Shown here: piece after piece, positions 1 through 64,000 of the stretch | Layout of the letters: the number at the start of each line of letters is the position of its first letter | Position numbering within the stretch: position 1 is the stretch's first letter | Source of the DNA: a virus | Length of the DNA: 64,000 nt | Strand: one strand, 5' to 3' | Virus record (IMG/VR): IMGVR_UViG_3300032753_001573 | Coordinates: 64,001 to 128,000 of that record | Program-made: the position numbers and the translations under genes | Notes under the pieces: model-generated | The model's input: only the letters and a program-made list of their open reading frames with translations | What the model was told of the DNA's origin: nothing | Database searches by the model: none

Positions 1-9
1 TTATGGTGT

Positions 10-399
10 TCAGTTCTGAACGTACCAGTTATAATCTACATATACGCCGTTAGTTTGATCTCCGTAGTATTGCATGTGCCAGGGGAATTCGCCACCTTTG
101 AAATCTCTCAGAGTATGATCATTGATTCTGGCTGCATATCCGCTGCTACTGTTTGGATACGTAAAATGTATGTAACCGTCTCCGGGATTGGTATAAACTC
201 CGTTAGTTAATGTTATAACACCAGATACTTTTGGACTAGTTTCTGACCAGGTTCTAACTAGATATTTGTTACTACCAACCTGTTTGATAATATCATACCA
301 TCCAACAGTTCCATTAATATTGCCATATATTAGCAGTACGTTGGTATTTGGTGGAGGCGGTGTTGTGCCTATTGCATTTTTGGTAATTGGCCTTCCCAT
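10..399 (-). CDS. Hypothetical late (probably virion) protein, MGRP- N-terminus
   Basis: 129-aa ORF with AAGGAG SD and an upstream TAAATA late-promoter motif (466-471, minus strand). Confidence 0.6.
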   Translation of the reverse strand: MGRPITKNAIGTTPPPPNTNVLLIYGNINGTVGWYDIIKQVGSNKYLVRTWSETSPKVSGVITLTNGVYTNPGDGYIHFTYPNSSSGYAARINDHTLRDFKGGEFPWHMQYYGDQTNGVYVDYNWYVQN

Positions 400-549
400 T
401 TGTTTACTCCTTTGTTGCCGTTCTAGGGCTACGAGGTTGGGTTCCCCATAACTAATGAACTACAGTATTTATGGACAACTATGCTATCCTTGTAGTCTTG
501 TATAACCGATGTTATAGCGGCATAATATATACAATAGATGGAATGTGCG

Positions 550-1044
550 ATGGCAGAAAGTAAACATAAATTAGACATGTTTGGTAAAGTGCTACCTGCA
601 CTTGATCGGAGAGATCGTAACTTTTATAATAATCTCACTGATGAAGAGAAGAAGGGTTATTCTGCATTGGTCTTGATGAGAGCTATGAGCAGTTTAGGTG
701 ATCAAAATCCTCATGCTGAGTATGAGTTACTTGCAGTAAATGATATTGTAAACATTGGATTTTGGTCTCTCAGTAAACATACAGAACTGCAACATCTCTT
801 GTTGTGTACTGCTGGATTAGGTAGTAAACAATATCATCCTTGGATATCTGCCAAAGGTAAAGTTACCAAAACCAATCTTATTGATCAGTTCTTTATGGAA
901 ATGAACCCAGGAATGAATGAACAAGAACTTGAATTAATGCGGTCTCAACATGATCCTAAGAGTATTAAACGTCTAGCACAGGATGCTGGTAAGAGTGATT
1001 CTGAGATAAAGCGACTTGTTGAAGATGCTAAATCGCTCAAGTAA
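550..1044 (+). CDS. Putative clamp loader small subunit (T4 gp62-like)
   Basis: YSALVLMRAMS...VN...LQ...QYHPWI pattern resembles gp62-family proteins; lies in the replication cluster. Confidence 0.5.
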   Translation: MAESKHKLDMFGKVLPALDRRDRNFYNNLTDEEKKGYSALVLMRAMSSLGDQNPHAEYELLAVNDIVNIGFWSLSKHTELQHLLLCTAGLGSKQYHPWISAKGKVTKTNLIDQFFMEMNPGMNEQELELMRSQHDPKSIKRLAQDAGKSDSEIKRLVEDAKSLK

Positions 1045-1735
1045 TAATAAACCTCATGTATGTGAATTTTGCAATCGAGGATTCGTTGAAGAAATCAACT
1101 TGATTAATCATAGTTGCGAGAAGAAGCGCAGGTGGTTTGGTAGAGACGAGCCTGCATCTAGATTGGCTTTTATGGCATGGGCTAGATTTTATGAACTTAA
1201 CAGTAGGTTAGTCAAGCATGGCGCAAAAAAACGCAGTTTTCGAGAGTTTATGGATAGCAAATACTATACAGCATTTGTGAAGTTTGCTAGACAGATCATA
1301 GACCTCAATGCAATGGAACCTGCTAAGTTTATTGATTATGTTATTAAAAATAACCTACCACTAGATAAATGGACACATGATTCTGTATATGAAGCATATG
1401 TGTCTGAGCTAGTTAAGCATGAAGATCCAGAGTCTGCACTAGCTCGTAATATTGAGTTGATGCAACAATGGAGTCAGCAAAGCGGAGAACCTTGGCAGGA
1501 TTTCTTTCGAAAGGTTAGTCCCATTCAAGCCGCTGCATGGATAAAAAATGGTCGAATTAGTCCTTGGGTGCTATATAATGCTGACAGTGCTGAATCACTG
1601 TTAGATCGTTGTGGTCCAGAACAATTGCAGATCATTCAAACTAGTGCTAAGGTACCGCAATGGAAAATACGCTTTAATAAAAATAAAGAAAGTGCAGATT
1701 GGATACGCAACACGCTACGACAAGCAGGTATATGA
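1025..1735 (+). CDS. Conserved jumbo-phage protein with N-terminal zinc finger
   Basis: CEFC-x12-H-x-C motif; GRISPW motif. Confidence 0.6.
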   Translation: MLNRSSNNKPHVCEFCNRGFVEEINLINHSCEKKRRWFGRDEPASRLAFMAWARFYELNSRLVKHGAKKRSFREFMDSKYYTAFVKFARQIIDLNAMEPAKFIDYVIKNNLPLDKWTHDSVYEAYVSELVKHEDPESALARNIELMQQWSQQSGEPWQDFFRKVSPIQAAAWIKNGRISPWVLYNADSAESLLDRCGPEQLQIIQTSAKVPQWKIRFNKNKESADWIRNTLRQAGI

Positions 1736-1748
1736 TTGGAGATTAAAA

Positions 1749-2051
1749 ATGGCAGATGATATGGATATGTATGATACTGATGAATTTATAGCACCAGAAC
1801 CAAAGACTGTTGAACCAACTTTAACAGCTATAGATAGAGGTATGGTTACTGAGATTGAGATTATGGGTAAACGAATAGAAATTGTAAATCCAAGTTACGT
1901 GAGGGAGTTACAACGTATTATGCTAGATATGAGCAACAAACTTAGAGCAGCTGATAGAAACATCAATACATTGAATTCTAACATCAAGAAGATGAATTCT
2001 CAGATTAATGATCTAAGAGCTCAACTGGCAGGAAAAATTGATCGTGCTTAA
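1749..2051 (+). CDS. Hypothetical coiled-coil protein
   Basis: GGAG SD at 1738-1741; heptad-rich C-terminus. Confidence 0.6.
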   Translation: MADDMDMYDTDEFIAPEPKTVEPTLTAIDRGMVTEIEIMGKRIEIVNPSYVRELQRIMLDMSNKLRAADRNINTLNSNIKKMNSQINDLRAQLAGKIDRA

Positions 2052-2676
2052 ACGAGGAGATATAGATATAGACCTAGCAGATCGAACACGAGCTCTTGCA
2101 GAGCTTCCGCATGTTTCGGCTAGCATTATCAAAGATGGAAAGATTACCAAACACAATACAGGTGTATATTTCCACGCGGTGCCCATCGATCCTGTAACAG
2201 GTCAATGCAGTTGGGATTATGAAGATGCTGACCGCAAGGGCATGTTCAAGATAGACATGCTCAATGTCAGCGTTTATGATATGGTTAGAAATGAACAACA
2301 CCTATTGGATCTTATGGAGAGACCTATAGATTGGACCGTCTTTGAAGATCCAATGTTTGTATCTAAGCTATTTCATCTTGGACATTATGGCAAATTGACT
2401 GCTAAACTGAAACCTCGCAGTATAGAACATATAGCTATGATTTTGGCTTTGATTAGGCCTGGCAAGAAACATCTGCAATCTCGTTGTCTAGAGTACGGTT
2501 TTGATAGTATACGTGATAGCATTTGGACGCACGATTCTGGAGAAGCGTACTCATTTAAGAAGGCCCATGCTGTAAGTTATGCAATGCTTGTTTATGTTCA
2601 TGCGCAAATTCTGGTTGAAAGTTCTGCACAAGATGCTATACTTTTTACTAGTGCTAATTCATCTGGAGCATTTTAA
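2038..2676 (+). CDS. Minimal DNA polymerase III alpha (DnaE, family C) palm/fingers-like protein
   Basis: GDIDID, KHNTGVY, KIDML, IRPG and YSFKKAHAVSYA match DnaE motifs (PDIDxD, HAGG, KxDxL, RPG, YxFNKSHAxxY). Confidence 0.8.
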   Translation: MIVLKRGDIDIDLADRTRALAELPHVSASIIKDGKITKHNTGVYFHAVPIDPVTGQCSWDYEDADRKGMFKIDMLNVSVYDMVRNEQHLLDLMERPIDWTVFEDPMFVSKLFHLGHYGKLTAKLKPRSIEHIAMILALIRPGKKHLQSRCLEYGFDSIRDSIWTHDSGEAYSFKKAHAVSYAMLVYVHAQILVESSAQDAILFTSANSSGAF

Positions 2677-3137
2677 TGCCTACTAAGAAACTGGTTCTCA
2701 ATAGCAAGACTAACATGTTTGGTACCAATCTCAAACTAAGCACTCGAGACGGCTCACATAAATTTTCTGTAGGTAATAATATCAGTTATGATCCTACAAA
2801 GAAACTCAGTAAAAAGCTAGAGACTGGATACCTGTTTAGGAGCCCAAAGTTGGATCCAACTGATCTTTCGGAAATTTGGGACACTGTCGAAGGCTTTGCG
2901 GGTGCTGCGTCGTTGACAGCAGAAATTGATACCAAGAGCAACGAAGTTACTGCCTACATGCGGATCGCCGAAAAGGGCGACGCTGGTATGTTTGCTTACA
3001 CTCATAGCTTGTTTGAAAAGTGGAGCGATGAGAAGACAGCAGAAGCCAAGAAGGACAAGAAGAAGGCTCCCAAGCTTGTTGTTAACAAGGACGGAACTGT
3101 TAAAGTTCGAGTACAAGTAGAATCCCTAGGCAACTAA
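2676..3137 (+). CDS. Hypothetical protein
   Basis: 153-aa ORF coupled to the upstream stop (TAATG). Confidence 0.6.
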   Translation: MPTKKLVLNSKTNMFGTNLKLSTRDGSHKFSVGNNISYDPTKKLSKKLETGYLFRSPKLDPTDLSEIWDTVEGFAGAASLTAEIDTKSNEVTAYMRIAEKGDAGMFAYTHSLFEKWSDEKTAEAKKDKKKAPKLVVNKDGTVKVRVQVESLGN

Positions 3138-3139
3138 TA

Positions 3140-3520
3140 TCAATCAATTGCGCGGACCAAAGTTATGGTCCGCCTTTTAATCCTCTTATTAATCATATCT
3201 TTGAGATTAACTACCGGACCTTGTAAAATTTCAGTGTCCTTTTTGGCAAAAGTCTTTAGGTATTTCCTATAGGGCGAAAATCTGTTTTTTAGAAACATGT
3301 TAATAGGGATTGAGCGGTTGCTCTCCCACCACCATATTTCTCCGCATTCTAAGAAATCTCTTTTCATATCAGCAGTAAAACTGATATCCATTACATATAT
3401 GCTTACAAACAAATTGTCGGCATGCTGTATTATTCCTAAATGTTCTTTGCCTAAATGATTGATTATGGTTAAAAATGGGAATTTTTCTTGTAATAATTTA
3501 TAAGTATCTTTATTTGTCAT
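3140..3520 (-). CDS. Conserved hypothetical jumbo-phage protein
   Basis: WWWESNRSIPIN motif; minus-strand TAAATA motif upstream (~3550). Confidence 0.6.
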   Translation of the reverse strand: MTNKDTYKLLQEKFPFLTIINHLGKEHLGIIQHADNLFVSIYVMDISFTADMKRDFLECGEIWWWESNRSIPINMFLKNRFSPYRKYLKTFAKKDTEILQGPVVNLKDMINKRIKRRTITLVRAID

Positions 3521-3601
3521 TTTGAACTTTGCATGTTATAAAGCTAGGTTATTTAGTAATCTAATTTGCTAAATATCTAATAACTGCATGAAGAAAAGCT
3601 T

Positions 3602-4447
3602 ATGCCACTTGTATACTTATTCAAATTTCCAGAATACATACATCTTGTCAAGGCTGATCCTCTTGCCCCCAACATTAACTGGCCCATGATACAGTATGAT
3701 ACCAAAGTCTTCAAAGGCGTTACGAACAATATTGATTTCGTAGTACGTAACAATGATCGAAAACCAATACAGCTTTTCAACTGTCAATTGGACGCGCAGA
3801 TTCAAAAGGTAAACACTCCTAGCAACAGTATGGATTTCTTACCAGAGCTACAGCTTATAAAACCTGTGATAATAACAGACGATGTTAATGGAAAGGCAAG
3901 ATTGACACTCTTACCTGAGGACATACAGCATTGGGACCCAGGTTACTATCAATATGTAATAAAGATATTAAGTGGTTCTGGACAGTCAGAATACTTGTAT
4001 ACTGATGTAAACAAGAACACTTTTGGTTCATTTGAACTTAAAGAAGGTGTTATAAGTAGTTTAGCCCCTGCTATAGAGATTGACAATTCTCAGTTTACTC
4101 CTACTCCCGTAAATTTATATGATTATACTATATGGGTGTCTGGTGCAGTTCAAGGTGATGCGCAAACAGGACGTGCGAATGGTACACATACTGTAGCTGT
4201 TTATCAAAATAACTTCTTAGGTAAATTTTGGGTACAAGGGAGTTTGAGTAGCGATGCTCCGTTACCAGATGAATGGTTTGAAGTCCCATTAACGCCCACG
4301 TTTAATTATTTTGAATTTACTCAATTCAACAATAATATAGGACCCACTCTCATTAATTTCAGTCTCAATGTCTATTGGCTGCGTTTTGTCTATAGACCAG
4401 ACGTAGCAAATACAGGTACTTTTGGTCGCGTCTTGTATAAGGGCTAA
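3602..4447 (+). CDS. Putative virion structural protein (beta-rich)
   Basis: Late CTAAATA motif at ~3569; beta-strand-rich composition. Confidence 0.5.
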   Translation: MPLVYLFKFPEYIHLVKADPLAPNINWPMIQYDTKVFKGVTNNIDFVVRNNDRKPIQLFNCQLDAQIQKVNTPSNSMDFLPELQLIKPVIITDDVNGKARLTLLPEDIQHWDPGYYQYVIKILSGSGQSEYLYTDVNKNTFGSFELKEGVISSLAPAIEIDNSQFTPTPVNLYDYTIWVSGAVQGDAQTGRANGTHTVAVYQNNFLGKFWVQGSLSSDAPLPDEWFEVPLTPTFNYFEFTQFNNNIGPTLINFSLNVYWLRFVYRPDVANTGTFGRVLYKG

Positions 4448-4467
4448 GCTGCCATTATACTATCTAT

Positions 4468-5490
4468 ATGTCGTTGATACATGATGTGATAGCAAGACAC
4501 ATACCTGTAAAGCATCGAAACAGCAATAGAGGCTGGAGGATGTTCAATGCACCGTGCTGTCATCATAGAGGACATAGACCAGATACTAGGATGCGTGGTA
4601 ACATGCTGTTTGCATCTAATGGTGCTATAGCTTACAACTGTTACAACTGTGGTTTAAAGACTAAATTTGATGGTAGAAACCTAAGTAGGAATTTTGAAAA
4701 TTTAATGGTCTGGTTAGGTATACCAGATGACGATGTTAAAAATATCAAGTTAGAACTACTGCAACATCAACTGGATGGCACTAACAATCCCGTTGCGGTT
4801 CAAGATATACGATTTACAACAGACTTTGACGAAGTTGACCTTCCTGAAAATTCAATAGCATTTGATCACATTGCAGTTGAAGATGCAATACCTGAACAAT
4901 TTGTATCAGTGCTATCTTATTTGAATTCTAGAGGTGATGCTATATTGAATGGATGGGATTACTATTGGAGCCCTAGTACCAAATTGGATCTAAACAATCG
5001 AGTAATTATACCATTTTACCATTTTGATAAGATAGTAGGTTGGACAGCCAGATATGCCGGTAGTCCGCCTCACGGAACACCTAGATATTATAACAGTCAA
5101 TTACAACCTGGATATTTGTTCAATTGTGATGTACTAAACGATCGCAATAGGAAATTTGTTTTGGTTGCAGAAGGCCCATTTGATGCTATAGCTCTGTCTG
5201 GTATAGGTACGCTGGGAAGCGAATTGAGTAAGGAACAGATAGCTTGGTTGAATAGCACAGACGCTGAAAAGATAATAGTTCCAGATAGGCAGTTGAAGAA
5301 TCAAGGATTGATTGATGCTGCATTAGACCAAGGATGGTGTGTTAGCTTTCCAGAATGGGAAGATGATGTTAAGGATGCGGCACAGGCATCTCAGAGGTAT
5401 GGCAAGCTATATACTATACGCAGTGCAATAGCTAGCCGAACCAATAGTTCGTTAAAGATAGGTATAAAGAGGAAGATGTTTAGATCATGA
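4468..5490 (+). CDS. DNA primase (T4 gp61-like)
   Basis: Zn-binding CCHH/CYNC region, RVIIPF, TOPRIM EGPFDA and acidic motifs; adjacent to helicase. Confidence 0.88.
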   Translation: MSLIHDVIARHIPVKHRNSNRGWRMFNAPCCHHRGHRPDTRMRGNMLFASNGAIAYNCYNCGLKTKFDGRNLSRNFENLMVWLGIPDDDVKNIKLELLQHQLDGTNNPVAVQDIRFTTDFDEVDLPENSIAFDHIAVEDAIPEQFVSVLSYLNSRGDAILNGWDYYWSPSTKLDLNNRVIIPFYHFDKIVGWTARYAGSPPHGTPRYYNSQLQPGYLFNCDVLNDRNRKFVLVAEGPFDAIALSGIGTLGSELSKEQIAWLNSTDAEKIIVPDRQLKNQGLIDAALDQGWCVSFPEWEDDVKDAAQASQRYGKLYTIRSAIASRTNSSLKIGIKRKMFRS

Positions 5491-5936
5491 AAATAGCTCT
5501 AGCAACTGGTGGGTTTGATCCGCCTCATAGTGGACACATTGACTATCTAAAAGCTGCTGCTACTCTAGGTGATAGATTGGTAGTAGGTATCAATTCAGAT
5601 TCTTGGTTGATACGCAAGAAAGGGCAACCTTTTATGCCTGCGCGCGATAGATTGGCAATCATACAGAATCTCAAGATGGTATCGGAAGTAATTGCATTTG
5701 ATGATCGAGATGGTTCTGGATCAGACGCAATAGCAAAGTTGCTATCGTTGTATCCAAACGATCAGATATTATTCTGCAATGGCGGCGATAGGCTTCCTTA
5801 CAATACAAGTGAGATGCGAGTGTTTGAAAATGATCCTCGAGTAAGATTTGAATGGGGTGTAGGCGGATTTGATAAGACAAATAGTAGTTCAAAGTTGTTG
5901 GACGATTGGGTTACCTATATGAATAATCGTACATAA
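5487..5936 (+). CDS. Cytidylyl/adenylyltransferase (RfaE C-terminal / TagD-like, HIGH superfamily)
   Basis: GGFDPPHSGH, VVGINSD, NGGDR, KTNSSS motifs. Confidence 0.88.
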   Translation: MKIALATGGFDPPHSGHIDYLKAAATLGDRLVVGINSDSWLIRKKGQPFMPARDRLAIIQNLKMVSEVIAFDDRDGSGSDAIAKLLSLYPNDQILFCNGGDRLPYNTSEMRVFENDPRVRFEWGVGGFDKTNSSSKLLDDWVTYMNNRT

Positions 5937-5974
5937 GAATTATAATTAAGATATAGCATTAGGAAAGACGGTCA

Positions 5975-7384
5975 ATGGCTCAAGAAGAACAAGATTATAC
6001 TAATGATTATGGTGAAGACAAGCAGAAGCTGTTGATAGATGTAATGCTCAGCAGCGAAGAGATATTCTCTCGATGCCAGAACATCATAAATCCAAAGTAT
6101 TTTGTCAACAAGTTTAGGCCTGCGGTTAGATTTATAATCAAGTACTCTAATGAATTTAGAGTACTTCCTAAAATTGAACATGTTAATGCCGAAACCGGTA
6201 TAAATTTTGTTAGAATTGATAATATATCTGTACAACATCAAGATAGCTTTCTCAAGGAGATAGAGGGATTCTGTAAGAATAAAGCTCTAGCATTAGCTGT
6301 TACTGATAGTGTTGAATTGATTGAGCATGGCAATTATGGAGAAGTAGAGAAGAGAGTTCGAGAAGCTATACTGATCAGTTTACAGAGTGATCTTGGTACA
6401 AACTACTTTGAAGATCCTCGTGCTCGATTGATGAAGATAAAGAGCAAGAACGGTCAGATGACTACTGGTTGGAAAACAGTTGATGATAAACTACATGGTG
6501 GTATCAATAGAGGCGAGATCACAATTTGGTGTGCAGGGTCAGGTGTTGGTAAATCATTGTTCCTGCAGAATCAAAGTTTGAACATGGTCAAGCAAGGGCT
6601 TAATGTTGTTTACATAACTCTTGAGCTTAGTGAAGAACTAACTAGCATGCGAATGGATAGTATGCTAACTGATGTTGGAACTAAAGAAATATTCCGTAAT
6701 CTTGATACAGTTGAGATTAAGGTCAAGCAAGCAGGATTTAAGAGTGGATTGCTGCACGTTAGGCAGTTACCGCAGGGCAGCAATTGCAATGACATCAAGG
6801 CATATCTAAAAAATTATGAAATTGAAACACAGAAGAGACCAGATGTATTGGTAGTTGACTATTTGGATTTGTTGTTTCCTAACAACAAGAAGATTAATCC
6901 TAGTGATCTGTTTATCAAAGATAAGTTTGTAACTGAAGAGCTACGCGGTCTAGCTGTTGAACGCAATATGGTATGTTTGACAGCATCTCAGTTAAACAGG
7001 TCTAGCGTAACTGAGCAGGAACATGATCAAAGCATGATCGCGGGCGGTATTTCAAAGATTCAAACTGCGGATAATGTGATATCTATTTTTGCTAGTGCGG
7101 CTATGAAGGAGCGCGGTCAATATCAGGTACAGTTTTTGAAGACACGTTCAAGTAGCGGTGTTGGTAGCAAAGTATATCTTGGGTTTGATCCTAATACTTT
7201 GCGTATATTTGACTTGGATGAGGATGCTGCTGCACTAGCTAGCAGCACCAACGGAGCCGATGTGTTTAATGAGCTTAGGAGAAAGAATACTGCGGCTACC
7301 AAGAAAGAAACTCAAACTCCTCCTCCGTCACCAATGGCTAGTGCAAAAGATCTAGAGAGTTTGAGAAGCCTTATTCGCAGGTGA
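5975..7384 (+). CDS. Replicative DNA helicase (T4 gp41/DnaB-like)
   Basis: Walker A AGSGVGKS, ITLELSE, Walker B VVDYLD, TASQLNR, KTR. Confidence 0.93.
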   Translation: MAQEEQDYTNDYGEDKQKLLIDVMLSSEEIFSRCQNIINPKYFVNKFRPAVRFIIKYSNEFRVLPKIEHVNAETGINFVRIDNISVQHQDSFLKEIEGFCKNKALALAVTDSVELIEHGNYGEVEKRVREAILISLQSDLGTNYFEDPRARLMKIKSKNGQMTTGWKTVDDKLHGGINRGEITIWCAGSGVGKSLFLQNQSLNMVKQGLNVVYITLELSEELTSMRMDSMLTDVGTKEIFRNLDTVEIKVKQAGFKSGLLHVRQLPQGSNCNDIKAYLKNYEIETQKRPDVLVVDYLDLLFPNNKKINPSDLFIKDKFVTEELRGLAVERNMVCLTASQLNRSSVTEQEHDQSMIAGGISKIQTADNVISIFASAAMKERGQYQVQFLKTRSSSGVGSKVYLGFDPNTLRIFDLDEDAAALASSTNGADVFNELRRKNTAATKKETQTPPPSPMASAKDLESLRSLIRR

Positions 7385-7774
7385 TTAGCTAGCCTTATGT
7401 ATACGTCGTAGCTGACTCAGAACCTTGCTGGTTGTGCTAGCATCTGCAGCCAATAGTCTATTAAATGCAATAGCTAGTTCTTTGAGCTGTGCAGTATTAG
7501 ATGGCAACTTACCGGCACGAAGATTATTAAATGCGGCTGCAAATAGTGCAGTGTTCTCAATTCCTAAAAGTTGAGCTAAACTTTTAATTTGTATAGATCC
7601 GGTTAGCTTTTCTGGTTTCTTTTCATGTGTCATAAGATCTGTTACAGTCTTATCGGCTTCGATATCAGCAGCATCATTTTGATCAACTTCTGGTTCTACA
7701 GCATCAGCTTCGACAATTGTATCTAACTGATTAGCTATTTTTCTGATATCTTCTGCTAAAAATTTATCACTCAT
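7385..7774 (-). CDS. Hypothetical late protein (start at MSDKF)
   Basis: GGAG SD and minus-strand TAAATA motif at ~7804; the longer ORF-track start overlaps the opposite gene. Confidence 0.6.
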   Translation of the reverse strand: MSDKFLAEDIRKIANQLDTIVEADAVEPEVDQNDAADIEADKTVTDLMTHEKKPEKLTGSIQIKSLAQLLGIENTALFAAAFNNLRAGKLPSNTAQLKELAIAFNRLLAADASTTSKVLSQLRRIHKAS

Positions 7775-7862
7775 AATTATATGCTCCAATATGTAGTACT
7801 GGTATTTATCAATTCCAAATGATCGCGCTAAATATCTAACATAATTGCGGACAGGATATATC

Positions 7863-8108
7863 GTGGCTAATATTAAAAACTTTATAGATGAACTTGACAA
7901 AGCTGTTCCAAATAAGAACAAGCACAATGTTATAGAAAGTCGAGCATCACATATTATTGCTAGTGCAGTTAATCTAGTGCATTTGATCAAAGAAAGTTAT
8001 CCAGAAGCAGAGGCTACTGATCTAGTAAAGAGATTGTATCGTAGCATTATGACAGAAGACGAAAGAAAGTTTTCTAGGAAGATAAGAGAACTAAGGAATC
8101 AAAAATGA
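7863..8108 (+). CDS. Conserved hypothetical protein
   Basis: GTG start after AGGA SD, CTAAATA upstream; IESRA..II.SA.NL pattern. Confidence 0.6.
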   Translation: MANIKNFIDELDKAVPNKNKHNVIESRASHIIASAVNLVHLIKESYPEAEATDLVKRLYRSIMTEDERKFSRKIRELRNQK

Positions 8109-8908
8109 GGGCTAGCGAATTCGTAACAGAAATGACTCTTAATGAGATTACTCTTGCAAATATTTCAAATTGGTTTCAAAAATATGCTCAGTCTCGTGCT
8201 ATAAATGCAGGCGAAAAAGAAGTTAGAAATTATACAAATGGTGTAATGATGAACTTTGCTCGGTTTATTGGACGATATAAATTAGATTGGCGAAATGTTA
8301 CATTGTACGTTATGTATACATTCTTACGTTTACAAATGAAATTATCTGACAGTTATATATTACGTATAGTAAATTCAATAATGAAAGATATAGGGGCTAA
8401 CGCTTTAACTATAGAGCAGATAAAAGATAAGAATAATGATACCCTAATAGCTAATTTAAAAAAGGTAGGTAATATTCCTTCACAATATGCACAAATAATA
8501 AGTGAAAAAATAATAGCAGCGGCTGTACTGCAAAAGCTCGAATTAGAATGGCATAGTCAAGCAAATGTTGCCAAAGATGATGAAGATGATTCAACACAAG
8601 ACCAAAAGGTTACAGCGCAAGCTCCTAAATCTAAAGAACCAATAGTAGTTAATGGTGAAAAGATTATGCCAGAGGATGAAAGATATGCGCCGATAGCTGC
8701 TGCACTTGCTAAACAGGGCATAGCTGAAGATTATGAAAATCTCAAAGAAACAGCTACAGGCGGTGCCACTGCATCAGGAAGTGTAGCTAGCATAGCTAAT
8801 CCAATGGGCGGAGTAATAAGCAGGACACCAAATCTTTTTGGTTATATACCGGCTAGCGAACCTGATACTCAAAAGAAACGCAAGAACAAACGCAAGAACG
8901 CACGTTAA
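8105..8908 (+). CDS. Putative internal head protein
   Basis: MRASEFVTE start resembles the T4 capsid-targeting sequence; LKE-TATGGATASGSVA motif. Confidence 0.5.
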   Translation: MRASEFVTEMTLNEITLANISNWFQKYAQSRAINAGEKEVRNYTNGVMMNFARFIGRYKLDWRNVTLYVMYTFLRLQMKLSDSYILRIVNSIMKDIGANALTIEQIKDKNNDTLIANLKKVGNIPSQYAQIISEKIIAAAVLQKLELEWHSQANVAKDDEDDSTQDQKVTAQAPKSKEPIVVNGEKIMPEDERYAPIAAALAKQGIAEDYENLKETATGGATASGSVASIANPMGGVISRTPNLFGYIPASEPDTQKKRKNKRKNAR

Positions 8909-8966
8909 CAATGCGATCGATATAAATAATCATGCAAAGAATTTTGCATATTAAAGGAGAAAAAAT

Positions 8967-9746
8967 ATGACAGATCTAGTCAATGGAGCAGTGCATGCCG
9001 GTGAGTTCCTCTCTGGTAAGATGGACTTCTTCAGTTTTGCTACAACTGTACCAGTTGGTCAGACCAATGTAGAAACACCTGTAGTTGATCTACCAGGATA
9101 TCAGACTTACCAGACACTTGGTGTTTGGTCAACTGTAACCGTTACCGACGCTTTTGGTAATGCAACATCATATAGCACACTCAACAGCTATCTAGATGCA
9201 TTCTATCAGCAGCTGAACCTCAACAATCTAATTGCATTGTTTGCCACCCGTGCAAACCCAGTTGCAGTTAGCGTGAAGACTTTCCCAGCTTCTGTAAACG
9301 GTTCTGCAGTTAATCCACACAGCAGCGCAATCTTCGCTGACATGGGTTATGCAAACAGCGTTGGTGCAACAGTGTTTGGTAGCTCATACAATAGCACCAG
9401 CGACGTTGTTTATGTTGTTAACATAGCAACTGAAAAGACCCTATTGTGGACAGCTAACGGTAATGGTAACTTCGCAGGTACTGCTGCTGACAACACCAAC
9501 ACCAATGGTTACAACGTACTCAGCAACAATGTTACATATGGTGGTCTTGATGGGCGTATAGCTTATGACATGCAGGATGCACAGGTAATTGGCGGTTCAC
9601 AGAGCTTCTCTGGTGCATCAACCAATTTCTACACACTGAAGAACACTGTTGCTCCATTCGTAAGCGCATGGAATGCAAGCAGCACATCTGCATGCAACGT
9701 GTTGGCTGCACAGAACCTCTATCTAGGCGGTTCACTGCTCGCTTAA
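8967..9746 (+). CDS. Putative abundant virion structural protein
   Basis: TATAAATA late promoter (~8921), AAGGAG SD, biased codon usage, strong terminator downstream. Confidence 0.6.
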   Translation: MTDLVNGAVHAGEFLSGKMDFFSFATTVPVGQTNVETPVVDLPGYQTYQTLGVWSTVTVTDAFGNATSYSTLNSYLDAFYQQLNLNNLIALFATRANPVAVSVKTFPASVNGSAVNPHSSAIFADMGYANSVGATVFGSSYNSTSDVVYVVNIATEKTLLWTANGNGNFAGTAADNTNTNGYNVLSNNVTYGGLDGRIAYDMQDAQVIGGSQSFSGASTNFYTLKNTVAPFVSAWNASSTSACNVLAAQNLYLGGSLLA

Positions 9747-9774
9747 TAACTAAGGTTATTAAACTAGTTAAATT

Positions 9775-9800
9775 CAAAGGGTGCCGAAAGGCACCCTTTG
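9775..9800 (+). terminator. Intrinsic terminator
   Basis: CAAAGGGTGCC-GAAA-GGCACCCTTTG perfect stem. Confidence 0.8.
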
Positions 9801-9828
9801 TCTTATCTAAATGGCTAAATATCAAACC

Positions 9829-9999
9829 ATGAACAATAAATCAACAGCACTAGATAACGTTTTTGATGAAGCAATACAAGTCAAGACACAGTTTGTGAGA
9901 CAAGACGGTAAGCTTAAAATGGTACGTCGCAAAGTTAAGAATCAAGAAATTAAACCTGCTAAGAAGCAGTTGTTCCCCATCAGTAAGGAAAGACAATGA
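9829..9999 (+). CDS. Small basic hypothetical protein
   Basis: ORF after CTAAATA late motif; stop overlaps the next ATG. Confidence 0.5.
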   Translation: MNNKSTALDNVFDEAIQVKTQFVRQDGKLKMVRRKVKNQEIKPAKKQLFPISKERQ

Positions 10000-10775
10000 A
10001 ATCCCTTAAGACCTATTTCCAAGATTTAACCGCAACATCATCAGAAGGTGTTGCCAATTGTGTGGAGAATGAAGCCATGAGACCCCTCAAGAAATATGCA
10101 CAGGTTGATTTAAACGGTTCAGAAGGTCTGTATGACACTAATATTGACCGTTGGAGTCGTAATGCCAAACATCACATGGCTAAGAGTGAACTAGCAGGTG
10201 CAATGGATTTGCCTATCTTTGAAGAAGGTGATACAGCTATCTATGAGGGACAAGAAGTGTCTGTCAAGATCCCACAGGGACCAAAAGGTACTACTGGTAT
10301 TATGTTTGAAGGTCATCTCAAGATGGTACATCAAAGTAAACTAGAGAAGATTGAAGAAGGTGTAATGGGTGGATTGCAGAGTCTAAATCCTCTCAATAGA
10401 ATTATGCAGCTTGCTGGTTTAGAACATACCGGTGCTGTAAGCACTGACACTATTGAAGAAGCTGAAGTTGTGACAGAAGCAGATGCAGCAGGTATGTTGT
10501 CACAGTTGGTAGCTTCTGCACAGAATATGCCCCAGTACAAAAACAATGAAGAAGCTGCAAGATTATATGTCATTGGAAGTATACTCAGTGAGATATATCA
10601 AGATGTCACTACCAATAAGTTGCAGACTGTTGTTGGACAGGGCAAGATGACAGAATTAACTCCGTTGGGTGCAATGGGTGCTGATCTTATCAAGACTGCA
10701 CAGAGTTTGTCTCAAGGATCGACAGCGTCATCAACTCCTGCGCAGACACAGGGTCAATCCACAGCACAGGCATAA
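9996..10775 (+). CDS. Putative head-associated protein
   Basis: RIMQLAGL motif and I/VxE protease-type sites; late operon. Confidence 0.5.
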   Translation: MKSLKTYFQDLTATSSEGVANCVENEAMRPLKKYAQVDLNGSEGLYDTNIDRWSRNAKHHMAKSELAGAMDLPIFEEGDTAIYEGQEVSVKIPQGPKGTTGIMFEGHLKMVHQSKLEKIEEGVMGGLQSLNPLNRIMQLAGLEHTGAVSTDTIEEAEVVTEADAAGMLSQLVASAQNMPQYKNNEEAARLYVIGSILSEIYQDVTTNKLQTVVGQGKMTELTPLGAMGADLIKTAQSLSQGSTASSTPAQTQGQSTAQA

Positions 10776-10778
10776 TGC

Positions 10779-11000
10779 ATGAGATTTATAGAGATACAAG
10801 GCGGGCTAAGAGTTCCTGTTAGTAATGAGGAATTGGTTGTTGCGGACATCATCCGCAACAATCATGAGCCTATGCCTAAATCAAAATTAAACATAAGAGA
10901 ACAAGAATTAGCTCGTAATCTTGTACACAAGGGCATCATAGATAGAGTATTGATTGATGAAAAGATGCATTTTGTTTACAATGATATAAATGACTTCTAA
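10779..11000 (+). CDS. Small winged-helix-like hypothetical protein
   Basis: SNEE...REQELARNLVHKGII pattern. Confidence 0.55.
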   Translation: MRFIEIQGGLRVPVSNEELVVADIIRNNHEPMPKSKLNIREQELARNLVHKGIIDRVLIDEKMHFVYNDINDF

Positions 11001-11014
11001 TAAGTGGAGAAACT

Positions 11015-11677
11015 ATGTCAGTATCACAGCAAGACAGAGATGCCATGAAACGGATATTAGGTGCATTAAATGGCGATCTCACATATGAAGAACCTTTGAA
11101 TTTGCACGAAAGCCAAACTTCTCAAGTAGAACTAGCTGGCCTAGGACAAGTCACTCAGAAAGACATAACCGCTATGGCAGATGTTCTCAAGAAGTTGAAC
11201 AATGTCACCGCGCAGGTTGTAACTGAGAGCAAGTTCAATCCTCAGTTAGCTGAAGCTGTTAATACTTCAAAGGTTGAAGATGGTGTTAAAGTAGGTAACT
11301 ATCAGATAATGATCAAAGAAGATGCCAAGAGAATGGCCGGTAAGCAATATTACAGCATTTATCACAGCCAAACACATGACGTTATAGCAGACGACATTAC
11401 CTTATATGAAACAGCATTATCGGTAGTTAAACTATTAAATTCTGGCAAGTTTGCAAATTCACCAATAGTTAGAAAACTATTTGAGGCTGATGATAGATAT
11501 ACAGCAAATAAAACTGATGCAATGAGATTTAAATCACTATCAAAGTCTGCTCAGAACAAGATGGATTTTAACAAGAGCGACTTATATGAGAGTCGATACC
11601 AATCTAGTGTCAACAATGCTATGGCGGCTAAGAGAGACATCAAGAAGATCATAGAAGAGAGCCGCAGGGGTAAGTGA
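11015..11677 (+). CDS. Hypothetical late protein
   Basis: 220-aa ORF with GGAG SD. Confidence 0.6.
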   Translation: MSVSQQDRDAMKRILGALNGDLTYEEPLNLHESQTSQVELAGLGQVTQKDITAMADVLKKLNNVTAQVVTESKFNPQLAEAVNTSKVEDGVKVGNYQIMIKEDAKRMAGKQYYSIYHSQTHDVIADDITLYETALSVVKLLNSGKFANSPIVRKLFEADDRYTANKTDAMRFKSLSKSAQNKMDFNKSDLYESRYQSSVNNAMAAKRDIKKIIEESRRGK

Positions 11678-11678
11678 T

Positions 11679-11996
11679 ATGCCTGTGATCATAACTGAAT
11701 CTGCTGCAAACAGATTTAAATCAATGATAACTCCACTTGGTCCTATACCTAGGATTGAAATTGTAGCTGGAGGTTGCAATGGGTTTGAGAAACGATTCAG
11801 TATGGATAATCAACGAGAAGATGATATCTGCATTGATTTACCAAACGGTGCATGTGTCTTGATAGACGGCATGAGTTATGATCTATTGAGTAACAGTACC
11901 GTTGACTACAAGACTAGCCTAACTGGAAACTATTTCTCTATTGAAATACCAGAATCAACTAGCACATGCGGTTGCGGAACTAGTTTCAGCTTATAA
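11679..11996 (+). CDS. iscA: Iron-sulfur cluster assembly A-type carrier (IscA/HesB/ErpA family)
   Basis: ITESAA, GGCNG, DYK and C-terminal TCGCGTSF. Confidence 0.92.
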   Translation: MPVIITESAANRFKSMITPLGPIPRIEIVAGGCNGFEKRFSMDNQREDDICIDLPNGACVLIDGMSYDLLSNSTVDYKTSLTGNYFSIEIPESTSTCGCGTSFSL

Positions 11997-12088
11997 GATT
12001 TGATAGGTTTCTTGATATCATCAAGGTCTTTGGCGTTGATAAATAAATACCATAGCATCATTATGGCCCGCAGTGGGAAAGGTTATCA

Positions 12089-14998
12089 ATGTTTATCAAC
12101 GATTTCGAAAACAGCAATGAATATAAGCTGCAACAAATCACACACACTCTAAAGAGTGTGCATGGTATAGAACTATCACTAGACGAAGCAACACAAGAAG
12201 ATCTCAATGCTATACAACAAAGCAGTGAGATCATAAAGAACAGCATAGTTAGTGAAAGCCAGTTTAACACATATAATACCAATCCCGAATATACCAAGCA
12301 CATGTTGATCATGGAAGCTATACGTTTGTACCTAACTGAGATAGCACCAAAGCGCAGCAAAAAGACCAAAGTCAAAGAAAATGCTGTACCTAGCACTCCC
12401 ACAACATCAACCACACAGGCACAGAATAAGCCACAGCCTGGCATGATAAATGTTCAGAAAGGTACTGACAAAAAGACAGTTCCCGCAGCACAGCTTGCCA
12501 ATCTACAACAGCAGGGGTATAGTGTAGTTGGTGACGATGAAATAGAAGAAAAATCACTAGAGGAAATGCCTAGTGTTCGATCAATGGATAGAGCAAGTAG
12601 GTCATGGGCCGACAAAATGAAATATTTAGATCGTCAACGCCGTGCGGTCTCTCCATATAAAATAGGCGACGACATTAAACGTCGCGATGCCGAAGCAGAT
12701 ATGGAAAAGGCAAAGGCAGAATATTTTGCAAAGGGCGGCACAGTAAAAAAAGTTGGCGAAACAAGTGATGTTGAATCTAATTCTGAACTTGCATCTCTTA
12801 TGAAGAAATATGGAATTGAAGAAGAAATTACTGACGAGGGTAATGAATTCTCTGGTGCATTAGCTGCTGCTAAAGCTGCTGGTAAAGACACCTTTGAAGT
12901 AGGCGGCAAGACTTATAATGTTAATGAGTCTGTACAGATCAATGAAGCTAAGTTTGATCACGATAGCTATCAGGCTAGCATGGCTCGCAGCGAGCTATAT
13001 CGCAATACCAAGTATGCGCTAGACATGATGAAGATGATCAAACCTGAAGATGACATACAGCCATGGATAGCAGCAAACCTAACCAAAGCTGCAAATTATC
13101 TCGACAAGATATTCCATTATCTAGATTATTACACTACATTTGAACCAAGCCAATTGCCGGAAGATATGGACATGGATCCAGAAGTCAGCAATATGGAGCT
13201 TGGAGAAACCAGCGGCAGCATTGCTCGTGAGAGCCTGTTGATGATTGTAGAGTACAGCACCAAATTGTTCAACATGATCCAGCCAGGAGATAAACTAGAA
13301 GGTTGGGTAGCTATGAAGCTAACTACTGCTAGCGAATGCGTTAGTAGCAGCAAGCACTATCTAGAATATGCACAGTTTGAGAAGCATGCCAGTGACATGC
13401 TGCACGACGTAGACGGCATGGAGCAGGAAGGTACAGATATGAAGAAGCCAATCAAAGAAAGTGTAGGCCAGATGCTATATCGCATGATGATCAATGAAGA
13501 TCAGGACCTTGCACAGGCACAGGTATTACTTGCAGCCAAAGCATTGAGTGATGATCTGCAAGACATGGCAGAGAAGCTAGCCAAGATGAGTGTTGAGGAT
13601 CTTATGCCTCTAGTAGATAGCATGAAGGATCAATTTGGTCCAGAGGCTGCTGACGGTTACAATTCTGCTATGAAGCAGTCTCTAGAGAGCTTGTTGAATG
13701 CAACTACAGAAGCTAAGGAAACCAGCGACAATGCTATTACCCAGCTACAGGGCGGGCAAATACCAGGTGCAGAAGACACAATGGGCGGGGAAGCTCCTGC
13801 TCCTGAAGTACCAGGTGAAGAAGGCGGAGAAGCTGCTATGCCAGAAGTACCAGAGGAACCACTTGGTCGTGCCAAGAAGGAAGAAGAGCCAGAAGCAGTA
13901 GCTGAAGCTTGGGGTACTACTATGAAGACCAAAGAAAAAGACAAGGGCATGTGGGACGGTTGGACCGTTGCAGAACTCAAAGCTGAAAAGGCCAAGCTCA
14001 TGAAGAAGGAAGAGCGCAGTGCAGCTGAGCAAAAGAAAGTCAAGCAGATTGACTTTGCTATCCGTGCTAAGCAGAAGAACAAGTGGGGCAAGATCAAAGA
14101 GAGCGAGCAGCTCGATGAGAAGAATAAAGAGAATGCTGCCAAAATGAAAGATCTCAAGCAGAAAGGTGTAGTCAAGAAAGATCCAACGGACAAGATCAGC
14201 AAGTTTGATCCTCGCACCGATCTAAAGTTAAAGAAGGACGGCAAAGTAGAGGAAGCCAAGAAGGCAAAGCCAGACTTCCTAGACGTTGACAAGGACGGCA
14301 ACAAGAAAGAGTCCTTCAAGAAGGCTGTCAAGGACAAAGCCAAAGCTGACAAGAACAAGAAGGTTGACGAAGCTGCTCTAAAAGAAGTTGCACCTCCAGG
14401 CAAGAAGGCTGAGGAATTCATCAAGGGCAACAAGGAGAGCTTCAAGAAGCGCTACGGCAAGCGTTGGCAGGAAGTACTGTATGCTACAGCTTGGAAGAAG
14501 TTTGGCGACAAGAGCGAGAGCTACGTCAAAGCTGAGAAGATGCTGGAAAGCAATCTAGCTTGGTTAGCCAAAATAGAATCAGCATTTGCTGCTCACAAGA
14601 AGCAGTTCTCACGTATGCTAAGCGAAGGTAAAGTTGACGATCCTTTGAATATGGGTTATGGCCTAGATGGCGAGCTTATGCTAGAGCAAATGACTGACAT
14701 GAACGCAGTTATTGCCAAGTTGCGTGAGATGATCAAGAATGAAGTCAAGCAGGGTACTATAGATTTGATAGTAGCCGAGCAGACTGCAGCAAAGATCAAA
14801 ACTGTTCAGGAAGCTAAAGCTGCTGCACCATATGGCGTAGCATGGAAGACTAAAGCAGGAAAGACTGAGGCCAAGTTCTTTGAGAACAGCAGCGATCGTG
14901 ATTACTGGCTAGGTTTAAAGAAGCTTAAAGAAGCCAAGCTGATCAACCCTGATCACTTTGACAAGCAAATCAACAAGCTATCTGGCAAGAAGGATTGA
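12089..14998 (+). CDS. Large modular head/prohead-core-like protein
   Basis: 969 aa, Lys/Glu-rich, many (I/L/V)xE sites, duplicated helical module, KPDFLDVDKDGNKKE motif. Confidence 0.55.
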   Translation: MFINDFENSNEYKLQQITHTLKSVHGIELSLDEATQEDLNAIQQSSEIIKNSIVSESQFNTYNTNPEYTKHMLIMEAIRLYLTEIAPKRSKKTKVKENAVPSTPTTSTTQAQNKPQPGMINVQKGTDKKTVPAAQLANLQQQGYSVVGDDEIEEKSLEEMPSVRSMDRASRSWADKMKYLDRQRRAVSPYKIGDDIKRRDAEADMEKAKAEYFAKGGTVKKVGETSDVESNSELASLMKKYGIEEEITDEGNEFSGALAAAKAAGKDTFEVGGKTYNVNESVQINEAKFDHDSYQASMARSELYRNTKYALDMMKMIKPEDDIQPWIAANLTKAANYLDKIFHYLDYYTTFEPSQLPEDMDMDPEVSNMELGETSGSIARESLLMIVEYSTKLFNMIQPGDKLEGWVAMKLTTASECVSSSKHYLEYAQFEKHASDMLHDVDGMEQEGTDMKKPIKESVGQMLYRMMINEDQDLAQAQVLLAAKALSDDLQDMAEKLAKMSVEDLMPLVDSMKDQFGPEAADGYNSAMKQSLESLLNATTEAKETSDNAITQLQGGQIPGAEDTMGGEAPAPEVPGEEGGEAAMPEVPEEPLGRAKKEEEPEAVAEAWGTTMKTKEKDKGMWDGWTVAELKAEKAKLMKKEERSAAEQKKVKQIDFAIRAKQKNKWGKIKESEQLDEKNKENAAKMKDLKQKGVVKKDPTDKISKFDPRTDLKLKKDGKVEEAKKAKPDFLDVDKDGNKKESFKKAVKDKAKADKNKKVDEAALKEVAPPGKKAEEFIKGNKESFKKRYGKRWQEVLYATAWKKFGDKSESYVKAEKMLESNLAWLAKIESAFAAHKKQFSRMLSEGKVDDPLNMGYGLDGELMLEQMTDMNAVIAKLREMIKNEVKQGTIDLIVAEQTAAKIKTVQEAKAAAPYGVAWKTKAGKTEAKFFENSSDRDYWLGLKKLKEAKLINPDHFDKQINKLSGKKD

Positions 14999-15346
14999 TT
15001 GCTGATGAGATATGCCGAGCTTACAGCACTGCCCGCAACGCCAGATGAAGCCAAAGCCAGCATATTGGATTTGGTCACGGTAGCTATAGGCAACGGAAAG
15101 ACTGAGATACCAATGGATGAGGTCCTAGACGTGTTACATCAACAGGGATGGGATCTCACTCGACGCATGATCATGGATATCCTCAAGGATAATGAAATGA
15201 TCAAGCGCACTACCAAAGACAAGATAATCCTCAAAGGCGACACTGAGGATACAGGCGACGCTTCTCAAGATGAAATTGAAAAGAGCAAGAAGCACGTTGA
15301 CAAGATGGCTAAGAAAGCTCTGAAGAACCAAGCAGGTAAGATGTAA
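14999..15346 (+). CDS. Hypothetical protein
   Basis: ORF between two structural genes, coupled at both ends. Confidence 0.6.
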   Translation: MLMRYAELTALPATPDEAKASILDLVTVAIGNGKTEIPMDEVLDVLHQQGWDLTRRMIMDILKDNEMIKRTTKDKIILKGDTEDTGDASQDEIEKSKKHVDKMAKKALKNQAGKM

Positions 15347-17826
15347 TGGCCGGTAATATGATCTTCATAAATGCAACAGATGCTAGGCAGAATCCTATCA
15401 GAGAACATGTTATACACGATGAAGGTAAGGCGATTGAAAGTGCTGTTCTCGATGCAGTGCAAGCTGGATTGTATTCGGTTATTGTAAGCGATGGCACTCC
15501 CATGACACAAAGTACTGTTGTGGCTAGCTCTGTCACCAACGTTGATACATCTACTAGCACATTCTTTGTGCCCAATCATGGGTTCTCTACAGGCGATACT
15601 GTAAAGGTTAGCGGCACTGGAACATTGCCCAGTCCTCTTGTTAGCACATCTAGTTATTATGTGATATATGTAGATCCAAATAACATCAAATTAGCTGCTA
15701 CGATGCAGAATGCAATAAGCGGTAGACCTATACCTATAACTATTACTCAGGGTGTTAACAACGTACAATTGGTTGATCAGGGTAGCGGGTATTTGCTAGC
15801 TCCTACAATTACATTTACCGGCGGCAATCCAACGGTATCTGCTACAGCTCTTGCTAATCTAGCAAATTACGGTAGCGTTAGCAGCATAGCAGTGATAAGC
15901 AACGGTGGCGGATATACAGATGTACCAACAGTTAGCATAGTAGCACAAGGTGCTGGTGCAACTGCTGGTACAGTTAATATGGGAGTAGTAGCTGCTACAG
16001 TATCAGCTGGAGGTAGCAGCTATAGGCTAAATGATACGTTAACAGTGCTAGGTGGAACTGGTACCGCTGCTGTACTGACAATTACCGATGTTGACGATAC
16101 TGGTGCTGTGTTATCTGTAACAGTTACTAGTGCCGGAGCATACTCTGTATTGCCATCACTAAGCGGAGTGTCTACGATAGCTATACCAAGCGGCGGTAAT
16201 GGATGCACACTTAATCTCAACATGGGTGTAGCAAGTATATCAGTAGCTGCAGGTGGTGCAGGATATACTGCACAACCGTTTGTATCGATAATAAGCAATT
16301 CTGGCACAGGTACAACTGCTACTGCATTGGTAACAGCTGGTACAGTAGTACAAGTAAACATAACTAATCCTGGTAGTGGTTATACAGACATTCCCTCTGT
16401 AGAGTTTATCAGTGGTGAGAATGCATCTGCAATAGCAATATTACAACCAACCGAAGTAGGCAATATTACTGTCACTAATAATGGTGGCAATACATACACT
16501 GACATACCAGATGTTGGTATAATAGCAGCCGGTAGTGGTGCAACAGCTGGTCAAGTATATATGAGTGTTACCGCTGTAACACTAGATGCTAGTGGTGTTA
16601 ATTATACAGTTGGCGATACGTTGCTCGTAGCTGGAGGTGCAGGTAGTACAAATGCTACCATACAGGTTATGGGAGTTGGTGCTCAAGGACAAATAACTGG
16701 ATATGTGTTGACAACAGGCGGTATATACAGGCAATTACCTCCGTTGGTTAATAACAGCGTGCTAGGTGGTACAGGTACAGCCGCAACGTTTAACCTAACA
16801 ATGAGCGTGTATGGTGTAGATGTACAAAATCCAGGAAGTGGTTATGTTACACCACCAACTGTTGTTATAACTGATTCTACCGGATATGGTGCTAGTGTTA
16901 TATCAACAATTGAAAATGGACAAGTTACTGCATTAACAGTGGTAGCACCAGGCACAGCTTATACAGACATACCAACAATAACTATAACAAGTGGAGAAGG
17001 TGCTATAGGTATTCCTTACCTAGTACCAACCGGTGTTGCATCATTCAATATTGGAAATGTTGGATCAGGATATACCTACGCTACTGTGCAAATAACAGGT
17101 ACAGGAATCAATGCGTCTGCTGATGCCAACATAGTAGACGGTCAAGTAGTTGGATTAGTAGTAGATCAAGCTGGTACTGGATATACAAGCGCTCCTAACG
17201 TTACTATACAGGGTGACGGTGTTGGTGCAGAAGCTACAGCGGTCTTAATTCCAACAGCACTCAATTATATTGCTGTAACTGACGGCGGAGATGGATATAC
17301 AAGTCCGCCTAATGTTGTTATATCTGGTGCAGCAACAGCTACCGCTTCTCTAGCTCCAACCGGTATTGATCGTATTGATATAGTAAACGGTGGCGATACT
17401 TATACCAGTGTTCCTATCGTTAACATAATACCTGCAGATGATCAACAGGGATCGGTAACAGCACCTTCCACAAGTACCAGCATAGGATATAGTGTTGGTG
17501 CTATAAACATTACAAACAGTGGCACAGGATATCAATCTGCACCAACTGTAAACATCAGTGCACCTCAAGCAACTGACGGCAACATTGCTGTAGCAACTGC
17601 TACTATAGGCATTGGACAAGGAAGCCTTAGCATATCATTGTATCCAGCTAGTTTGGATTACTATGCTGTGTGGAAGAATCTAACTCCAAGCGATCCCAGT
17701 GTGGTTAGACCTTATTCTGATAGGATGACTACAGTAATCAATTATTTTACCAATCTAGGTTATACTATCACGCAACAGACTAACCCAGCAACCGGTAATA
17801 CAATGCAGTGGTTGGTGTCTTGGTAA
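15346..17826 (+). CDS. Virion structural protein with G-x-G-Y-T-x-x-P beta repeats (baseplate/tail-fibre-like)
   Basis: Many GSGY/GGGY..PTV repeats; N-terminal HGFSTGD...YYVI...IKLA module. Confidence 0.7.
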   Translation: MAGNMIFINATDARQNPIREHVIHDEGKAIESAVLDAVQAGLYSVIVSDGTPMTQSTVVASSVTNVDTSTSTFFVPNHGFSTGDTVKVSGTGTLPSPLVSTSSYYVIYVDPNNIKLAATMQNAISGRPIPITITQGVNNVQLVDQGSGYLLAPTITFTGGNPTVSATALANLANYGSVSSIAVISNGGGYTDVPTVSIVAQGAGATAGTVNMGVVAATVSAGGSSYRLNDTLTVLGGTGTAAVLTITDVDDTGAVLSVTVTSAGAYSVLPSLSGVSTIAIPSGGNGCTLNLNMGVASISVAAGGAGYTAQPFVSIISNSGTGTTATALVTAGTVVQVNITNPGSGYTDIPSVEFISGENASAIAILQPTEVGNITVTNNGGNTYTDIPDVGIIAAGSGATAGQVYMSVTAVTLDASGVNYTVGDTLLVAGGAGSTNATIQVMGVGAQGQITGYVLTTGGIYRQLPPLVNNSVLGGTGTAATFNLTMSVYGVDVQNPGSGYVTPPTVVITDSTGYGASVISTIENGQVTALTVVAPGTAYTDIPTITITSGEGAIGIPYLVPTGVASFNIGNVGSGYTYATVQITGTGINASADANIVDGQVVGLVVDQAGTGYTSAPNVTIQGDGVGAEATAVLIPTALNYIAVTDGGDGYTSPPNVVISGAATATASLAPTGIDRIDIVNGGDTYTSVPIVNIIPADDQQGSVTAPSTSTSIGYSVGAINITNSGTGYQSAPTVNISAPQATDGNIAVATATIGIGQGSLSISLYPASLDYYAVWKNLTPSDPSVVRPYSDRMTTVINYFTNLGYTITQQTNPATGNTMQWLVSW

Positions 17827-17839
17827 TACAGATATTTAG

Positions 17840-18106
17840 ATGAGAAGCACGCTACACGGCCCCGACGAGTTCCTGCTAAAAAGCAAGAAACCTCATATAC
17901 AAGCATTGGTAGCTAGGGTCAACGATATGTCTATAGAGGACATTGAAAACCTTAATGAAAAATCTGATATCAAGCGTGGTTTGAAAGAACTCAAGAAGAA
18001 AAACAATCAAGCTGAGGCTGCACTAGTTGCAACACGCCTTGCAGATATCATGACAGCAAAACATCATCCTGAACTAGCTAGACAAACGGATCAATCTAAT
18101 ACATAA
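17840..18106 (+). CDS. Hypothetical protein
   Basis: 88-aa ORF in operon orientation. Confidence 0.5.
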   Translation: MRSTLHGPDEFLLKSKKPHIQALVARVNDMSIEDIENLNEKSDIKRGLKELKKKNNQAEAALVATRLADIMTAKHHPELARQTDQSNT

Positions 18107-18112
18107 TGATTT

Positions 18113-18793
18113 ATGAAATTAAATCAAATCTACACCTACAAGAAACTAGATAGACAGGACGGCGGCGCACAAGGTCGCGTTTATGTTGATGAAATTGGGA
18201 ATAAGATACCAAGTGTTACAACGATACTGGGTGCTACCAAAGACAAATCTCATTTGGTAGCATGGAGAAAGCGTGTCGGCGATGAAAATGCCAAACGCAT
18301 CACTGAAGAGTCGGCTGGACTTGGAACTACTATGCATGCCCATCTAGAAGCTCACATACTTGGTGAGCAAAGGCCGGGCGGCAACAACTATGGTAGATTG
18401 ATGGCCAAAAAGATGGCAGATACTGTTATCTCAGAAGGTCTCATAGACGTTGACGAAGTGTGGGGAGTAGAAGCTCATTTGCATTATGAAAATCTCTGGG
18501 CAGGTACTACAGATCTCGCAGGAGTTTTTCAAGGTAAGCCAGCTATTATGGATTTCAAAACTACTATCAAACCCAAGAAGCGTGAATGGGTTGAAGATTA
18601 TCAGATGCAGCTGACCGCATATGCTATGGCTCATGATTCTCTATACAAAACCAATATACAAACTGTTGTAGTGTTTATGGTTAGTCGAGAGTGCGAGTTT
18701 CAAAGATTTGTATGGACTGGTACTGAGTTTGAAGAAGGCAAACTCAAATGGGCTAACCGAGTAAGCGACTATTACGAAAAATATGTGTTATGA
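18113..18793 (+). CDS. PD-(D/E)XK exonuclease (Cas4/RecB-like phage exonuclease)
   Basis: PSVTTIL, GTTMH, AGTTD, IMDFKT, QLTAYA motifs. Confidence 0.88.
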   Translation: MKLNQIYTYKKLDRQDGGAQGRVYVDEIGNKIPSVTTILGATKDKSHLVAWRKRVGDENAKRITEESAGLGTTMHAHLEAHILGEQRPGGNNYGRLMAKKMADTVISEGLIDVDEVWGVEAHLHYENLWAGTTDLAGVFQGKPAIMDFKTTIKPKKREWVEDYQMQLTAYAMAHDSLYKTNIQTVVVFMVSRECEFQRFVWTGTEFEEGKLKWANRVSDYYEKYVL

Positions 18794-19174
18794 TTAAGTT
18801 ATTGGCTTGCTCTTGAAAATTTCAGGATGTGCCTTATCAAAATGTCGCATGATGATGCCAGCTACAGCATGCGCCTGATTCTCAATATCACTGCCCGTCT
18901 CACCACTCTTTGAATCTATATCACCATTTAAGAATTGCTTGTAATGAGTCAATTCGTGGGCAAGAGTTCTCATTATGTCTAACGGATGACGGTTCTTGAT
19001 CTCTATGCTTATGGTTTGATCACCATTCTTGAACATTCCAAATGTTGGCTGTTTACCGGTGATCCCTCCAGTAGTCAACCATTTGATTTTTGGCAATTTA
19101 TCTAGATCTAATTCTTCCATACAGAGTTTAAGAAATTCTCTCATAGCTTCAATAAATGCTTGATGGTTTGTCAT
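18794..19174 (-). CDS. Zn-metallopeptidase-like protein
   Basis: RTLAHELTH (HExxH) plus downstream ENQAHAVAG. Confidence 0.75.
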   Translation of the reverse strand: MTNHQAFIEAMREFLKLCMEELDLDKLPKIKWLTTGGITGKQPTFGMFKNGDQTISIEIKNRHPLDIMRTLAHELTHYKQFLNGDIDSKSGETGSDIENQAHAVAGIIMRHFDKAHPEIFKSKPIT

Positions 19175-19251
19175 AACTACAGTTCTCTTTTGTTGATATT
19201 TATTAAATTTAGGGCACTGATAAATATCATACGCATTGGAGTTGAACTAAA

Positions 19252-20814
19252 ATGGCAATTACATCTATATCAAGGATACAGCATCGTAGAGGCATCAAGA
19301 CCGATTTACCTGCTAATTTATATGAAGGTGAGCTTGGCTGGTGCTTAGATACTCGAGAATTGTATATTGGTAATGGTCCAACAACCAATGGCAATAGCCA
19401 GATACTTAGTCAATATAGTGATAATGATCAATTGATTACACACGTTTATAGAGGTAGTGCATCTATACCTGCAACTACTAATTCTAGTACGGGTACACCA
19501 ATTGCTAGACCGTTGGGTGCTATATTAGACGATTGGATAAGTGTGAAAGATTACGGCGCTATGGGTGACGGTGTTACAGATGACACTGCTGCTATACAGC
19601 GTGCTATAAATGATAGATGGGCTACTCAAGATTTCAGTTGCATAAGGTTTCCTGCAGGTGTGTATTTGGTTAGCAATACCATATATGTACTACCTAATGT
19701 ATCTTTAATAGGAGAAGGGTCCCAAGCAACGATATTAAAAATGTTTTCAGCTGGGTCAAGCACAACTTGCGTTATTTCTACAGCAGACAGCATTGGCCAA
19801 ACAGGAACTAGCATTGGGTTGTCAAATGCAGTATTACCTAATAATATTACTATACAAGGTATTACTATTGATACTACTCAAAATTCTTCCATTGATGGTA
19901 TTAAATTACAGCGTAGTAGTGAGGTACTGATATCAGATTTATCTGTTATTGGCAATTGGACGACTGGTCAAAATCCTCAAATGAATAGTAATGTACCAAT
20001 GACCAATGGAATTTCTATAGAGACCTTAGGTAGTCTTTATCTAGCAGATGTAGTTAAGATAAGAAATTATAGCGCAAACGGATTTGCAAACGGTATCTAT
20101 TGTAATGATGTTGCTAGATATATTACTATAGATGTATTTGATATCAATAATTGCTTTAGAGGAGTTGTATTCGAAGCTAACATAGCTACAAACACCAATG
20201 GGCCGCGATATGTTAGAGTAACTAACGGCTCATTTAGAAACATAGATTTTTACGGGTTGGTTGTTAGCAGCAGTAACCCTGGCATCGTAAGTGGTAATAA
20301 TACATATGATACAGTAGGTAATGTATATAATTCTCCCCCAATATTTTTTGGAACATCGAGCAATAACTGCTCAAGTATAAACGATACTTTCTCTAATATT
20401 AATGGAAATTTAATAGAGATAGGAAATCCAATAAGTAACATCATAATATCTCCACAAAAAGTTAGTACAGCAATACAGGATGTTACACCAGTTGGACCAG
20501 TTGAATTGTTAGATAATTCAACAAACATGAGCACTGGTATTGAATGGAACAGTTCTATAAACAATACTTTGTTCCTTCATTACAGCATCAAAAGAGGTAC
20601 ATCTAGAAGAGCGGGAAAACTTACTGTAATAAGTGATGGCACTTCTGTTGATTTTGATGATGAAGGTGTTGACCTAAATCCAGATGTTTTGGGTACGGTG
20701 GGAGTAACTTGGTCTACAACTGTAGTTGATGGTATAATAAGTCTTATGTATAATACAACAAGCACCGGCACTAATGGAAATCTTTGGTATACACAAATGT
20801 CTTGGTTTATGTAA
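19252..20814 (+). CDS. Tailspike/depolymerase-like virion protein (Mtd_N-like head plus pectate-lyase-3 beta-helix)
   Basis: RIQHRRG...GELGWCLDTRELYIG N-terminus; SVKDYGAMGDGVTDDTAAIQRA and FPAGVY. Confidence 0.8.
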   Translation: MAITSISRIQHRRGIKTDLPANLYEGELGWCLDTRELYIGNGPTTNGNSQILSQYSDNDQLITHVYRGSASIPATTNSSTGTPIARPLGAILDDWISVKDYGAMGDGVTDDTAAIQRAINDRWATQDFSCIRFPAGVYLVSNTIYVLPNVSLIGEGSQATILKMFSAGSSTTCVISTADSIGQTGTSIGLSNAVLPNNITIQGITIDTTQNSSIDGIKLQRSSEVLISDLSVIGNWTTGQNPQMNSNVPMTNGISIETLGSLYLADVVKIRNYSANGFANGIYCNDVARYITIDVFDINNCFRGVVFEANIATNTNGPRYVRVTNGSFRNIDFYGLVVSSSNPGIVSGNNTYDTVGNVYNSPPIFFGTSSNNCSSINDTFSNINGNLIEIGNPISNIIISPQKVSTAIQDVTPVGPVELLDNSTNMSTGIEWNSSINNTLFLHYSIKRGTSRRAGKLTVISDGTSVDFDDEGVDLNPDVLGTVGVTWSTTVVDGIISLMYNTTSTGTNGNLWYTQMSWFM

Positions 20815-20815
20815 G

Positions 20816-21283
20816 ATGTCAAATCCTTTCCTATGTAGCCCAAAGCAGTTGGGTCAGCATTGGCGTTCAGTTAGAGCACAGCTCACAGCTGAAAAAACAG
20901 ATTTAGAACACCTAAATATAGTAACAGACTTTTGGAGACATGCACCAATATCGGCACCTTTCTTAGATTGGGATCATCCCAACACATGGCCAGATCCTTG
21001 GGAATTGATGTCAGAGATGTCATTTGATCCGAGTGCTATAGCGCTTGGAATGGAATATACTCTATTACTAGCTGAAGATCAGAGATGGAATTCAAACAGA
21101 TTAGAGTTGGATCTGTCATGTTTTGTTGACGGGTCGCAGCAATTAATAGTTCTATCGGTTGATAACACCTATTTCTTAAACATAGAATATGGTAAAGTAA
21201 CTATGGCAATAAATGCTGCGAAAGAGCTTGTTATACAACAGCGTTACCATTATATTAATAAGACTCACAAGTTTAAAGATTAG
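20816..21283 (+). CDS. Conserved hypothetical protein
   Basis: FW..AP...WPDPWEL motif. Confidence 0.6.
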   Translation: MSNPFLCSPKQLGQHWRSVRAQLTAEKTDLEHLNIVTDFWRHAPISAPFLDWDHPNTWPDPWELMSEMSFDPSAIALGMEYTLLLAEDQRWNSNRLELDLSCFVDGSQQLIVLSVDNTYFLNIEYGKVTMAINAAKELVIQQRYHYINKTHKFKD

Positions 21284-21409
21284 CTAAAGGTCTTAAAATA
21301 ATTTATAAACATGTACGAGAATATCATGATGAGGTGATGTAAATATGTGCTCAATGACGCAATACGTCATTCATGTTTTTCATCTCACGATTCTATAAGG
21401 AAGGTTCAA

Positions 21410-23059
21410 ATGTCACTGAGCAATAAGTCTGATATCATGGTTATCAAGAGAGAAGGCAGAAAAGAAACGTTAGATGTTGAAAAGTTACACAAAGTGGTAT
21501 TTTGGGCAACCGAAGGTATCAGCGGAGTTAGTGCAAGTGAAGTAGAAATTCGCAGCCAAATACAATTCTATCCTGGTATTACGACTACTGATATACAGGA
21601 AACTTTGATCAAAGCGGCTGCTGAGCTAATATCAGAAGAAACACCAAACTATCAATATGTAGCAGGGCGTTTAATTAACTATCATCTACGCAAACAAGTG
21701 TATGATCGATATGAGCCAAAAGGATTCTTAGACCATATCAAGAAAGTTATCAATGAAGGCTATTATGATCCAGAGATATTATCTTGGTATACAGAAGATG
21801 AAATCAAACACTTAGATTCTCATATCAATCACACTAGAGATTATGATATCACTTATGTAGGTATGGAACAGCTACGTGGCAAATATCTAGTAAAGAATCG
21901 CGTAACTGGACGCATCTACGAAACTCCGCAGATGGCATACATGCTGATAGCAATGGTGTTGTTCCGTCGTTATGGCGCAGATAGGCTAAAGTGGGTCAAA
22001 GATTTTTATGATGCTATCAGCACATTTGAGATCAGCTTACCAACTCCAATTATGGCAGGATTGAGAACACCTCAGAAGCAGTTTAGTTCCTGTGTGTTGA
22101 TTGAGACTGATGACAGCCTCGATAGTATCAGTGCTACTTCTAGCGCTATTGTCAAGTATGTGAGTCAGAAAGCTGGTATTGGAATTGGTGGCGGTCGTAT
22201 AAGAGCTATCAACAGTCCAATACGCAACGGAGATGCTAGCCATACTGGTGTAATTCCGTTCTACAAGCATTTCCAAAGTGCGGTAAAGAGTTGTTCTCAG
22301 GGAGGCGTTCGCGGCGGCGCGGCTACTCTGTACTATCCAATTTGGCACTTGGAAGTTGAAGACCTATTGGTCCTCAAGAATAACAAGGGCATTGAAGATA
22401 ACCGTATACGACACATGGATTACGGTGTTCAATTCAACAAGGTGATGTATGAGAGGTTATTGACTGGCGGTAACATAACCCTGTTTAGTCCTCACGACGT
22501 ACCAGATCTCTATGAAGCATTTTTTGTTGATGTTGATAAATTTAGAGATCTCTATGAAAAGTATGAACGCAGCAGTAAGGTAAGAAAAAAGTCTGTACCG
22601 GCTATAGAACTGTTTGGCAGTTTTATGCAGGAACGCAAGGACACCGGTCGTATCTATCTTATGAATGTAGATCATGCTAATGATCACGGGTCATTTATTA
22701 AAGAACTTGCTCCTATTAGACAGAGCAATTTGTGTCTAACAGGTGATTCTATGATTAACATCATGGGAACAGATGGTGCAATACAACATATCACACTTCA
22801 AAGCTTTGTAGAACAATACGAGCTTGGAGGAATGCATGGCGTTAAGGTTAAAAGTTACAACATAGATACTGATACAGTGACTTGGAATTTAGTAAGTAAT
22901 GCTGCAAAAACTGCAACGGTTACGACATTAATTGAAATTGAAGATGCGAGTGGTAAAATTATACGTTGTACTCCAGACCATCAGATTTTTACTAAAAATA
23001 GAGGATATGTTATGGCTAAAGACCTAAAAGAAACTGACGTGCTATGCACTGAAATATGA
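21410..23059 (+). CDS. nrdA: Ribonucleotide reductase class Ia alpha subunit, N-terminal part, fused to N-intein
   Basis: ATP-cone, PTPIMAG, FSSC, SQGGVRGG, then RQSNL followed by intein block A CLTGDS. Confidence 0.95.
   Translation: MSLSNKSDIMVIKREGRKETLDVEKLHKVVFWATEGISGVSASEVEIRSQIQFYPGITTTDIQETLIKAAAELISEETPNYQYVAGRLINYHLRKQVYDRYEPKGFLDHIKKVINEGYYDPEILSWYTEDEIKHLDSHINHTRDYDITYVGMEQLRGKYLVKNRVTGRIYETPQMAYMLIAMVLFRRYGADRLKWVKDFYDAISTFEISLPTPIMAGLRTPQKQFSSCVLIETDDSLDSISATSSAIVKYVSQKAGIGIGGGRIRAINSPIRNGDASHTGVIPFYKHFQSAVKSCSQGGVRGGAATLYYPIWHLEVEDLLVLKNNKGIEDNRIRHMDYGVQFNKVMYERLLTGGNITLFSPHDVPDLYEAFFVDVDKFRDLYEKYERSSKVRKKSVPAIELFGSFMQERKDTGRIYLMNVDHANDHGSFIKELAPIRQSNLCLTGDSMINIMGTDGAIQHITLQSFVEQYELGGMHGVKVKSYNIDTDTVTWNLVSNAAKTATVTTLIEIEDASGKIIRCTPDHQIFTKNRGYVMAKDLKETDVLCTEI
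22733..23056 (+). mobile_element. Split intein, N-terminal half (108 aa)
   Basis: Starts at Cys (CLTGDS), contains block B CTPDH and ends DLKETDVL before a stop codon. Confidence 0.93.
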
Positions 23060-23068
23060 TTACCAACA

Positions 23069-23099
23069 TAAATACATGCAACGGAGAGGTTGCATGTAT
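23069..23099 (+). promoter_or_regulatory. Late promoter TAAATA overlapping an 11-bp hairpin that sequesters the HNH start codon
   Basis: ATACATGCAAC-GGAGAG-GTTGCATGTAT perfect stem, ATG at 23094 in the 3' arm. Confidence 0.8.
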
Positions 23100-24050
23100 A
23101 AGTTGCTGTATAAAGATATTATTGATAATGCTAAAGCTGAAAATAGGATTAAAAAACCTAGAGTATATTATGAATGGCATCATATCGTTCCAGATTTTTT
23201 ATTCAAACATCGATCAAGACGTGGGCCATCGGGGCATTTAGATGGTAATCCTAATTCAGTTGATAACTTAGTATTATTAACTTTCAAAGAACATCTTATG
23301 GCACATTACTATCTATATGAAATATACAAAGATACTAGATATGGTTATGCAGCAGGATCTGCATTGCAATTCTTTTATACAAAAGCTACAGGTAAACACA
23401 AAAGACAACAGAATTTATCTAAACCAGATGAAGAGTTTTTAAATGAAATGTTGCATTTAAGAGAAATTGGTATAAAAAGTATCTCTGCTGCAAAATCTGG
23501 TAAGATGCCAGCCGTTGACGCACATACTAGGGAAAAGATTGGATCTGTACCAGTAGATCATCCAAAGGTAATATCGGGTGAATGGATTCATCATTCGAAA
23601 GGACAACCTTATAAAGGAATCTTAAAAGATCAAAAAGGGTCTAACAACAATAATTTTAGAGAAATGACTTTTCAACGCAAGGAACGATTATTCGATTGCG
23701 TCTCAAAATCATTGATTGACGGTAACTATTTGTCAATAAAGGCGTTGGTGCAAAATTTAAAAGAAGAATTTACCGAATTTAAAAAAATATCATTGGTTTG
23801 GGTGTGTAATAATTTTGGTAACATTAATAATTTAGTAGACGAATTCAACAAGGCGCGCGGTAGATCTATTGTATATTTCAGTTATTATAGAGGTAAAAAT
23901 CAGCGTGCCGTGTTAAGGAACCATAGCTTAAACTATGTGTGGGTTACTAACGGGTATACCAATACAAAGATTAGACTAGATGAGATTGATGAATATCTAA
24001 ATAATAATCCAGCATATACGAGAGGTAGAATTAACTATGATAAAGATTAG
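23094..24050 (+). CDS. Free-standing HNH homing endonuclease between the intein halves
   Basis: YYEWHHIVP...NLVLLTFKEHLMAH motif; lower GC than nrdA. Confidence 0.85.
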   Translation: MYKLLYKDIIDNAKAENRIKKPRVYYEWHHIVPDFLFKHRSRRGPSGHLDGNPNSVDNLVLLTFKEHLMAHYYLYEIYKDTRYGYAAGSALQFFYTKATGKHKRQQNLSKPDEEFLNEMLHLREIGIKSISAAKSGKMPAVDAHTREKIGSVPVDHPKVISGEWIHHSKGQPYKGILKDQKGSNNNNFREMTFQRKERLFDCVSKSLIDGNYLSIKALVQNLKEEFTEFKKISLVWVCNNFGNINNLVDEFNKARGRSIVYFSYYRGKNQRAVLRNHSLNYVWVTNGYTNTKIRLDEIDEYLNNNPAYTRGRINYDKD

Positions 24051-24138
24051 AACTATAGAGATTAACCCAACTGATGTATACGACATTACTGTTCCAGAAA
24101 CCTCATGTTTCTTTGCTAATGATATATTAGTTCACAAC
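24037..24138 (+). mobile_element. Split intein, C-terminal half (34 aa)
   Basis: MIKI...DVYDITV...FFANDILVHN (blocks F and G), followed by Cys+1. Confidence 0.93.
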
Positions 24139-25122
24139 TGTGCCGAGATCAGCTTACCAACTAAGCCGCTCAATGATATTAAAGATCCAGACGGAGAGAT
24201 TTCACTTTGTACCCTAGCTGCCGTAAATTGGGGCAAGATACGAGATCCACATGATTTTGAGCGTCCTTGTACTTTGGCTGTACGTGCGCTGGACGAACTG
24301 CTGGATTATCAGGACTATCCGGTACTTGCAGCTCGCAACTCAACTATGGCACGTAGACCACTTGGTATTGGTATTATCAATTTGGCCTATTGGTTGGCTA
24401 AGAATGATTTGAGCTATCAGGGCATCACAACAGATGGCCTAACCAAATTGCACAATTACACTGAAGCATGGAGCTACTATCTAATCAAGGCCAGCGTTGA
24501 TCTAGCCAAAGAGAAAGGTGCATGTCCAAAGAGCAATGAGACCAAATATGCTCAAGGTATTATGCCAATTGATACATACAAGCGCGATGTTGATGAGCTC
24601 GTAAATCCTATTTACAAGTTGGATTGGGATGCGTTGAGATCTGATGCAGTGGCATATGGCATCCGCAATAGCACGCTTATGGCATTGATGCCAGCAGAAA
24701 CATCTGCACAGATCAGCAACAGCACCAATGGTATTGAACCACCTCGCAGTTTGATAAGCATCAAGCAGAGCAAGGATGGGGTGCTCAAGCAGGTAGTTCC
24801 AGAGATACGTAGGCTCAAGAACAAGTATGATTTACTCTGGGATCAGAAAAGCCCAGTTGGGTATTTGAAGATCTGTGCAATTTTGCAGAAGTTCATTGAC
24901 CAATGTATAAGTGTAAATACATCATATAATCCCAAGCACTATGCAGAAGAGCAGATACCAATGAGCGAAATGCTACAACATTTGTTAATGCATTACAAGT
25001 GGGGAGGCAAGACTTTGTATTATTTCAACACCATGGACGGTGCTGGTGAAATTGATGTGAAGCTGCCAGAGCTAGCTGCAGGACAAGTTGACGACGAAAA
25101 TTGTGAAAGTTGCACTATATAA
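24037..25122 (+). CDS. nrdA: C-intein fused to ribonucleotide reductase alpha subunit C-terminal part
   Basis: HN|CAEISLP restores the NLCxE active site; MPAETS, KTLYY and C-terminal CESC redox pair. Confidence 0.95.
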   Translation: MIKIRTIEINPTDVYDITVPETSCFFANDILVHNCAEISLPTKPLNDIKDPDGEISLCTLAAVNWGKIRDPHDFERPCTLAVRALDELLDYQDYPVLAARNSTMARRPLGIGIINLAYWLAKNDLSYQGITTDGLTKLHNYTEAWSYYLIKASVDLAKEKGACPKSNETKYAQGIMPIDTYKRDVDELVNPIYKLDWDALRSDAVAYGIRNSTLMALMPAETSAQISNSTNGIEPPRSLISIKQSKDGVLKQVVPEIRRLKNKYDLLWDQKSPVGYLKICAILQKFIDQCISVNTSYNPKHYAEEQIPMSEMLQHLLMHYKWGGKTLYYFNTMDGAGEIDVKLPELAAGQVDDENCESCTI

Positions 25123-25125
25123 AAG

Positions 25126-26733
25126 ATGTTTAGTTATGTAGAATGGTTTAAAGAAACTCTCTTTAATGCTCGAGGAAAATTAAATCCTCGAGCAAGCTCG
25201 CCAGTCTGGTGGTCAAATTTTACAGATCAATATGTTGATTTTAAAGAATCAACTATTTGGCTAGATGCAGAAAGTAGCTTTGCAGAAAGATCTTATTGTT
25301 ATATCAATCTTTTAACAGAAAGACCAACTTGTAAGGTTTGTTCAAATTTTGTAAAGTACAGCAAAGTTAAGAGGGGGTATAGCGAATATTGTAGCTCCGG
25401 GTGTGTGACCAAAGACAAGTCTATATTGGAAAAAAGATGTAGAACTATGGTGGACAGATACGGATATGTGAAAAATTTTTCATCTGAAAAACACAGATCT
25501 GTCGCACAAGTTGCAATTGAAGAAAAATGGGGTGTTGATCATCCTATGAAGTCTCAAATATTGATAGACAAGTTAAAAAACAAACATATCAACAAATATG
25601 GAAGTCATTATACTCAAACTGAAGAATATCAGCAGAAACGTAAAAAAACTTGTATTGAAAAATACGGGGAAGACAGCCATATGAAGTTGCCCGCCTTTCG
25701 TGATACAATTGGAAATTTGAATCGTAAATTAACCGATAAAATAAAAGATGAAATAAAGCATGATTACACGTCTGGCATGGCAAAACAGACATTATCTGAA
25801 AAATATGACATCAGTTTGAGTCATATGAACAAGATTTTAACTCTTATGGGGTTAGAAACAGATCTTCCTCAGAACAAAATAAATTATAACAAATGTTGGA
25901 AATCTTCTGCTGAGTTAGAACTAGTACATTGGTTAACAGAATTTTATCGCGGTCAAATACTGACTAGTCAAAGGTCACTGATATGGCCCTACGAGGTTGA
26001 CATTTATTTGCCAGAGATCAAACTAGCAATTGAATTCAACGGTACATATTGGCATTCTGATATATTCAAAGATCGCAATTATCACAAAAACAAAATTGAA
26101 AAACTAGAATCAATTGGCATAGATTGCGTTATGATATTTGAAAATATTTGGAATGACAGGAAGGACCTAATAAAAAGTAAACTGCTATCAAAGATATTGA
26201 AGTTACCTTCTATAGGTGCTAGAAAGTGTATCATTAAACCAATAGATTATAAGATATTGTCTGAATTTACAGAAATCTATCATTTGCAAGGGTCCAGAAC
26301 TAGTAGAATAAATTACGGTGCATATAACCAAGGCGAACTTGTTGCTTGTGCATCATTTAATAAATTCAGAGATGGGTTAGAGTTGGTTAGATTTTGCTCC
26401 AAACAAAGAGTTGTGGGTCTATTACCAAAAATTTTAAAATATCTTAAGATTTCATTTAATGGTCCTGTTTATTCATTTGCTAACAGGTGTTACACTTACA
26501 GATATAAGAATTTATACTCGATGAATGGATTTTCTGAGATTGACGTAACTGACCCCAATTATTATTATGTAAAAGGCAAAACAGTTCTAACTAGAAATGC
26601 TTGTATGAAACACAAGTTATGTAATTTTTTAGAAAATTTTGATCCAAATATATCTGAATACGAAAATATGAAAAAAGATGGTTGGCATAGATATTGGGAT
26701 TGTGGTAATATACTTTACAAGATAGATATATAA
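25126..26733 (+). CDS. Putative homing endonuclease (Vsr/DUF559-like nuclease with Hef-like C-terminus)
   Basis: Zn motif CKVC..YCSSGC, repeated KYG modules, EVDIYLP..LAIEFNGTYWHS, ARKC, RYWDCG; inserted between nrdA and nrdB. Confidence 0.75.
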   Translation: MFSYVEWFKETLFNARGKLNPRASSPVWWSNFTDQYVDFKESTIWLDAESSFAERSYCYINLLTERPTCKVCSNFVKYSKVKRGYSEYCSSGCVTKDKSILEKRCRTMVDRYGYVKNFSSEKHRSVAQVAIEEKWGVDHPMKSQILIDKLKNKHINKYGSHYTQTEEYQQKRKKTCIEKYGEDSHMKLPAFRDTIGNLNRKLTDKIKDEIKHDYTSGMAKQTLSEKYDISLSHMNKILTLMGLETDLPQNKINYNKCWKSSAELELVHWLTEFYRGQILTSQRSLIWPYEVDIYLPEIKLAIEFNGTYWHSDIFKDRNYHKNKIEKLESIGIDCVMIFENIWNDRKDLIKSKLLSKILKLPSIGARKCIIKPIDYKILSEFTEIYHLQGSRTSRINYGAYNQGELVACASFNKFRDGLELVRFCSKQRVVGLLPKILKYLKISFNGPVYSFANRCYTYRYKNLYSMNGFSEIDVTDPNYYYVKGKTVLTRNACMKHKLCNFLENFDPNISEYENMKKDGWHRYWDCGNILYKIDI

Positions 26734-26745
26734 GGGAACATAGAC

Positions 26746-27843
26746 ATGTCATACAGCGTTTTTGATTCTAATAACAAAAAGGATGCTACCAAGGTGCGAG
26801 CGTTCTTTGACGATCCTGTCACTATCGCGAGATATGATAGGCAAAAGTATCCGTTTTTAGAAAAACTCACTGAAAAACAATTGTCATTTTTCTGGCGGCC
26901 GGAAGAAATTGAAATCTATCGCGATGCTAAGGATTTCAAAGCATTGACGTCTCATGAACAGCATATTTTCACCAGCAACCTCAAGAGACAGATATTGTTA
27001 GACAGTGTACAGGGCCGCGCACCAACTTTAGCGTTTGGTCCAATTTGCAGTCTACCAGAGTTAGAAAATTGGATTTTGACTTGGGCGTTTTCTGAGAGTA
27101 TTCATAGCCGTAGTTATACATATATCATTCGTAACGTTTATCCAGACCCCAGCAAGATCTTTGATGAACTCTTAGATATACAGGAAATTGTAGATTGTGC
27201 AGGTGATATTAGCGAATGTTATGATCAGCTTATCAATCTAAATCAAATGCAAACTCTAGATCATCTATCTGAGAAGGAATATGAACACAAGAAGGCACTT
27301 TGGTTGTCATTGATGAGTGTTAATATTTTAGAAGGTGTGAGATTCTATGTGAGCTTTGCTTGCAGTTGGGCATTTGCTGAACTCAAGAAGATGGAAGGCA
27401 ACGCTAAGATCATCAAGTTTATTGCACGAGATGAGAATCTGCATCTAGCTGGTACTCAACAGTTGCTGAAAGTGTTACCTCAAGATGATCCAGACTTTGT
27501 TGCTATCCGCGAAGAGACTAAAGATCAAAGTATCAAAATGTTTATTGATGCTGTGAATCAAGAGAAAGTTTGGGCACATTATCTATTCAAAGATGGTAGT
27601 ATGATTGGACTTAATGAGCAGTTGCTGAACGATTATATTGATTGGATTGCCAACAAGCGCATGACTGCGGTTGGATTGCCTACTCCTTATAAGGGCGGTA
27701 GCAATCCTCTACCATGGACACAGAAGTGGATAGCTGGTAGTGAGGTACAGGTGGCACCTCAGCAAACGCAAATTTCTTCTTATACTGTAGGTGGTGTCAA
27801 GAAAGATGCCAGTGTAGACAGCTTCAAAGGATTTAGTCTATAA
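26746..27843 (+). CDS. nrdB: Ribonucleotide reductase class Ia beta subunit
   Basis: FFWRPEE, LDSVQGR, ESIHSRSY (radical Tyr), EGVRFY, RDENLH. Confidence 0.97.
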   Translation: MSYSVFDSNNKKDATKVRAFFDDPVTIARYDRQKYPFLEKLTEKQLSFFWRPEEIEIYRDAKDFKALTSHEQHIFTSNLKRQILLDSVQGRAPTLAFGPICSLPELENWILTWAFSESIHSRSYTYIIRNVYPDPSKIFDELLDIQEIVDCAGDISECYDQLINLNQMQTLDHLSEKEYEHKKALWLSLMSVNILEGVRFYVSFACSWAFAELKKMEGNAKIIKFIARDENLHLAGTQQLLKVLPQDDPDFVAIREETKDQSIKMFIDAVNQEKVWAHYLFKDGSMIGLNEQLLNDYIDWIANKRMTAVGLPTPYKGGSNPLPWTQKWIAGSEVQVAPQQTQISSYTVGGVKKDASVDSFKGFSL

Positions 27844-27846
27844 TTT

Positions 27847-28209
27847 ATGTGGACTATACCTATTGAAATAACACATGATATTATTGACTTCTGCCAAAAA
27901 TTAAATTGTGATTGGGTGGGAATGGTTCCAGTTGAATATCATGCTGCATACGATTATGGTAATTGTCATAACAGTGTTCATACACATGTGTCAATATACG
28001 GTGGTAGATCTGTGATTGGTTGGTATATTGTATCTGGTTTTGACACCTTACAGGCTGTACGACACACAGTATGGCAGACACCTGATAATGAGCTAATTGA
28101 CATCATACCTTATAAAGATAAAAGAACATATTGCGTTTTTGTTAGAAGCAAATCGCAAGAAAAAGATTACAGCATTAGTTGTTGTTTTAGTTGTGACATG
28201 CTAAAATAA
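27847..28209 (+). CDS. Hypothetical protein (possible Cys-His-Asp transglutaminase-like fold)
   Basis: CHNSV...GW...HTVW...DI pattern. Confidence 0.5.
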   Translation: MWTIPIEITHDIIDFCQKLNCDWVGMVPVEYHAAYDYGNCHNSVHTHVSIYGGRSVIGWYIVSGFDTLQAVRHTVWQTPDNELIDIIPYKDKRTYCVFVRSKSQEKDYSISCCFSCDMLK

Positions 28210-28213
28210 ATAA

Positions 28214-28882
28214 ATGATAAAACTAGTACCGATGACTTTGGCTATGATCACCAGTAGAACTTCTTTTAACGAGTCCTGGTTGACAGAAATGCCAGAAGGA
28301 GTTGGATCTTTTGAATTGTTTGATATGTTAGAATACCGTATCAAACAGCTCGCAGCTTCTAGCAGCACAGTAATTGATCTTGGCAATAATCTAAAAAAGA
28401 TAGACGGCAACCAAGTTAAATTTTATTGGTATGAGAAAAATGGTGACATTGTCTTAGCAATAGAATTATCAGTTTCTCAACAATCTCTAACGGTAAATGC
28501 TACAGGAAAAAATCCAAAATATAAAGGCTGTCCACCTTTTGCATCAGATCTATATGATGCAATTCTCAAAGATACTGATCGTAGTATTAGAATAATGAGC
28601 GATACTCAGTTAAGTGATGAGGGATACGACATATGGAAGCGATTGTTTAATCAGGGGCATAAGATATCGGTTTATGATAGATTAAATCCAACAAAGACAT
28701 TTCACACATTTAAAAATCTATCAGATTTAGATAACTTTTTCAAAAAAGATGACAGTGATTATAGTCGTTATCAATTTGTCCTAAGTGAATCACGTGAAAT
28801 GTTTGCAGAAATGCAAAGTTTTTTCAATACAAGACGGTATAGAGAATTAGCAGGTTTATCTCTTGATGACAACTGTGAGTAA
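28214..28882 (+). CDS. Hypothetical protein
   Basis: SDTQLSDEGYDIWKRL motif; TAAATA upstream. Confidence 0.55.
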   Translation: MIKLVPMTLAMITSRTSFNESWLTEMPEGVGSFELFDMLEYRIKQLAASSSTVIDLGNNLKKIDGNQVKFYWYEKNGDIVLAIELSVSQQSLTVNATGKNPKYKGCPPFASDLYDAILKDTDRSIRIMSDTQLSDEGYDIWKRLFNQGHKISVYDRLNPTKTFHTFKNLSDLDNFFKKDDSDYSRYQFVLSESREMFAEMQSFFNTRRYRELAGLSLDDNCE

Positions 28883-28883
28883 C

Positions 28884-29579
28884 ATGAAGGTAGCAGTAGT
28901 TACACCTTATTACCAAGAGTCCGAAGAGATCCTAACACGTTGCCACGACAGTGTGATGTCTCAAATAGATGCAAATGTTACTCATATCATGGTAGCTGAC
29001 GGTTATCCCAATTGGATATGTGATACATGGCAAATTCAACATATTAGAATGCCTAACAGTCACTCTGATGCCGGTGCAACACCCAGAGCAATTGGAGCAC
29101 TCAGCGCATTCAGTCAACAATTTGATGCAGTTGCATTTTTAGATGCAGACAATTGGTATGAACCCTATCATATCAGTGAAATGGTAGACAACATGGCAGC
29201 TAACGCTAGCGATGCTGTAATTGCTACTCGCACTATACATGCACTAGACGGTTCACCTTTATATGTTGATGATATAGAAAGTAATGGTGAGAACACTGTT
29301 GATACCAACAGTTGGTTCCTAGGTAAAAAAACTGTTAGATTGATGAGCTTTTGGATAACTGATCCTGCACAGCGGTTAGTTAGCGATAAGGTGTTCTTTC
29401 ATGCTTGTAAAATCAATAACGTAAAAATATCTAGGTGTCATAAACCAACTGTTGCATATGTAACACATTGGGGATGGCATTATCGACAAGCTGGTAAACC
29501 AATACCGCTTGATTCGGTTTGGATTGATACTGATCAATTTGGTAACTATATACATATTAAAGAAAGAGATAGGAGATAG
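28884..29579 (+). CDS. Glycosyltransferase family 2-like
   Basis: VVTPY, VADG, FLDADNW (DxD). Confidence 0.8.
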   Translation: MKVAVVTPYYQESEEILTRCHDSVMSQIDANVTHIMVADGYPNWICDTWQIQHIRMPNSHSDAGATPRAIGALSAFSQQFDAVAFLDADNWYEPYHISEMVDNMAANASDAVIATRTIHALDGSPLYVDDIESNGENTVDTNSWFLGKKTVRLMSFWITDPAQRLVSDKVFFHACKINNVKISRCHKPTVAYVTHWGWHYRQAGKPIPLDSVWIDTDQFGNYIHIKERDRR

Positions 29580-29582
29580 ATC

Positions 29583-29852
29583 GTGAAAGCAGTCATTTAC
29601 ACCAAAGACAACTGCCCATATTGCACTAGGGCCAAGGCACTATTGAATAGCAAGGGTGTTACTTATGAAGAGCGCATACTGGATGTGTACGGTAGAGATG
29701 ATAGAGCTTTAACTGAAAGTCAACATTGGGTTACTAGAGATGACCTTCTAGCAGCATACCCTGCTGCAAAAACAGTTCCGCAGATTTGGTTAGATGATCT
29801 ACATATTGGAGGCTTTACTGATCTAGATGCATGGTTTAAAGAACACGGCTAA
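29583..29852 (+). CDS. grx: Glutaredoxin
   Basis: CPYC, TVPQI, IGGFTDL; downstream of nrdAB. Confidence 0.93.
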   Translation: MKAVIYTKDNCPYCTRAKALLNSKGVTYEERILDVYGRDDRALTESQHWVTRDDLLAAYPAAKTVPQIWLDDLHIGGFTDLDAWFKEHG

Positions 29853-29895
29853 TTTTTAAGATAAATAACATAGCATTTAAGTTAAGAGGAGTGCT

Positions 29896-30702
29896 ATGCC
29901 GTTAAATCCCCCAGCCTATTTAGGTCAAGATGTTTGGTACAGTCCAAATGTTTATGCCAATATGTCTCCTGTTGCGTTGTGGAAGCCGCCACTTAATCAA
30001 AATAGTATTTTGTATAGGTTTACTTTGCCTGAACCAAGTGCAGCTCCTGCACCTGATCCAGGTTTTGCGTCGTCTTATAATGCTGCATTTTTACAACAAC
30101 ATCCTGATGCAGAAGACGGAGGTATACCTGCTTCCCCCGGTGCATCTTCTAACAATCCAAACGGTGTGGTCCCGCCAAACCCAACTAGTTTAAAGTTACC
30201 TCCTGGACAAACACCGTACGGGACATTAATAAGCAATTTGAACGGAACATATAATCAAAGAAATCTATGGGACGGCAGTGGTGGCGCTACACCTGAGATT
30301 ACTAAAGCATTCAGCGATATAGGATGTGGTGTATCACCGTTTGAATGGTGTGCTGCATATGTTGGATCAATGTTATATAGGTCCGGGATTGGAGGTTTGA
30401 AGAGTTCAAACGCATTCGATTGGGAGAAGTTTGGCAAACCGATACCAACACAAGATACAAAACAATGGAGAACAGGTGACATAGCTGTTTGGAGTTATGG
30501 TCACGTTAACTTCATACTTGCTCCTAGCAGCGGCGGCAGTGCGTTTTATCAAGGTGGTAATCAAAGGATTTATGGTTCAAATCGTCAAATTCTTAAAGAA
30601 CATCAACTTACGCGAGGCCATAATAGTGTTAACCAAATAATAGCTCTCCGCAGGGGTTGGGAAGTACCTGACAGCGTTACAGGACCGTTGATCACCGGTT
30701 AA
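29896..30702 (+). CDS. Late NlpC/P60-CHAP-like (TIGR02594-type) peptidoglycan hydrolase, probably virion-associated
   Basis: WCAAYV, GHVNF, QGGNQ; late promoter and GAGGAG SD. Confidence 0.7.
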   Translation: MPLNPPAYLGQDVWYSPNVYANMSPVALWKPPLNQNSILYRFTLPEPSAAPAPDPGFASSYNAAFLQQHPDAEDGGIPASPGASSNNPNGVVPPNPTSLKLPPGQTPYGTLISNLNGTYNQRNLWDGSGGATPEITKAFSDIGCGVSPFEWCAAYVGSMLYRSGIGGLKSSNAFDWEKFGKPIPTQDTKQWRTGDIAVWSYGHVNFILAPSSGGSAFYQGGNQRIYGSNRQILKEHQLTRGHNSVNQIIALRRGWEVPDSVTGPLITG

Positions 30703-30768
30703 GTATCTTGCAATATATATCAATGGTGGTGCATAATATGTTATACAATATAAATTATTGGAGACAAC

Positions 30769-31104
30769 ATGTTGCTATCAAAGACCATAACACAAGGTGA
30801 CATCGCCAGCCTCAAGCTGATAACTGGTGAAGAGATAATTGCTAAAGTAACCGACATCAATGCAGAATCAATGACCATAACTAAACCCATGCAGATTAGT
30901 ATTGGAATGGATGAACGCACAAGACAAGTTGGTATTCAAATGGTTCCATATTTCCTATTATGTGCAGAATCAGATGCTAAACTAACTATTAAGAATTCTC
31001 ATATCATAACATCAACGCTAGCTAACGAGCAAGCTAAGTCTGGTTATATACATAATACAACAGGTTTAACGTTGGCATCTGGTAATGGTGGTTTGACATC
31101 ATGA
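30769..31104 (+). CDS. Conserved phage protein (Sm/SH3-like beta barrel)
   Basis: SLKLITGEEIIAK...TTGL pattern. Confidence 0.6.
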   Translation: MLLSKTITQGDIASLKLITGEEIIAKVTDINAESMTITKPMQISIGMDERTRQVGIQMVPYFLLCAESDAKLTIKNSHIITSTLANEQAKSGYIHNTTGLTLASGNGGLTS

Positions 31105-32018
31105 TAGAAAAACCATTTCAGGGTAAAAGGACGTTTTGTAAGATCAGCGATCAAAACTTTCCAAATCATACCCATGCTGTAATTGGTATAGGTGTAGATA
31201 GCGGAACTACTTTCCGTAGTGGATCGAGGATGGCACCAACGGCGATCAGGGAAGCTAGCATGATGCTTACTGATGGAGTCAATGATGCATTCCCTGTTGA
31301 TATCAAGAAACACTGTGTTGATCTTGGTGATCTAGCCGTAACTAACGGTAATACGTCTAAAATGCTTGAACAGGTAGAAAACAGCGTAAGAAATACTATA
31401 GCATGGAAAAAGCATCCTGTTATACTTGGTGGTGAGCATACCATAACGTTGGCTGCATTAAGAGCTATGAATTCTAGCCATGGTAAGTTGGCTGTAATTC
31501 ATTTTGATGCACATTGCGATACGTGGAGCACACATTTTGACGAACCCATCGGACATGGTACTTGGTTATATAATGCAATCACAGAGGAATTGGTAGATCC
31601 CGCCAAGGTTGTCAGCATAGGGATACGTAGTCCTGCTGACCATAAGTCTAGGATGTTCTTGCATGAAAATGGTGGCACTACATTTACAGCTAGATATGCT
31701 AACCAAAATATGGATGCAGTTGTCTCTAACATCAAGAAATTGGTAGATGAATCACCTTGCTATCTCACATTTGACATAGATTGTCTAGATCCGGCATATG
31801 CTCCTGGTACTGGAACTCCCGAAGTAGGAGGACTCTCTACCATGTGGGTTCTAGAATGTTTGGAAAAATTGTATGATATTGATTTTGTTGGCATGGATTG
31901 TGTAGAGGTAGCTCCCGCATACGATCATTCAGACATAACATCTCTAGCGGCAGCTACAATATGTTGGACCTATCTCAGTATGGTGATTCATAAGCAAAAT
32001 GCCAGTTATAATACATAA
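31101..32018 (+). CDS. speB: Agmatinase (ureohydrolase family)
   Basis: GGEHTI, HFDAHCD, HGT, TFDIDCLDPAYAPGTGTPEVGG, DCVEVAP. Confidence 0.92.
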   Translation: MIEKPFQGKRTFCKISDQNFPNHTHAVIGIGVDSGTTFRSGSRMAPTAIREASMMLTDGVNDAFPVDIKKHCVDLGDLAVTNGNTSKMLEQVENSVRNTIAWKKHPVILGGEHTITLAALRAMNSSHGKLAVIHFDAHCDTWSTHFDEPIGHGTWLYNAITEELVDPAKVVSIGIRSPADHKSRMFLHENGGTTFTARYANQNMDAVVSNIKKLVDESPCYLTFDIDCLDPAYAPGTGTPEVGGLSTMWVLECLEKLYDIDFVGMDCVEVAPAYDHSDITSLAAATICWTYLSMVIHKQNASYNT

Positions 32019-32169
32019 TTATAGCACAGAAATTATTATACATTTGACTTGCGGTGCGTGCAGCAATTGGTGGAGCTATGCTACTACTGAAAACTATCGC
32101 CCGAAACAAATGTATTGCCCACATTGTGGTACGCTAGCACAATGCGAACTGGTTGACATACAGCATTAA
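31999..32169 (+). CDS. Small zinc-ribbon protein (56 aa, not in ORF track)
   Basis: MPVIIHNYSTEIIIHLTCGACSNWWSYA...YCPHCG...; two CxxC pairs. Confidence 0.6.
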   Translation: MPVIIHNYSTEIIIHLTCGACSNWWSYATTENYRPKQMYCPHCGTLAQCELVDIQH

Positions 32170-32186
32170 ACATGCTAGATATAGTT

Positions 32187-32278
32187 GCCTTGCGCTTAGC
32201 AGAGTGATGTCTGCCATAGGGAAGAAGATAATAGGATGTAGGGAAAAGATAATGTCTCTCCCTATAATCCCGCAGGGC
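32187..32278 (+). ncRNA. Candidate structured ncRNA (three-way junction)
   Basis: Closing stem GCCTTGCG/CGCAGGGC, inner stems GCAGA/TCTGC and ATAGGGA/TCCCTAT; TTGACA-N17-TAGATA promoter upstream. Confidence 0.4.
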
Positions 32279-32426
32279 GCTTGTATTTTAATAGATACAT
32301 CTATAGTTGACATGCTAGATAAAAGAGTATACCATATTAGAAGAGTACATATTTGTCTTGTTCTAATATGTTCTCGTTTTCCATTATAGCATTGACAATC
32401 TTACGCCATTGTGCTATACATATCGC

Positions 32427-32498
32427 GTGCTTGTAGTCTAATGGTAAGATATGTGACATCCCAGACACGATGAGAGGTTCGACTCCTTTCCTAGCACA
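32427..32498 (+). tRNA. Degenerate tRNA-like element (anticodon arm aberrant; Gly-like TCC/CCC)
   Basis: Acceptor GTGCTTG/CTAGCAC, D-arm GTCT-AATGGTA-AGAT, T-arm AGAGG-TTCGACT-CCTTT; anticodon stem out of register; no encoded CCA. Confidence 0.6.
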
Positions 32499-32548
32499 AT
32501 TTAATTATAGGGTCTTTACATTCTCATAAACCTGTGCTATAAATAAAA

Positions 32549-32885
32549 TAGCTGTTGTTGATACCAACGGAGATAGCTGGATCGGAAGCGGGAGGCAGAG
32601 CCCGCCCACTCCACCAAAGATACATCGTGAGGGGCTAGTTATACGGCGCATTTGAACAAAGTATAACCCACTGTGTAATAGTGATCATAAAGACAGTGAG
32701 CGGTGTATCTTTGATGGGGTGGAAACAGGATCGACGGACGTTGAAAAGGTTGGAGTAGATAGCCGTGCGCAAGCGACGTACCGCAAGAAAACTATAAGTG
32801 TCAACGATAACGTGGCACCTTATGAGATGAGCCTCGCGGTTTGACCTCAATGGGTTTGGTTTAGCCTGGAAACAGAATTAAACCA
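32549..32885 (+). ncRNA. ssrA: Circularly permuted two-piece tmRNA (alphaproteobacterial type)
   Basis: Acceptor piece ends CCACTCC-A-CCA (32616); coding piece starts GGGGTGGAAACAGGATCGAC (32716); G3.U70 pair; tag frame 32800-32844 VNDNVAPYEMSLAV; CCTGGAAACAGAA 3' hairpin. The 5' end is approximate. Confidence 0.92.
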
Positions 32886-32912
32886 AAGAGGGCGGGAAAC
32901 CGTCCTCTTTTT
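32885..32912 (+). terminator. Intrinsic terminator of ssrA
   Basis: AAAGAGGGCGG-GAAA-CCGTCCTCTTT followed by T-run. Confidence 0.85.
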
Positions 32913-33149
32913 ATTGACAAATATATCAATGATATCATAAACTACTATTGTTACATAGAAATTGTAACATATAAATATGTTGGTGGTAATAGCAGACTAT
33001 TGCCATCCAACGAGAAATGATAGATACTGACTAAGAACTAGAAATATTATATTTAATTATGTATGGTTAGCCACGCGATGAGCGTAGAATTAACCAGATC
33101 TAAATGATGATGTTATTTAAAGTTTTATGAAATAAGTATTTGAAGCTAT

Positions 33150-33187
33150 AGAGGTAACAACACTAGGTGTTGTTACCTCTTATCTTT
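33150..33187 (+). terminator. 14-bp perfect hairpin, probable terminator
   Basis: AGAGGTAACAACAC-TAG-GTGTTGTTACCTCT then TATCTTT. Confidence 0.6.
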
Positions 33188-33280
33188 GGTAGCTCATTGA
33201 CAAATAACTATAATACATGCTATCTTATTATGATCATGTAAATTCAGTATAAAATAAAATAAACAGAAAGAATTATATAG

Positions 33281-35164
33281 ATGGTAACTGTGAAGAATGA
33301 TGAAATTGTCAAGCTGAGCGATTATTCTCATGCACGTCTGCGTACAGAAATGTACTTGGGTAGCAGGAGCCCGCATACTCAAATTATAGTAAATTGGGAT
33401 GGTACCAAATTGGCTCCCGTAGAGATGACGTGGACACCTGCTGTATATTGTGCATTCCGCGAAATACTAGACAATGCTCTAGATGAAGTAATCGGACACG
33501 GATTTGGCAGCAAGATAGATGTCACATATGATCCCAAGACTACTGAATTTACTGTAGCAGATGACGGCAGAGGTATTCCTATTGATTGGGATGAAACTGA
33601 GAGGATGCACAAGGCAACAATTGCCCTAACACAAGCTCGAGCTGGCCGTAACTTTGGAAATCGTGAGGAAGTCAGAGGAACCAATGGTATCGGAGCGTCT
33701 GTGGTTGTCAATTGCAGTGAATACTTTGATATAATAGTACATAGAGACAATCAAAGATTTGCTCAAAGTTTCCACGAGGGCAACGAAATATTTGACCAGC
33801 TTGATATCAAAGAACCAAAGATCACTAAGAGCGGTGCCAAGACAGGCACCGAGATAAAATTCAAACTCAGCAAGACTGTGTTCAAGAAGATCAAACTACC
33901 TATTGATTTTGTTAGGGCACGTATATTTGAGATAGCTGCCAACCATCCCAAGATACGAATCACTTTCAACAGTGAGCGAGTAGTTGTTAAGCCAACTATT
34001 GAAAAGACTATGTTTGCTAGCAACGATGTAATCACCATCGAAGTCAATGACAAGAAATTCAAGAGCAATTATTATCTAGTACCCGGGTTCTCTGCCGACG
34101 GCGAATATCTACATACAACTGTTAATGACATTCCTGCATTCAACGGAGGTCAGCATATTGATACGTTCAAGCGACTGTTCTACGGTGGATTGCTCAAGGG
34201 TTTAGAGCGAGAAAGCAAGCGCCGCGGATTAACACCCAATAGGTCAGACATTTCAGATGGTTTGTTGATCTACAATGTAACATTCATGCATTCCCCAAAC
34301 TTTGATAGCCAGAGCAAAACAAGATTAATCAATGATGATGTTGATGGTTATATCAAAACGGTACTAGAGAACGAGGATACGTTCAAAAAGATCATCAAGA
34401 GCAACAAAGAATGGATTGATCAAATCTATGCCCGATGTGCTGCTAGAACTCAAAAGAAAGACACTGCCGACCTTGCCAAATTGGGTCGCAAGCTTATGCG
34501 TAACAAAGTTCCCAAACTATTGGATGCTAACGGCAAAGACAGGACCAAGTGCATATTGATCATCACCGAGGGAGATTCGGCCAAGGGCATGATATCGGCT
34601 GTTCGCGATCCAGAAGTACACGGCGCATTGCCGCTACGAGGTAAGATTCTAAATGTCAGAGGTGAAGCGCCCAAGGTGATCATCGAAAATCAAATCATTC
34701 AGGATCTCATGACCAGTATTGGGTGTGTGCTGGGACAACCGGCTGAACGCAAAGATTTGAGATATGGTCGTGTCTATCTAGCTGCTGACCAAGATCCAGA
34801 CGGGGCCAATATCACAGCACTATTGGTTAATTTCTTCTATTTGCATTGGCCAGAACTATTTGATCCCAATCAAGAACCATTCTTCTATGCGTTCCAAACT
34901 CCTTTTATTATTCAAGAGAAGGGCAAGACCAGACACTATTGGTATGCTCACAACTATCACGAGTACAATCCTGCAGATTGGAAGAATTGTCCAAAGCCAA
35001 CTAGAGCCAAAGGTCTAGGTAGTTTAGAGGAAGCTGATTGGATACACAGTCTTGCTAATCCGCAGCTTATTGCGCTAGTAGATGACGGCAATCTTGGCGA
35101 AGTTTTGGATCTCATATTCAACCATGAGAAAGCTGATGCTCGCAAGGATTGGATATCTCTCTAA
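33281..35164 (+). CDS. Type IIA DNA topoisomerase ATPase/TOPRIM subunit (gp39+60 / GyrB-like)
   Basis: EILDNALDE, DDGRGIP, GTNGIG, EGDSA, PLRGKILN, DQDPDG, KGLGS. Confidence 0.95.
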   Translation: MVTVKNDEIVKLSDYSHARLRTEMYLGSRSPHTQIIVNWDGTKLAPVEMTWTPAVYCAFREILDNALDEVIGHGFGSKIDVTYDPKTTEFTVADDGRGIPIDWDETERMHKATIALTQARAGRNFGNREEVRGTNGIGASVVVNCSEYFDIIVHRDNQRFAQSFHEGNEIFDQLDIKEPKITKSGAKTGTEIKFKLSKTVFKKIKLPIDFVRARIFEIAANHPKIRITFNSERVVVKPTIEKTMFASNDVITIEVNDKKFKSNYYLVPGFSADGEYLHTTVNDIPAFNGGQHIDTFKRLFYGGLLKGLERESKRRGLTPNRSDISDGLLIYNVTFMHSPNFDSQSKTRLINDDVDGYIKTVLENEDTFKKIIKSNKEWIDQIYARCAARTQKKDTADLAKLGRKLMRNKVPKLLDANGKDRTKCILIITEGDSAKGMISAVRDPEVHGALPLRGKILNVRGEAPKVIIENQIIQDLMTSIGCVLGQPAERKDLRYGRVYLAADQDPDGANITALLVNFFYLHWPELFDPNQEPFFYAFQTPFIIQEKGKTRHYWYAHNYHEYNPADWKNCPKPTRAKGLGSLEEADWIHSLANPQLIALVDDGNLGEVLDLIFNHEKADARKDWISL

Positions 35165-35174
35165 GGCAATTGAC

Positions 35175-35510
35175 ATGAATCACAAAGACCTACGTGCTGC
35201 AGTAACTAACAAATTTAATATCAAGCATCCTCCTGGATATTCTATCATTTATAGCGAATTATCTATTACATATATGGATATGTTAACAATTGTAGGTTTA
35301 GATATTAATGATCCGTTTAGAGAAGATATTCTAGCACTTAGAAGTTGGGCCAATGAGCACGGTGTTCTTGAAGATTTAAATGACAGACTATATACATGGG
35401 CATTATATGATGCGCCTAGTGATGCAATAAGAATTAGATTATTCTTAGATATACCGGATACAGAAACGCGAACAATCTTCGCACTATGTCATCCACACAT
35501 AAAATGCTAA
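35175..35510 (+). CDS. Hypothetical protein inserted between topoisomerase subunit genes
   Basis: 111-aa ORF; W...G...TIFAL C-terminal pattern. Confidence 0.55.
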   Translation: MNHKDLRAAVTNKFNIKHPPGYSIIYSELSITYMDMLTIVGLDINDPFREDILALRSWANEHGVLEDLNDRLYTWALYDAPSDAIRIRLFLDIPDTETRTIFALCHPHIKC

Positions 35511-35550
35511 ATGCAAATACTGTAAGTTGCAAACCAAGGGAATTAAAAAG

Positions 35551-36948
35551 ATGGCACGGGAAGAATTGCAAGAAAAACAAGTAGAAGTCCTCACAGCATA
35601 TGGGAATACAACTGACTATATAAAGAATACAAGTAGGGATTATTCTATATATGTATGTCAGAGCCGAGGTATTCCAAGCATCTGCGACGGTCTCAAGGAT
35701 GCACAAAGAAAAGCCTTGTTTATCATCAAACCTCTAACTGATAAGATTAAAACTATATCATTAGCAGGTTCTATGATATCCTCAAATATCTATCTACACG
35801 GAGACGCCAGTGCAGCAGAAACTTTAAGTTTGATGGCTGCTCTCTATTGTAATAATGTGCCATTCTTGCATGGTATAGGCGCGTTTGGCACCAAAGTTGG
35901 TCCAACTGACTGGGGTGCTCCTCGTTATACATATCTCAAGAAATATGCTATGACTGATTCTTTGATTTATCCAGATTATGACATCATACCTCTCAAAGAG
36001 AATTACGATGGTTCTGTCATGGAGCCTAAAAACTTCTTGCCTCTGATTCCTCTTGTACTACTCAATGGTATTAGTGGTATTGCAGTGGGATGGAGTACAG
36101 AAATATTACCTCATGCTCTAGATGATTTAATAAATGCAACTTTAGCAGCTATCGACGATGCACCGATACCAAAGTTGATACCCAAGTATGATTATCTTGA
36201 TTGTAATGTGCGTAACATAGCAGGTAATAGCTGGGAATTTACCGGCAAGGTACGTTTTGATGGCAACACTATCTGGGTAGAAGAACTACCTCCCGATCTT
36301 AGCTTGGAGAAATTTAAAGCTCGTTTGAATCAAATGGAAGACGAGGAACGCATCAATACCTACATTGATCGCAGTACCAAAGACATTAAAATTGAAGTAC
36401 GCTTCAAACGTGGTACTATAGCTGATTGGACAGAAGACAACGCTATAGATTTCTTCAAGCTGCGTAGCAAGGCAACCGAACGCATAGTTGTACTCGATTG
36501 GGCTGGCGATAGCATTAAACAATATGAGACTGCAGAACAATTGGTTAAGGAATTCGTCGAATGGCGGTTGGGATTCTACAAAGTACGTTACCAGCGTATG
36601 GTTGATGAGGTTACGGCTGATCTCTGCTATAATCTAGCGTTGAAAGCGTGTTTTGATGGAAACTTGCCAGCATTTTTACCAACTGCTGCAAACAAGAAAG
36701 CAATTGTAGAACAGATCAAGATACTAACTGATGGTATTCCAATTGGAGACGATCAACACAGCCAAATAGCAGCATTGCCCAGCTATAGATGGGCCAAAGA
36801 CAGTTATCAGGACATCTTGGATAATATTGATAAGCTTAGTAAAACTTTGGCAGATTACCAATCAATATTGGCTAGCCCAAAGAAACAGCGCGAAATCTAC
36901 AAGAAGGAAGTACAGGCTCTCAAGAAGTTACCAAAGATTGATAGGTGA
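35551..36948 (+). CDS. Type IIA DNA topoisomerase breakage-reunion subunit (gp52 / GyrA-like)
   Basis: DGLKDAQRK, YLHGD, catalytic APRYT, LLNGISGIAVGW. Confidence 0.95.
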   Translation: MAREELQEKQVEVLTAYGNTTDYIKNTSRDYSIYVCQSRGIPSICDGLKDAQRKALFIIKPLTDKIKTISLAGSMISSNIYLHGDASAAETLSLMAALYCNNVPFLHGIGAFGTKVGPTDWGAPRYTYLKKYAMTDSLIYPDYDIIPLKENYDGSVMEPKNFLPLIPLVLLNGISGIAVGWSTEILPHALDDLINATLAAIDDAPIPKLIPKYDYLDCNVRNIAGNSWEFTGKVRFDGNTIWVEELPPDLSLEKFKARLNQMEDEERINTYIDRSTKDIKIEVRFKRGTIADWTEDNAIDFFKLRSKATERIVVLDWAGDSIKQYETAEQLVKEFVEWRLGFYKVRYQRMVDEVTADLCYNLALKACFDGNLPAFLPTAANKKAIVEQIKILTDGIPIGDDQHSQIAALPSYRWAKDSYQDILDNIDKLSKTLADYQSILASPKKQREIYKKEVQALKKLPKIDR

Positions 36949-37011
36949 TTGTTGGTTGACAATATATCACTTACAATGTAATTTCATTCTGAATTAACCA
37001 GAGAGGATAAC

Positions 37012-37947
37012 GTGAAAACTCCAACTTTAGGAGAATTGTTGGCTAATAGTCAACGTGTGCTAATCGGCGTTAGTGGTGGTGCAGACTCTATGGCATTGCT
37101 ACATATGATTCACCAAGAACGCGACAATTTAGCTAAAGATTTCAAAGTTCTGCATGTAGATCATCAGATTAATCCTAATAGTGCTGCATGGGCCAAGCTT
37201 GTGGAAGATTATTGCGCTAGCATTGACATGCCCTGCGAAGTGGTCACAGTTGACGTGTCGATGTGGGGAAATAATTTAGAGCAAGCTGCTCGAAAAAGCC
37301 GTTATGATGCATTTTCAAAACAAGATTGCGATACCATTGTGCTAGCTCACCACGCTGACGATCAGGTAGAAACATTCTTTCTCAAGTTGTTCAGGGGTAG
37401 CGGTCCCAAAGGGTTGAGGTGCATGAGCCCAAATTCCCCCTGTTGGTTTGACGAGAGCAAACGAGTCGTGCGACCATTGCTAGACATGTCTAAATCGCAA
37501 CTTGTTGAATATGTTCATGACAATAATATCCCTTATGTTACAGATCCCAGCAATGTTGATATCAGCTATGATCGCAATTGGATTCGACAGTGTCTAGTAC
37601 CAACCATTCAAGAGCGCAATGAAATTGCAGACATCAACATCCGCAAAGCTGCTGCTATTCAAGAAGAAGCTTATGGGTTGATGACTGATCTAGCTCGTAT
37701 TGATCTTGATAATGTAAAGATGTCAAATGGTGATTTAGATTGGAAGAAGCTGCGTTTGCTGAGCGTGCCACGAGTTAAAAATTTAGTGATGTTTGTTTGT
37801 GCAGAAAACAACATTATTGATGTCAGTATTCACCATGTTGAAGCCTTTGCTAGAGGTCTCATCAATGCAGACTACGACAGCAAGAATGAGCTAAGGCTAA
37901 GAGACTTTCACATGTATAAGCGCGGTCGCCGCGTTATCATTGACTGA
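37012..37947 (+). CDS. tilS: tRNA(Ile)-lysidine synthetase (short form)
   Basis: PP-loop SGGADS, HVDH, HHADDQVETF, RPLL, DPSN..RNWIR. Confidence 0.92.
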   Translation: MKTPTLGELLANSQRVLIGVSGGADSMALLHMIHQERDNLAKDFKVLHVDHQINPNSAAWAKLVEDYCASIDMPCEVVTVDVSMWGNNLEQAARKSRYDAFSKQDCDTIVLAHHADDQVETFFLKLFRGSGPKGLRCMSPNSPCWFDESKRVVRPLLDMSKSQLVEYVHDNNIPYVTDPSNVDISYDRNWIRQCLVPTIQERNEIADINIRKAAAIQEEAYGLMTDLARIDLDNVKMSNGDLDWKKLRLLSVPRVKNLVMFVCAENNIIDVSIHHVEAFARGLINADYDSKNELRLRDFHMYKRGRRVIID

Positions 37948-38035
37948 TTTCAACTATATATAGTATAATTATATTTGTGCATCGAGACAAGCCATGAGTG
38001 CTATACTCGAATGTGCTACCAAACAGGAGAGAACC

Positions 38036-38680
38036 ATGACTAAAAAACATGCTATCGCGTGTGTAATAGCGCTTTTGGCGTCTGCATCAACTATGCAAAT
38101 AAACACTGCATCGGCTATTGAGAATAATTCTATTGATATACATCATAAACATACCCGTCATATGAAAAATGAAGCTAATGAATCTGTAACAACAAATAAC
38201 ATTGGTCATAATAAACATGCAGTAGACAATACATTAAATTCTAACCAATTGTCAAACACAAATGATAATGTGCTGAATGTAGCAAGTAACTATATTGGTT
38301 TGAAATCCAGCACCAATCGATTTGAGCTTATGGATTTATTTAGGGGTGAGTTTTTACGTAATATAGATCCAACTCGTATACCATGGTGTGCAGCATTTGT
38401 TAATGCTATTTTGAAAAAGTCTGGTACCGATAGCACGCATAGCCTTGATGCAAACAGTTTTATGACATGGGGACATACCACCAACTCTCCTAAAACAGGC
38501 GATATAGTTCTTCTGAGGTTTGGTCGCCACACAGGTATTGATCACGTTGGTTTCTATCTTGATACTGTGGTTGTAGATGGAGAACATTATATCAGAGTTG
38601 TAGGCGGTAATCAGAGTCACCAAGTGCAGGTGTCTTATTTCAGGCCTACACAAGTAGTGTCATATAGAACTGCTAGTTAA
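38036..38680 (+). CDS. Secreted NlpC/P60 (TIGR02594-type) cell-wall hydrolase
   Basis: Signal peptide; PWCAAFVN, GDIV, HVGFY, GGNQS. Confidence 0.82.
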   Translation: MTKKHAIACVIALLASASTMQINTASAIENNSIDIHHKHTRHMKNEANESVTTNNIGHNKHAVDNTLNSNQLSNTNDNVLNVASNYIGLKSSTNRFELMDLFRGEFLRNIDPTRIPWCAAFVNAILKKSGTDSTHSLDANSFMTWGHTTNSPKTGDIVLLRFGRHTGIDHVGFYLDTVVVDGEHYIRVVGGNQSHQVQVSYFRPTQVVSYRTAS

Positions 38681-38741
38681 TTAGGTACCTCGGTTAAATT
38701 TAACAACCATACTCTTAGCTACCCAACCAACAAAATTTAAT

Positions 38742-39992
38742 TTATTGTCTATACATATCATATAAACAATTATTGCATATCAGTGCATTTTGATTGTTCA
38801 TTAGGTTGGAGAGATTATGAAGGCAAGTTTCTCTAGATTCATCTATAAATCTAGAGAACTTATCGCTGGGCCAACTGGCTATATCTGATATCAAATCTAT
38901 GATCTTTTGCATTCTAATGTTACCATCCACAATATCGTCATAACTTTCATCTATCCAGTTGCCAAACGTCTTGTATCCTAGATTTCTAAGTTCTGCTAGA
39001 GATCCTGTAGAATTTAACATGATGAATGGTTGGCAATATCTAATAGGATGGAAGGTCTTCTCACTGAAGAATATCGAATCTTCATAAAACATAGTTTCAG
39101 TAACAATGCTCATACCGGTACGAGAATAATAATAACCAACATTGTTGTTTTCATGGTAATTGGCTAAGTTTGGTGTCCAGTTGTCTGTATCTACAATCAT
39201 TGGTAGTTTTGGATACAGTTTTTCTAATGATTCTATTGTGATTTTATAGTCGGGTGTGACTGAGGGTAATGCTATTCTAGCATAGTCTAATATATCAATG
39301 TCAAATGAATATTTGCTGAAGCTGATAACAAAATAATCTAACAGGTTTGCTTCGTATAATTTAGATAGTAGTAATAACCTGTGTGGTCTATGTATCCTAT
39401 TGAACGAAAGGAATCTTTTTATTAAAGGCAGCTTGATGTCAGACCGGTGTCCTTCTTTTGCCAAGTTTCGTGCTATTCTTTCAAAAGTTAAATTTACCAA
39501 AGGTCTAATATTGTAACCTTTATTGGCAAAATGGTCATTTGCATTAATTGACCCTGTAATAAACAATACTCTATCTAACGGTATATTTCTTTTGAGCATG
39601 AATGATTCTGCTGCATGTACCCGTGCATCATCATACCAACACTCTGATGCAAGATTAATAGCTATGAACCCTAATTTTTTGTGCAAACCGTCTATCAATA
39701 ATGGATTAGACAAAAACTTATCTAACATTGGACTATCTTCTGCGAAGATGTCTCTGTCATAATACCATTGCAATACATATATCCATTTGTCGTTCTGAGA
39801 TAGGTCTTGTACATTTTTATATTCAAATCTTGGATCGTGATCGAAGATGTCGTTTAACGTATCATCTTGGAAAAACCAATCTTTGTCCAAATCAATTGCC
39901 CATGGTCCTATTAAATTGTCGCCTATCCAGTTCCATTGAGGTTTACCTTCTTTGGATTCGTGGAACAATATATAAACTTTGTGATCGGACAT
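38742..39992 (-). CDS. Hypothetical protein of a glycosyltransferase-like family seen in large phages
   Basis: FLSFNR..RPHR, IVTET, SEKTFHPI..QPF, LGYKTF..DESYD motifs. Confidence 0.55.
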   Translation of the reverse strand: MSDHKVYILFHESKEGKPQWNWIGDNLIGPWAIDLDKDWFFQDDTLNDIFDHDPRFEYKNVQDLSQNDKWIYVLQWYYDRDIFAEDSPMLDKFLSNPLLIDGLHKKLGFIAINLASECWYDDARVHAAESFMLKRNIPLDRVLFITGSINANDHFANKGYNIRPLVNLTFERIARNLAKEGHRSDIKLPLIKRFLSFNRIHRPHRLLLLSKLYEANLLDYFVISFSKYSFDIDILDYARIALPSVTPDYKITIESLEKLYPKLPMIVDTDNWTPNLANYHENNNVGYYYSRTGMSIVTETMFYEDSIFFSEKTFHPIRYCQPFIMLNSTGSLAELRNLGYKTFGNWIDESYDDIVDGNIRMQKIIDLISDIASWPSDKFSRFIDESRETCLHNLSNLMNNQNALICNNCLYDMYRQ

Positions 39993-40086
39993 TTGTGATA
40001 TTTACCAACTGTATATCACAAGAAAAATGTGCGTTTGACAGATCGCAGCACACGACGTATCATTATAACAGTGACGAGGTATCAAC

Positions 40087-40569
40087 ATGAATCTAAAAAT
40101 ATTTGGATTATCCAACAAAGTAAATCACAAGATGATACGTTGTGCATCCCATTATTATATTGATAAACTAATGACAGATCATTCTGATGTTAAAGTGAAT
40201 TTAAGGTTTATGAATGGACTTATTGATAAAATGAGTACCAAAGCACAAACCAAACAGAATCTGCATTCTTTTACTATCAACATTGACTGTGACATGGGCG
40301 TCAATCAAACTCTTAGATCTATTGCGCATGAAATGGTACATGTCAAACAATTTGCACAGAAGCAGTTGATATATCATGCTGATGACAATTTGGTATATTG
40401 GAGAGGTGACATTGTGTCGTGGAACCAGCAAGATTTAGAGGTCTATTATAATAGTCCATGGGAAGTTGAAGCAAACGGCAGAGAGATTGGACTATATGAG
40501 ATGTTCAAAATACACTGGAGAAAAATCAAACGCAAAGAACGTTTGAAAATTTCCAAAGCTAGCTGTTGA
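40087..40569 (+). CDS. Zn-metallopeptidase-like protein
   Basis: IAHEMVHVKQ and PWEVEA. Confidence 0.75.
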   Translation: MNLKIFGLSNKVNHKMIRCASHYYIDKLMTDHSDVKVNLRFMNGLIDKMSTKAQTKQNLHSFTINIDCDMGVNQTLRSIAHEMVHVKQFAQKQLIYHADDNLVYWRGDIVSWNQQDLEVYYNSPWEVEANGREIGLYEMFKIHWRKIKRKERLKISKASC

Positions 40570-40592
40570 CAAATACAAAATCAATGCTATAT
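40566..40592 (+). promoter_or_regulatory. Representative sigma70-type early promoter; similar sites at ~41280, 41542, 42061, 43247, 63052 and 63452
   Basis: TTGACA-N-TGCTATAT (extended -10) repeated upstream of small genes. Confidence 0.75.
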
Positions 40593-40622
40593 TAAATGTC
40601 ACGCAGCAATAGGGAGTTTATC

Positions 40623-41039
40623 ATGGGTTTGGATATGTATCTTGAAGGTCGCAAATATCTAACTTCAGACTGGGACGATCCTCAACAGGATGTTACCGAA
40701 GATGGATTTAGACTCAAAGAGAAGACCCTAGAACTTGGCTATTGGAGGAAGCATCCAAATTTACATGGATATATTGTGAATAATTTTGCTGATGGTGCAT
40801 ATAACTGTCAGCCAATTGTTCTAAATGAGCCAGATATCAAAGATATCATTCACGCTATCAAGTACGATAGTTTGCCGCACACTACTGGCTTTTTCTTTGG
40901 TACTAGTACTGCACTTGACAGTCCTTCATACGAAGAAGAAAAACAAGAAGATATTGAGATTTTTAACAAAGCTTTGAAATGGCTAGAAGTTGATGAACCC
41001 AAGACACATAAGAGTGTAATTTATCAAGCAAGTTGGTAA
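40623..41039 (+). CDS. Conserved phage early protein
   Basis: MGLDMYL, YWRKHPNLHGY, GFFFG, YQASW. Confidence 0.7.
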   Translation: MGLDMYLEGRKYLTSDWDDPQQDVTEDGFRLKEKTLELGYWRKHPNLHGYIVNNFADGAYNCQPIVLNEPDIKDIIHAIKYDSLPHTTGFFFGTSTALDSPSYEEEKQEDIEIFNKALKWLEVDEPKTHKSVIYQASW

Positions 41040-41046
41040 CAGGATA

Positions 41047-41205
41047 ATGTATACAGTATCAACTATATTGAAAACTATAGGAAGCGTTGTGCGCAATGTG
41101 TTCCTATATGGATTGTTTTGCGGGTTGATATTTCTAGTAGTTACGCATTATGCTAGAGAAGTATCTGTAATGTTGTTTATGCTGATGGCATTGTCTGTAC
41201 TGTGA
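41047..41205 (+). CDS. Small membrane protein (52 aa, not in ORF track)
   Basis: AGGA SD; two hydrophobic segments. Confidence 0.45.
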   Translation: MYTVSTILKTIGSVVRNVFLYGLFCGLIFLVVTHYAREVSVMLFMLMALSVL

Positions 41206-41337
41206 TCTTACATTTGATTAATGTACATTAATCTCGCGTATGTTATAAAAATACGCGAGATTTTGTTAAATTTTTTTGGTTGACATATCTTCTGCAGATG
41301 CTAATATCTAGCTTGAGGTTCGCAGGAGGACGTTAAT

Positions 41338-41538
41338 ATGTACAATGACAACCGTAATTTTGACCGTCAGTTCCGCTTGTTCAATATAATTTTCTGGACG
41401 TTTTTTGTTATTGTGGTTGTGGGAATTGGAACCATTTGGTATCTTACTATTAGCAATTTCCTTCATTATTCTCAGAATCCCGCCGAAATTGGGCATTTTA
41501 TGGGCGAAATTGTCAAGGGTTTCAATGACACAAAATAA
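41338..41538 (+). CDS. Small single-pass membrane protein
   Basis: Early promoter, AGGAGG SD, hydrophobic helix. Confidence 0.65.
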   Translation: MYNDNRNFDRQFRLFNIIFWTFFVIVVVGIGTIWYLTISNFLHYSQNPAEIGHFMGEIVKGFNDTK

Positions 41539-41596
41539 TGGTTGACCAAATATATTCAATGTGTTAATCATAGGCAAACGCAACGGAGACGCTACA

Positions 41597-41830
41597 GTGG
41601 TTACTCTCGATTACCTTCGTACGGAATTTCCAAGGCTCAAGATGGGTCAGGCAATCACAGGCCGTATTCCCATGTCGTACTTTGAAGCTAATGAAGCATA
41701 AATACGTCGCATTGCTAAGGATGCAGCCTTGAAAATCTTTTATCGAGGACCTCGCCGCAGCAATCGCAGCTTGGGTCGTCCTACCAATACACGCCGCTGC
41801 GATGCTGTGGCGGTTGTGCTCTCGGCTTAA
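41597..41830 (+). pseudogene. Early gene with an in-frame nonsense codon
   Basis: Promoter plus GGAG SD plus GTG; TAA at 41699-41701 interrupts a frame continuing IRRIAKDAALKIFYRGPRR...DAVAVVLSA. Confidence 0.6.
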
Positions 41831-41842
41831 GGAGTATCGCAA

Positions 41843-42055
41843 ATGTCTACAGATAATAACAGTTATCGCAGCAATATGGACTTTCCTGTTGAAGCCCTTG
41901 CTATTGCCATGTGGGGTGTTAGTAACAACGGACCTCGCGATCTAGAAGATCATGAGATTGTTGAGCGTGCTGCTCGAAAGATTGAAACTCTCAAGAAGAT
42001 GATTTTGGCAACTGGCTTCAGTGAAAAGATGCTCAATATCATCATGGAAGAATAA
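41843..42055 (+). CDS. Hypothetical early protein
   Basis: TAAGGAG SD. Confidence 0.65.
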   Translation: MSTDNNSYRSNMDFPVEALAIAMWGVSNNGPRDLEDHEIVERAARKIETLKKMILATGFSEKMLNIIMEE

Positions 42056-42118
42056 AATAGTTGACAGCACCCCATAAGGTGCTAGTGTGCAATATAACGA
42101 AACAAGGAGATACCCATC

Positions 42119-42286
42119 ATGTTGTATACCGTTTGGCTCGTTAATTTCAATACTGTTGTTTATGAGGGACCCGACCGTGATGCGGCTATGGCTGCTGCTA
42201 TTCGCACAGGTCTTGAATGTGCAATGGCCTTTGATAACAAGGTTATGAACTGGAGCCCCGTTGGTGGCTGGCGCTATCTTTGCTGA
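42119..42286 (+). CDS. Small early protein (55 aa, not in ORF track)
   Basis: Early promoter at 42061, AAGGAG SD; MLYTVWLVNF...WSPVGGWRYLC. Confidence 0.6.
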   Translation: MLYTVWLVNFNTVVYEGPDRDAAMAAAIRTGLECAMAFDNKVMNWSPVGGWRYLC

Positions 42287-42302
42287 ATTACAGGAGAATC
42301 AA

Positions 42303-42473
42303 GTGGATTATCGCACTACTGAAATTGAAACTGAGTTTGACGAACAGGGTAACTGTACATATCTAGTCATGTGTTTTGTTAGGGATCAGAGAGAGCCTGT
42401 TGATATTCAGCGATTCTCTGAGCTCGCAGATGCACGTAAGTTCACTCGCCGTTGGTGTAACGGTACTGTGTAA
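42303..42473 (+). CDS. Small early protein
   Basis: AGGAG SD and GTG start. Confidence 0.55.
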   Translation: MDYRTTEIETEFDEQGNCTYLVMCFVRDQREPVDIQRFSELADARKFTRRWCNGTV

Positions 42474-42501
42474 ATAGAAACATCAACTAGGAGAGAATTA
42501 T

Positions 42502-42764
42502 ATGACTGATCGCAAGACTGATGAAGAAGAACTAGTGCAGGATATGCCTATGAAGCTCTAGAAGAGGAATTTGGAGAGGGAGTTGACTCCTCCGTTGAAA
42601 AGTTGGTTATTCAGGCAAATGACTTTGAAGAACTCTATGCCAACTTGGTTAATGCTCTGGGATATGACCTAGCAAGTGCAGTATTTGAGCAGATATCTAG
42701 TGTACATGTGATTAATGGCAAACTTACAGAGTCTCCTGCCACTATTTACGATACTATCCACTAA
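42502..42764 (+). pseudogene. Frameshifted small acidic ORF
   Basis: AGGAG SD; MTDRKTDEEELV stops early while the -1 frame continues GYAYEALEEEFG...DTIH; span is 263 nt (3n+2). Confidence 0.5.
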
Positions 42765-42822
42765 GGATTTGCCGCCAAGGTGTAGCGTTAAATTAAAATC
42801 ATTATTTTGAGGAGAACCGTGT

Positions 42823-43233
42823 ATGTTTGGAAAATTGTTTGGATCTTCAACTTTTTTGCCGCCGATGCCTAAACCGGTTGAGTTGCCACGAATGCCAAAG
42901 GTAGGAGGCAATTGGAAGGAGGATTTTGTCAAAACTCCTTATTTTAGGACAGACTGGTCTATAGCTTCGATTATCTGTGTGATTAGGACTATGGGATTGC
43001 TAGACACCGAAATAGTACCAGACGAGTTCTTTTGGGAATGGGCCAGGCAGTATGAGTTTAGAAACGGTATTACAGAAGGTGACCGAGAACTTGCTAACAA
43101 AATAATGAGTGTATATTCAGCTTGGCATTTTATGAAGGCAGAAAAAATTGAACGTAAAGATCTAGCCGATAGGTTGGTGAAGTTTTGGAATCTCTGTCAG
43201 CAGTATATTATAGATAACGATATTATTTTGTGA
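42823..43233 (+). CDS. Hypothetical protein
   Basis: GAGGAG SD; 136 aa. Confidence 0.6.
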   Translation: MFGKLFGSSTFLPPMPKPVELPRMPKVGGNWKEDFVKTPYFRTDWSIASIICVIRTMGLLDTEIVPDEFFWEWARQYEFRNGITEGDRELANKIMSVYSAWHFMKAEKIERKDLADRLVKFWNLCQQYIIDNDIIL

Positions 43234-43303
43234 GTTAAAATAACTGTTGACACAGTTCACAAAGATGCTATAGTTGCGACATAGGGCAATAGAGGAGCTT
43301 AGC

Positions 43304-44026
43304 ATGTATTACAGATATGCTGCGTACAATAGCAAGTCTAGCCGTAAGAAGACTCAATCACAAGTCCCTGTTGTTGAATATCCTATTGCAGATGTTTTTG
43401 CCGCAGCCGCTGCTGCTCAGCGTGTCAATGGCGAGTATGTAAAAGAATCACGTATTGAATACCGCAAGGTTGGCAATAACGAAGAAGCTGTGCAGATCAC
43501 GCCCAACAAGATTCTTATTCGCAAATTCCTTTCAGATAGTGCTGATCAAATTACTGATGATGATCGAAATGAAGGCGCGGCAGTCCGCAGCTATTGGAAG
43601 CTCAAGATGTTTGCGCTTCTGCAGGGTAATGCATCTGACTATATTTCAAAAGCCGTTGAACTAGCTAGCAAAGAGACTATTGCAAGCAATGATGCACTTA
43701 GCCTTGCGCTGATATCCAGCTTGCCTGCTGGTTATATTCGAGGCATGGAACGCGATGTTCGCGACGAGGTTAAACAAGATGCAGTGTTACTGAGTGAGTA
43801 TCAAGGCCGAGAAGGCGATCGCATTAAAGGTCGAGTGCAGGTACTTGATTGCATTTACAGTCAAAAATGGCTATGCTATTATGTCACTGGCAAGATTGGT
43901 AACAATGTGTTCATGTGGGCGTCAAAGTCTGAGATCAATAGTGGCTCTGAATTTGAATTGCAGGGACGTGTTAAACGACACCGTGACAATAACATTACGC
44001 AACTAAATTATGTAAGACTTAAATGA
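43304..44026 (+). CDS. Early protein with C-terminal OB-fold-like domain
   Basis: Early promoter, GAGGAG SD; G.RVKRH...TQLNYV terminus. Confidence 0.6.
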   Translation: MYYRYAAYNSKSSRKKTQSQVPVVEYPIADVFAAAAAAQRVNGEYVKESRIEYRKVGNNEEAVQITPNKILIRKFLSDSADQITDDDRNEGAAVRSYWKLKMFALLQGNASDYISKAVELASKETIASNDALSLALISSLPAGYIRGMERDVRDEVKQDAVLLSEYQGREGDRIKGRVQVLDCIYSQKWLCYYVTGKIGNNVFMWASKSEINSGSEFELQGRVKRHRDNNITQLNYVRLK

Positions 44027-44073
44027 GAACGCTAATGTACAGACAACCAATGCTCAATCCAGGAGATGTATCA

Positions 44074-44265
44074 ATGAAAGAACTAATGGTAATTGTAGGC
44101 GCGATAGTAGTTTTAGCAGCTATTATTCTGTCGCCGTTAGCTGTTATTTGGTCCGTAAATACCCTGTTCAAAACTGGTATTGAATACACATTTGTCAATT
44201 GGTTAGCTATGCTGGTATTGCAAGGTGCATTGACTGTTAGGTACAGTAATTCATCTAAGAAGTAA
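44074..44265 (+). CDS. Small membrane protein
   Basis: AGGAG SD; hydrophobic IWSVNTLF pattern. Confidence 0.6.
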   Translation: MKELMVIVGAIVVLAAIILSPLAVIWSVNTLFKTGIEYTFVNWLAMLVLQGALTVRYSNSSKK

Positions 44266-44744
44266 TGGCACACCTAGCATTTGCTATGGAATGGTGGTAC
44301 ATAGGCCATCGCGCCCGCCTATGTACTACCATTGTTAACGCTACATCATCAGAGAAATCTGCCATCAAAAAATGGTGCCAAACGCACGGGTTGAAATTTA
44401 AAAATTCTAAATCTTGGCAGGATTATTTAGAATCTGTGTGGTGCGAGAAGTTTGGAATTAAGAACTCCGATGACATTTGGTATAGTCATAGTGAATTTCA
44501 AGCATATGGTAGCGACAGCAAGCTAATTGAGCTAGATAAGTTTTTGAAGACATTCCCAACCAGACCTTACGAATTAATAGTGTCTGGTATGTCTGAAAAA
44601 GAACTAAAGGCAATTTGCAAAGGCTCCAATCACAACATAATCAAAGACCTTGAAAAAGAAGGTAGGTTCTGCGTTAGCTTGAGCGATGTCAATACATTCA
44701 TATACCTAACATTGAAAGCTGACATTAGATACAATATAAGTTGA
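44265..44744 (+). CDS. Hypothetical protein
   Basis: Coupled ORF (TAATG). Confidence 0.55.
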   Translation: MAHLAFAMEWWYIGHRARLCTTIVNATSSEKSAIKKWCQTHGLKFKNSKSWQDYLESVWCEKFGIKNSDDIWYSHSEFQAYGSDSKLIELDKFLKTFPTRPYELIVSGMSEKELKAICKGSNHNIIKDLEKEGRFCVSLSDVNTFIYLTLKADIRYNIS

Positions 44745-44774
44745 CAGATACACAATACATCATATCATTATGAT

Positions 44775-45497
44775 ATGAGTAACCCTTCTGCATTAGTTGT
44801 CATACCAACTACAGGCGCACAACATCTATCTACTGCTATTGGTAGTGTACTAACCCAAACACACTCTAATGTAGAGTGTCTTGTGGTAATAGATGGTCCT
44901 GATTTTATTTCAGCAGCAAAGTCTATAACAGATCAGTTTCCTACAGTAAAGATCATGACGCTTCCTTGGAACACAGGGGCCAATGGTTTTTATGGGCACA
45001 GGATATATGCTGCTACCAGTTTCATCAATAATCATGACTATTGGCTAGCATTAGATCAAGACAACTATTTCAAACCAACACATGTTGAAGAACAAATCAG
45101 CAACTGTGAAAATAATCAGTTGGATTGGAGTTACAGCCTACGCAGCATCTATGATAAAGATGGCAATTATCTATTAGATGACAATTGCGAAAGTTTAGGT
45201 AAGTGGCCAATATTCTTAGGAGATCAGCATCATCTAGTTGATACCAGTTGTTATTGCATACGACGAGAAGTCTTAACTAGGATAGGCGGTGCATGGTATG
45301 GGGGTTGGGGCGGAGATCGTCAATTTTATGCCACCATAAGTCATTACTTCCCTAAATTCTCCACAACAGGGTTGCATAGTGTATGTTATAGATTAGACGG
45401 CAATCCCAATAGCGTAAATGCAGACTTCTTTGTCAAAGGCAATGCAGAGATGGCTAGAAAGTACGGAGGAATCTTCCCATGGATTGCGAAACATTAA
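44775..45497 (+). CDS. Glycosyltransferase family 2-like
   Basis: VVIPT, SVLTQT, VVIDG, LDQDN (DxD). Confidence 0.8.
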   Translation: MSNPSALVVIPTTGAQHLSTAIGSVLTQTHSNVECLVVIDGPDFISAAKSITDQFPTVKIMTLPWNTGANGFYGHRIYAATSFINNHDYWLALDQDNYFKPTHVEEQISNCENNQLDWSYSLRSIYDKDGNYLLDDNCESLGKWPIFLGDQHHLVDTSCYCIRREVLTRIGGAWYGGWGGDRQFYATISHYFPKFSTTGLHSVCYRLDGNPNSVNADFFVKGNAEMARKYGGIFPWIAKH

Positions 45498-45742
45498 CAG
45501 CCAAAATTAAAGAAGGTCACCTAGTAATAAACATAACCTATCGTCTAAGCTTTGACGACGATAGCAACTTAGTGTCAGCTGAACCAGAAGACAATTACAG
45601 ATATGTATGGAGCGATAGCATGGACGACTTCCTAGCTAACTGTTTTGGCGAATATAAAGTCAACGCAACAGAGTTTACACTGACGTTTAGTGACAGCCGC
45701 GACTACATGCGTTATTGTTTGGCTATTGATAGTGAGTACTAA
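45479..45742 (+). CDS. Hypothetical protein
   Basis: 87-aa ORF; F.D..D...Y.L C-terminal pattern. Confidence 0.5.
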   Translation: MDCETLTAKIKEGHLVINITYRLSFDDDSNLVSAEPEDNYRYVWSDSMDDFLANCFGEYKVNATEFTLTFSDSRDYMRYCLAIDSEY

Positions 45743-45768
45743 ATGCCGTCTTGGCGTTAAATAACATC

Positions 45769-46236
45769 ATGAAAGATTACATCAAATATTTTGCTTACGG
45801 CCACAATACCAACATTAGTGAATTCAAAAAGCGAGTACCCGGCGCTAGATTATTAGGTACCGGAACGCTGTTTGGGTGGAGACTGGAACTTAAACATTTT
45901 GCCAATATAGTGCGCGATGCTGATAGCAGTGTGCAAGGTGTTTTGTATAGCATGCTTCGTACACAACTAAAGAACTTAGATAAAGATGAAGATTATCACG
46001 ATCACTATGACAGAACTAGAGTAACAGTTGATGTAAGTGGCGAACGAGTATCAGCTATCACTTATGTTATGACAAATGATTACGAACATGCTCAATTACC
46101 AAACTCTAAAAAATTGCCAACTGCAAAATATATAAATTGGATTGCACAGGGATACCGAGAGAACCTTATCGGGCTAGCTCAGTTGATCACAGCATTAGAA
46201 GATAGAATTAACGATGCATACAACAAAAACTCATGA
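45769..46236 (+). CDS. Gamma-glutamylcyclotransferase / AIG2-like protein
   Basis: YFAYGHN, ANIV, V.GVLY, LDKDE, Y...I..G. Confidence 0.8.
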   Translation: MKDYIKYFAYGHNTNISEFKKRVPGARLLGTGTLFGWRLELKHFANIVRDADSSVQGVLYSMLRTQLKNLDKDEDYHDHYDRTRVTVDVSGERVSAITYVMTNDYEHAQLPNSKKLPTAKYINWIAQGYRENLIGLAQLITALEDRINDAYNKNS

Positions 46237-46483
46237 AAGGTCTGATTGGGGTTATTCAAAGACCTTTTCATCCTACGACGATGCTAATTCTATTGATAGA
46301 ATCGAACTTGGTTATATAGTTAAGTTACCAGATGCTGTTGTGAGACGCGCTCTAACAGAATGGTGCAAATCTAACTGCAAATCCAAATGGGGATGGTGGT
46401 TTGATGCTGACAATGGCTATATAGGATTTGAAAGTTTAGAAGAGAAGATGCAGTTCTGCCTCAGTACTGACTATATGAATTGA
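46214..46483 (+). CDS. Hypothetical protein
   Basis: WCKSNC..WGWWF...FE...MQFCL pattern. Confidence 0.55.
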   Translation: MHTTKTHERSDWGYSKTFSSYDDANSIDRIELGYIVKLPDAVVRRALTEWCKSNCKSKWGWWFDADNGYIGFESLEEKMQFCLSTDYMN

Positions 46484-46535
46484 CAAATTTATGCAGTAGT
46501 AGACATACTCTATTATAAAAATAGAGGATGAATCT

Positions 46536-46919
46536 ATGAATCACACAGAGATGGTAGCAGAGTTCCATAAGACCTATTCAGCATATATTAGCGATAGGCC
46601 ACAACTTCCTTCGCCAGAAGTTCGAGAATTGCGTTATAAGCTACTAAAGGAAGAATGGGAAGAATATGTAGAAGCTGAGTCCAATCATGATCTAGTGGAA
46701 ATAGCAGATGCACTTGGTGATATGCTGTACATTATACACGGAACTGCAGTAAGCTATGGTATACCTATCAATGAGATATTTGAAGAGATACATCGCAGCA
46801 ATATGAGCAAGTTGGGCGAAGACGGTAAGCCTATACGCAGAGAAGATGGCAAGGTTATGAAGGGGCCAAACTATTTTAAACCTGATATTGCTGGAATAAT
46901 TAACTCAGTTGAACGATAA
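46536..46919 (+). CDS. Nucleoside triphosphate pyrophosphohydrolase (MazG/PRA-PH-like)
   Basis: EEWEE, EIADALGD, EIHRSNMSK, REDGKVMKGPNY. Confidence 0.9.
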   Translation: MNHTEMVAEFHKTYSAYISDRPQLPSPEVRELRYKLLKEEWEEYVEAESNHDLVEIADALGDMLYIIHGTAVSYGIPINEIFEEIHRSNMSKLGEDGKPIRREDGKVMKGPNYFKPDIAGIINSVER

Positions 46920-47167
46920 TGGCTACCATAATATATTACCATGCGGTGTGCGAGCGCTGTATGGTAAAATGCGTTAAACATCACAAAGATAATGGCAACT
47001 GGGGTATGATATCTTGGTCTGAATGTCCAATATGCGGCAACGGAGATCCACAACTTGATACAGATGATTGTGGATTAACGGACGACGAGTTAGAGAGCAA
47101 TCGCAGGTTCTTGATGTTTATGAAAGGTCAAGATCCAGATGAAACAATAGGTGAAACATGGGATTAG
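46919..47167 (+). CDS. Small zinc-ribbon protein (paralog of next gene)
   Basis: CERC, CPIC, ELESNRRFLMFMKG. Confidence 0.6.
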   Translation: MATIIYYHAVCERCMVKCVKHHKDNGNWGMISWSECPICGNGDPQLDTDDCGLTDDELESNRRFLMFMKGQDPDETIGETWD

Positions 47168-47385
47168 GCCCGCCAGTTTGTACTAAATGTAAGGTTATTG
47201 GCGTTGTAACACCAAAAGATGATCCTCGATACGGTGCTACAGTGCCGTGGGGTGCAAGTTATTGGCATTGTCCAATTTGCGATACGCCAAAATTAGACAA
47301 TCATCTATGGGAGTATCCTCAAGAACAACAAGATGAGATTGAGGGCAATACACTATTTTTGAAATTTATGAAAGGTATAGAATGA
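47158..47385 (+). CDS. Small zinc-ribbon protein (paralog of previous gene)
   Basis: CTKC, CPIC, EIEGNTLFLKFMKG. Confidence 0.6.
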   Translation: MGLGPPVCTKCKVIGVVTPKDDPRYGATVPWGASYWHCPICDTPKLDNHLWEYPQEQQDEIEGNTLFLKFMKGIE

Positions 47386-48032
47386 ATATAATCCTATGCG
47401 TACCGGGTAAGCAATTTTCAGATAATTGGATACACAGTTGGAACGACACTATATCTGCTATCAGCAAGGCGGGGCACACATGGGGTTATAGCATGGCGTA
47501 TGATCCTGTTGTATATTATGCTCGTAACAGAGTGCTAGGTGGCAACAACACTGCAGGTAAATCGCAATATCCGTTTCAAGGTACAGCCAACTATGATTAC
47601 ATGATGTGGATAGATAGTGATATGGTATGGCGAGGAGAAGATGTACTGAAGTTAATCAACTTAGATAAGCCAATTGCGTCTGGTTGTTATGTTATGCAAA
47701 ACAACAACCAATATCCTATCGTAGAGACTTTAGATTATGATAAGTTAGCTACGCAAGGTACATTTGAATTTATGAGTCGATCTGATCTAGCTGCTAAAAC
47801 ATCGCCCTTCAAAGCTAGCTATGTTGGATTTGGATTTGTAGCTATCAAGAAGGGTGTTTTTGAAACTATGGAATATCCTTGGTTCCGTCCGCGATGGGTT
47901 GATTATAATAACTTCAGCGATTTCACTGCAGAGGATGTTGGATTCTGTTGGACAGCTCAAGAAAAAGGACATGCTATTTGGGTTGATCCTTCTGTTAAAG
48001 TAGGACATGAAAAGTTCATGGTATTGGGATGA
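47382..48032 (+). CDS. Glycosyltransferase (GT-A fold)
   Basis: WIDSD (DxD), GFGF, EDVGFC, VGHEK. Confidence 0.8.
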   Translation: MNIILCVPGKQFSDNWIHSWNDTISAISKAGHTWGYSMAYDPVVYYARNRVLGGNNTAGKSQYPFQGTANYDYMMWIDSDMVWRGEDVLKLINLDKPIASGCYVMQNNNQYPIVETLDYDKLATQGTFEFMSRSDLAAKTSPFKASYVGFGFVAIKKGVFETMEYPWFRPRWVDYNNFSDFTAEDVGFCWTAQEKGHAIWVDPSVKVGHEKFMVLG

Positions 48033-48313
48033 TCAAAACAGTAAACAGATTCTTTTCTCTGAGTTATAGCAGTGATAAAGTAGCATTTTACTTAGAGATG
48101 CTCAATTTTACTGTGAGTGTGATAGCTAGTATGTGGTTAGCTATTACAGCCAATCATCCTGACATGCGTATTATCTATCCCATCTACTTAGTAGGTAGTG
48201 TAGCGCAGACTTATGCTAGCTATCGACGACAGGCTATTTGGGTTATGATGCTTACAGCATACTTTAGCTTCACTAATATACTTGGTTTAGTTAGAGCATT
48301 AAATTGGCTATAA
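48029..48313 (+). CDS. Small multi-pass membrane protein
   Basis: Three hydrophobic helices. Confidence 0.65.
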   Translation: MIKTVNRFFSLSYSSDKVAFYLEMLNFTVSVIASMWLAITANHPDMRIIYPIYLVGSVAQTYASYRRQAIWVMMLTAYFSFTNILGLVRALNWL

Positions 48314-48352
48314 ATTTATAACTTTTAAAAATTATTCAAAGAGGAATATGCA

Positions 48353-48880
48353 ATGGCAGAAAAGATAATGATAATTAGGCATGGAGAAAAACCTGCCAAA
48401 CATCAAAAAGGCATACTGTCTACAGGTCAAAAAAGCCTAGACAGTCTTACAGTTCGAGGCTGGCAAAGAGCGGGAGCATTGGCACAGATATTTTCTCATT
48501 CCAACGGTGGTATAGAACCCCCAACTAAATTGTTTGCCTGTTATAAGTCGAAACATGCTCAACGAGCATTGGATACTATTACGCCATTGGGAGAATTGCT
48601 GGGCATACATGTTAACACAGATATACCAAGAGATTCTGAAAAAGAAATGGCTAGAGTTGCTATGAATTCAGAAGGTATTGTATTGATTGCATGGGAACAT
48701 AAATGCATACACAAGATAGCCAATCACATAGTTGATAAAAGGCACGTTCCGCAAAAATGGCCAAATGATAGATTTGATATGATATATGTTTTTGATCGCC
48801 AATTAAACGGCGAATATGTTTTCTATCAAGTGCCTCAACTAGCACTCAAAGGTGACTCATCAACGATATTCAAAATATGA
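48353..48880 (+). CDS. Histidine phosphatase (phosphoglycerate mutase family)
   Basis: IIRHGEK, RGWQRA, R..DT, WEH. Confidence 0.85.
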   Translation: MAEKIMIIRHGEKPAKHQKGILSTGQKSLDSLTVRGWQRAGALAQIFSHSNGGIEPPTKLFACYKSKHAQRALDTITPLGELLGIHVNTDIPRDSEKEMARVAMNSEGIVLIAWEHKCIHKIANHIVDKRHVPQKWPNDRFDMIYVFDRQLNGEYVFYQVPQLALKGDSSTIFKI

Positions 48881-48944
48881 TATCGTTGATGCAAGTCCCG
48901 TAGGTTACAAACTCCCACTCTTCTACTGTGTAAATTGCCATGTG

Positions 48945-49109
48945 TTATCTCCAATTTAGCTGATGGTGTCTTTCCCATTCTCTCTCTAGTGCTTCTAAAT
49001 GTACTCTGTCTTGTGCCTGAGATAGGAATTCATACATAGCCTTCTGATGGCGTTCTATCTTTGCTTCTGTACTGAAATGGTACAAAATCTTCTTAATCCA
49101 TGAAATCAT
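48945..49109 (-). CDS. Small protein (54 aa, DUF3563-like; not in ORF track)
   Basis: AAGGAG SD; MISWIKK...FLSQAQDRVHLEALEREWER. Confidence 0.6.
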   Translation of the reverse strand: MISWIKKILYHFSTEAKIERHQKAMYEFLSQAQDRVHLEALEREWERHHQLNWR

Positions 49110-49165
49110 TTCATAGTCTCCTTTGTGTTAGGGCTGCAATTTTTATGCAGCCCTTTGAGTAATAA

Positions 49166-49459
49166 TTACTTGTTCCAGTTGTTAACAGAACCGGCCCAAT
49201 TTGCCCAAGTCTTAGCAACTGTGTCGTTTAGCTGGCGAACCTGCTCAGCAAAGTTTGATAAACCATACTGCTTGGCTATCTTGGTGTTTGCCTCAGTTAC
49301 AGCTTCTCCAAAGCTTACAAAATCCTTCAAAGTCTTGCTGCTAGCCTCTGTGAGGTTATAGGTTAGCTTGCGATTGAACTCGGTAGCGGCTTCGCCAATT
49401 GCCTTGAGATTGAAGACATCTTCCTGTGTCTCTGTTGTGGTATCTGTAGTCTTGGTCAT
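49166..49459 (-). CDS. Helical protein, possibly phasin-like
   Basis: GAGGAG SD, late motif upstream, amphipathic Ala/Thr-rich helices; hairpin terminator 49130-49155. Confidence 0.45.
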   Translation of the reverse strand: MTKTTDTTTETQEDVFNLKAIGEAATEFNRKLTYNLTEASSKTLKDFVSFGEAVTEANTKIAKQYGLSNFAEQVRQLNDTVAKTWANWAGSVNNWNK

Positions 49460-49592
49460 GTTAAGTCTCCTCGATAATTGAGCAGTGGGTTCTTCCCACG
49501 CTTATAGTGTATGGTATTTATTGTTGCAGTGCAACATAAATTGTGCATCGCACATGCATTGACAGCATACCAGGTGTGTTGTAATATGTGTT

Positions 49593-49940
49593 ATGGAACA
49601 GGAAGAGATTGAGAAACATATCTATCAACTTAATCAGAGCATAAGATCTCTGTACAAATTTGAAATAAACAAAAAAGCCAAGAACCATAGTAACTATTAT
49701 GAATGGCAAACTTGTATAGATGAGTTAGGAGCAAAAGTCTTAATCTCTATGAAGAGTGGGCTTCCTCATAACGAGTGGATGATAATTTCACATCCAAATT
49801 ATAAAGTATATTTTCATAGAACATGGCCTGATTATGATAAAACTGGCGCCGATAGAATACTTGGCAGTTTGAAATTTAGTTGGGTAGGAGATATGAATCT
49901 GATGAAGCAGCACAGCATTTTTATGCAACTAAAAAACTAA
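49593..49940 (+). CDS. Hypothetical protein
   Basis: TTGACA promoter at ~49559. Confidence 0.5.
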   Translation: MEQEEIEKHIYQLNQSIRSLYKFEINKKAKNHSNYYEWQTCIDELGAKVLISMKSGLPHNEWMIISHPNYKVYFHRTWPDYDKTGADRILGSLKFSWVGDMNLMKQHSIFMQLKN

Positions 49941-49948
49941 AAATATTT

Positions 49949-50341
49949 TTATAAATTGTTACGTTGTTTTAAGTGTACTCTAAAGCTACCTGCAGGACCA
50001 TTCTTTCGACCTAGAGGTTCCCATTCTCTAATAGTTTTTGTAGCTCTGCACCAACTTTCAAATTCTCTAGCTATTTGGCCGCTTTTGCCAGTTATGACCA
50101 CAACACTCTTGTCGCCATTCTTGTGATGCTGATCTATAAACTCTTTGAATCGCAGCCACGCTTCGTTTACAGGAAATCCGTGCAGATCCAGCTTGCGAGT
50201 AGTAACTTCGCTATAGGTATATTTTGGTATGAACGTGTCTCTGATATCTCGCAAATGAGATATATACCGTTGCCACATATCTCGATCTCTAGGATTAAGG
50301 GTATCTGAGGACTCGTTCATTGAATATACCTTGTGTTGCAT
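49949..50341 (-). CDS. Smr-domain endonuclease (start may be 50320)
   Basis: KLDLHG, VVVITGKSG, G.AGSFRV; N-terminal L..RD..MW segment as in stand-alone Smr proteins. Confidence 0.85.
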   Translation of the reverse strand: MQHKVYSMNESSDTLNPRDRDMWQRYISHLRDIRDTFIPKYTYSEVTTRKLDLHGFPVNEAWLRFKEFIDQHHKNGDKSVVVITGKSGQIAREFESWCRATKTIREWEPLGRKNGPAGSFRVHLKQRNNL

Positions 50342-50354
50342 CTATAAATAATAG

Positions 50355-50783
50355 ATGCAGATGAGAGAATTAATCAAGATACTAGAACAAGTAAATGATA
50401 GCAGTAACAAAATAACACGTTCTGCATTCATATACCTGCCTCCAAAAACCCCCAAAGACAAATTCGCACAATGCAGTACCTGCCAATTGTTTTTACCAAA
50501 TGCACAACGTTGCGGAATTTTTGGTAAGAGTGATGTTGTAAAGGCATCTGCATCTTGCGGATTATATCTACATGGCAAACCGCATGATGATCAACCAATA
50601 CAAGACATTGTCACACCAGAACAAGCAGGATATGTTGATCATGCTGTTAGATGTGAAAATTGCAGTTGGTACAAAGATCGGCAATGCGATCTATTCAAAC
50701 TGTTGAATAGCAAAATACCAGATGCATTTGATTGCGATCCAAACGTTGAACCACAGGCTTGTTGCAATGCCTGGCAAGAATGA
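50355..50783 (+). CDS. Tandem HiPIP-like Cys-rich protein
   Basis: CSTC...C...ASCGLY and CENC...C...ACCNAW; TATAAATA late promoter. Confidence 0.55.
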   Translation: MQMRELIKILEQVNDSSNKITRSAFIYLPPKTPKDKFAQCSTCQLFLPNAQRCGIFGKSDVVKASASCGLYLHGKPHDDQPIQDIVTPEQAGYVDHAVRCENCSWYKDRQCDLFKLLNSKIPDAFDCDPNVEPQACCNAWQE

Positions 50784-50820
50784 CATTTGTATAATTTCAA
50801 TATTTGAACTATAATATAAG

Positions 50821-50863
50821 AGAGGACACGACACTCAACCCTCATAAAATATTCTGGTGTCAT
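50821..50863 (+). promoter_or_regulatory. Candidate preQ1-I-like pseudoknot riboswitch
   Basis: P1 GAGG/CCTC, A-rich tail ATAAAATA, loop GACAC pairing with GTGTC next to the SD; leads the operon containing queD. Confidence 0.5.
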
Positions 50864-50878
50864 CTTAGGAGAACATAG

Positions 50879-51058
50879 ATGGCAAAAATCATTATAACAA
50901 CTGATTCAGGTAAGACTTTTACAGTTGACACCCTAGACAAATATTTGATGGATACAAGTGATCTTGGATTGCAGTCTACAATTGAGTTGTTTAAAATTAT
51001 AGCAGAAGAAGTAGCAGCATTACATAATGCTGAAAAAGATTCTGTGGGAGTTAAGTGA
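50879..51058 (+). CDS. Small hypothetical protein (59 aa, not in ORF track)
   Basis: AGGAG SD; stop overlaps queD start (TGATG). Confidence 0.6.
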   Translation: MAKIIITTDSGKTFTVDTLDKYLMDTSDLGLQSTIELFKIIAEEVAALHNAEKDSVGVK

Positions 51059-51528
51059 TGGCCAAGTACGTATCGACAAAAACTTACAAGCAGCTAGGAC
51101 CAGTAGCATATAGGCAGTGGCGTGCAGACAGTCATTGTAATCAGATCCATGGATATGCACTCAGCTTCCATTTTGAGTTTGAATCAGATACACTTGATGT
51201 TAGAAACTGGGTAATGGATTTTGGTGGATTAAAGCCATTGAAGAGTTTGTTAGAAGATTGGTTTGACCATACTCTACTAGTAGCAGCCGATGATCCACAG
51301 CGCGAACACCTGCTCAATCTAGGCAAGCTTGGGCTAGCTAAAATTACAGAAGTAGAAAAGACTGGATGCGAAGGGCTAGCAGATTTCCTCTATGAATATG
51401 TAAACACTATATTTTTGCCAAATTACGGTGAGAAAGATCGCATATGGTGTAGCAGAGTTGAAGTAAGAGAGACTGATGCCAACATGGCCATGAGGATCGG
51501 CCATAGAGAAGATCGAGAATTTGATTAA
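51058..51528 (+). CDS. queD: 6-carboxy-5,6,7,8-tetrahydropterin synthase (QueD/PTPS family)
   Basis: HCNQIHGY, VMDFGGLK, FDHT, CE.LA, VRET. Confidence 0.88.
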   Translation: MAKYVSTKTYKQLGPVAYRQWRADSHCNQIHGYALSFHFEFESDTLDVRNWVMDFGGLKPLKSLLEDWFDHTLLVAADDPQREHLLNLGKLGLAKITEVEKTGCEGLADFLYEYVNTIFLPNYGEKDRIWCSRVEVRETDANMAMRIGHREDREFD

Positions 51529-51757
51529 ATTAAACGTTTACCATCTAAAATACTGATAAAATAATATATGCCCGGCTAATATTATGCGCGGGTATATATT
51601 TCTGCGTCACTGTCTTAAATACAGTTGATGTCGAACGTGAAGGACTATAAAACGCCGCAATATTTATATAATTTTCCAATGATATCAACAAGATATTTTT
51701 GTAATATTGACAGGCAGTCCTGCGCAGTATAAAACGTAAAAAAAGGAAGATTTAAGC

Positions 51758-52291
51758 ATGATAAAATTGATGAACGTTGCAGCCATCTGCACCTTATTAT
51801 TAACTGCCGCTGCTAGTGCAGCTGGTTATGATAGCGAATTGGAGGCATTGAACAAGAGATTTGTCGTTACTGATCCAGAAATTGCAAATGCCGATGCGTC
51901 GTCTAAAAGACAGATGACTTGCATTGCTCTAAATGTTTATTTTGAATCTAGAGGTACAATTGAACGACAGCAAGAAGGTGTAGCTTGGGTAGTCAAGAAT
52001 AGATCTAAGTCAAATAAGTTTGCAGGATCAAATATGTGTGATGTAGTATTTCAGAGAATGGGAGGATTTCCGCAATTTGCATGGATCGCACATCCAAGTA
52101 AGGGATATGAATCTGGATCTTGGAAGCAAGCCCAGGCTATTGCAAAAGGTGTATTTTATGATAGAATACCGGATCCAACCCACGGCGCATTAAGTTTTCA
52201 TGAAGTTAATCTTCCTGCAAAGTTTAGGAAATATGACAGAGGCGGATTGAGAATTGGAAGCCACGTATTCTATAACATAGCTGCTAAATAG
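51758..52291 (+). CDS. Secreted SleB/CwlJ-like cell wall hydrolase (Hydrolase_2)
   Basis: Signal peptide; CIALNVYFESRG, VAWVVKNR, QFAW, DPTHGAL, IGSHVFY. Confidence 0.88.
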   Translation: MIKLMNVAAICTLLLTAAASAAGYDSELEALNKRFVVTDPEIANADASSKRQMTCIALNVYFESRGTIERQQEGVAWVVKNRSKSNKFAGSNMCDVVFQRMGGFPQFAWIAHPSKGYESGSWKQAQAIAKGVFYDRIPDPTHGALSFHEVNLPAKFRKYDRGGLRIGSHVFYNIAAK

Positions 52292-52320
52292 TTGGCAATT
52301 ATCATCGAGGAATAAAGCCA

Positions 52321-53460
52321 ATGAGCATTTATCAGCCAATACCAACTTATTACAGAGTTACCTGGACAGCAAATAGCCCAACCGACTATACTGGTACAGG
52401 AGGTGTAACTCCATTCGGCAGTGTGCAGATGAATAACACTGTAGCAATCACTAGCACTGCTAGCAATCCCACTATGACCAACGGCGACATTATCATGTGC
52501 AACGATACTATGATAGGTCCGTTCACTGGTTCTAGCGGTTTAAGTGATGTGATTAACGCTTTCAACGCTATGACACAGTTTACAGGTGTAATGGCATCAC
52601 AAGACTTCACTGGTTATCTAACTCTGCAGAGCATTGATCCAGTGAGCGCATTTATCAGTCTCAGCAACTTCAGTGGTACACCGCTAACCACTTTGGGATT
52701 GCCAGATGGTGGATATGGTTTAGGTAATCCAATCTACGGCGGTAGTTTCTCAAGTCCAAATAATAATGATAATGTTGTTATTAACGGAACAACTGTTACC
52801 TTTGTTACCGGTTCACTGACTATAGCTGGTGTGATACGCACTATCAACAGTTACACGGCAAGCACCAATGTTGCTGCTATACAATTTGGTAACAGAATAC
52901 AACTTAACAGTCTAGATGGAGATCCAATATACTTTGGTGCAGGATCATCCGGAACCAGTGCTGCTATAGGATTTGCCGATAATACAGCATACGGCGGCAA
53001 CATGACTCTAGCACAAGCTGTTGCGATAGATCAAGGTAGGCTTCGTTGGAAAGGTATGGTAGATACCGTTGAAACCACTCTTACACCAGTCTATTGGGAT
53101 TCTATTGCTATGACAGGTAGTACTACAGACGGCGACAGTTTACCAACTACGCTTAGTTGGACTATAGGTGTCAGTCATCCAGAACAGTTGGTAACAGCTA
53201 CTCTTGCAGGCGAGCCAGAAACAGTTGGCACTATGCTGTATGGTACTGCTGCATTGACTCGTATGCTAGCTAGAGCATTAACTGGTACTTGGTCTGAGAA
53301 TAGGAAGGTATATAACAATACTTTAACTGTAAGGGGTGCGTATGCTCTTAGAGAGAATCCCATAATCATACAGTTTGTCACAGCTGGTCCTCTTGATACT
53401 CCTGCCAATATACATAAAATAGAAGGCAACTTGGACGTTGAGTTGATACCAAATACTTGA
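52321..53460 (+). CDS. Putative virion structural protein
   Basis: CTAAATA late motif; Thr/Gly/Ser-rich with internal ING..V...IN repeats. Confidence 0.6.
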   Translation: MSIYQPIPTYYRVTWTANSPTDYTGTGGVTPFGSVQMNNTVAITSTASNPTMTNGDIIMCNDTMIGPFTGSSGLSDVINAFNAMTQFTGVMASQDFTGYLTLQSIDPVSAFISLSNFSGTPLTTLGLPDGGYGLGNPIYGGSFSSPNNNDNVVINGTTVTFVTGSLTIAGVIRTINSYTASTNVAAIQFGNRIQLNSLDGDPIYFGAGSSGTSAAIGFADNTAYGGNMTLAQAVAIDQGRLRWKGMVDTVETTLTPVYWDSIAMTGSTTDGDSLPTTLSWTIGVSHPEQLVTATLAGEPETVGTMLYGTAALTRMLARALTGTWSENRKVYNNTLTVRGAYALRENPIIIQFVTAGPLDTPANIHKIEGNLDVELIPNT

Positions 53461-53512
53461 TGTATTGCTATCACATGTGGTATAATAGCATCATTGTGAT
53501 TGGATAAATTTG

Positions 53513-55270
53513 ATGTTAACAACCATTTTGATGTTCATAGCTGCTGTTTGTCTAAGTGCTATAGCTGGTTATTACAGCGTAGTAGGAATGACCAGCATCT
53601 TCAGTGGAGCACTAATTCCTATCATATTGATGACAGGAACACTAGAAGCTAGCAAACTGATAGTAGCTAGTTGGTTATCAAACAATTGGAACAAAACGCA
53701 TCTAGTATTGAGGTCATATTTAACTGTAGCTGTTTTGATACTCATGTTTATAACCAGCATGGGTATATTTGGCTTCTTGAGTAAATCGCACCTAGAGCAA
53801 GCTGCTGCAGGTGCAGAGCAACAAGCTCAGATACAACGTATTAAGGAAGAAATTGATAGACAGAATTCTATAATATCTGCAGCCAAGCAGAAGTTGTCTA
53901 ATCTAAGTGCCGACAGCTCAGCTGGCGATGTTGCTATCGATGAACGTATAGCACAGGCCAACAAGATAATTGACGATGCTAATCAACGTGCGCAACCTCA
54001 AATAGATGCTCAGCAGAAGATTATAGATCAAGAAAACTCTAAAATTGAATTGAGAGTTAAAAGTGTACAGACACAAATTGATGATATAGACAAGCAAGTT
54101 GCTACTTTAGATAGCATAGTCAAATCATTAGTAGATCAAGGTAAAACTGGACCTGCGCAATACAAGCAGCAGCAGCAAAAATCAGATAGAGACCGTCTAG
54201 CAAAGCAAAAAGCTGATTTGATAAAACAGATAGATGATATACGTAATGCTCCAGACGGCATAATCGATGCTGCAAAATCTGAAATCGCAAAGGTAAGATC
54301 CAGTGTTGATACTGAAGTTAAACAGGCTAAGGATACTATCAACAAAATGACTGCCCAACTTGGGCAGAATGTTGATACCAACAAAGTACAGGTTGAATCT
54401 GATCAACTCAATGCCAAGATAAAAGAAGCCAACGATCAGTTAGATCAGTTAACAACTACAAAGTTTAAGTTAGAGAGTGATAATCGCAAACTGGAAGTAG
54501 AAGTTGGACCAATCAAATACATAGCCCAGATGATCTACGGAGACAGCATAGATCAGAACCTATTAGAACGGGCAGTTCGCTGGGTTATTATGACACTGAT
54601 ATTTGTGTTTGATCCGCTTGCAGTGCTGATGTTGATAGCCGCTAATCAAAATATCGCCAGATGGAAAAAATCTAGATTAGGACCTAATGAAAATGACGTT
54701 GATTTAGATCAAATTAAAGATATAAAAGAATCACAGCAGTTTGGTAACTCTTTAGCAATTGAAATAAATCTCAAAGAAGTATCGTATGAAACTGATGCCA
54801 TTTTGGTTAATGAGATTGAAAAAGCTTTATCTGATATACATGAATCTAATGTAGAAATATTGGAAGATCTAACACCAATGGAATTTCCAAGTATTTCAAC
54901 TGACATACAGAATTCTGCTGTCGATACACAAATTCAGGATGACAAATCTTCAAAAATAGTGTTTAATGATTTTGATGAGGAGCAGTCGAAGTATGTTACG
55001 ATTGAGCAGCAAGAACCAACTGCAGCTGACGGATTTAAATCTCCGGTTGAACAGCAAATTGTCGAAGAGCTTTCGGTAGTTGTTGCGGATACTGAACAAA
55101 TACTTGCTAAATTACAGCAGGACCATGCTGATGAAAATTTACCACAATCAACCAATATTATTGAACAACAGACTGTTGAAGAACTATCTGTTGCTGTGGC
55201 AGACACTGAAAAATTACTTGCTAAACTACAGCAGGCACATGCAGATCGTATGAGGAAATATACTCCTTGA
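53513..55270 (+). CDS. Membrane-anchored coiled-coil protein
   Basis: N-terminal TM helices (TSMGIFGFLSK), long coiled coil, EVGPIKYIA, FVFDPLAV. Confidence 0.7.
   Translation: MLTTILMFIAAVCLSAIAGYYSVVGMTSIFSGALIPIILMTGTLEASKLIVASWLSNNWNKTHLVLRSYLTVAVLILMFITSMGIFGFLSKSHLEQAAAGAEQQAQIQRIKEEIDRQNSIISAAKQKLSNLSADSSAGDVAIDERIAQANKIIDDANQRAQPQIDAQQKIIDQENSKIELRVKSVQTQIDDIDKQVATLDSIVKSLVDQGKTGPAQYKQQQQKSDRDRLAKQKADLIKQIDDIRNAPDGIIDAAKSEIAKVRSSVDTEVKQAKDTINKMTAQLGQNVDTNKVQVESDQLNAKIKEANDQLDQLTTTKFKLESDNRKLEVEVGPIKYIAQMIYGDSIDQNLLERAVRWVIMTLIFVFDPLAVLMLIAANQNIARWKKSRLGPNENDVDLDQIKDIKESQQFGNSLAIEINLKEVSYETDAILVNEIEKALSDIHESNVEILEDLTPMEFPSISTDIQNSAVDTQIQDDKSSKIVFNDFDEEQSKYVTIEQQEPTAADGFKSPVEQQIVEELSVVVADTEQILAKLQQDHADENLPQSTNIIEQQTVEELSVAVADTEKLLAKLQQAHADRMRKYTP
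55049..55246 (+). repeat. Two 84-nt direct repeats (55049-55132, 55163-55246)
   Basis: EQQIVEELSVVVADTEQILAKLQQDHAD versus EQQTVEELSVAVADTEKLLAKLQQAHAD. Confidence 0.85.
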
Positions 55271-55303
55271 CCTCTTTGATCAATAAATAGAAATTATAGG
55301 AAA

Positions 55304-56569
55304 ATGAATATGGCAGGACAGAACAAGATCCTACGTCAATGCAGCTTCTGCGGCAAAAACCAGCTACAAGTGCAGAAACTAATCAATGGCAATGATGTGT
55401 ATATTTGCAATGAATGTGTAGATCTTTGTCACAGCATATTGTCGCAGGATGACGACTCAAAGCCGTCAAAGACTGACAAACGTATGATACCAGAGGTTAT
55501 CAAATCCTATTTGGATGAAAGAGTAATAGGCCAAGATACAGCAAAGACTATATTGAGTGTAGCAATTTACAACCACCTACAAAGGGTAGAGAATCCTATT
55601 GTAGACGGAGTAGAATTAGATAAGAGCAACCTATTGTTCATTGGACCCAGTGGTAGTGGTAAGACTTATTTGATACAAAATGTCAGTAAGCTACTTGATA
55701 TTCCTTTTGTAATTATCGATGCTACCAGTCTAACTGAAAGTGGTTATGTTGGATTAGATGTTGAGGATTGTATAGCACGTTTATATCAAGCATCAGGTGG
55801 GGATATTGATAAAACTCAGCGTGGCATTGTTTATATAGACGAGATTGACAAGAAAGGTCGTAAAGGAGAGAACGCTAGTATTACTCGCGATGTAAGCGGC
55901 GAGGGTGTGCAGCAAGCTCTTCTGAAAATGATCGAAGGTTGCGAAGTCAAAGTGCCTCCGCAGGGAGGTCGCAAGAATCCTCACGGCGAATATGTAACAG
56001 TGGATACCAAAAACATCTTGTTTATATTGGGCGGAGCGTTTGTTGGTATTGAAGATGTTGTTAGCAAGCGTCTAGATACCAATAACACTGGTATAGGATT
56101 TATGGCCACAATGCCTGGTGATAAACCAGACCCAGAACAAGTTCGCAAGATGATGAGGTCTGTAAAACATGAGGATGTAGCTAAGTTTGGTTTGATTCCA
56201 GAATTAATTGGACGTCTACCAATTATTGTTCCGTTTGATCACCTAAAAGAAGAGGATTTGATCAGAATTCTAACAGAGCCTAAGAATGCTGTAGTCAAGC
56301 AATTCCAAAAACAATTTGAACTTGATAATGTTAGGTTAGAGTTTAGGGATGCTGCATTGAAAGCGATAGCAGAACAAGCTATCGAAAAGAAAACTGGTGC
56401 TCGAGGATTGCGTAGCATCATAGAGAACATCCTGTTGCCCGCGCAGTTTGAATTACCGTCTCTGCAGGACAAGGGTGTAAGTACCGTGGTGGTCACGGAA
56501 AGCTGCGTCACTGATGGTCAGGACCCAGTTAAAATTTACAGGAGTGAAACAGAAGTTGCCAATAATTAA
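55304..56569 (+). CDS. clpX: ATP-dependent Clp protease ATP-binding subunit ClpX
   Basis: CSFC/CNEC zinc-binding domain, [30 protein letters not shown] loop, TGARGLR. Confidence 0.97.
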
Positions 56570-57134
56570 TGGTGTTGCGAATCCTAGAGACCGCAGGCAG
56601 GCTGGAGATCTAATAAAGGATCAATATGCTGCAAATTATAACATACGACATCCGCAAGTTCGGTTAGTTGGAGATGATGGTTCTAATCATGGTGTCATAG
56701 ATACAAAACAAGCTATTGCTATGGCTCAGTTAGAAGATTTGGATCTAGTGCTAGTAAATACTTCTGCAAATCCTCCTGTCGCAAGGATATGCGACTATAA
56801 CAAGTTCATCTATGAGCAAAAGCGACACAAGAAAGAGCAAGATCGCAAGCTCAGAGAGCATGCCATCGTTGTCAAAGAAATACAGTTGCGACCCAGCATC
56901 AGCAATCATGATCTAGATATCAAGCTACAGCATGCTCGAGAATGGTTGGCAGACAATTGCAAGATCAAGATTGTGGTCAAATTCAGAGGGCGTGAGATGG
57001 CCTACAAATCCAAAGGATTTGAGATGATCAACAACTTTGTTGACAAGCTCGGTTGCAAGATTGAAAAGGCACCCGATATGAATAACAATACTTTGATAGC
57101 TATGGTAGCACCTGGTGCCAAAACTACCAAATAA
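56556..57134 (+). CDS. infC: Translation initiation factor IF-3 (start codon uncertain: TTG 56556 or ATT 56565)
   Basis: N..IR...VRLV, LDLVLV, PPVARICDY.KF.YE, KEIQLRP.I..HD, FRGRE. Confidence 0.92.
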   Translation: MPIINGVANPRDRRQAGDLIKDQYAANYNIRHPQVRLVGDDGSNHGVIDTKQAIAMAQLEDLDLVLVNTSANPPVARICDYNKFIYEQKRHKKEQDRKLREHAIVVKEIQLRPSISNHDLDIKLQHAREWLADNCKIKIVVKFRGREMAYKSKGFEMINNFVDKLGCKIEKAPDMNNNTLIAMVAPGAKTTK

Positions 57135-57194
57135 ATTTGACAATCACTTGTTAGAAATGGTATACATAAACGATCCAATTAGGAATGAGGAATC

Positions 57195-57506
57195 ATGAGC
57201 GACGATATTTTCTTTGGCAAACGCGGCATATCAGTTAAGGTTTTTAATAATAACATTAACGGTGCCCTAACGCAGCTTAAACGCAAGGTTAATGCCGAAG
57301 GCATCAATAAGGAACTACGCAAGCGAGAATGCTTTGAACCAAACACTGCAAAACGTAGGCGCAAGTTGGCTGAAGCACAGATACGTTGGAAGAAGAAGTA
57401 CGATCAAATTATGGAAGTACCTAAGCCCAAACGCAAGCTGAAGAAGAGGCAGTTGAAACAGCAGCAGGCGTCTGCAAATAATTCTTCTACAACTGTTCAG
57501 ACATAA
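57195..57506 (+). CDS. rpsU: Ribosomal protein bS21 homolog with C-terminal extension
   Basis: V.V.NNNINGALTQLKRKVNAEGI.KELRKRECFEP...RR. Confidence 0.88.
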   Translation: MSDDIFFGKRGISVKVFNNNINGALTQLKRKVNAEGINKELRKRECFEPNTAKRRRKLAEAQIRWKKKYDQIMEVPKPKRKLKKRQLKQQQASANNSSTTVQT

Positions 57507-57540
57507 TATCTAGTATCACAACAAAGTTTGTATCATGCTT

Positions 57541-57575
57541 ATGTGGACGAGATAAACTCGTCCACATTTTCTTAT
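57541..57575 (+). terminator. Intrinsic terminator
   Basis: ATGTGGACGAG-ATAAA-CTCGTCCACAT plus T-rich tail. Confidence 0.8.
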
Positions 57576-57616
57576 CTAGGTCTTGACAATTGTTACTTCA
57601 ATGACTACATATATTG

Positions 57617-57669
57617 TGTAGGATGCCAATAGGGTCCTACATTAACTTTCTTGCTTAACAAAGGAGAAA
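57617..57669 (+). promoter_or_regulatory. ROSE-like RNA thermometer leader of hsp20
   Basis: TTTCTT-G-CTT/AAG-GAGAAA hairpin with bulged G pairing the SD (UUGCU motif), preceded by a second hairpin. Confidence 0.7.
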
Positions 57670-57673
57670 CACT

Positions 57674-58172
57674 ATGTACGATAACACACTTGATTCAATC
57701 ATCAATCATCAACCAGCACCTCCGCACGCTCAATCGCAACTTTATTGGTTTTGAACCAACTCTAAGGCGTTTGACGCTAAGCGACTCGTTAGAAAACTCT
57801 GGAGGATATCCTCCTTATAATCTTGAAGTGATTGCAGATAATCACTATAGGATTACACTTGCGGTTGCTGGATTCAAGATGGAAGAGCTTGATATCACAT
57901 TAGCCGACAACAAGCTAACCATTAGTGGTACCACATCTCAACGTAGCGACAACGATGTTAGAACATTTGTACACAAGGGTATAGCAGAACGTAGCTTTAC
58001 TAGAAGCTTTATCCTAGCTGATCATGTGAACATCACTGGTGCTGAGTTGGAAAATGGTCTACTCACTATCGATCTAGAACAGGAAATACCAGAGGCATTG
58101 AAGCCTCGAAAGATTGCGATCAAACACAAAGACGTTATTGACGCAACACCTGTTAAATCGTCAAAGGCTTGA
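57674..58172 (+). CDS. ibpA: Small heat shock protein (Hsp20/IbpA)
   Basis: YPPYN, LAVAGF, HKGIAERSF.R.F.LA, A.LENGLL.I.L, KPRKIAI. Confidence 0.95.
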
Positions 58173-58228
58173 TTGACACGCACCCATATGATGCCTACAA
58201 TTAGGCATATGAAATAAAGGATGGAGCC

Positions 58229-58540
58229 ATGGTAGAGACCAAGAATGATGTAGTTGTAGCTGTCATTGAAAAGGTTGCCATGGCTCCTCCTAGAATGTGG
58301 AATGTGGTATTATTCAATGATGAAAAGACCACAATGGAATTTGTAGTTCTTGTTCTGATGCAGATCTTCTATAAGAGTTTTGAAGAAGCTCAAGATATCA
58401 TGATGAGTATACATGAGAATGGCAAGGGAGTTGCTGGCACTTATTCACTTGAGGTAGCATCTGCTAAACGAGACGACACTCTCAGCGTAGCAAGAACTAA
58501 TGGATTTCCACTCGTAGCAGAAATTGAGCCTAACGAATGA
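58229..58540 (+). CDS. clpS: Clp protease adaptor ClpS
   Basis: VVLFNDEKTTMEFVV, IHENGKGVAG.Y..EVA..K, GFPL. Confidence 0.93.
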   Translation: MVETKNDVVVAVIEKVAMAPPRMWNVVLFNDEKTTMEFVVLVLMQIFYKSFEEAQDIMMSIHENGKGVAGTYSLEVASAKRDDTLSVARTNGFPLVAEIEPNE

Positions 58541-58794
58541 TCAACGATTTTGACAAATTAAAATCTCAGCTCAATGAAGGTTGGGCTAGAGTAGAGTTTA
58601 CCAAAGTAGATGGCTCTAATCGCAGCATGCTCTGTACTCGAAATTTTGCTGAAATACCAGAGTCTCAAGTTCCTCATGGTACAGGAAAGAAACCAAATGA
58701 TTCTGTGCTAGGCGTGTTTGACCTAGAGAAGCAAGCTTGGCGTAGCATTCGAATTGATAACATACAGAGCTGGCAACCCGAACGCAACCTTTGA
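58537..58794 (+). CDS. WYL_2/SH3-like small protein
   Basis: FTKVDGSNR.M.CT, VFDLEKQAWRSIR. Confidence 0.7.
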   Translation: MINDFDKLKSQLNEGWARVEFTKVDGSNRSMLCTRNFAEIPESQVPHGTGKKPNDSVLGVFDLEKQAWRSIRIDNIQSWQPERNL

Positions 58795-58802
58795 GGTCTA
58801 TT

Positions 58803-59015
58803 ATGGGGCACTATGATGATCAATATGAAGAAGATTATCGCTTAGAACGTGAAAGACGAGAGCGAATAGAAAAGGCTAAGATAGCCAAAGGATATGAAAA
58901 GGTTCCTGAACCTCTAAGAGATTTTCTAAAACAAGAATGGATTCATGCGGATCAATTAAAGACGTTGAGGCGTTGGTTGAATACGTGTCCTTACTGTAAA
59001 TTAGTAGACGATTGA
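58803..59015 (+). CDS. Hypothetical protein
   Basis: GAGG SD; 70 aa. Confidence 0.5.
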   Translation: MGHYDDQYEEDYRLERERRERIEKAKIAKGYEKVPEPLRDFLKQEWIHADQLKTLRRWLNTCPYCKLVDD

Positions 59016-59040
59016 GCACGCGATATAGCAGGAGAATTTT

Positions 59041-59487
59041 ATGGATAACCCAATTTTGAGAATGGACCTACCAGCCGGTATGGTTCTGATAGAATGCTTT
59101 CCAGATCTAGCACCCAATCATGTAGCGCAGATACTAGATCAAGCCAACAGAGGATTATACGACGGTACGGTTTTCCATAGAGTGATATCTGGATTTATGG
59201 CACAGGGCGGATGGACAAAACAGCAATTGCCGCAACTTCAGGCAGAGTTCAATGACTATCCTCATGTTGAGGGTACTTGCAGCATGGCTCGTACCAATGA
59301 CCCTAATAGTGCTAGTGATCAATTCTTCATCTGTTTCAATGACTGCAGATTCCTTGATCGGAATTATACAGTTTGGGGTAAAGTCATATATGGCATGAAG
59401 CATATACACGATGGTATTGCTAAGGGTGAACCGCCGGCGGAACCCACTCCAATTGTTCGCATGCGTCATGTAGGTACCATTAATTGA
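59041..59487 (+). CDS. Cyclophilin-type peptidyl-prolyl isomerase
   Basis: PDLAPNHV, YDGTVFHRVISGFMAQGG, SMART.DPNSA..QFFI, YTVWG.V. Confidence 0.93.
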   Translation: MDNPILRMDLPAGMVLIECFPDLAPNHVAQILDQANRGLYDGTVFHRVISGFMAQGGWTKQQLPQLQAEFNDYPHVEGTCSMARTNDPNSASDQFFICFNDCRFLDRNYTVWGKVIYGMKHIHDGIAKGEPPAEPTPIVRMRHVGTIN

Positions 59488-59519
59488 TATGTTATTATTA
59501 TAACAATAAATAATTTGCT

Positions 59520-60149
59520 ATGAAAGCAATTGAGAGAATACATTTAGAAATAACGAGCAGATGCACGTTAGCTTGTCCACAATGTCCTCGCACCGAATTT
59601 AAGGATTTAAATATTATATCTGATATGCCTATAGAGACAGCAGCAGCGGCATGTAAAGGATATAATCATATGTACATAGTTGGAAATCATGGAGATCCTA
59701 TATATCATCCTAAGTTTCATGAACTAATGTCTAGATTAAGGGAGGATAATCCTCTTTTGACATTTTATTTTCATACTAACGGAAGTTTCAGAAGTGAAAA
59801 ATGGTGGATAAAAACAGCTAATATACTCAATCATCTAGATGAGATAGTTTTCAGTATAGATGGTTTACCTGGTAATGATCTGTATAGAGTTAATTCTAGA
59901 TGGTCCTCTATAGAATTGGGTATCAAAACTTTACGTAAGCATAATACAAAATTAAAGATGACTTGGAAGTGGATACATTTCAAATATAATCAAAATGATG
60001 TAGAATCTGCTATAGATATTGCTAAAGATCTAGGTTTTGATCAATTCTGTTTCGTTGAGAGCGACAGGACTCAGGACGGACATTGGTTAACACCGGAGAT
60101 TTCCTGGAAATCAGTGAAGGATAAGTTATATGCCAGTTGTAGAAGCTAA
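59520..60149 (+). CDS. Radical SAM domain protein
   Basis: CTLACPQC (CxxxCxxC), GDP, HTNG, FSIDG. Confidence 0.88.
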   Translation: MKAIERIHLEITSRCTLACPQCPRTEFKDLNIISDMPIETAAAACKGYNHMYIVGNHGDPIYHPKFHELMSRLREDNPLLTFYFHTNGSFRSEKWWIKTANILNHLDEIVFSIDGLPGNDLYRVNSRWSSIELGIKTLRKHNTKLKMTWKWIHFKYNQNDVESAIDIAKDLGFDQFCFVESDRTQDGHWLTPEISWKSVKDKLYASCRS

Positions 60150-60489
60150 ATGCGCAAGAGGAGATTCTTCACCTTTTGTTAATCCGGATGGGTATTATTT
60201 TCCTTGCTGTTGGGTAATGAATATTCCTGAAGTTATAACTCTAAAAGAGTTTCTCGGCGATACATTTGAAGAGTTAAACATTAACAATTCTAGCTTAGAA
60301 GAGGCTATGAATAGCAATGCTATGAAAAGAATAAGAGATAGCTGGGAAGATGGTAGTTTTCAACCATGTGTATGGTATTGCAAACAAAAAAATAATTTGT
60401 ATAATGTACAAAATGAGCGAGAGTTTTTTATAGATTTGAAAAAATGGTCTAACCTAGAAGATTATAAAAATCTTAATTCCGGCTCTTGA
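60130..60489 (+). CDS. Stand-alone SPASM/twitch-like Fe-S domain protein
   Basis: C...DG..FPCC...CVWYC. Confidence 0.7.
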   Translation: MPVVEAKCARGDSSPFVNPDGYYFPCCWVMNIPEVITLKEFLGDTFEELNINNSSLEEAMNSNAMKRIRDSWEDGSFQPCVWYCKQKNNLYNVQNEREFFIDLKKWSNLEDYKNLNSGS

Positions 60490-60520
60490 AATTCACTAAT
60501 AAGTTTATTATATCTAATTA

Positions 60521-60572
60521 TGTAACAGTGCTTGAATAAGGCTGTTGCAAGCGATCTTGCTTCAAAAGGAGA
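60521..60572 (+). promoter_or_regulatory. ROSE-like two-hairpin leader of dnaK
   Basis: TCTT-G-CTT/AAG-GAGA pairing the SD with bulged G; upstream hairpin TGTAACAGT-G-CTT/AAG-GCTGTTGCA. Confidence 0.6.
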
Positions 60573-60577
60573 CAAAC

Positions 60578-62419
<1,842 letters not shown>

Positions 62420-62429
62420 CAGTGATATA

Positions 62430-62464
62430 ATTTCATAGGGTATGTAACCCATACCCTATGAAAT
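62430..62464. terminator. Bidirectional terminator between convergent genes
   Basis: ATTTCATAGGGTATG-TAACC-CATACCCTATGAAAT 15-bp stem. Confidence 0.8.
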
Positions 62465-62471
62465 CTTTCAT

Positions 62472-63035
62472 TTAACTTAATTTTAAATTGATAATATCAG
62501 CAGTTTGCTGATTCAATACAACCTCGTAATGATTTACCTTGAGGTCTATTAGTTCTATATCTTGTCTAGCTCGTTGACTAGACACAGTAACTACTCCGTC
62601 GTTAGTCCCAATTATCCACGGGACACTACCTGATATAGTTACTACATTGCACCAAGGCCATTTTATTGCTACTTTGCTGGCATAGCTAAATGGCCAGCTA
62701 GTTGGTCCAACGTCGTGCAATAGCTGGTACCACGGTAATATAGCTTTGGCATAAAATGGAATATGATGACCACCATACGGTGTTGAAAGTGTAACTCCGC
62801 CAGTTACCTTAGTTCCAAAATAATCTGCTAGATGCAGCGCATATATTCCGCCTAGGCTATGTGCTATAAATTGCATGTCTTTTAGATTTGATAAATCGCT
62901 CTTCATCATTTCTAGATTATTCTCAAATCCTCGATGACTGTCGTATGAAACCAGTATGCCATCTCCGCATTTGCTGCGTATGTAATTCCAACTGTTAACG
63001 GTGGCATTGGCACCGTGAATATAAACTTTTGCCAT
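62472..63035 (-). CDS. Alpha/beta hydrolase (lipase/esterase-like)
   Basis: YIHG, AHSLGG nucleophile elbow, STPYGG, NDGVV, NH. Confidence 0.85.
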   Translation of the reverse strand: MAKVYIHGANATVNSWNYIRSKCGDGILVSYDSHRGFENNLEMMKSDLSNLKDMQFIAHSLGGIYALHLADYFGTKVTGGVTLSTPYGGHHIPFYAKAILPWYQLLHDVGPTSWPFSYASKVAIKWPWCNVVTISGSVPWIIGTNDGVVTVSSQRARQDIELIDLKVNHYEVVLNQQTADIINLKLS

Positions 63036-63101
63036 TTGTGATATTTAGCGGTTGACAATTGATATTTAGGTGTTATTGTTCAAACAATGAGGAGTAACTA
63101 C

Positions 63102-63216
63102 ATGAAAAATCCTGTAGCCAAAGACCTGCGCACTCCAAAATATAAGCCTCGCATTGTACGTAACAAAAAAAGCATATACTCGCAAATCCAAGCACAAGGT
63201 AAACCGCAATGGTTAA
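63102..63216 (+). pseudogene. ArfA-like basic peptide gene interrupted by a +1 frameshift at an A7 run
   Basis: Promoter, GAGGAG SD, MKNPVAKDLRTPKYKPRIVRNKK, then AYTRKSKHK in the +1 frame. Confidence 0.6.
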
Positions 63217-63445
63217 GAAAAAGAATTCACATTTATCAAATGTAATTTTGATGATATGTTACAAAGCAATGGTGCTATTATTGCCATTAGCTATGATGCT
63301 CACAATGGTCTTTATTAGACTTAGTATGGAGGATGATCTAGCTACGTTTACTGTAGCTCTCCTCACGGCTGGCATTCTCGTTCAAATTTACGAACATCTT
63401 CTGTTAGAAGAGTTTGAATATCGCAGAAAGTTTGTGGGTAATTAA
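63209..63445 (+). CDS. Small membrane protein
   Basis: Two hydrophobic helices. Confidence 0.55.
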   Translation: MVKKKNSHLSNVILMICYKAMVLLLPLAMMLTMVFIRLSMEDDLATFTVALLTAGILVQIYEHLLLEEFEYRRKFVGN

Positions 63446-63497
63446 TTTTGGTTGACACGCTTCTTATAGATGCTATATTGCTCACATAGGAGGCGTT

Positions 63498-64000
63498 ATG
63501 GACATCAGTTTTATCACACAAGACCTGCGTGATCTGCGTGCTCATTTTAACCAGCATGGTTTTGATCTGCGACTGGTTGGTGGTGTCGTGCGTGACACGC
63601 TGGCGGGACTGCCTCCCAAGGATCTGGACCTGGCTACGGATGCCAAACCCCATGAGCAAGTTGAAATCTACAACGCTCACGGTTATCGCTGGATTGGCAC
63701 GGGCATGGATCACGGCACGATTACGGTCATGCTGGGTGACGAGCCGCATGAGATCACCAGCCTGCGCGTTGACGTTGAGACGGATGGCAGGCATGCCAAG
63801 GTTGCATTTACGAGCGATTGGGAAGCTGACCTGGGTCGCAGGGACCTGACGATCAATGCTATGGCTATGACGTTTGACGGCAGACTGATTGATCCGTTTG
63901 GTGGTGCTGACGATCTAGCCAACGGTGTTGTGAGATTTGTTGGCAACGCCGAAGCTAGGATCCGAGAAGACTATCTGAGGATCCTGCGGTTCTATCGCTT
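63498..64000 (+). CDS. cca: CCA-adding enzyme / tRNA nucleotidyltransferase (partial; runs off window; not in ORF track)
   Basis: Early promoter, AGGAGG SD; LVGGVVRD, KDLDLAT, HGT, RRDLTINAMA, DPFGG, EDYLRILRFYR. Confidence 0.95.
   Translation, partial: MDISFITQDLRDLRAHFNQHGFDLRLVGGVVRDTLAGLPPKDLDLATDAKPHEQVEIYNAHGYRWIGTGMDHGTITVMLGDEPHEITSLRVDVETDGRHAKVAFTSDWEADLGRRDLTINAMAMTFDGRLIDPFGGADDLANGVVRFVGNAEARIREDYLRILRFYR

Follow-up and report, generated by a model that had tools for sequence, protein, structure and literature searches.

A covariance-model search against Rfam identified a permuted tmRNA at positions 32511-32887 of the plus strand of the window, by which we mean the whole 64,000-nucleotide stretch of phage DNA analysed here. 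The best-scoring model was RF01849 (alpha_tmRNA), with 90.2 bits against a cut-off of 50 and an E value of 3.7e-23, and RF04321 (tmRNA_permuted) scored 67.6 bits against a cut-off of 47. An initial annotation, made from the letters of the sequence, had proposed a phage-encoded circularly permuted two-piece tmRNA with a long structured spacer at 32549-32912 and had named the alpha-tmRNA covariance model and ARAGORN as ways to check it. The covariance model, with a match far above its threshold, bears the proposal out and we regard it as almost certain that a real tmRNA gene lies at 32549-32912. The gene is made up of the following features.

32515..32545, plus strand: promoter, with the -35 element TTTACA (32515-32520), a 17-nt spacer and the -10 element TATAAA within TATAAATA (32538-32545)
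32550..32616, plus strand: acceptor piece, comprising the helix 2 5' strand, the T-arm, the acceptor 3' strand and ACCA; its 5' end is approximate
32588-32605, plus strand: T-arm, with GCGGG (32588-32592), the loop AGGCAGAG (32593-32600) and CCCGC (32601-32605)
32606-32616, plus strand: acceptor 3' strand CCACTCC (32606-32612), discriminator A (32613) and CCA (32614-32616)
32617..32715, plus strand: intervening segment (spacer) of 99 nt, read as a stem-closed passenger RNA
32716..32886, plus strand: coding piece, from the Rfam alignments
32716-32722, plus strand: acceptor 5' strand GGGGUGG, with G1 at 32716
32728-32735, plus strand: GGAUCGAC element of the coding piece
about 32736-32790, plus strand: helix 2 3' strand and pseudoknot-1 region
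32800-32841, plus strand: tag frame VNDNVAPYEMSLAV, followed by the stop codon UGA (32842-32844)
within the coding piece, plus strand: 3' hairpin region containing CCUGGAAACAGAA
32887..32915, plus strand: intrinsic terminator, formed by a G+C-rich hairpin of 9 bp that is capped by a GAAA loop and runs into UUUUAUU

The CCA (32614-32616) lies upstream of G1 (32716), which is the permuted gene order. The two pieces are joined by a 7-bp acceptor stem (GGGGUGG/CCACUCC) whose 3:70 pair is G32718.U32610, with A32613 as the A73 discriminator; the T-arm, the acceptor stem with its G3.U70 pair, the ACCA and the 99-nt segment were each found exactly where they had been annotated. Helix 2 was aligned by both Rfam models with a few non-canonical pairs and the GGAUCGAC element is present. 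Searched with nhmmer, the acceptor piece matched a profile of the relatives' acceptor pieces (E 3e-13) and the coding piece matched a coding-piece profile (E 9e-30), while the whole gene folds with a z value of -5.0 relative to shuffled sequences. The promoter and terminator that the initial annotation had assigned to the gene are also in place, as the TATAAATA promoter and as a hairpin with a U-run. An arrangement TTGACA..TATAAATA is kept upstream of the syntenic tmRNAs of relatives, and the tmRNA promoter is compatible with a sigma-70 promoter and with a T4-type late motif alike; a promoter scan gives a different register, since it accepts only -10 hexamers whose sixth base is T. The terminator hairpin at 32887-32915 is absent from the list of a simple consensus terminator scan, and a comparable hairpin and T-run are found in two relatives (L009 and L003).

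The source record in IMG/VR is a fragment, 155.7 kb long and estimated to be 36% complete, of a lake phage of about 430 kb. Among its relatives traced through the topoisomerase are complete contigs of 416-490 kb, so the phage is a giant one. DNA of the stretch was found again in lake-water metagenomes from several studies, and the runs found to contain it include none of RNA. The neighbouring genes are of phage replication, among them that for the small subunit of ribonucleotide reductase, and both topoisomerase II subunits lie directly downstream of the tmRNA; dozens of related contigs likewise have a permuted tmRNA at this place, upstream of topoisomerase II.

Compared with these relatives the tmRNA of the window shows some oddities. 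Its T-loop AGGCAGAG has 8 nt, on a 5-bp T-stem, against 7 nt (GGCRGUA) in relatives; its resume codon is GUC (Val) instead of GCU; and its tag ends in LAV, whereas the relatives' tags read ANDN...LAA. The identical 8-nt T-loop occurs in L142, where the T-stem carries compensatory changes, and the tag of L140 also begins with Val. The stretch 32524-32674 is identical in an independent lake metagenome, and portions of the coding piece are identical in two further lake metagenomes. Over the T-arm, the beginning of the spacer and the tag, no difference is seen from contigs of three other samples. This identity across samples of different studies indicates that the odd features are not assembly errors. 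ARAGORN went the other way from Rfam and its 90.2 bits: it called no tmRNA at the locus or anywhere in the window, even in a direct run. It also misses L007, L009, L118, L142 and other relatives with high Rfam scores, several above 100 bits, so its silence says little about the gene; relatives with equally long spacers are called by it.

The spacer itself contains a three-way junction built from the following elements.

32617-32628 with 32700-32711, plus strand: P1
32629-32637, plus strand: junction GAGGGGCUA
32638-32667, plus strand: P2 hairpin, with the loop GGCGCAUUUGAACAAA
32669-32698, plus strand: P3 hairpin, with an 18-nt loop holding the palindrome UGAUCA (32682-32687)
32712-32715, plus strand: tail UGAU

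This is the junction drawn in the initial annotation; it is the exact minimum-energy fold of the spacer and was established by comparison with related sequences. Against shuffles the fold of the spacer by itself is marginal (z = -1.9); it is the comparison with related sequences and not the folding energy that carries the structure. Among syntenic relatives the spacers measure 2-4 nt, 12-24 nt or 66-101 nt and have unrelated interiors. The existence of 2-4-nt spacers shows that a long spacer is not needed for a tmRNA and that most of the 99 nt are dispensable for it. Every long spacer is closed by a helix that begins directly after the CCA. The outer helix AGAUACA / UGUAUCUUUG is common to the window, L012 and L023, which have unrelated interiors, and L009 has the same helix with almost nothing inside, while L037 carries the interior of the window inside a different helix. 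Helix and interior therefore act as separate modules.

The 101-nt spacer of L037 aligns with that of the window in such a way that all stems are compensatorily changed and the junction and loops are the same. A covariance model built from these two sequences (R1) retrieved L076 and a copy on a metagenome contig, L101, which when folded singly takes up the same three-way junction. The family was then widened by relaxed pattern scans of viral contigs, with matches confirmed by covariance models, and now numbers 22 distinct sequences, which come from about 32 contigs; R1 and a further model, R2, score the spacer of the window at 117.7 and 108.2 bits. Several candidates were rejected on the way. 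In the first viral pattern scan 11 of the 12 matches were due to chance, and a pattern scan of metagenomes gave one true match (L101) and one chance match (L102). Weak model matches in L126, which lies antisense inside a topoisomerase gene, and in L073 and L053 were dropped. A strict version of the motif pattern, run over 185,579 prokaryote genomes, found two matches, both chance occurrences in coding DNA; as no more than 3 of the 22 variants satisfy this pattern, bacterial copies may still exist.

The consensus of the family consists of P1 of about 12 bp, the junction GAGGnGCUA(G), P2 of 7 bp with the 16-nt loop GGCAnAnnYGAACAAA, a single C, P3 of 6 bp with an 18-nt loop, a single A and the 3' strand of P1. 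The unpaired junction GAGGnGCUAG and the GAACAAA of the first loop are near-invariant and more conserved than the stems. In the alignment of all 22 sequences, which was fitted to the model, 97% of the cells are paired and double compensatory changes are seen at 24 of 29 pairs; none of 500 shuffled controls reached any of the observed measures, and controls in which the partner strand was slid gave only 25-52% pairing. Because this alignment was model-fitted we repeated the analysis with RNAalifold, giving it 18 members aligned by plain MAFFT, and again obtained the three-way junction, with compensation at 22 of 26 pairs. Many members are close relatives, so these counts do not represent independent events. 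Judged from this comparison, the interior of the spacer is very probably a structured RNA maintained by selection.

In uncultivated phages the RNA fills slots flanked on one side by a CCA, the 3' end of tRNA type, and on the other by a 5' end of tRNA type with its RNase P site. All 22 family members lie within tmRNA spacers or tRNA arrays, 15 of them in spacers (with ...CCACCA before them and GGGG..GGAUCGAC after) and 7 between tRNAs in phage arrays (L106/L114, L108, L101, L125, L152, L154 and L145), and many abut a CCA, the 5' end of the next tRNA, or both. The L101 copy, for example, sits between tRNA-Lys and tRNA-Ser, outside any tmRNA. In L101, L106, L145 and L154 the motif begins 0-3 nt past an encoded CCA, and in L125, L152 and L106 it stops 0-5 nt short of the following tRNA. 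One of the array hosts is a complete phage of 162 kb, so the family is not limited to the giant clade. The genome of the window has a single copy of the motif.

A further feature of the family is found in the loop of P3. Of the 19 short-form members, 18 have a perfect 6-nt palindrome at the same loop positions, in one of five versions (UGAUCA, UGUACA, UCGCGA, CGGCCG and CAGCUG), and the remaining short-form member has an imperfect GGAUCA. A mini-hairpin of 2 bp fails to explain this pattern, because each version is self-complementary also in its four central bases. The long-form members L101, L145 and L125 have a real hairpin of 4-7 bp at the site of the palindrome. The occurrence of either a palindrome or a hairpin at one site means that a helix is evidently wanted there; it would be intramolecular in the long forms and, most simply, would form between two molecules in the short forms. 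The duplexes of the palindromes have predicted energies of -6 to -14 kcal/mol, and we see about an even chance that the passenger RNA dimerises in this way. The dimerisation initiation site of HIV-1 is a known case of RNA self-association through a palindromic loop, and the P3 loop resembles it in presenting a 6-nt self-complementary sequence in a purine-flanked hairpin loop that stays palindromic through covariation, with the difference that the dimer proposed here comes from sequence alone. Among phage-associated RNAs, ROOL and GOLLD are of the homo-oligomer type and are often found near tRNAs (PMC12286853); they have 500-800 nt as opposed to about 100 nt for the passenger and, like the HIV-1 site, share no homology with it.

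Taken together these observations suggest a scheme in which a single precursor, made from the gene's own promoter, would contain the acceptor piece, the 99-nt spacer, the coding piece and the terminator. A cut by RNase P at 32715/32716 would generate the 5' end of the tmRNA and the 3' end of the passenger (the -1 residue before the coding piece is a U in most tmRNA members), and 3' maturation of the acceptor piece at the CCA (32616) would free the 5' end of the passenger. The two tmRNA pieces would remain paired, be charged with alanine and operate with the SmpB of the host, and the tagged proteins would be handed to the phage's own ClpX. The freed RNA of about 100 nt would persist, its ends shielded by P1, and would act in trans, probably as a homodimer held by the palindromic loop. 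Three of the four ACCA bases are able to pair with the tail UGAU, and the precursor may therefore form a near-continuous helix, about 23 bp long and interrupted by a mismatch; such a helix would disfavour RNase P, and a double-strand nuclease may then do the cutting. The cleavage sites, the stability, the dimerisation and any function of the passenger are points that we infer from the sequences.

We consider it likely that the locus is a functional phage-encoded tmRNA of the alpha type, in two pieces, whose spacer serves as a slot for a passenger RNA set free by the enzymes of tRNA processing. Release of the passenger as a separate stable RNA seems to us somewhat more probable than not. The initial annotation had raised the possibility that the excised segment is an independent RNA, and this now has strong comparative support from 22 sequences, seven of them outside tmRNA genes; as to excision and stability, the suggestion stands where it stood, as an expectation from sequence. 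More tentatively, and with slightly less than even confidence, the spacer may carry an exchangeable trans-acting small RNA of a new class in phages, expressed through tRNA and tmRNA precursors, that would work as a homodimer (by a kissing loop) or as a hairpin monomer and bind a host or phage factor during the takeover of translation, tmRNA spacers and gaps in tRNA arrays together being one general cargo slot for the non-coding RNAs of phages.

Other readings of the spacer have to be weighed against a released passenger. It could act in cis only, as a scaffold for processing and folding that holds the acceptor strands together, marks the cuts and is degraded after excision, which would suit an outer helix AGAUACA / UGUAUCUUUG that recurs in relatives with differing interiors and is nearly empty in L009. 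We find this unlikely: many relatives manage with a spacer of 2-4 nt, the junction and loops outdo the stems in conservation across the 22 sequences, and the same interior is found in tRNA arrays, which contain no permuted gene in need of being held together. The passenger might also be the remnant or mimic of a tRNA that has lost its D-arm, conserved through recent descent and not through a new function. With a terminal helix, a 9-nt junction and two hairpins 1 nt apart it does look like a cloverleaf minus the D-arm, its neighbours are tRNAs, the spacer of L057 contains a T-arm-like GGUUCGAAUCC, and a bacterial permuted tmRNA with an intact tRNA-Ala in its spacer has been described (PMC11915505). 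Its loops, however, have 16 and 18 nt and not 7, neither an anticodon-like loop nor a CCA is present, the Rfam tRNA model finds nothing there even at E<=10 and ARAGORN calls no tRNA, and compensated variation in the stems around fixed loops is characteristic of a particular fold still under selection, all of which makes a tRNA origin of this kind highly improbable.

Equally hard to credit is a selfish cassette that moves among tRNA-type junctions without benefit to the phage. The cassette has neither a protein of its own nor terminal repeats and only one copy per genome where tested; the strong conservation of the loops would moreover be needless for a passive hitch-hiker. What speaks for mobility is a patchy spread, with closer topoisomerase relatives carrying other interiors and the more distant L037 carrying the same one, the scatter of motif-bearing tmRNAs on a tmRNA tree (a hint only, from a short alignment with no support values), and a gene for a SegE-like GIY-YIG endonuclease together with a duplicated acceptor fragment in the same slot of L081. 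As for the tmRNA, it may be defective or a decoy, one that no longer tags and may disturb trans-translation in the host. The 8-nt T-loop, the GUC resume codon, the LAV ending, the missing ARAGORN call and the failure to find SmpB in the phage could be taken that way, and a tmRNA-like RNA of phage DS6A that has no tag frame is reported to inhibit the tmRNA of its host (PMC11915505). Against this, the tag frame of the window is complete with its stop, the G3.U70 pair, the ACCA and the GGAUCGAC element are intact, Rfam gives 90 bits to a sequence that is identical across samples from different studies, L142 shares the T-loop on a compensated stem, L140 has the Val resume codon, and the phage clade retains ClpX and ClpP, so that we think a decoy very unlikely and keep to a functional tmRNA with a passenger in its spacer.

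The spacer of permuted tmRNA genes is treated as throw-away sequence, and here a conserved RNA is found in it that covaries strongly and has a loop of the dimer type. Rfam 15 has no match on 32610-32722 even at E<=10, and at the gathering thresholds nothing in Rfam overlaps the motif in eight other loci. Hammerhead, twister-sister and HDV-like ribozymes and the glutamine riboswitch were considered and gave no Rfam match, the hammerhead being ruled out also by junction strands that do not fit its core. With blastn neither the gene nor the motif had a match among 50,697 isolate phage records, and we found no published paper describing the motif, the catalogue of about 10,000 viral candidate RNAs (PMC10690425) being outside this comparison. 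The passenger RNA family is thus apparently undescribed. In the permuted tmRNAs of RF01849, RF01850, RF01851 and RF04321 the intervening sequence occupies the same position between CCA and G1 and is absent from the mature tmRNA; the Rfam models treat it as a short unstructured insert, whereas in the window it belongs to a conserved RNA family that covaries and is also present in tRNA arrays. For bacterial spacers unusual cargo has been described, once an intact tRNA-Ala and once a repetitive element (PMC11915505). Among 133 distinct phage tmRNAs 53 are two-piece forms (PMC9004378), and the Methylophilales phage Melnitz and the Pelagibacter phage Mosig likewise have an alpha-type permuted ssrA behind a promoter in a T4-like or large aquatic phage (PMC9004378). 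The 3' domain of the Melnitz ssrA is reported to embed a glutamine riboswitch (PMC9004378), so both Melnitz and the window carry an extra structured RNA within the tmRNA gene. Unlike that riboswitch, the RNA of the window lies in the excised spacer, has no glutamine-riboswitch match and occurs outside tmRNA genes as well.

The small stable RNAs C and D of T4 (rnaC and rnaD, also species 1 and 2) adjoin tRNA genes in a setting akin to that of the passenger; they are matured together with the tRNAs and have no assigned function. In the T4 record they lie beside tRNA-Arg with the GIY-YIG homing endonuclease gene segB nearby, and segB in the tRNA cluster is comparable to the SegE-like gene in the slot of L081. 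The passenger resembles these RNAs in being placed within a precursor of the tRNA type, between sites of tRNA processing, and we take the small stable RNAs beside the T4 tRNAs to be its nearest functional analogue. Homology was rejected, as R2 run with filters off matched neither RNA and picked up only noise in the T4 cluster, and the predicted folds differ. The presence of one RNA both in tmRNA spacers and between tRNAs points to a general way in which large phages may express small RNAs, with no promoter or terminator for the RNA itself, through the tRNA-processing enzymes of the host. The family offers a defined RNA of 100 nt with 22 natural variants for structure determination and for partner searches. 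Annotation pipelines overlook genes of this kind, ARAGORN having missed that of the window and several of its relatives.

Phage tmRNAs are known, and to our knowledge their benefit to the phage has yet to be demonstrated. Permuted ssrA is the form of alphaproteobacteria but is known in cyanobacteria and in one betaproteobacterial lineage too, and the alphaproteobacterial host proposed in the initial annotation is weakly founded and finds no support in our data. The phage Melnitz, whose host belongs to the non-alphaproteobacterial OM43 clade, has an alpha-type two-piece tmRNA (PMC9004378), and both alpha-type (GGCAGNA) and canonical (UUCRAYU) T-loops occur in motif-bearing phage tmRNAs, so the host class is not settled by the alpha-type model having the highest score. 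SmpB was found neither in the 155-kb fragment nor in five complete relatives. The phage does encode a candidate partner for degradation, at the following place in the window.

55319..56527, plus strand: ClpX, with 527 bits to TIGR00382 (above the cut-off) and the Pfam domains ClpX zinc finger and AAA_2

ClpX is the unfoldase that recognises tmRNA tags in bacteria. A phage with a tagging RNA and ClpX (and ClpP in complete relatives) and no SmpB of its own would have to obtain SmpB from its host. The variant-tag tmRNA and the ClpX of the phage, with ClpP in complete relatives, would make up a phage-run pathway of tagging and degradation that can be tested, and both ClpX and ClpP are encoded in the five complete relatives.

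The spacer between the two pieces of the permuted tmRNA gene holds unrelated interiors in four relatives, designated L040, L057, L023 and L012:

L040:2599-2683, a unit of about 23 nt in three tandem copies
L057:2993-3071, a unit with a T-arm-like GGUUCGAAUCC
L023:1446-1544, a distinct fold behind the window's outer helix (the closing stem of its spacer)
L012:2985-3050, another fold, likewise behind that outer helix

L002, the closest topoisomerase relative (85% identity), lacks a tmRNA upstream of the topoisomerase gene; its place (region L002:2700-4000) is taken by protein-coding sequence of much higher G+C. The relative L081 carries an additional gene beside the acceptor piece:

L081:906-1379 (region 836-1900), a SegE-like GIY-YIG endonuclease ORF between truncated and intact tmRNA acceptor pieces

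The truncated copy (L081:836-891) lacks the CCA, and the arrangement resembles what a homing endonuclease would leave on inserting and duplicating part of its target. The SegE-like ORF echoes segB of the T4 tRNA cluster.

The three-way-junction motif of the window's spacer also occurs in the contig L108:

L108:1660-1930, minus strand, motif flanked on both sides by tRNA-type elements

Upstream of the motif lie a T-arm, an acceptor 3′ strand and ACCA; downstream, GGGGCUU is followed by a D-arm of canonical appearance. Rfam gave no tmRNA match at L108:1660-1930, and the 101 nt downstream of the motif scored just 29.9 bits as a tRNA. The locus may represent either a tRNA-like gene in permuted form or a permuted tmRNA without a tag.

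The window also encodes a protein potentially relevant to the fate of tagged products:

window 55319-56527, ClpX with a zinc finger and AAA_2 domain (TIGR00382, 527 bits)

Five complete relatives (424-465 kb) carry ClpX together with one or two ClpP genes, and no SmpB was found in these five genomes. Taken together with the variant LAV end of the tag, this gene content suggests that the phage operates a pathway for tagging and degradation.

Immediately 5′ of the tmRNA lies a further candidate RNA gene, and signals occupy the interval from the tmRNA unit to the topoisomerase gene:

window 32392-32498, tRNA-like gene with its own promoter
window 32392-32420, that promoter, TTGACA-17-TATACA
window 33150-33180, strong terminator-like 14-bp hairpin
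window 32914-32943 and 33186-33226, several sigma-70-like promoters, listed with the hairpin

The tRNA-like gene has an aberrant anticodon region with a loop of about 10 nt, and one U.U mismatch in its acceptor stem. It scored 22.4 bits with the Rfam tRNA model, below the cut-off of 29, and ARAGORN reported it as 'tRNA-??? (cc)' at a lowered threshold only. The relatives' loci yielded no counterpart of this gene.

The unusual 8-nt T-loop of the window's tmRNA, AGGCAGAG, recurs unchanged in another phage tmRNA (L142:6940-6990), which ARAGORN likewise missed. The T-stem around this loop shows compensatory changes, being GUGGG/CCCAC in L142 versus GCGGG/CCCGC in the window.

Follow-up and report, generated by a model that had tools for sequence, protein, structure and literature searches.

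The closest described systems are the preQ1-I riboswitches (RF00522, types I-III; B. subtilis queC, T. tengcongensis and E. coli; PMC11625349, PMC10622847), small H-type pseudoknots in which an invariant G-C pair stands atop P1 and L3 is A-rich. Their specificity cytosine lies directly 5' of the P1 3' strand and is preceded by U or A (PMC11625349). Phage gene sets for 7-deazaguanine DNA modification comprise FolE, QueD and QueE, with or without QueC, DpdL and DpdA1-4; in these sets the QueD signature is CxxxHGH and that of DpdL is LxxxHRHxF (PMC10516641). The word riboswitch does not occur in the text of that study, and searches of the available literature returned no description of the leader RNA analyzed here.

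The window analyzed here is a stretch of 64,000 nt of an uncultured virus (positions 64,001 to 128,000 of the IMG/VR record IMGVR_UViG_3300032753_001573). The complete record measures 155,688 nt and is about 36% complete according to CheckV, which points to a giant lake phage with a genome of some 400 kb or larger. Between the end of an unannotated 142-aa ORF (50355-50783, plus strand) and the ATG of the next ORF (50879), a gap of 95 nt holds the leader. The upstream ORF is Cys-rich near its end (CENCSWYKDRQCD...CCNAWQE) and has no match in Pfam, PHROGs or NCBIfam. A putative sigma-70-like promoter occupies positions 50787-50815 of the plus strand (TTGTAT at 50787-50792, a spacer of 17 nt and TATAAT at 50810-50815), and would place the transcript start close to the first P1 base; its -35 box, TTGTAT, falls below the threshold of the promoter scan, and a second TATAAT lies at 50790-50795. 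Relatives such as loci L011 and L058 carry TTGACA-N17-TATAAT/TACAAT just 5' of the motif.

Positions 50821-50861 are predicted, by comparison with related leaders, to fold as an H-type pseudoknot on the plus strand, with GAGG/CCUC as P1 and GACAC/GUGUC as P2. The P1 5' strand, AGAGG (50821-50825), forms four pairs, GAGG 50822-50825 with CCUC 50840-50843, and the fifth is a mismatch of A50821 with A50844. L1 is ACA (50826-50828), where the family mostly has NCU and a subfamily of very large phages has ACA, CCA or ACG. It is followed by the P2 5' strand GACAC (50830-50834), in the family register, by L2, UCAAC (50835-50839), of which UCA is invariant in the family alignment columns, and by the P1 3' strand CCUC(A) (50840-50844). 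C50839, directly 5' of this strand, occupies the position of the preQ1-I specificity cytosine (PMC11625349). The tail that forms L3 (50845-50856, UAAAAUAUUCUG) consists of an A-rich UAAAAUA and a conserved UUCUG, the usual next C being missing. In the P2 3' strand, GUGUC (50857-50861), G50857 replaces a conserved C and pairs with C50834. The original prediction had described a TATAAT box, P1 GAGG/CCTC, an A-rich tail and GTGTC 5 nt before the Shine-Dalgarno (SD) sequence AGGAG (50867-50871), and all of these are present where it placed them. Its pairing of the GACAC loop with GTGTC likewise coincides with the P2 register of the family, five of five pairs being formed. It had also proposed alternative registers from a tandem repeat of GACAC; two copies do exist (50825-50829 and 50830-50834), of which only the second serves in P2. 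The first runs into P1; pairing it with GUGUC would take up G50825 of P1 and depart from the family register, and this reading was rejected. The fold of the window leader as a single sequence is not better than that of shuffled versions (z = -1.2), and the case for the leader therefore rests on comparative evidence.

The QueD-like protein encoded in the window has 384 relatives in IMG/VR, and in about 60 of the 80 best loci the motif stands directly before the queD ATG. A gene-blind DNA pattern (GGTCT, N5-14, TCRNCCC, N5, ANANAN, TCYGC) matched at least 120 stretches. Among the 79 new loci it recovered, 73 have a QueD-like ORF 20-41 nt past the motif, with products 34-86% identical to the window protein; two of the other six are plain chance, and in the rest an extra ORF precedes queD or the contig ends. 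When five phage records were searched with the family model, each gave one strong match, always at queD. The only other match with E < 0.1 in these records is a partial one that covers the 5' half of the leader model with 19.2 bits (E = 8.7e-4), located at G002:C1:5226-5251 on the minus strand, about 600 nt ahead of the complete leader in locus L092; it may be a remnant of a second leader copy.

Both helices vary in a compensatory manner. In a model-fitted alignment of 100 leaders, which was fitted to P2 and not to P1, P1 is 99% paired with compensatory changes in three of its five pairs, and P2 is 84% paired with all five pairs varying on both sides. P1 occurs as AGAGG/CCUCU, AGCGG/CCGCU, ACCGG/CCGGU, AGUGG/CCACU, AUCGG/CCGAU and UGCGG/CCGCA. 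Compensatory changes thus affect eight of the ten pairs, and the covariation score (0.512 versus 0.150 when shuffled) is not reached in any of 500 shuffles; partners slid by 1-3 columns are only 45-54% paired. An independent analysis of cognate loops placed P2 in this register too, immediately behind UCYGC, and counted 15 or more distinct pair types. The alignment of regions upstream of phage queD genes, proposed with the original prediction, speaks for it, the regions being conserved and both helices showing compensatory changes. Near-invariant unpaired positions, of a kind typical of aptamers, comprise UCA..C, the A-rich tail with three invariant adenines, and UUCYG. The C before the P1 3' strand is invariant in 38 distinct leaders and in all rows of the 100-leader alignment; the base preceding it varies among U, C and A, the window copy having A at this place (AC).

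Not every relative carries the leader. In the QueD-anchored retrieval from the large-phage clade, the majority of distant QueD clades (68 of 80 loci) lack a leader. It is also missing in two close relatives, L001 (QueD 90% identical) and L008 (85%), in which queD begins 1-8 nt past the upstream gene (...KEHDKKY*); L003, L009 and L012 have the leader after this same upstream gene, and its absence from the former pair looks like a clean loss. A blastn search of GenBank phages with two leaders returned nothing relevant, and a model search of the queD loci of the three closest cultured phages (ACP17, X1 and BUDD) found no leader. In 185,579 prokaryote genomes, a pattern of the AGCGG type gave two matches, both judged to be chance (GC-rich, no P2 and no queD). 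Taken together, these sequence comparisons indicate that the queD-leader pseudoknot is a real conserved family, specific to phages and located almost only before QueD-like genes, and maintained by compensatory substitutions in hundreds of uncultured phages.

Covariation and conserved single-stranded bases would fit a protein site as well as an aptamer. The leader could accordingly be a cis element that acts independently of any ligand, either as the operator of an RNA-binding protein of phage or host in autogenous or temporal control of translation, or as a folding, stability or thermometer element. Its carriers are large T4-like or jumbo phages. Such phages use translational repressors, and the pseudoknot in the T4 gene 32 leader serves autogenous translational control. 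However, the leader agrees with a known metabolite aptamer down to single features, among them the C ahead of the P1 3' strand, the A-rich L3 and the invariant G-C atop P1, and its tie to one metabolic gene holds across QueD proteins that are 34-90% identical and across changing neighbours, which favours a metabolite signal over a genome-specific protein. A ligand-independent element is thus considered unlikely, and the queD-leader pseudoknot, as judged from its conservation, is a strong riboswitch candidate that probably senses a ligand.

The way in which a ligand could act on expression is suggested by a second structure, which the original prediction had missed. In the minimum-free-energy fold, UGUCAUCU (50858-50865) pairs with AGAUGGCA (50877-50884) to form a competing hairpin (50858-50884, plus strand) with the AUG (50879-50881) inside its stem and the SD in its loop, not in the stem. 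The sequence UGUC is common to this hairpin and to the P2 3' strand. The energy of the hairpin is -8.4 kcal/mol versus about -4 to -5.6 kcal/mol for P2, and the RNA should therefore rest closed unless the knot is stabilized; what remains of the hairpin once P2 has formed amounts to -0.2 kcal/mol. Since the P2 3' strand is shared with the hairpin that hides the start, formation of the knot should free the start site, as in an ON switch.

The P2 3' strand is likewise shared with a helix masking the start codon or the SD in at least five platforms of different design elsewhere. One design, CCUAUG/CAUAGG, hides the SD; another is UGUCRUC/GAUGGCA with an inner CUURCUC/GAGNCWAG; further designs are ACUCC/GGAGU, GCCAUUG/CAAUGGC and UUGCCA/UGGCAA, and L242 and L252 have UUCUGC/GCAGAA. 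When the pseudoknot is left out, the fold of 80 among 96 unique leaders joins 3 nt or more of the aptamer 3' part to the ribosome-binding region (-14 to +9). A chimera control, in which aptamers were joined to non-cognate platforms, was weakly discriminating (overlap 81% versus 68%), and one on the second codon, GCA in both platform classes, was not discriminating, so that the ON polarity rests mainly on the variety of platform designs. On this secondary-structure logic, a translational ON switch is slightly favoured as the predicted function of the leader. ON control is uncommon for biosynthetic genes, which speaks against this polarity. In A-type leaders (for example L022, 2975-2990), the loop of the CCUAUG/CAUAGG hairpin is almost always CUAUAAUAA or similar and contains TATAAT, which could be an internal -10 box giving rise to an aptamer-less transcript or just an AU-rich loop.

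The first ORF behind the window leader is orf59 (50879-51058, plus strand), which encodes an orphan protein of 59 aa starting MAK. Its TGA overlaps the ATG of the QueD-like T-fold gene (51058-51528, plus strand; PF01242 at 3.8e-16, motif Cx3HGY) in the sequence TGATG (51056-51060). The view that the leader heads a queD operon is thus correct in that a queD-like gene is coupled behind it, and needs amending in that the orphan comes first. No relative of orf59 was found in viral contigs, 5.8 billion proteins, Pfam, PHROGs or any fetched locus. Contigs from four lake-water runs, which may all belong to one campaign, cover the junctions of orf59 with the leader and with queD without any difference and show no locus variants, indicating that the arrangement is not an assembly artefact.

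The same order of leader, extra ORF, overlapping stop and start, and queD recurs with unrelated inserts in two other loci, both with a TAATG overlap with queD: an 85-aa insert of no known kind in L098 (6345-6602, minus strand) and a 240-aa Methyltransf_9-like insert in L133 (4617-5339, minus strand). In L246 (3614-3890, plus strand), an N-terminal extension of roughly 90 aa lies between leader and queD. The inserts of the window, L098 and L133 begin AUG-GCA, which the platform helix of the window needs for pairing. From this organization we infer that control reaches queD via translational coupling behind orf59; the window would be an example of a leader that captured an extra ORF while still coupled to queD. 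Past the stop of the queD-like gene, a GC-rich inverted repeat (GCCCGGC...GCGCGGG, 51567-51600, plus strand) is followed by a T-rich run. Repeat and run may together act as a weak terminator at the end of the orf59-queD unit; they do not appear among the results of the terminator scan. Elsewhere in the window (32511-32887, plus strand), Rfam recognizes a two-piece alpha-type tmRNA (RF01849, 90.2 bits; permuted tmRNA RF04321, 67.6 bits), and ARAGORN reported no tmRNA or tRNA in the window.

The enzymes linked to the leader form a distinctive group. The motif Cx3HGY occurs in 153 of 153 QueD-like proteins examined (73 behind pattern-found leaders and 80 from the QueD-anchored retrieval; loci L001-L175), and matches neither the CxxxHGH of QueD nor the LxxxHRHxF of DpdL (PMC10516641). 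One presumed zinc-binding histidine is a tyrosine, and the reaction may therefore differ from that of canonical QueD. With regard to the idea that the leader controls a phage 7-deazaguanine gene, the gene downstream is QueD-like by family (PF01242) and its exact reaction is presumed: with Cx3HGY in all of these enzymes, the name QueD is a family assignment rather than a proven activity. The closest cultured homologue is the QueD-like gene product of Acidovorax phage ACP17 (73.7%), one of two phages whose dpdL expression was attempted (PMC10516641).

With respect to the rest of the pathway, the 155-kb record contains no FolE, QueC, TGT or clear QueE, giving only weak generic radical-SAM matches. 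As the record is about 36% complete, the missing genes are not evidence of absence, and the 7-deazaguanine context is unproven for this phage. In relatives (L022, G001, G002, G003 and G005), FolE lies 1-2 kb upstream of queD, and in L022 a QueE-like radical SAM gene is located two genes downstream of it (PHROG 2076 at 1.9e-53). Pfam revealed no QueC or TGT in five partial genomes of relatives, and their set of FolE, QueD-like and QueE-like genes resembles the QueC-less pathways described previously (PMC10516641). Between FolE and the leader, L022 (1277-2924, plus strand) also encodes a protein resembling cytidylyltransferases and a fusion of a kinase with a nucleotidyltransferase-like domain (PHROG 10255), and between queD and QueE a 275-aa protein with a weak methyltransferase match; these extra genes may represent further steps of a modified-base pathway.

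The reading that we prefer, with a probability of roughly 0.6, is that positions 50821-50884 of the window form a ligand-driven ON riboswitch before queD, modelled as an H-type pseudoknot aptamer of about 45 nt and a translational platform. In the absence of ligand, the P2 3' strand GUGUC would pair with the start-codon region AGAUGGCA and initiation would be blocked. The invariant C before the P1 3' strand suggests a ligand with a guanine-like Watson-Crick face, which 7-deazapurines, guanine and pterins fit alike, and the candidates are small guanine-like molecules, either a 7-deazapurine (preQ0, preQ1 or CDG) or a pterin. Such a molecule would be read by C50839 and would stabilize P2 and a triplex of the tail with P1. 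UGUC would then be pulled from the hairpin, leaving a helix of about -0.2 kcal/mol and freeing the AUG and the SD, and orf59 would be translated, followed through the overlapping TGATG by the queD-like enzyme of the 7-deazaguanine pathway. Counting against this reading are the position of the SD in the hairpin loop, the single-sequence fold that shuffled versions equal, the low scores and departures of the window copy described below, the pathway genes missing from the record and the weakly discriminating chimera control.

The window copy is very probably a divergent member of the family, as judged from its sequence, and its divergence raises the question of whether it still regulates. It scores 34-37 bits in seed models versus a typical value of about 55, among the lowest of the set. 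A leave-one-out model gives it 12.8 bits (E = 0.012 over 94 kb), as the best match in the 64-kb window, at exactly 50818-50864. Three departures from near-invariant positions account for the weak score: A for U at position 3 of L1, no C after UCUG, and A.A at the base of P1. Together with the orphan ORF inserted behind the leader, the loss of the leader altogether in the close relatives L001 and L008 and the lack of another pathway gene in the 155-kb record, these departures could mean that the family is real but that this copy is a decaying relic which no longer regulates. Against a relic, the copy keeps GG/CC of P1, C at position 2 of L1, UCA..C, the three tail adenines and UUCUG, all five P2 pairs are formed in the family register, and the anti-AUG hairpin retains its full 8 bp. 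The insert, too, preserves the AUG-GCA that the platform uses, and its TGATG overlap couples it to queD, an arrangement also seen with the inserts of L098 and L133.

Moreover, the departures are not private to the window. A search with a GGACA-type pattern recovered members with L1 ACA in L222, L241, L242, L246, L250 and L252 (contigs of 65-524 kb), three of which also have UCUGG, and the independent QueD-anchored retrieval found L1 ACA, CCA or ACG in eight loci (contigs of 55-465 kb). The L1 type (ACA, CCA or ACG) and UCUGG thus recur in at least eight diverged contigs of phages of 100-520 kb, and the variants of L1 and UCUGG are common to the window copy and a subfamily in phages of 400-520 kb. 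This recurrence argues for a natural subtype, changed at two otherwise near-invariant positions, rather than for one-off decay, and we regard a relic as quite improbable.

Returning to the preferred reading of a ligand-driven ON riboswitch, it can be extended to the family as a whole. The leaders could constitute a phage-only riboswitch class, a distant offshoot of preQ1-I that senses 7-deazapurines or pterins and turns ON the committed T-fold enzyme of DNA hypermodification, with the subtype that has ACA and lacks the C being altered in specificity. We propose this extension tentatively, at somewhat less than even odds, on the basis of sequence comparison. The intermediates sensed would be, for example, CDG, preQ0 or dihydroneopterin triphosphate, and by analogy the subtype would be changed at two pocket-proximal positions. 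If ligand binding is confirmed, the class would be essentially virus-only and would govern the enzyme at the entry to 7-deazaguanine DNA modification. Modification of this kind is an anti-restriction strategy. The leaders would also provide a compact natural aptamer scaffold (about 45 nt) that occurs in hundreds of sequence variants and is combined with five or more kinds of platform, useful for understanding how one fold gets rewired and possibly retuned to new ligands.

How far the leaders are related to known preQ1 sensors was assessed with Rfam models. Against RF00522, whose gathering score is 39 bits, there was no match at E <= 10 on the window (50700-51000), on L031 (2915-3015) or on 10 loci, and no leader was matched in the phage records G000, G001, G003 and G005; the B. 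subtilis control passes the cut-off. The whole of Rfam 15, including all preQ1 models, gave no relevant family for the window, 10 loci and two narrow stretches, either at the gathering cut-off or at E <= 10. The comparison with preQ1 models that had been suggested as a check was therefore negative for every leader examined, and the original idea of a variant preQ1 riboswitch survives in the parallel with preQ1-I architecture, not in membership of an Rfam preQ1 family. An ordinary preQ1-I riboswitch (RF00522), binding preQ1 and turning translation OFF, would explain the H-type topology, the A-rich L3, the queuosine-pathway gene downstream and the AC that precedes the P1 3' strand here and in types II and III, but is highly improbable given the lack of an RF00522 match at E <= 10 on stretches of 100-300 nt or in four phage records, an SD outside P2, and additional invariant positions that set the leaders apart.

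The resemblance to preQ1-I nevertheless extends through the whole aptamer. The leaders share the small H-type pseudoknot, with a P1 of 5 bp in the family topped by an invariant G-C pair, a C directly 5' of the P1 3' strand with A, U or C in front of it, an L3 rich in A after P1, a P2 formed between loop and 3' tail, and a location before a gene of the queuosine or 7-deazaguanine pathway. preQ1-II is about 80 nt long, and preQ1-III is larger still. Both of these classes (RF01054 and RF02680) are likewise pseudoknotted preQ1 sensors that control translation, and preQ1-III has its expression platform away from the pocket, as the leader does; however, they differ from it in topology (an embedded hairpin and the HLout type, respectively) and are OFF switches (PMC11625349), and neither of their models matches the leaders.

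In contrast to preQ1-I, the leaders have NCU or ACA in L1 instead of the UU motif of types I and III, an L2 with an additional invariant UCA, and UUCYG(C) separating the A-rich tail from P2, and they are found essentially only in uncultured phages. Their P2, at 4-6 bp, exceeds that of preQ1-I in length and leaves out the SD: whereas OFF control by preQ1-I sequesters the SD or a terminator in the knot, the SD of the leaders lies at least 5 nt past P2, which competes with the helix masking the SD or AUG rather than forming it. The leaders are for this reason predicted to be ON switches where the known preQ1 switches are OFF, and, if true, this polarity would be opposite to that of every preQ1 switch in the 2024 review of the family (PMC11625349).
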